Positions 1 to 25,091 of a stretch of DNA of 25,091 bases are shown in pieces. Both the position numbers and the translations under genes were made by a program. Source of the stretch: Candidatus Hodarchaeota archaeon. Its GTDB lineage: Archaea > Asgardarchaeota > Heimdallarchaeia > Hodarchaeales > Hodarchaeaceae. Every line of letters starts with the position of its first letter. Within the stretch, counting starts at the first letter, position 1. The notes beneath the pieces were generated by a model. That model ran no database searches. It worked only from the letters and a program-made list of their open reading frames with translations, and was not told the origin of the DNA. The stretch covers positions 1 to 25,091 of the forward strand of contig JAHQWW010000052.1 of the NCBI GenBank assembly GCA_029856365.1, given 5' to 3'.

Positions 1-836
1 GATTGATTTTAGGTCTTTTTGATTTTATAAGTTCATTACTAGTCAGTAGCGATGTTCCAATCTGGTTACCTGGTTTTAATGATATTGGTCTCACCCTTGC
101 AAACTTAATTTTTACTGCAATTACCTGTTTGTGTGCTTACTACTTATTCCCTGAAGATCGTTTTCAGGGACCCATTCTAGCATTTCTGATGATGATTCCC
201 TTTGTCTGGAGTAGTGCTCCCTTAATGATACTATATGCTATTATAGGGTTTTATTTTCACCAATCTTCAATGAAATATAAGGATTATTTTGTCATTCTCT
301 TTTTTACATTAAGCGCCCTAAGTAAATACTTTGCTGGGGTCTTTTTAGTTGCGATATGGATTACTTATTTGTATGAAAAAGAATGGAAAAAGGTTATTGC
401 TGCACCAGGAATTCCGTTTTTTAGTCTTCTTGTCGTTTCTCTACCATTTAACATTATGTGGGTTCTTGAATCAACAGTTCTATTCTATAATTCAGCAAGA
501 CGTCATATTGAAGATGGTTCCCTAGGTGGGACAATTGTTGCTGAATTTGCAAAGATTTTTAACTTAATAGAGATAATTGGAATATTAACGTTAATTGGTC
601 TCATTTTAATCTTCATATTGGGAATTTTTATCAGGAAAAATACTGAATTACGGCTTGTTGTCATGTCATTACTATCATTACTCGTAATTAACAGTTTTGC
701 CCTTCCATTTCTTGCTATAGCTATATTTGGAGTGATATTATTTGACTATGTTATAATAACAAGCTCACAAAGGGAGAAATATACAATTAACAAGAAGCAC
801 TCTATTGAATCTATCCCTGAATTAGATCCTGTTTAA
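1..836 (+). CDS. Polytopic membrane protein, probably 5'-truncated by the window edge; possibly GT-C-fold glycosyltransferase-like
   Basis: The ORF frame starts at position 3, at the window edge. It has about 7-8 hydrophobic helices and an 'LSKYFAGVFL' lysine-after-helix pattern reminiscent of GT-C enzymes. It converges on a methyltransferase gene. The family call is weak. Confidence 0.55.
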   Translation, partial: LILGLFDFISSLLVSSDVPIWLPGFNDIGLTLANLIFTAITCLCAYYLFPEDRFQGPILAFLMMIPFVWSSAPLMILYAIIGFYFHQSSMKYKDYFVILFFTLSALSKYFAGVFLVAIWITYLYEKEWKKVIAAPGIPFFSLLVVSLPFNIMWVLESTVLFYNSARRHIEDGSLGGTIVAEFAKIFNLIEIIGILTLIGLILIFILGIFIRKNTELRLVVMSLLSLLVINSFALPFLAIAIFGVILFDYVIITSSQREKYTINKKHSIESIPELDPV

Positions 837-846
837 GTCCTAATTC

Positions 847-1590
847 TTACCTTCTTTGACATATTAAGGTTAAATTACTCAAATTTTCTGATTTGCTAAT
901 GTAAAGATCAGGGTCAAACCACAAATTCAAATCATACGCGTGACGATTCAATCTTCTATAGATTTTACTACGATGTAAAGAGGAAAGAATTGTGAGCCCT
1001 ATTTCAGAGAGAGACATCAGTAGTTTCTTGTAGCGTGTTTCCATTATAGCATTAATATTACTAAATAGAATTGGGGGATCTCTTCTTCCAGTAAATTTTT
1101 TTATTCGAAATTCATTCTTGTAAGTCATCTTTAATAAGTCGTATGGATCAAAACGGCGCAAATGTCCCGCCAGACTGTCGAAGTGAGTCCATAACTTTTG
1201 GTGAATTGGAGTGGAGAAAATAAAATGCCCTTTTTTCTTTAAGACTCGCTTAACATCCGAGAAGCTCTTTTGAACATTTGATACATGTTCAATCACTTCC
1301 AAAGCAACAACAACATCAAATGATTCATCTTTAAAAGGAATGTTCTCAATACTCCCAGTTGAAGAATTTGCCCCAATTCTTCTCAGATTGGCTGCAGCTG
1401 TTACCGTTAACTCGAGAAAGATAGTTTTTGAAATTGGTGATTTAGGCCAATTACCAGGCCCAATTTCTAGTATTCTTCCATTTCCTTTTAGAATTTTCCT
1501 TATAACAGTGTTTATTGGCCACATTTCAGGATTCCTGAGGGAATGTGCTGTCCAACTTTGTTCATAAAGATCTTTCTGTGTTTGATCCAT
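847..1590 (-). CDS. Class I SAM-dependent methyltransferase (Methyltransf_11-like)
   Basis: Motif I 'ILEIGPG', 'IPFKDESFDVVVALEVIEHV', 'RVLKKKGHFIFSTP' and 'D..AGHLRRF', as seen in envelope/glycan-locus methyltransferases. Confidence 0.88.
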   Translation of the reverse strand: MDQTQKDLYEQSWTAHSLRNPEMWPINTVIRKILKGNGRILEIGPGNWPKSPISKTIFLELTVTAAANLRRIGANSSTGSIENIPFKDESFDVVVALEVIEHVSNVQKSFSDVKRVLKKKGHFIFSTPIHQKLWTHFDSLAGHLRRFDPYDLLKMTYKNEFRIKKFTGRRDPPILFSNINAIMETRYKKLLMSLSEIGLTILSSLHRSKIYRRLNRHAYDLNLWFDPDLYISKSENLSNLTLICQRR

Positions 1591-1692
1591 ATTATTTCAT
1601 CAATAAATTTCTCTTAATTCACCAATACCCACGTTAAACAACTACAGAAAAAAATCTTTTTCATCAAGCACTCCGAATTATATGAATTAATT

Positions 1693-2844
1693 CTAGCTTT
1701 GTTTAAGAAGAAGGAGTAAATCACGAATAGGCAAATCAGAAATGCTAATTAATGCAGTTCTTCCAGCTGATTTTCCGTTCTGATGTCTATTTTGAACTTG
1801 TAACTCAATAAGCCCTTGCCTAGCTAGTTTTTGAAGGTAGTTCCAAAATTGGGTTTGTTTCCGTGGTTTTTCTCGAGATTTCTTGCATAATTCATTATAT
1901 TTATTCCGTAATTCATTGGTTGTAACATACGTACGGTTTTTCTTGTGATTAAGTAATATTGCAAGAGCAAAAAGGACTTTTTTTAATTGGGGAGCTAAAT
2001 CTGTAATGATGGATTGTTTTATAGGAAAGATACTAACTTGAGCTTTTCGGATATGTTCAAAATCAATGTATGGAGCGTCTTCTTGTTCCGCAGCTTTAGC
2101 TGAACGCCAGAGTAGCTCGATGGAGTACCGTGTATCTCCACTTTTACACGCAAGAGAGGCAATTGCTTTAAGAATATCGTCAGAGTATGTTCTTTCATAT
2201 GATCCTTGTCGAGCTCGAAGTGACAGAATATCAAACAACTGATTGGTATTATACGGTTCAAAAACAATAATACGTTGTGACAATGAAGACCGGAGCGCAG
2301 GATCTAAAAAATTTTGAAAATGAGGATTCCGTGTTACTAAAATCAGAGAAATCTGAGCCTGTCCACACCGATTAATTTCTTCGTAGTGACGAATTAAAGA
2401 ATAGAGCACATCTTGTCTCTTCGATTCGGTTAGAAGATAATCAATCTCATCTAAACAAATTAATAACCCTTGATTTCTTTCTTTAACGATTCTAACTAAA
2501 TATGTAAGTAATTCATCAACACAAAATCCCCGAATGGGAAAAGCGGGGACTAAGTGCTGTAGAATTGACGTTAATATTAAATACCAAGATCTTTGACGAC
2601 GACAATTCATATGAAAAAAAGAAATAGTTGCTACATTGGCCTCAGACTTAGCATGACAATAGTTTTCAAGAGTAAGGCCGAATTGTTTTACTACAACGGT
2701 TTTTCCTGATCCCACAGCCCCTTGAATTATCACCTGTTTCCCAGAGATCATACTATTCTTGGATATAATTGATTTGAAATGATTAGCTAAAAGAGTTAAT
2801 TCATTCTCTCTATGTACCAGATATTCTGGAATGACGGGGGTCAC
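1693..2844 (-). CDS. cdc6: Orc1/Cdc6 family replication initiation AAA+ ATPase, apparently missing its native N-terminus
   Basis: '[12 protein letters not shown]' N-terminal motif, Walker A 'GAVGSGKT', Walker B 'LDEID', sensor-2 '[10 protein letters not shown]' and a C-terminal winged helix ending '...GKSAGRT'. The GTG start lies inside radA-derived sequence, with an in-frame stop two codons upstream. Confidence 0.9.
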
Positions 2845-2991
2845 ATTTTAGCTCATGTGTCTCACACTCGTATTTATCTACGTAAATCAAAAGGAGAGCG
2901 ACGTATCGCCCGAATCGTTGATAGTCCACTTCTTCCTGAAAGTGAATCGGTTTTAGCAATAACAGAAGAAGGAATTATGGATGTTAGTTGA
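2836..2991 (+). pseudogene. radA: Orphan 3' fragment (last 51 codons) of RadA/Rad51-family recombinase
   Basis: Hand translation gives [51 protein letters not shown], matching the conserved RadA C-terminus (GGHILAH..TR.YLRK....RIAR.VDSP.LPE.E....ITE.GI.D). It is absent from the ORF track. The upstream sequence is antisense cdc6, not radA. Confidence 0.93.
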
Positions 2992-3121
2992 GGTTTTAAG
3001 ACCAAATGCCTTTAATTTATGTTTACTCTCAGTTTTTAGTGAGAAGTTCTAACTACCCTAAACAAAGGAAATATACAAAAGCTAAAAAGGGGGGATATGT
3101 TTTATATTTCAAAATTCAATA

Positions 3122-3856
3122 ATGGAGATTCTACAAATGGAAGAACCAACAAAAACAAAAGAAGAGATACCTAAAACAAAAAAAGACTATATTATAGTAA
3201 GAGCTTATCCTGAAACATTATTCTTCTACCCTAGCATGATTGTGGCCTTTATTATCTTTCTGTTAGAACTTCTAGTACTTCCTGGTATAGAGTCAGCAGA
3301 TCCAGTACAAGCAGAAGTTTTAAGAAGTGGTCTTGGAACATTTTTCTTCGCAGTATTTGCTTTTAATTTTATCATTGTTGCATTTGATTTCGGTCTGGGA
3401 AAAACAGCATTAATTGCTTTTGGTGTCATAATATTAGTACTTGTCTATTTACTTTTAAAAGATCAAATCCCTGGCCTCGATTTGGGATTGGAGTGGCCAG
3501 CCATAACTGCTTCCATGGAATTCTATTTCTTCTTTGCAGCATTGGTTTTCATACATCTCATCTTTATTTACATTTATAGTCGGATCGACTATTGGTTGAT
3601 TTCACCGACTGAAATTTATCACCACCGTGGGATTCTAGGAGACGAACGACGTTTTGGTAATGCCCAACATGCACACATTGAAAAAACGACCCCAGACATC
3701 TTCGAAAAAATGCTTTTTCTAAGTGGAGATCTATTTATTAAACCCGAAACAGATCCACATATTTATCGGATCCCCAATGTATTTAGGGTAAATAAAAAAG
3801 AAAAAGAAATTAGGAACATTCTGTCCTATGTCCCAGACAAGCGATTAGAAATTTAA
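3122..3856 (+). CDS. Membrane protein (about 4 TM) with a C-terminal bacterial PH-like (bPH_2-like) soluble domain
   Basis: Four hydrophobic segments followed by 'YWLISPTEIYHHRGILGDERRF...IFEKMLFLSGDLFI...IPNV', which follows the bPH pattern (Y.IT...I....G.L...... L.G.G.L.I). The true start may be the second ATG (3137), preceded by GGAG. Confidence 0.6.
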   Translation: MEILQMEEPTKTKEEIPKTKKDYIIVRAYPETLFFYPSMIVAFIIFLLELLVLPGIESADPVQAEVLRSGLGTFFFAVFAFNFIIVAFDFGLGKTALIAFGVIILVLVYLLLKDQIPGLDLGLEWPAITASMEFYFFFAALVFIHLIFIYIYSRIDYWLISPTEIYHHRGILGDERRFGNAQHAHIEKTTPDIFEKMLFLSGDLFIKPETDPHIYRIPNVFRVNKKEKEIRNILSYVPDKRLEI

Positions 3857-3900
3857 TAATCCCCCTCTCCCATTCTTTTTTTATCAATTCATTCTTTTTA

Positions 3901-5112
3901 TTATTTGAGATCCTTATGAATAACTGTCCCAGGGGGAATTACTTTATCAGAATCGACTATAATACCAGGTAACATGACAGTATTTGATCCAATGATGGAA
4001 TGTGGCCCAATAATTGCACCTAATTTATGGTACACTCTTCCTTTAATCGTTTTCGTCATTTTCCGTGATTGAGCATCCTCTAATACATTCATGGTCGTGA
4101 CTCCCGAGCCCAGACTGGCATTTTCTCCAATAACGCTATCACCAACGAATGAGAGGCGCCCAATCTTTGTTCCTTGTTGAATTACCGAATTTTTTACCTC
4201 AACAGAATAACCGATTTTGCAATTTCGTTCAATGCAAGAATAGGCTCTAATGAGGCTGTTTGTGCCAATGTAACAGTTTTTACCAACAAAGCAAGGGCCA
4301 ACAATTTCAGCGTTATGATCTATAACTACATTTTCCTCAATTAATGTAAGACCTGAAATATGTGCTGATGGCGATATCTTTGCTGTTTTATGGATACGTG
4401 AGTATTCGAGAGGTTTAAACGCGTCTTTGTTAGCTGCTAGCAAATCCCAGGGATAGCCAACATCCACCCACTCATCTTGCCAAACTGATGCACAAATTCG
4501 ACGCTGTTCCTTCAGTAATCTTGCTAAAGCGGTAGTAAGTTTGTACTCCTCCCTAAGAATCTCAAAGAATTCTCCTGGCAGGATGGAGGCTCCAGCAAAG
4601 ATGTAGTTAGCATTGTTCTCTTCAGAAGGAGTTTCTGGTAAAATTTTTTTGATAAAACCTCTGTCATCAATTGCAGCTATCCCAAACTCTGCAGATTTTC
4701 CAACTAATGTCACAGCAATGGCTCCATCTGCCGCTGTATTGATAAAAGAATTCATCAAATGCTGATAAAACATTGGAGGAGCAAAAATATCTCCATAAGC
4801 TAATAAAAATGGTTCTTTGTCAGAAAATTGCTCACTGGCGGAGGTAATAGCACCTTCAATTCCTTTTCGATCTCCTTGATCTATAATTTGAATGGAAAAG
4901 CCCTGCTGCCGATATTTCTCTGCAATTGGCTTGATTTTATCTCCTAAATACCCCGCAACAACTATAAATTCTTCAAGATTAGTTTCTATAAGCCCAGCTA
5001 ACACATATTCCAGAAGATGTCTTCCATGCAGGGTCAACATGGTTTTTGGGTAATATTTCGATAAGGGAAGCATTTCCTTCCCAAATCCCCCAGTTAACAC
5101 CAATCCTTTCAT
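3901..5112 (-). CDS. Sugar-1-phosphate nucleotidyltransferase with C-terminal left-handed beta-helix (archaeal GlmU-like), with a degenerate active-site signature
   Basis: N-terminal 'LVLTGGFGKEMLPLSKYYPKTML', 'FLLAYGD' and 'WVDVGYPWDLLAAN', then hexapeptide repeats 'SVEVKNSVI...LSFVGDSVIGEN' and 'KLGAIIG'. Confidence 0.85.
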   Translation of the reverse strand: MKGLVLTGGFGKEMLPLSKYYPKTMLTLHGRHLLEYVLAGLIETNLEEFIVVAGYLGDKIKPIAEKYRQQGFSIQIIDQGDRKGIEGAITSASEQFSDKEPFLLAYGDIFAPPMFYQHLMNSFINTAADGAIAVTLVGKSAEFGIAAIDDRGFIKKILPETPSEENNANYIFAGASILPGEFFEILREEYKLTTALARLLKEQRRICASVWQDEWVDVGYPWDLLAANKDAFKPLEYSRIHKTAKISPSAHISGLTLIEENVVIDHNAEIVGPCFVGKNCYIGTNSLIRAYSCIERNCKIGYSVEVKNSVIQQGTKIGRLSFVGDSVIGENASLGSGVTTMNVLEDAQSRKMTKTIKGRVYHKLGAIIGPHSIIGSNTVMLPGIIVDSDKVIPPGTVIHKDLK

Positions 5113-5122
5113 TTTTATCTGT

Positions 5123-5129
5123 TCACCCC
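5123..5129 (-). promoter_or_regulatory. Shine-Dalgarno GGGGTGA for the nucleotidyltransferase gene
   Basis: The minus strand reads AGGGGTGAACAGATAAAA-ATG, an archaeal-type GGTGA SD 10 nt from the start codon. Confidence 0.6.
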
Positions 5130-5402
5130 TTCAAGTATTAATCATATAGCAACAATAGTCGAAAAGTCATTTATTTAATATCTACTTCAACTTTATTCAG
5201 TAATTCTAGGAAGAATGGAACCAGAATAACTGTGAACTGTTAAATGATGATGAAAATAGCTCCATTAACGGCAATTAATGTATTTTCCTCTGATTATCCA
5301 TTGAAAGACATGAGAAGACTGAAATTGACCATTAAAAAAGCCCTTTTTAAATCCTTTTTCAAATTTCTCTCTGAATGACCCTGAACGACGTGAAACAAGT
5401 AA

Positions 5403-7058
5403 ATGCCAAATAATATTAAGAGAACTCCCCCATACTGGATAGACAAGCTGACCACGGATTTAATTTCGAATTGGCCAGAGATACGGGACTTTAACTGCAA
5501 TTGCGGCATTTCAGTTTCAGGTCAGCAACATGTCGGGCGACTTCGTGGGGAGATCGTACTTACTAATGCAGTCGTAAATGAATTAAAGAGGCGGGGTTAT
5601 GATGCAACACATTCTCTAATTCTATATACTGCTGATCCTTGGAAAGGAAGAAAATCCCAATTAAACTGCTTTTCGAATCCAATTGAAGCAAGAAAATACA
5701 TTGATTGGCGATTAATCGATGTTCCAGACCCAAGCAATCAACATCTTTCATGGGTCGATTACTTTTGGAAAGCTTTTGGGGATCCACTTCCTAGGTTTGG
5801 TAGAAATATTGAAATTATTCGTACTCATGAATTTTATCAAACAGAGGCAATGAAAAGAACTATAATCAAATTAATTGAAAAGAAAGAACAAGTACGGAAT
5901 ATTCTTAATAAATACCGGCAAGAAAACCCATTTCCTGAAGATTGGATTCCCTTCAATCCATTGTGTAATCACTGTAATCGAATTGGAACAACCAAAGCAT
6001 TAGAAGTTAACCTAGATGAATTTCGTGTCCATTATTATTGTAATACATGTCAGAAAGATGATTGGTCTGATATGAAACAAGGAAAACTAACTTGGCGCCT
6101 CGAATGGCTAGCAATTTGGTATACTCTCAATATTCATTTTGAACCCTATGGAAAAGATCATGCCACGCCAGGAGGATCACGTGATAGTTGTATTGAAGTA
6201 CTTGAGACTGTACTCCAACACCCTGGACCATATGGATTCTGGAATGAATGGGTTGGATATTCAGAAGGACGAACTGACCTCGGGGATATGACTAGTTCAG
6301 GATTCATTGGATTCACTCCCAAAAAATGGCTTAAATACGCGGAACCAGAAGTATTGAAGTATATTTATCTGAAAACTCCTCCAAAAAGACGGATCGTCTT
6401 AGGGTTGGACAAAATTCCGAGTTATGTAACTGAATATGATAAAGCTCAACGAATTTATTTTGAATTAGAACCATTTGATGATAATGCAGAACTACAAGCC
6501 ATTAGAAGAAGTTATGAAATTGTTTTCTACAATGACATCCCAAAATATCGTGGGTTCCAACTAGACTTTTCTCATGCAATAATTCTATCTCAACTAGTTT
6601 CTGCATCACAAGAAGGAACAAAACAGGCAATTCAAAAGCTGCAAGCCACGGAGATTTTATCAATTACTCCTACAAAAGAAATAGAAGAACACATTCATAA
6701 CAGGCTGACTCAAGCTCGGGGTTGGGTTTTTGATTATGGACCCTCGCATCTTCGAATAAACATCCCCGATAACGTCTCACAAACCCTTATTGATCAAATT
6801 GATAAGAAAATGAGTAGTAATGTCCAAGATCTGACCGAAGAACTGGCCTTAACGAAATGGACTCCTGAGGAAATCAAGCGAAAGATGATTGCTTTTCGAG
6901 AAAAAGTCGATTTGTCACGTAAAGAAATGACACAACTCTTTCAGGTGCTTTATCAGATATTGCTAGGGAGTACGCAAGGACCACGTTTTGCTCCATTTAT
7001 AGCTGCACTCGATAAAGAATGGGTGATAGCACGATTAAACGAAATTAAAAAACATTGA
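5403..7058 (+). CDS. lysS: Lysine--tRNA ligase, class I
   Basis: HIGH-like 'SVSGQQHVGRLRGE', two CxxC motifs (CNHC, CNTC), 'GKLTWRLEW', 'FEPYGKDHATPGGS', KMSKS-like 'DMTSSG', and C-terminal 'LYQILLGSTQGPRF' anticodon-binding domain. Confidence 0.96.
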   Translation: MPNNIKRTPPYWIDKLTTDLISNWPEIRDFNCNCGISVSGQQHVGRLRGEIVLTNAVVNELKRRGYDATHSLILYTADPWKGRKSQLNCFSNPIEARKYIDWRLIDVPDPSNQHLSWVDYFWKAFGDPLPRFGRNIEIIRTHEFYQTEAMKRTIIKLIEKKEQVRNILNKYRQENPFPEDWIPFNPLCNHCNRIGTTKALEVNLDEFRVHYYCNTCQKDDWSDMKQGKLTWRLEWLAIWYTLNIHFEPYGKDHATPGGSRDSCIEVLETVLQHPGPYGFWNEWVGYSEGRTDLGDMTSSGFIGFTPKKWLKYAEPEVLKYIYLKTPPKRRIVLGLDKIPSYVTEYDKAQRIYFELEPFDDNAELQAIRRSYEIVFYNDIPKYRGFQLDFSHAIILSQLVSASQEGTKQAIQKLQATEILSITPTKEIEEHIHNRLTQARGWVFDYGPSHLRINIPDNVSQTLIDQIDKKMSSNVQDLTEELALTKWTPEEIKRKMIAFREKVDLSRKEMTQLFQVLYQILLGSTQGPRFAPFIAALDKEWVIARLNEIKKH

Positions 7059-7071
7059 TTGGAGAACTTTT

Positions 7072-7617
7072 ATGAAATCTAATACTGAAGATCCTAATAC
7101 GCCTTCGAATCTTTCAGAAGCTAATTCTCCATGGAATATTGTACTTGCTGTCGTGTTAGCACCCTTGAGCTGCTACATTATTGTGTTTTGCTTTACTAGT
7201 TTAGCAGAATTCATTCACAATGTAGATATCAACCTAATAGATGGATTTCCCTTTATAGATCTTTATGTTAAATCGCAAACTCCTATTATTTGGCCGCCAG
7301 CACTATACCTTGGAGGAATAATAGGAGGAATAATAGGAGGATTAGTAGTATATTGGGAAATAAAAATAAAAATGAGTAAGAATAACCCCTTGAGACCAGT
7401 TAAGCTCTTCTCTACCGACATTTTTTATCTAGGGTTGTTAATAATATTAACTTATATATTAGAATTACTTTCGGAGAGTATAATTCTCCAAGGTCTCCTA
7501 TTCATCCTTGAGATTGCTTTCTTCACTTTTATCGGCCGATATATTAGCAGACTGACTGTGAGTACCTCAGAAACGCCAGAAGATCCTAGCATTCTCGATA
7601 AAGATTCAGAGCTCTAG
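7072..7617 (+). CDS. Hypothetical membrane protein (about 4 TM) with a glycine-zipper helix
   Basis: Starts 13 nt after the lysS stop with a GGAG SD. It has four hydrophobic segments, including 'GGIIGGIIGGLV'. Confidence 0.75.
   Translation: MKSNTEDPNTPSNLSEANSPWNIVLAVVLAPLSCYIIVFCFTSLAEFIHNVDINLIDGFPFIDLYVKSQTPIIWPPALYLGGIIGGIIGGLVVYWEIKIKMSKNNPLRPVKLFSTDIFYLGLLIILTYILELLSESIILQGLLFILEIAFFTFIGRYISRLTVSTSETPEDPSILDKDSEL
7312..7341 (+). repeat. 12-bp tandem repeat (GGAGGAATAATA x2.5) encoding GGII-GGII-GG
   Basis: Exact copies at 7312-7323 and 7324-7335, plus a partial copy at 7336-7341. Confidence 0.8.
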
Positions 7618-7822
7618 AATACTACAAGAGTACCAGATATTTCAATATTACAACCAAACATTTTTTTAGAAGTGAGTTGTAATACATAGGATCAAAGGTA
7701 GTATACTTCTAGCTTCGAATTCCATTTAAGACAAAGTTGGCATTCAAAATAAATCCTCGGTATGGATCAAATTGCAATTTAGAACCTTTGGTTGGATAGC
7801 TCGGCAAAATCCACACATCCGT

Positions 7823-8176
7823 ATGACAAAAGATAAGATGGAAGACAATAAAAGATTCACTTTTCCTGAGCTGTCAGATAAAAAGATTCAAGTAGCAGTT
7901 ACGGATCGAAAGTCTTGGTTTAAAAAAGGTGAATTATGGCCAACAATAATCCTTGTTGAAAAGGGATGGGATAAAACTGGCACTATAAAGAAAGAGGATG
8001 CTTATATTCGAATATTTCGACATGAAGATGGCGCTATTCTTGATATATTGGTTGGTGAGAGTCTCGATGATGGAACCCTTCTCGCAGTCGACTATAATGT
8101 GCCCTTATTTAGTGTGACTTGCTCACGAAAAGGAACTCGAGGTACAGTGCAACGCATTCACTTAGATATCATTTGA
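7823..8176 (+). CDS. Hypothetical small soluble, beta-rich protein
   Basis: Sole long ORF in this gap, with protein-like composition. The start is uncertain (TTG 7772, ATG 7823 or ATG 7838). No family recognised. Confidence 0.65.
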   Translation: MTKDKMEDNKRFTFPELSDKKIQVAVTDRKSWFKKGELWPTIILVEKGWDKTGTIKKEDAYIRIFRHEDGAILDILVGESLDDGTLLAVDYNVPLFSVTCSRKGTRGTVQRIHLDII

Positions 8177-8256
8177 TATTCTCTGTTTTCTTTATAATAA
8201 GACTCCCTGATTTGGTATTTGGCTTTTCGAGAGCATTAGTATAAGAAACCTAAACC

Positions 8257-8508
8257 TCACTCTTCTGAAGGAGTATCTTTATGGAGAAGAGTAGTGAACT
8301 TGGTAATGGTAGACATATTTCGTACTCTTCCCTCAGCATCAATATAGAGTAATCGAGCATGTGGTTGTTCATCATCGATTCCATGTAAATCAAGAAATAG
8401 ATCCAAACCCGTCACATCAGGTTGAAGACGGTTCGCTGGAATACCGAGCGCTAAAGTCTTTTTACAGATAGAACAGGGTTCAGTTCGAAGTCTGATAAGG
8501 CTAGACAA
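8257..8508 (-). CDS. Small putative Zn-binding protein (CxxC...H...H), resembling a domain common in Asgard archaea
   Basis: 'CSIC', then 'DLHG', then 'PHARLLYIDAEGRVR'. The TTG start is preceded by GAGG, 40 nt downstream of the 996-aa gene on the same strand. Confidence 0.75.
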   Translation of the reverse strand: MSSLIRLRTEPCSICKKTLALGIPANRLQPDVTGLDLFLDLHGIDDEQPHARLLYIDAEGRVRNMSTITKFTTLLHKDTPSEE

Positions 8509-8548
8509 CTTTAAAACCTCAATCTATAGTTTCAGCAACAAATTCAAG

Positions 8549-19100: not shown

Positions 19101-22100
19101 AGCATCGTTTTTATTTGCGGCATATACATCAAAAATTGTCATTCTACCAATGGTCATTGTTCCATTACTGAAGTAAATCGAACCTGTGGATCCTTGACCA
19201 TCTATATGCTCAAGAGAGGTGCGGTTAATTTCAACCCATGTGGTTCCAATGAATTGCCAAAGTGTAAGATTAATATCAAGCATACTCCCACTAGCAGGTT
19301 TCCTTGACTTAGAAAATAGGGTATTATACGTTAAAGTATAGTTGTTGGCAATATTTAACACAGTATTGTTTAAGTCATCCTCATCATCGTCAGCATCGAC
19401 TGTCGAAGCTTCCATCTTGTCCCATTCTAGATGGAAAAACCATTGTAGGTATTTGTACTGATTTTCTTCATGGCCATCAACATATGCAACGAATGGGGCC
19501 AAGCTTAAAGGTTGATTTGAACAGATAGTAATAGTAATATTTTCCTCAACGGTCCTATTTCGTTCTCCCTGTGGATCCTCCCATTTGATAGTTTGTGGTG
19601 ACTCAATTGTTACCGAGGGGTTCTCTTGTGCAAAAATCCTATAGTTAATTGTAATATTTTTCCCAACAGAAACACGGAATGTATACCCGGTAGTTGCATT
19701 TTCACCGCCGTACTCAAAGGTAAATTTCCCATATGGGGTGAGAATCCACTCTAACCCTAATAATAATACGAAGTCTTTACTTTCCAAGTTCACATTGTAA
19801 TCATCACTGGAACTCATCACAAAATGACCGTATTGATCTTTAATCAGAAGATTAAGCATTATATTATTACCTGTTGTGGTACCCAGATGAGTGGCATCCT
19901 GTGCCTGTAAAACAAATTGAACAACATATTTTCCAGGATCTTTGACTTGATCTGTATAATTCCACCATCCAATCGTTTCATAAATTGTGACGTTTTTTCC
20001 ACTCTCAGGTTGTATGTTTTCCAAATAAACCTTGATATAATTACTTATGTTCAGATTTCTGACATAAGCAAAACCAGTACCATTATTATCGTAAACTGTC
20101 ATTGTAATATTGAATGTTGTTTGTTCATCAGGATCGAAGAAAGTTTTTGCCCCAGGATCGGTCCAGATAGAATTAATCTCCATAAATAGATCATGACCAG
20201 TAATACTTGTTTTAGCCCACTCAACTAGGCCAGAAGTTGTGTTTATTCGAAAACTAACTATCTGGTTTCCTAACCACCCATTGTCTGTGTTGTTGGCAAA
20301 AAGATCGAAGCCAAAGAAATAACTCCCATTATTATAATTAGTAAAACTAATGAGATCGATCTGATCAGTGAGATCTGAACCGCTTATGAGAAGCATCTGT
20401 AATTTTGATCTGGTATTATCAAGCCAATGAGTTCCATTCTCTTCAGTGACATCGAAACTTACATTGAAGTAAAAATCACCATCGATCTCAAATAATTGCA
20501 GATCAGGGATCTCAGCGGTTATCTCGATATCATGGTAAGTGACCACCCCACCACTGCTAGAATTAGCCTCAACAACATAATAATAAGAACCTAAACCATA
20601 TCGCCACGTAAAATCAATATCCTTCAGACCTGTTGGAAGATCACTTGGAAGCTGGAAAGTAATATTATAATCACCATTACCCAAGGGAATATAACCCAAA
20701 TAGTCGGCACCAAAGCCATCAACTGTCAAATAAATGTTATCAATATTAAGAGATCCTGTATATGGACTACCATCATCCTCAAAATGGAGCGTTACATCCA
20801 TCAGTGATAAATCAGGATTATTAGTTTCAAGTTTGTCTAAATTATCACTAACATAATATATTTCTAAATCATGATAAGTGACATGATTAGGTTTAGTAAA
20901 ACTGGTATCTACTGTAATACTAGCTGGAACATCATCAATCATCCAGTCTACTTGAATAGAATAAACCTGGCCAATCTGGGGTGATTGGGTACTCCATCTA
21001 TCAGGTAGAACAACAGTCAATGTGAAATCAGTTCCATCCCAACTATCATTTGAAATTATCAGATTAATACCATCAATAACGACTGCAAACTGCAACTTGT
21101 TAACTACTCTATCAATTACATATGTAGCATTGGTAACTAAATCAGTATCATATTCAAATCCGAAAGTAATCTCCCACGTTCCAGGGTCATCAATTTCCAC
21201 ATGTGGGGGAATAGTCGTTGTCAAGTTTTCTATCTTAAAGGTATGGAAGGTGATGGTAGCGTTATAACTGACGGAATTGTGAACATTATCAAACACGGTA
21301 ATGTTAACAACAATATCATCACCAGGAGTAACAAGAGAATCAAATGAGGAGATATTAGTAAGACTCCAATCGCTAAACCCACTAAAGATCCCATTGAGAA
21401 AATGACTTCCACTGACATAGTCTAGAACAGTAATATTTGCCATACCTGAACCAGTCCCATCATCAGCTTGACCTGTAAGAGTAACAACTGGACCATTCTG
21501 GTGTAGAATAGTAGTGTCATCACGAATTGGAGGGGCTGTATTATCAAACCGAACCATAATACTTTTTTGAGCAGAATTGTTGACATTATCGAATGCGGTC
21601 AAAGTAATAGTGATAGTCCCATCATTATCATCGAAAACATCAGTAACATTACCATCACCACTTGCACCGAAGTCTAGTGAGTAAGATTCTCCACCAGTAC
21701 TCTCCCACGCTAAAGTAACTATATAAATCCCGCTTAGAGAATCACTGGGGAGAGATAAAATTTCAAATCCATCAACTAATTGCTCTTGATCATACCAGTT
21801 ACCAAATGAGTCTAATTCAGTACCAATAGGATCATAATCAGGATCAGAAACGTCACTGAATATAATACCAGGAGATCTAAGATCTTTTATAACTTGTAAC
21901 AGAATCTGATGGGTATTACCCACATTGTCATACGTTATCAGATTAACAGTTTGGTTTGTGTTATCCGATGCAGTAAGACTATATGTCCGTACTGAAGTGA
22001 TATTCTCTGCATCCTCATCACCAATAGCAGGGAAAGTTGTGGTATAAACGCCTGCATTAGATCCTCCCCCATCAGAGGTACTAATAGTAATGGTAACAGA

Positions 22101-25091
22101 TTGAGGAGTAGCTCCCATTAGATCAGAGTACCATAATTTATTAGGAGAGAGAAGTTTGTGAATGAAAGGAGAATTACTATCATCAATGGAAGTGATACTT
22201 CCAGAAGGAGCTTGAGTATCACGACGTATTTCGAGGGTGGTCGTATTGATGTTACCACAGTTATCAAAACTTGTAAAGTTCATATTCCCAAAATCACTAC
22301 TTGTACTGGAAATGCTGTAGGTTTGGGTAAGAACTGTAGCTTTAAAATCGGTTCCACGATTAAAGAAGGCAGGAAATTCTACAAAACGAAACCCTGAATC
22401 AGAACTCTGACCCCCATCATATACTGAGACTGTAATGTTGAAATTTACTGGTGCTGGCATTTGATTACCATACCAGAGGATTTGGGTTCCATCACCTTTA
22501 TAATATGTAAAATCAGAATTTTCGGTCACGGCAGTGGCTTCTAACCAAACATTTGGCTTTTTATTGTCAAGATAACAAGTTAATGTGGTTGGATTGGAAT
22601 TACCACAGTTATCATAAATAGTGATTACAATTTGATCATCACTAGCAAAACCGTTATTAAAAACAGTATAATTTATCTCATAACTGGTTGTATAACTTAT
22701 ATCAAAGGGAGTAGTTCCAAAATCAAAGCTCCCCGTAACGTTTCGAAGTCCAGAGATAGAGTCATCTGTAATAATCTGAATAAAGAATTGTTCACTCATT
22801 CCAAGGGTATTGTTAGAATAGAAGAAAGTTGACTCGTCATAATAAAGATAATCAGAGTCTTCAGTAATTTGGGAAATAATAGGAACTGAAGGAGGTGTGA
22901 TATCAAGATAACAGGTTAGAGTATTATTGTTACTATTACCTACCTTATCAAAAATAATTATCATAATTTGATCATCACTAGCTAGACCACCAGGAGTGAC
23001 AGTATAATTTAACTTGTAGCTATCTGAATAACTGAAGTCAGAAGCAATATCGCCAAAATCAAAACTCCCTGTGGAGTTTTTCAGTCCAGAACTTAAATCA
23101 CCTGTAGTTATATTAATTGTAAATAATTCGCTCATACTTGATTTGTTATTTGAATAATAAAGAACTAAGCCATTATAGTAAAGATAGTCCGAATATTCGG
23201 TAACGTAAATCACAACAGGCTTCGTTGGGGGGGCATTATCAATAATCGTGGTTAAACCAACACTTGTGGGGTTTCCAACATTGTCCCAGACTATTATATT
23301 GAAGGTTGGAGCAGTTTCATCACGATCTATAGTAAATAATAATTCAAAGTAATTTTCAGGTGTATACTCATCATCATAAGGAATTGAACCAAATTCAGAC
23401 GAATTAGCTTTTTGAAGACCACTTATACCATCCTCCCCAGTGACACGAACACTGAAAGACTCAGACATATCCTGGTCGTTTGAATAATATAATATCTTTG
23501 TTAAATCATTATAATAAAGGAATTGTGCAATAGCTTGAACATTAACATTGGTAATTTGGACGTTTGCGGGACCAATATTGTCCTCAACACACGAAAGATC
23601 AATGCTTTCACTATTGCCAACATTATCGAAAACAGTTAAAGTCAAGACTGCTCCTGAGGCTGTTTCACCTTCTCCAATGTAATAGGTTAAATCGAAGGTT
23701 CCTGAAGAATTATCAATGCTTAGATGAGATTCACCAAAATCGAAACTTCCTGTCACATTTTGTATCCCGCTTAACGTTTCCAACGCGGTAAGATTTACAG
23801 TAAAAAGATCATTCATGTCAGTATTATCATTAGAATAAAATAAGGTTGAACCATTATAATAGATGAATTCAGATTCGTCTGTTATTGGAAGTATAGTAAG
23901 AGAAGTTGGTTTGTACGTATCCTCAATTGTTGTGAGTACGATAGATTTATTGTTTCCTACACGATCATAAACCACACAGCTAATGCTAGAAGCAAATTCA
24001 CCGTTGTCAACATAATAAGTGATCAAGAAGCCATTACTATACGAGATATCAGAACGATTTGCTAATGTTTCACTAAATGCAACTGATCCTGTTAAGTTCC
24101 CAAGACCTGCTTGGTTATCCTGAGCTGTAACGTTAATAGTGAATGATCCAGAATGGGCGGGAATATTTGAATAATAGAAGATTTCTGTATCATTATTATA
24201 ATAGAGAAATTCACTTATTTCAATAACAGTTTCAATTTCAAGATTGATTGGCGCAGTATTATCCTTCAAAACCCTAACTAAATCCACTGGTGTGCAATTT
24301 CGTCCTGAAGCATCAACAGCATATCCGCGAATCCAAATATCGTTGGTTGTGGTATTAGTTACACTAAAGGAACCAGTGTCTGTTACATTTTGTGTTGGTA
24401 TTCCATCAAAATCTTGGAATATTACGTATCCATTAGTCATCCCACTTCCGCTATCTAAAGCATTGACAGTGACGTTAAAATCAGCATGATTCAAACCAAT
24501 ATCGTCACTATAATATAGAATATCACCAAAAACATGGGTTCTCCACTTCCAAGACACCTCAGTGATTGTTTGAAGTTCAATCGTCGGATTTTCCTCATCA
24601 ACAAAAAGGTTCACCTCAATCCAACTACTATTCAAGCCTGCGAAATTTTGAGCTCGAATGTAAATACTACGATTTCCTGTAACACCAATATCATAATTAA
24701 TCAAAGCATTTGTTACAGTATGATAATCTGGAATAGGATCATTTGCTAGCCACCCAATATCACCTTGAGTAAACTTCTGTTCAACAGGGTTATCATCACT
24801 ATAAATGTAAATAAATTCTATCACTGTACTTGAATTGAATGTAAAAGTAAGGTTGAAATTAGCGCCATTCCAATCATAGAGAGAAGGTTTTAGAATATTT
24901 GGTTCATTTCCTTTCACGTTAATAGTTACAATTAAAGGCCCTTGAATATCATATCGGAAATTAAAACCAGAAATCCCAGGAACAAATAGATGAGTAAGAG
25001 TATTCCCTGCTTCATCTGATATCCTAAGATCGATGGAATTTTCACCGTTAAATAATGAATTTGTCCAATCTAGTATGTTCCAATCAGTTGT
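16176..25091 (-). CDS. Giant single-pass membrane protein A (>2971 aa, 5' end beyond the window): tandem Ig-like repeats, TM, longin/uDENN-like cytoplasmic domain
   Basis: The frame is open for 58 more codons past the ORF-track start at 24917, up to the window edge (TTDWNILDW...ISDEAGN...YDIQGP...). TM at ~16752-16806. Tail motifs 'IFDQVKGPVPIIWHP' and 'YAFALANPEARGGQENISLCFVI'. Confidence 0.9.
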   Translation of the reverse strand, partial: TTDWNILDWTNSLFNGENSIDLRISDEAGNTLTHLFVPGISGFNFRYDIQGPLIVTINVKGNEPNILKPSLYDWNGANFNLTFTFNSSTVIEFIYIYSDDNPVEQKFTQGDIGWLANDPIPDYHTVTNALINYDIGVTGNRSIYIRAQNFAGLNSSWIEVNLFVDEENPTIELQTITEVSWKWRTHVFGDILYYSDDIGLNHADFNVTVNALDSGSGMTNGYVIFQDFDGIPTQNVTDTGSFSVTNTTTNDIWIRGYAVDASGRNCTPVDLVRVLKDNTAPINLEIETVIEISEFLYYNNDTEIFYYSNIPAHSGSFTINVTAQDNQAGLGNLTGSVAFSETLANRSDISYSNGFLITYYVDNGEFASSISCVVYDRVGNNKSIVLTTIEDTYKPTSLTILPITDESEFIYYNGSTLFYSNDNTDMNDLFTVNLTALETLSGIQNVTGSFDFGESHLSIDNSSGTFDLTYYIGEGETASGAVLTLTVFDNVGNSESIDLSCVEDNIGPANVQITNVNVQAIAQFLYYNDLTKILYYSNDQDMSESFSVRVTGEDGISGLQKANSSEFGSIPYDDEYTPENYFELLFTIDRDETAPTFNIIVWDNVGNPTSVGLTTIIDNAPPTKPVVIYVTEYSDYLYYNGLVLYYSNNKSSMSELFTINITTGDLSSGLKNSTGSFDFGDIASDFSYSDSYKLNYTVTPGGLASDDQIMIIIFDKVGNSNNNTLTCYLDITPPSVPIISQITEDSDYLYYDESTFFYSNNTLGMSEQFFIQIITDDSISGLRNVTGSFDFGTTPFDISYTTSYEINYTVFNNGFASDDQIVITIYDNCGNSNPTTLTCYLDNKKPNVWLEATAVTENSDFTYYKGDGTQILWYGNQMPAPVNFNITVSVYDGGQSSDSGFRFVEFPAFFNRGTDFKATVLTQTYSISSTSSDFGNMNFTSFDNCGNINTTTLEIRRDTQAPSGSITSIDDSNSPFIHKLLSPNKLWYSDLMGATPQSVTITISTSDGGGSNAGVYTTTFPAIGDEDAENITSVRTYSLTASDNTNQTVNLITYDNVGNTHQILLQVIKDLRSPGIIFSDVSDPDYDPIGTELDSFGNWYDQEQLVDGFEILSLPSDSLSGIYIVTLAWESTGGESYSLDFGASGDGNVTDVFDDNDGTITITLTAFDNVNNSAQKSIMVRFDNTAPPIRDDTTILHQNGPVVTLTGQADDGTGSGMANITVLDYVSGSHFLNGIFSGFSDWSLTNISSFDSLVTPGDDIVVNITVFDNVHNSVSYNATITFHTFKIENLTTTIPPHVEIDDPGTWEITFGFEYDTDLVTNATYVIDRVVNKLQFAVVIDGINLIISNDSWDGTDFTLTVVLPDRWSTQSPQIGQVYSIQVDWMIDDVPASITVDTSFTKPNHVTYHDLEIYYVSDNLDKLETNNPDLSLMDVTLHFEDDGSPYTGSLNIDNIYLTVDGFGADYLGYIPLGNGDYNITFQLPSDLPTGLKDIDFTWRYGLGSYYYVVEANSSSGGVVTYHDIEITAEIPDLQLFEIDGDFYFNVSFDVTEENGTHWLDNTRSKLQMLLISGSDLTDQIDLISFTNYNNGSYFFGFDLFANNTDNGWLGNQIVSFRINTTSGLVEWAKTSITGHDLFMEINSIWTDPGAKTFFDPDEQTTFNITMTVYDNNGTGFAYVRNLNISNYIKVYLENIQPESGKNVTIYETIGWWNYTDQVKDPGKYVVQFVLQAQDATHLGTTTGNNIMLNLLIKDQYGHFVMSSSDDYNVNLESKDFVLLLGLEWILTPYGKFTFEYGGENATTGYTFRVSVGKNITINYRIFAQENPSVTIESPQTIKWEDPQGERNRTVEENITITICSNQPLSLAPFVAYVDGHEENQYKYLQWFFHLEWDKMEASTVDADDDEDDLNNTVLNIANNYTLTYNTLFSKSRKPASGSMLDINLTLWQFIGTTWVEINRTSLEHIDGQGSTGSIYFSNGTMTIGRMTIFDVYAANKNDADGTIVLQFQFNDIIKITVVVSSRDESKTSGKTYREYPSEKIISYVNETSDTLFPETIIWTKFKVRMWALDDRLPMLEGATIFVEAHYAHDVSLDLTNRTRVYVLDNTINLNYASNTWIENQVYWSNVLSRGVVENVTFKIVNFDDEIFGISAFEDVLTRASEVKVDIKWDQIVFLVSLAKPWGNNTRFNVNSPAFVQIVAYYANDWTPFNGKITLFHTTTSNVKIGPMNRTTMLWNESVEVLIKFPYKTLSPQTAFFYIEGVIEDIHGLNGTIEGQGYHVISDIGEKWLNLKWDRVIIDFYVSDSSDPLDYLELSPGDSINVTLKAYYESDGRPINISNYEYSLYKNDLQFETKRSLLFFDDHEWREANNTYRVVYSNDSVTNLIGAYSADIEVQPSITICWIDRQPPRLIDQKIIDFGNGTLGFLVITTDDLPEKYFGSGLVSVTSQITILDRLPSTKILEFVRYSIIGSEHFFFGKLNTDPSNSRDHFNYNDNISYIIEITDKNGNLGEYEFSTYLHADSEAPEIDGTITLYYSSEIEGNFNISFRALDNWSGLKNATIRFFNPSTNKWSLLKVMSMEDITLDYKSATFKKNTSFTVGTSILYEITIYDRSGNSRVIKDDIQVIDEAGPRLLLSEFSYNKFGEFNIRITVGDNGSTVESAVLFYQIDGEKPLHINLTELVEVGGGSSIHRTNYLYTKTFSKRFIIQPDLVSVKTVTFSLVLTDSEGNNRTISNEELSDMLQAQSKTGWDGEISPGPVDLLTETPVLIIIIAVILVFASLAIQRFRTISGFDKKKIMQDLEKISESEVWERNDDISLGLIASIFDQVKGPVPIIWHPEKLGTSEMMIHSLADRSFSTLGFVSNPEEDKDATFRFQVSGEKCAVFGYAFALANPEARGGQENISLCFVIRPPWGNLENLNKFKSELLEKSRRIHQLMEEKVDIKIVQKEMQETRNFFTRSMITFRKKYTKEFIE
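21546..24950 (-). repeat. Ten consecutive 112-117 aa Ig-like (Big-type) protein repeats in protein A
   Basis: D-x-x-x-P boundaries at 24950, 24599, 24263, 23921, 23582, 23240, 22904, 22568, 22220, 21884 and 21545 (spacing 336-351 nt). Recurring motifs are 'LYY..LYYSN', 'D..SG' and 'D(N/K)VGN'. Confidence 0.9.

What the first reader, a model, noticed from the sequence alone, without database searches (positions are those of the whole stretch)
8257..25091. Candidate new system: operon of three giant adhesin-like receptors, each ending in a cytoplasmic longin/uDENN (SMCR8/folliculin-like) domain
Seen: three co-oriented genes with gaps of 22 and 3 nt and SD motifs. Each encodes extracellular Ig-like repeats, one TM helix and a homologous ~190-240 aa cytoplasmic domain, and a small CxxC/H/H gene follows them. 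Known: the eukaryotic uDENN/longin proteins SMCR8, folliculin, C9orf72 and NPRL2 start with an F-x-x-x-x-G-P strand-turn-strand, SMCR8 and folliculin have a later 'ARG' hairpin, and they regulate Rab/Rag/Arf GTPases as soluble complexes. Inference: here such domains are fused to surface adhesin-like ectodomains, giving a type I receptor that could couple cell-surface contact to small-GTPase control or membrane remodelling in an Asgard archaeon. I do not know of this architecture being characterised, but novelty needs a literature and database check.
Basis: partly seen in the sequence, partly recalled or inferred. Interest (0 to 1): 0.93.

Follow-up and report, generated by a model that had tools for sequence, protein, structure and literature searches.

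The report
Giant surface proteins with folliculin-type tails
A Hodarchaeales (Asgard) archaeon encodes three huge sugar-coated surface proteins in a row. Each crosses the membrane once and ends inside the cell in a small domain built like the part of human folliculin/NPRL2/SMCR8 that switches Rag/Arf GTPases off. Two of the three keep the catalytic signature and the third has lost it.

Summary
Minus-strand genes A (16176-25091, cut by the contig end), B (11543-16153) and C (8549-11539) are separated by 22 and 3 nt and have SD motifs. Each has a sequon-rich ectodomain, one TM helix and a homologous 190-240 aa tail. An 83-aa C2H2 gene follows.

The tail of A models at pLDDT 94 as a longin fold. 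Its best structural matches are an Asgard longin, FLCN, C9orf72-SMCR8, Lst4 and NPRL2 (Z 10-13.5), above generic longins (Z 7-8). A and B orthologues keep the published "GP motif" and arginine finger. All C orthologues lack both but are conserved, as FNIP/NPRL3-type partners are.

The family (169 clusters) is always C-terminal and usually follows a TM helix. It was found almost only in Heimdallarchaeia, with 2-10 copies per genome in this genus. Paralogues and distant members sit about 100-200 nt from Rag-type GTPase genes. This operon does not.

No DENN lobes follow, so "uDENN" is a misnomer. The Ig-like label and the role of the small gene remain unproven. GP/Arg longins in Asgard are published (Traffic 2025), but I found no description of the receptor-like architecture. 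This scan has already reported the same family, and the same three-gene operon, on other genomes.

The parts
16176..25091 (-). Gene A. At least 2971 aa are visible. The 5' end is cut by the contig end. Orthologues in better assemblies have open frames of 8821-10431 aa.
21249..24539 (-). A: ten tandem repeat domains of about 110 aa (residues 185-1281 of the visible part). Two more copies lie at 16899-17510, next to the membrane.
   Evidence: jackhmmer self-scan. No Pfam family matches them.
16752..16808 (-). A: transmembrane helix (TPVLIIIIAVILVFASLAI), followed by QRFR...KKK.
16179..16751 (-). A: cytoplasmic FLCN-type longin tail (191 aa). The GP motif FDQVKGPVP is at 16602-16628. The arginine loop NPEARGGQEN is at 16395-16424.
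11543..16153 (-). Gene B, 1536 aa. Signal-like segment at 16070-16153, TM at 12131-12187. It shares about 930 C-terminal residues with A at 26% identity.
11546..12130 (-). B: cytoplasmic FLCN-type longin tail (195 aa). GP motif at 11981-12007, NPEARGGKEN at 11774-11803.
8549..11539 (-). Gene C, 996 aa. Signal-like segment at 11456-11539, TM at 9263-9319.
8552..9262 (-). C: divergent longin-type tail (237 aa). The GP motif is replaced by YGQREGVSS (9116-9142). The arginine loop is replaced by the conserved insert TLPQQWLSxLTLDQVP (8867-8932). A conserved acidic C-terminal peptide DIMGDFETEFL lies at 8615-8647.
8257..8508 (-). Small 83-aa protein with invariant C12, C15, H42 and H50. Fold unknown. 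Its membership of the system is unproven.

Best explanation
A, B and C are type I membrane proteins. Each has a very large, N-glycosylated, repeat-built ectodomain outside the cell. Immediately after the single TM helix, each has a stand-alone longin domain of the folliculin/NPRL2/SMCR8 class held at the inner face of the cytoplasmic membrane.

I propose that the tails of A and B are arginine-finger GTPase-activating domains for a Rag-family small GTPase of this archaeon (less likely an Arf-family one). I propose that they work as longin-longin dimers with the tail of C. C has lost both catalytic signatures but is itself conserved, which repeats the catalytic/non-catalytic pairing of FLCN-FNIP, NPRL2-NPRL3 and SMCR8-C9orf72. 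Tethering to giant surface proteins would confine GTPase switching to where these proteins sit or cluster, for example at contacts with a surface or a partner cell.

Shown: the architecture, the fold class, the motifs, C's degeneracy, conservation of the operon, and linkage of the family to Rag genes at other loci.

Inferred: GAP activity, the substrate, heterodimerisation, and any effect of the ectodomain on the tail.
For: Fold:
- AF2 model of A's tail has pLDDT 94.2 and pTM 0.89, with order H-H-b-b-a-b-b-b-a-a.
- VIA-align: Loki longin 8yqg Z 13.5; FLCN 6nzd_H Z 12.1 (rmsd 2.6 over 134 residues); C9orf72-SMCR8 7o2w Z 11.3; Lst4 Z 10.5; NPRL2 8fw5_B Z 9.9. Generic longins score Z 7-8 and GAF/PAS about 6.
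- The Foldseek top hit is the active FLCN complex 8dhb_J.

Sequence:
- Pfam Folliculin matches A and B tails at E about 0.01, and 7 of 37 family members, best E 3.6e-4.
- An own-genome soluble protein passes the Pfam Folliculin cut-off. hhalign aligns its GP and ARG with those of the tails (probability 79%, E 1.6e-5).
- G47/P48 are kept in 131/115 of 133 family domains, and R114 in 117 of 133.
- G47-P48 lies at the start of strand 2 and R114 lies in the b4-b5 loop. PMC12290439 places the GP motif there in the GAP longins, next to the arginine finger, and reports it absent from FNIP2/NPRL3.

C as partner:
- All 8 C orthologues lack GP and the Arg but share their own conserved insert.
- The C clade has a stem branch of 2.2 substitutions per site and tips of 0.02-0.17.
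- B and C stay adjacent, 3 nt apart, in a different genomic context in L008.

Substrate:
- In 5 of 5 genomes of two other Heimdallarchaeia families, a tail-bearing gene lies 160-210 nt from a Rag/Gtr-type gene on the same strand.
- In two same-genus genomes, a paralogue lies 96 nt from one.
- The own genome has about 8 strong Rag and 57 Arf/Ras-type matches.

Topology.
Against: - No GTPase gene lies in the window or next to the A-B-C operon in relatives. In G210 the nearest Rag match is about 28 kb beyond gene A.
- GAP activity of any Asgard GP/Arg longin is untested.
- The Pfam hits on the tails are below the gathering score (15.9 and 16.3 bits against 23.3).
- I could not inspect model coordinates, so the spatial closeness of GP and Arg rests on secondary-structure position and on the paper.
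- C's tail was not modelled separately.
- The Rag linkage is inherited synteny in related genomes, not many independent events.
Confidence: 0.45

Rival explanations
1. The tails are membrane tethers or platforms for small GTPases (a Ragulator-like anchor, or a GEF-type longin platform), not GAPs. Their job would be to recruit Rag/Arf-like GTPases, which lack lipid anchors, to the plasma membrane under these surface proteins.
For: Most longin and roadblock dimers act as platforms or GEFs (PMC10933270 introduction). The covalent TM anchor would replace lipidated LAMTOR1. The Rag linkage fits this reading equally well.
Against: The GP motif and the arginine are reported as specific to the GAP longins and absent from non-GAP longins (PMC12290439). 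They are nearly invariant in A, B and most family members.
Confidence: 0.25
2. A, B and C are mainly structural surface or adhesion proteins (sheath, S-layer-associated or adhesin). In this operon the longin tails would serve only to oligomerise, anchor or sort them (for example by binding cytoskeleton or the secretion/glycosylation machinery), with no GTPase partner.
For: The ectodomains are giant, repeat-built and sequon-rich. The operon has no GTPase neighbour. C carries an acidic linear motif typical of adaptor binding.
Against: The catalytic-type motifs of A and B are strictly conserved across orthologues. Sister clades of the same tail family are encoded beside Rag-type GTPases.
Confidence: 0.2
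3. The tail is a PAS/GAF-like small-molecule sensor domain, not a longin GTPase regulator.
For: Foldseek lists LOV/PAS and LuxR-type ligand-binding domains at E 2e-3 to 2e-2. VIA lists GAF/LasR at Z about 6.
Against: Those matches have TM 0.2-0.35, rmsd 11-17 A or Z about 6, against Z 10-13.5 for the FLCN-class longins. The strand order is that of longin. Pfam, Atlas and hhalign all point to Folliculin/NPR2.
Confidence: 0.03

Closest known systems
Folliculin longin domain (FLCN-FNIP2, GAP for RagC/D; yeast Lst7-Lst4; PDB 6nzd, 6ulg, 8dhb, 4zy8)
   Same: Same longin fold (Z 12.1, rmsd 2.6 A over 134 residues). GP motif at the start of strand 2. An A-R-G arginine lies in the b4-b5 loop, where the FLCN-class finger arginine is reported. 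Weak but repeated Pfam Folliculin hits. Candidate pairing of a catalytic subunit (A, B) with a degenerate one (C), as in FLCN with FNIP. Family members are encoded beside Rag-type GTPases.
   Different: No DENN domain follows the longin. The domain is covalently anchored to the membrane after a TM helix, at the C-terminus of a giant extracellular protein, instead of being a soluble complex recruited to lysosomes. Activity and substrate are untested.
NPRL2-NPRL3 (GATOR1) and SMCR8-C9orf72 (CSW) longin GAP pairs
   Same: Structural matches at Z 9.9 (8fw5_B), 9.2 (8adl_S), 11.3 (7o2w_A) and 10.0 (6lt0_B). The GP plus Arg signature is shared. An Atlas neighbour cluster carries PF06218 NPR2 in 19% of its members.
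   Different: The same differences as for FLCN. No NPRL2-specific C-terminal domain, no DEPDC5 or WDR41 analogue identified.
Asgard 'FLCN/SMCR8-type' GP-motif longins (PMC12290439, Traffic 2025) and NPRL2-like longin fusions (Liu et al. 2020 preprint / Nature 2021)
   Same: Same phylum, same motif pair, same inferred ancestry. The own genome also has soluble members (L011 passes the Pfam Folliculin cut-off; L013 is longin plus a weak DENN match).
   Different: Those papers describe soluble proteins, or fusions to two-component domains. Neither text mentions a transmembrane helix, a giant ectodomain or a catalytic/degenerate operon triad.
Lokiarchaeota Roadblock-Longin protein, longin domain (PDB 8yqg)
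   Same: Best structural match (Z 13.5, 142 residues aligned), an Asgard longin that dimerises in the crystal.
   Different: It is fused to a roadblock domain, not to a TM or ectodomain. Sequence identity is 13-16%. I could not check its motifs.

Membership tests
FLCN/NPRL2/SMCR8-class GAP longin domain | Longin fold: five-stranded sheet in the order b1-b2-a1-b3-b4-b5-a2-a3 | tested here: met
   AF2 pLDDT 94.2, elements E34-43, E47-54, H56-76, E85-94, E97-109, E117-126, H133-155, H160-184. The top VIA and Foldseek matches are FLCN-class longins. Only A's tail was modelled.
FLCN/NPRL2/SMCR8-class GAP longin domain | GP motif at the end of the b1-b2 loop or start of b2 (PMC12290439) | tested here: met
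   A and B and all their orthologues have FFDQxxGPxP. G47/P48 are kept in 131/115 of 133 family domains. C and all 8 C orthologues lack it.
FLCN/NPRL2/SMCR8-class GAP longin domain | Conserved arginine finger in a loop facing the GTPase | tested here: inconclusive
   R114 in NPEARGG (b4-b5 loop) is kept in 117 of 133 domains, and hhalign aligns it with the ARG of an own-genome Pfam-Folliculin protein. Its orientation and catalytic role cannot be tested here. The Arg is not conserved in C orthologues.
FLCN/NPRL2/SMCR8-class GAP longin domain | Significant sequence match to the Pfam Folliculin (PF11704) or NPR2 model | tested here: inconclusive
   The tails score 15.9 and 16.3 bits against a cut-off of 23.3. 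7 of 37 members hit, best E 3.6e-4. A bridge exists through L011, which scores 29.9 bits and aligns to the tail profile at E 1.6e-5.
FLCN/NPRL2/SMCR8-class GAP longin domain | GAP activity on a Rag or Arf GTPase, in a heterodimer with a non-catalytic longin partner | not testable with these tools
   Indirect evidence only: Rag-type genes lie next to family members elsewhere, and C is a conserved degenerate paralogue.
Tripartite DENN module (uDENN-cDENN-dDENN), as in FLCN, SMCR8, DENND1 | Core DENN and dDENN lobes following the longin (uDENN) | tested here: not met
   The domain is followed by a median of 5 residues in 150 family representatives. A and B end right after helix a3. No Pfam DENN hit.
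Type I single-pass surface protein | N-terminal signal segment, one TM helix, N-out/C-in topology | tested here: met
   Hydropathy peaks and K/R after the TM. Sequon excess in the ectodomain only. A TM precedes the domain in 119 of 133 representatives. No dedicated predictor (SignalP/DeepTMHMM) was available, and A's N-terminus is missing.
Bacterial/archaeal Ig-like repeat adhesins | Tandem Ig-like beta-sandwich domains recognised by Big/PKD-type models, or by structure | tested here: inconclusive
   Big_13 scores 28.8 bits, above its cut-off of 27, but over only 26 residues of B. Big_3_2, DUF7743 and PKD are sub-threshold. A has at least 12 repeats of about 110 aa. No structure was predicted.

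The most novel reading that the evidence does not exclude
The A/B/C proteins form heteromeric surface complexes. Their cytoplasmic longin pairs (catalytic A or B with dead C) would be a membrane-tethered forerunner of the eukaryotic FLCN-FNIP/GATOR1/CSW GAPs. Clustering or ligand engagement of the giant ectodomains would switch Rag-type GTPases locally. That would be an archaeal outside-in receptor-to-small-GTPase pathway, in the lineage closest to eukaryotes.
Probability: 0.3. Interest if true: 0.92.

Novelty: new variant of a known kind. Interest (0 to 1): 0.8.

Why it matters
Eukaryotic nutrient sensing and lysosome/vesicle control rely on longin-domain GAPs (FLCN-FNIP, GATOR1, C9orf72-SMCR8). 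The field knows that Asgard archaea have related longins and many Rag/Arf-like GTPases, but says it cannot match regulators to GTPases or place them in the cell (PMC10933270, PMC12290439).

Here the regulator-type domain is physically fixed to the inner face of the cell membrane under giant surface proteins. It comes as a conserved catalytic/catalytic/degenerate triad. In sister loci it is encoded next to Rag-type GTPases.

That gives concrete constructs and partner candidates for biochemical tests. It also suggests that the catalytic/pseudo-catalytic longin pairing, and the membrane localisation of Rag control, predate eukaryotes.

Tried and rejected
- HMMER profile searches of the tail alignments against PDB sequences gave only chance helical hits.
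- The search for related loci with the broad alignment A2 failed for lack of conserved stretches. A1 worked.
- No RNA holder was listed for the operon, so read laying was not run and I have no data on expression or co-transcription.
- The small protein P0004 has no Pfam hit. Its Atlas neighbours are unnamed Asgard clusters. Its AF2 pLDDT is only 74, and its best structural Z is 3.4, meaning no recognisable fold.
- P0004's adjacency to C is seen only inside a block that is syntenic as far as LysRS. In family f3 the domain is the N-terminus of about 305-aa proteins that are not next to tail genes. In L008 it is absent beside B-C. I therefore do not count it as part of the system.
- The Pfam scan of A's repeat region found no family.
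- The sigma-70/terminator scan is not informative for an archaeon.
- The PAS/GAF reading was considered and rejected on scores.
- The supplement of PMC12290439 is not held. I could not check whether its 15 Asgard longins include membrane-anchored ones.

Full report
**Observation.** The window is the whole of contig C52 of a 4.24-Mb, 84%-complete genome. On the minus strand there are four co-oriented ORFs:
- A, 16176-25091, at least 2971 aa, running off the contig
- B, 11543-16153, 1536 aa
- C, 8549-11539, 996 aa
- an 83-aa ORF, 8257-8508

The gaps are 22, 3 and 40 nt. Each start is preceded by an SD-like AGGAGGA, GAGGA or GAGGT.

B and C begin with a hydrophobic signal-like segment. Each protein has exactly one further strong hydrophobic 19-mer, 190-240 residues from the C-terminus, followed by K/R-rich sequence. 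N-x-S/T sequons are 2-3 times over the composition-based expectation in the ectodomains and at expectation in the tails. This fits N-glycosylated exteriors and cytoplasmic tails.

A carries ten tandem repeats of about 110 aa, plus two membrane-proximal copies. Pfam recognises little of the ectodomains, so 'Ig-like' stays a reasonable but unproven label.

**What the tail is.**
- A profile of the three tails finds 169 clusters (50% identity level) among 1.84 billion proteins. In the 150 listed representatives the domain is C-terminal, with a median of 5 residues after it. In 119 of the 133 that have enough upstream sequence it is directly preceded by a TM helix. The carriers reach 5809 aa.
- The conserved blocks are FFDQxxGPxP, LSDRSFS, PEARGGxEN and a late Arg.
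- With a 37-sequence alignment, AF2 models A's tail at pLDDT 94.2 and pTM 0.89. Two juxtamembrane helices are followed by b-b-a-b-b-b-a-a, the longin order.
- An all-against-representatives structural search puts an Asgard longin first (8yqg, Z 13.5). Next come FLCN (6nzd_H, Z 12.1, rmsd 2.6 A over 134 residues), C9orf72-SMCR8 (Z 11.3), Lst4 (10.5), 6ulg_N of the FLCN-FNIP2 complex (10.4), DENND1A (10.0) and NPRL2/Npr2 (9.9 and 9.2). Generic longins such as VAMP7, TRAPP and AP sigma score Z 7-8, and GAF/PAS about 6.
- The Foldseek top hit is the active FLCN GAP complex.

**Independent sequence leads.**
- Sub-threshold Pfam Folliculin hits fall on the A and B tails over the same profile region, and on 7 of 37 members.
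- The protein-language neighbours include an archaeal cluster with PF06218 NPR2 and fungal LST7.
- A soluble 443-aa protein of the same genome (L011) passes the Pfam Folliculin cut-off. The tail profile aligns to it at E 1.6e-5, matching GP to GP and ARG to ARG.
- PMC12290439 places the GP motif at the end of the b1-b2 loop or the start of b2, next to the arginine finger. It reports the motif as present in FLCN, NPRL2, SMCR8 and C9orf72 but absent from FNIP2, NPRL3 and non-GAP longins. G47-P48 of the model begin strand 2, and R114 lies in the b4-b5 loop.
- No DENN lobes follow, so this is a stand-alone longin and not a uDENN.

**The triad.** The order A-B-C-small ORF-two unknown ORFs-LysRS recurs in MAGs labelled Hodarchaeota/Hodarchaeales, Heimdallarchaeota and 'Promethearchaeota'. 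In better assemblies A's open frame is 8821-10431 aa.

A, B and C tails form three well-supported orthologue clades (SH-aLRT 99, 99 and 100). A and B are neighbours. C sits on a stem of 2.2 substitutions per site with short tips.

Every A and B orthologue keeps GP, DRSFS and NPEARGG. Every C orthologue has YGQxExxS, DKANN and a conserved 14-residue insert TLPQQWLSxLTLDQVP in place of the arginine loop. The Arg present in this window's C is G, T, D or A elsewhere. C alone ends in a conserved acidic peptide, D(I/F)MxDFExxFL, which is duplicated in some orthologues.

In another genome (L008, CP070695) B and C orthologues are again 3 nt apart but in a different neighbourhood. There is no A upstream, and no LysRS or small ORF downstream.

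This is the pattern expected of a catalytic subunit with a conserved non-catalytic partner, as in FLCN-FNIP, NPRL2-NPRL3 and SMCR8-C9orf72. The pairing itself is inferred.

**Distribution and partners.** In 300 sampled genomes of the phylum, the tail is found at E <= 1e-10 as follows:
- the window's own family (a single genus): 19 of 20 genomes, 1-10 matches each
- the other family of the same order: 1 of 2 genomes
- two further families of the same class: 19 of 29 and 6 of 11 genomes
- one genome of another class
- none of the 76 and 68 genomes sampled from the two largest families

The own genome has 10-11 copies, nearly all ending large ORFs and often in tandem arrays of giant genes. It also has about 57 Arf/Ras-type matches and about 8 strong Rag/Gtr-type matches, none of them on this contig.

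Earlier notes of this scan suggested a link to Rag genes, and I tested it:
- In five genomes of two other Heimdallarchaeia families, a tail-bearing gene is followed 160-210 nt later, on the same strand, by a Rag/Gtr-type match. In four of the five a second Rag gene lies 2-3 kb on, on the opposite strand.
- In same-genus genomes, paralogues lie 96 nt from a Rag-type gene (G101:C1, G279:C4), or 1-2 kb from a divergent Rag pair.
- The A-B-C operon itself has no GTPase neighbour, either here or in G210 or G101.

Rag-type GTPases are therefore the best candidate clients by homology with sister clades, not by local context.

**The small gene.** It is real and conserved at 59-90% identity, with invariant C, C, H and H. 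It has no recognisable family or fold. It is adjacent to C only inside the block of conserved synteny, and it is absent beside B-C in L008. In a more distant family its domain heads about 305-aa proteins located elsewhere. I leave it as a neighbour of unknown relevance.

**Novelty.** NPRL2/FLCN-like longins in Asgard, and their GP plus Arg motifs, are published (Liu et al. 2020 preprint; PMC12290439). Those texts, a structural survey of Asgard GTPase regulators (PMC10933270), a 2026 review and a 2026 structural-clustering preprint do not mention a transmembrane or giant-ectodomain form. Database entries for the orthologues are all 'hypothetical protein' with no tail domain recorded.

I rate it a new variant of a known kind: a membrane-tethered, receptor-like form of the longin GAP domain, in a catalytic/degenerate operon triad. 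The same family and the same operon have already been reported by this scan on other genomes. My conclusions rest on the tests made here.

The most likely mechanism is membrane-anchored arginine-finger GAP tails (A and B), paired with a dead partner (C), acting on Rag-type GTPases (confidence 0.45). The rivals are a GTPase tether or platform (0.25), purely structural surface proteins whose tails only oligomerise or sort (0.2), and a PAS/GAF-like sensor (0.03).

Noticed in passing
window 8615-8647 (C tail, last 45 aa) and C orthologues in L001-L005, L007, L009: Only the C proteins end in a conserved acidic peptide, D(I/F)MxDFExxFL, inside a stretch that is 36-58% D+E. It is duplicated in L001 and L004. 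It looks like a short linear binding motif. No partner is known.
   Followed up: partly
window 7772-8176 (+) and 7072-7617 (+): Two ORFs without a Pfam family lie between the small gene and LysRS. They are conserved in the same order in seven related MAGs. The 134-aa one is 56-95% identical. The 181-aa one is 28-71% identical and has weak membrane-protein hits.
   Followed up: partly
G000:C9:52647-53978 (L011) and G000:C21:4091-5218 (L013): The same genome has soluble FLCN-class proteins. L011 (443 aa) passes the Pfam Folliculin cut-off and has both GP and ARG. L013 (375 aa) has a GP-motif longin followed by a weak DENN match and lacks the Arg, making it a possible FLCN/FNIP-like pair.
   Followed up: partly
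G000:C96:28413-29486 (L010) and C96:31796-38627: A 357-aa protein whose N-terminus matches the GP-motif region of the tail profile lies 2-9 kb from a cluster of four Rag/Gtr-type GTPase genes.
   Followed up: no
G000:C12:7507-9122; also G101:C4:50080-51423, G255:C1:2894146-2895736, G210:C28:59573-61038: A divergent pair recurs in this genus: a Rag-type gene in an open frame of about 740 aa and one of about 310 aa. In several genomes it lies 1-2 kb from a giant tail-bearing gene. In the own genome the pair sits 7.5 kb from the start of contig C12, so any giant neighbour may be lost in an assembly gap.
   Followed up: partly
G000 contigs C158, C155, C147, C135: Other tail-bearing giant genes are each followed within 0.3-0.8 kb (in C158 after a 99-aa ORF) by another giant gene with a signal-like start, cut by the contig end. 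Tandem arrays of such genes probably break the assembly.
   Followed up: partly
G126:C4:808-1722 (L016) and similar ORFs in G132, G195, G026: In another Heimdallarchaeia family, the C2H2 domain of the small protein forms the N-terminus (profile positions 11-69) of about 305-aa proteins with no Pfam family.
   Followed up: partly
window 3-836 (+): The first ORF has a weak hit to archaeal EMC6 (PF19094, E 0.0056, below cut-off).
   Followed up: no
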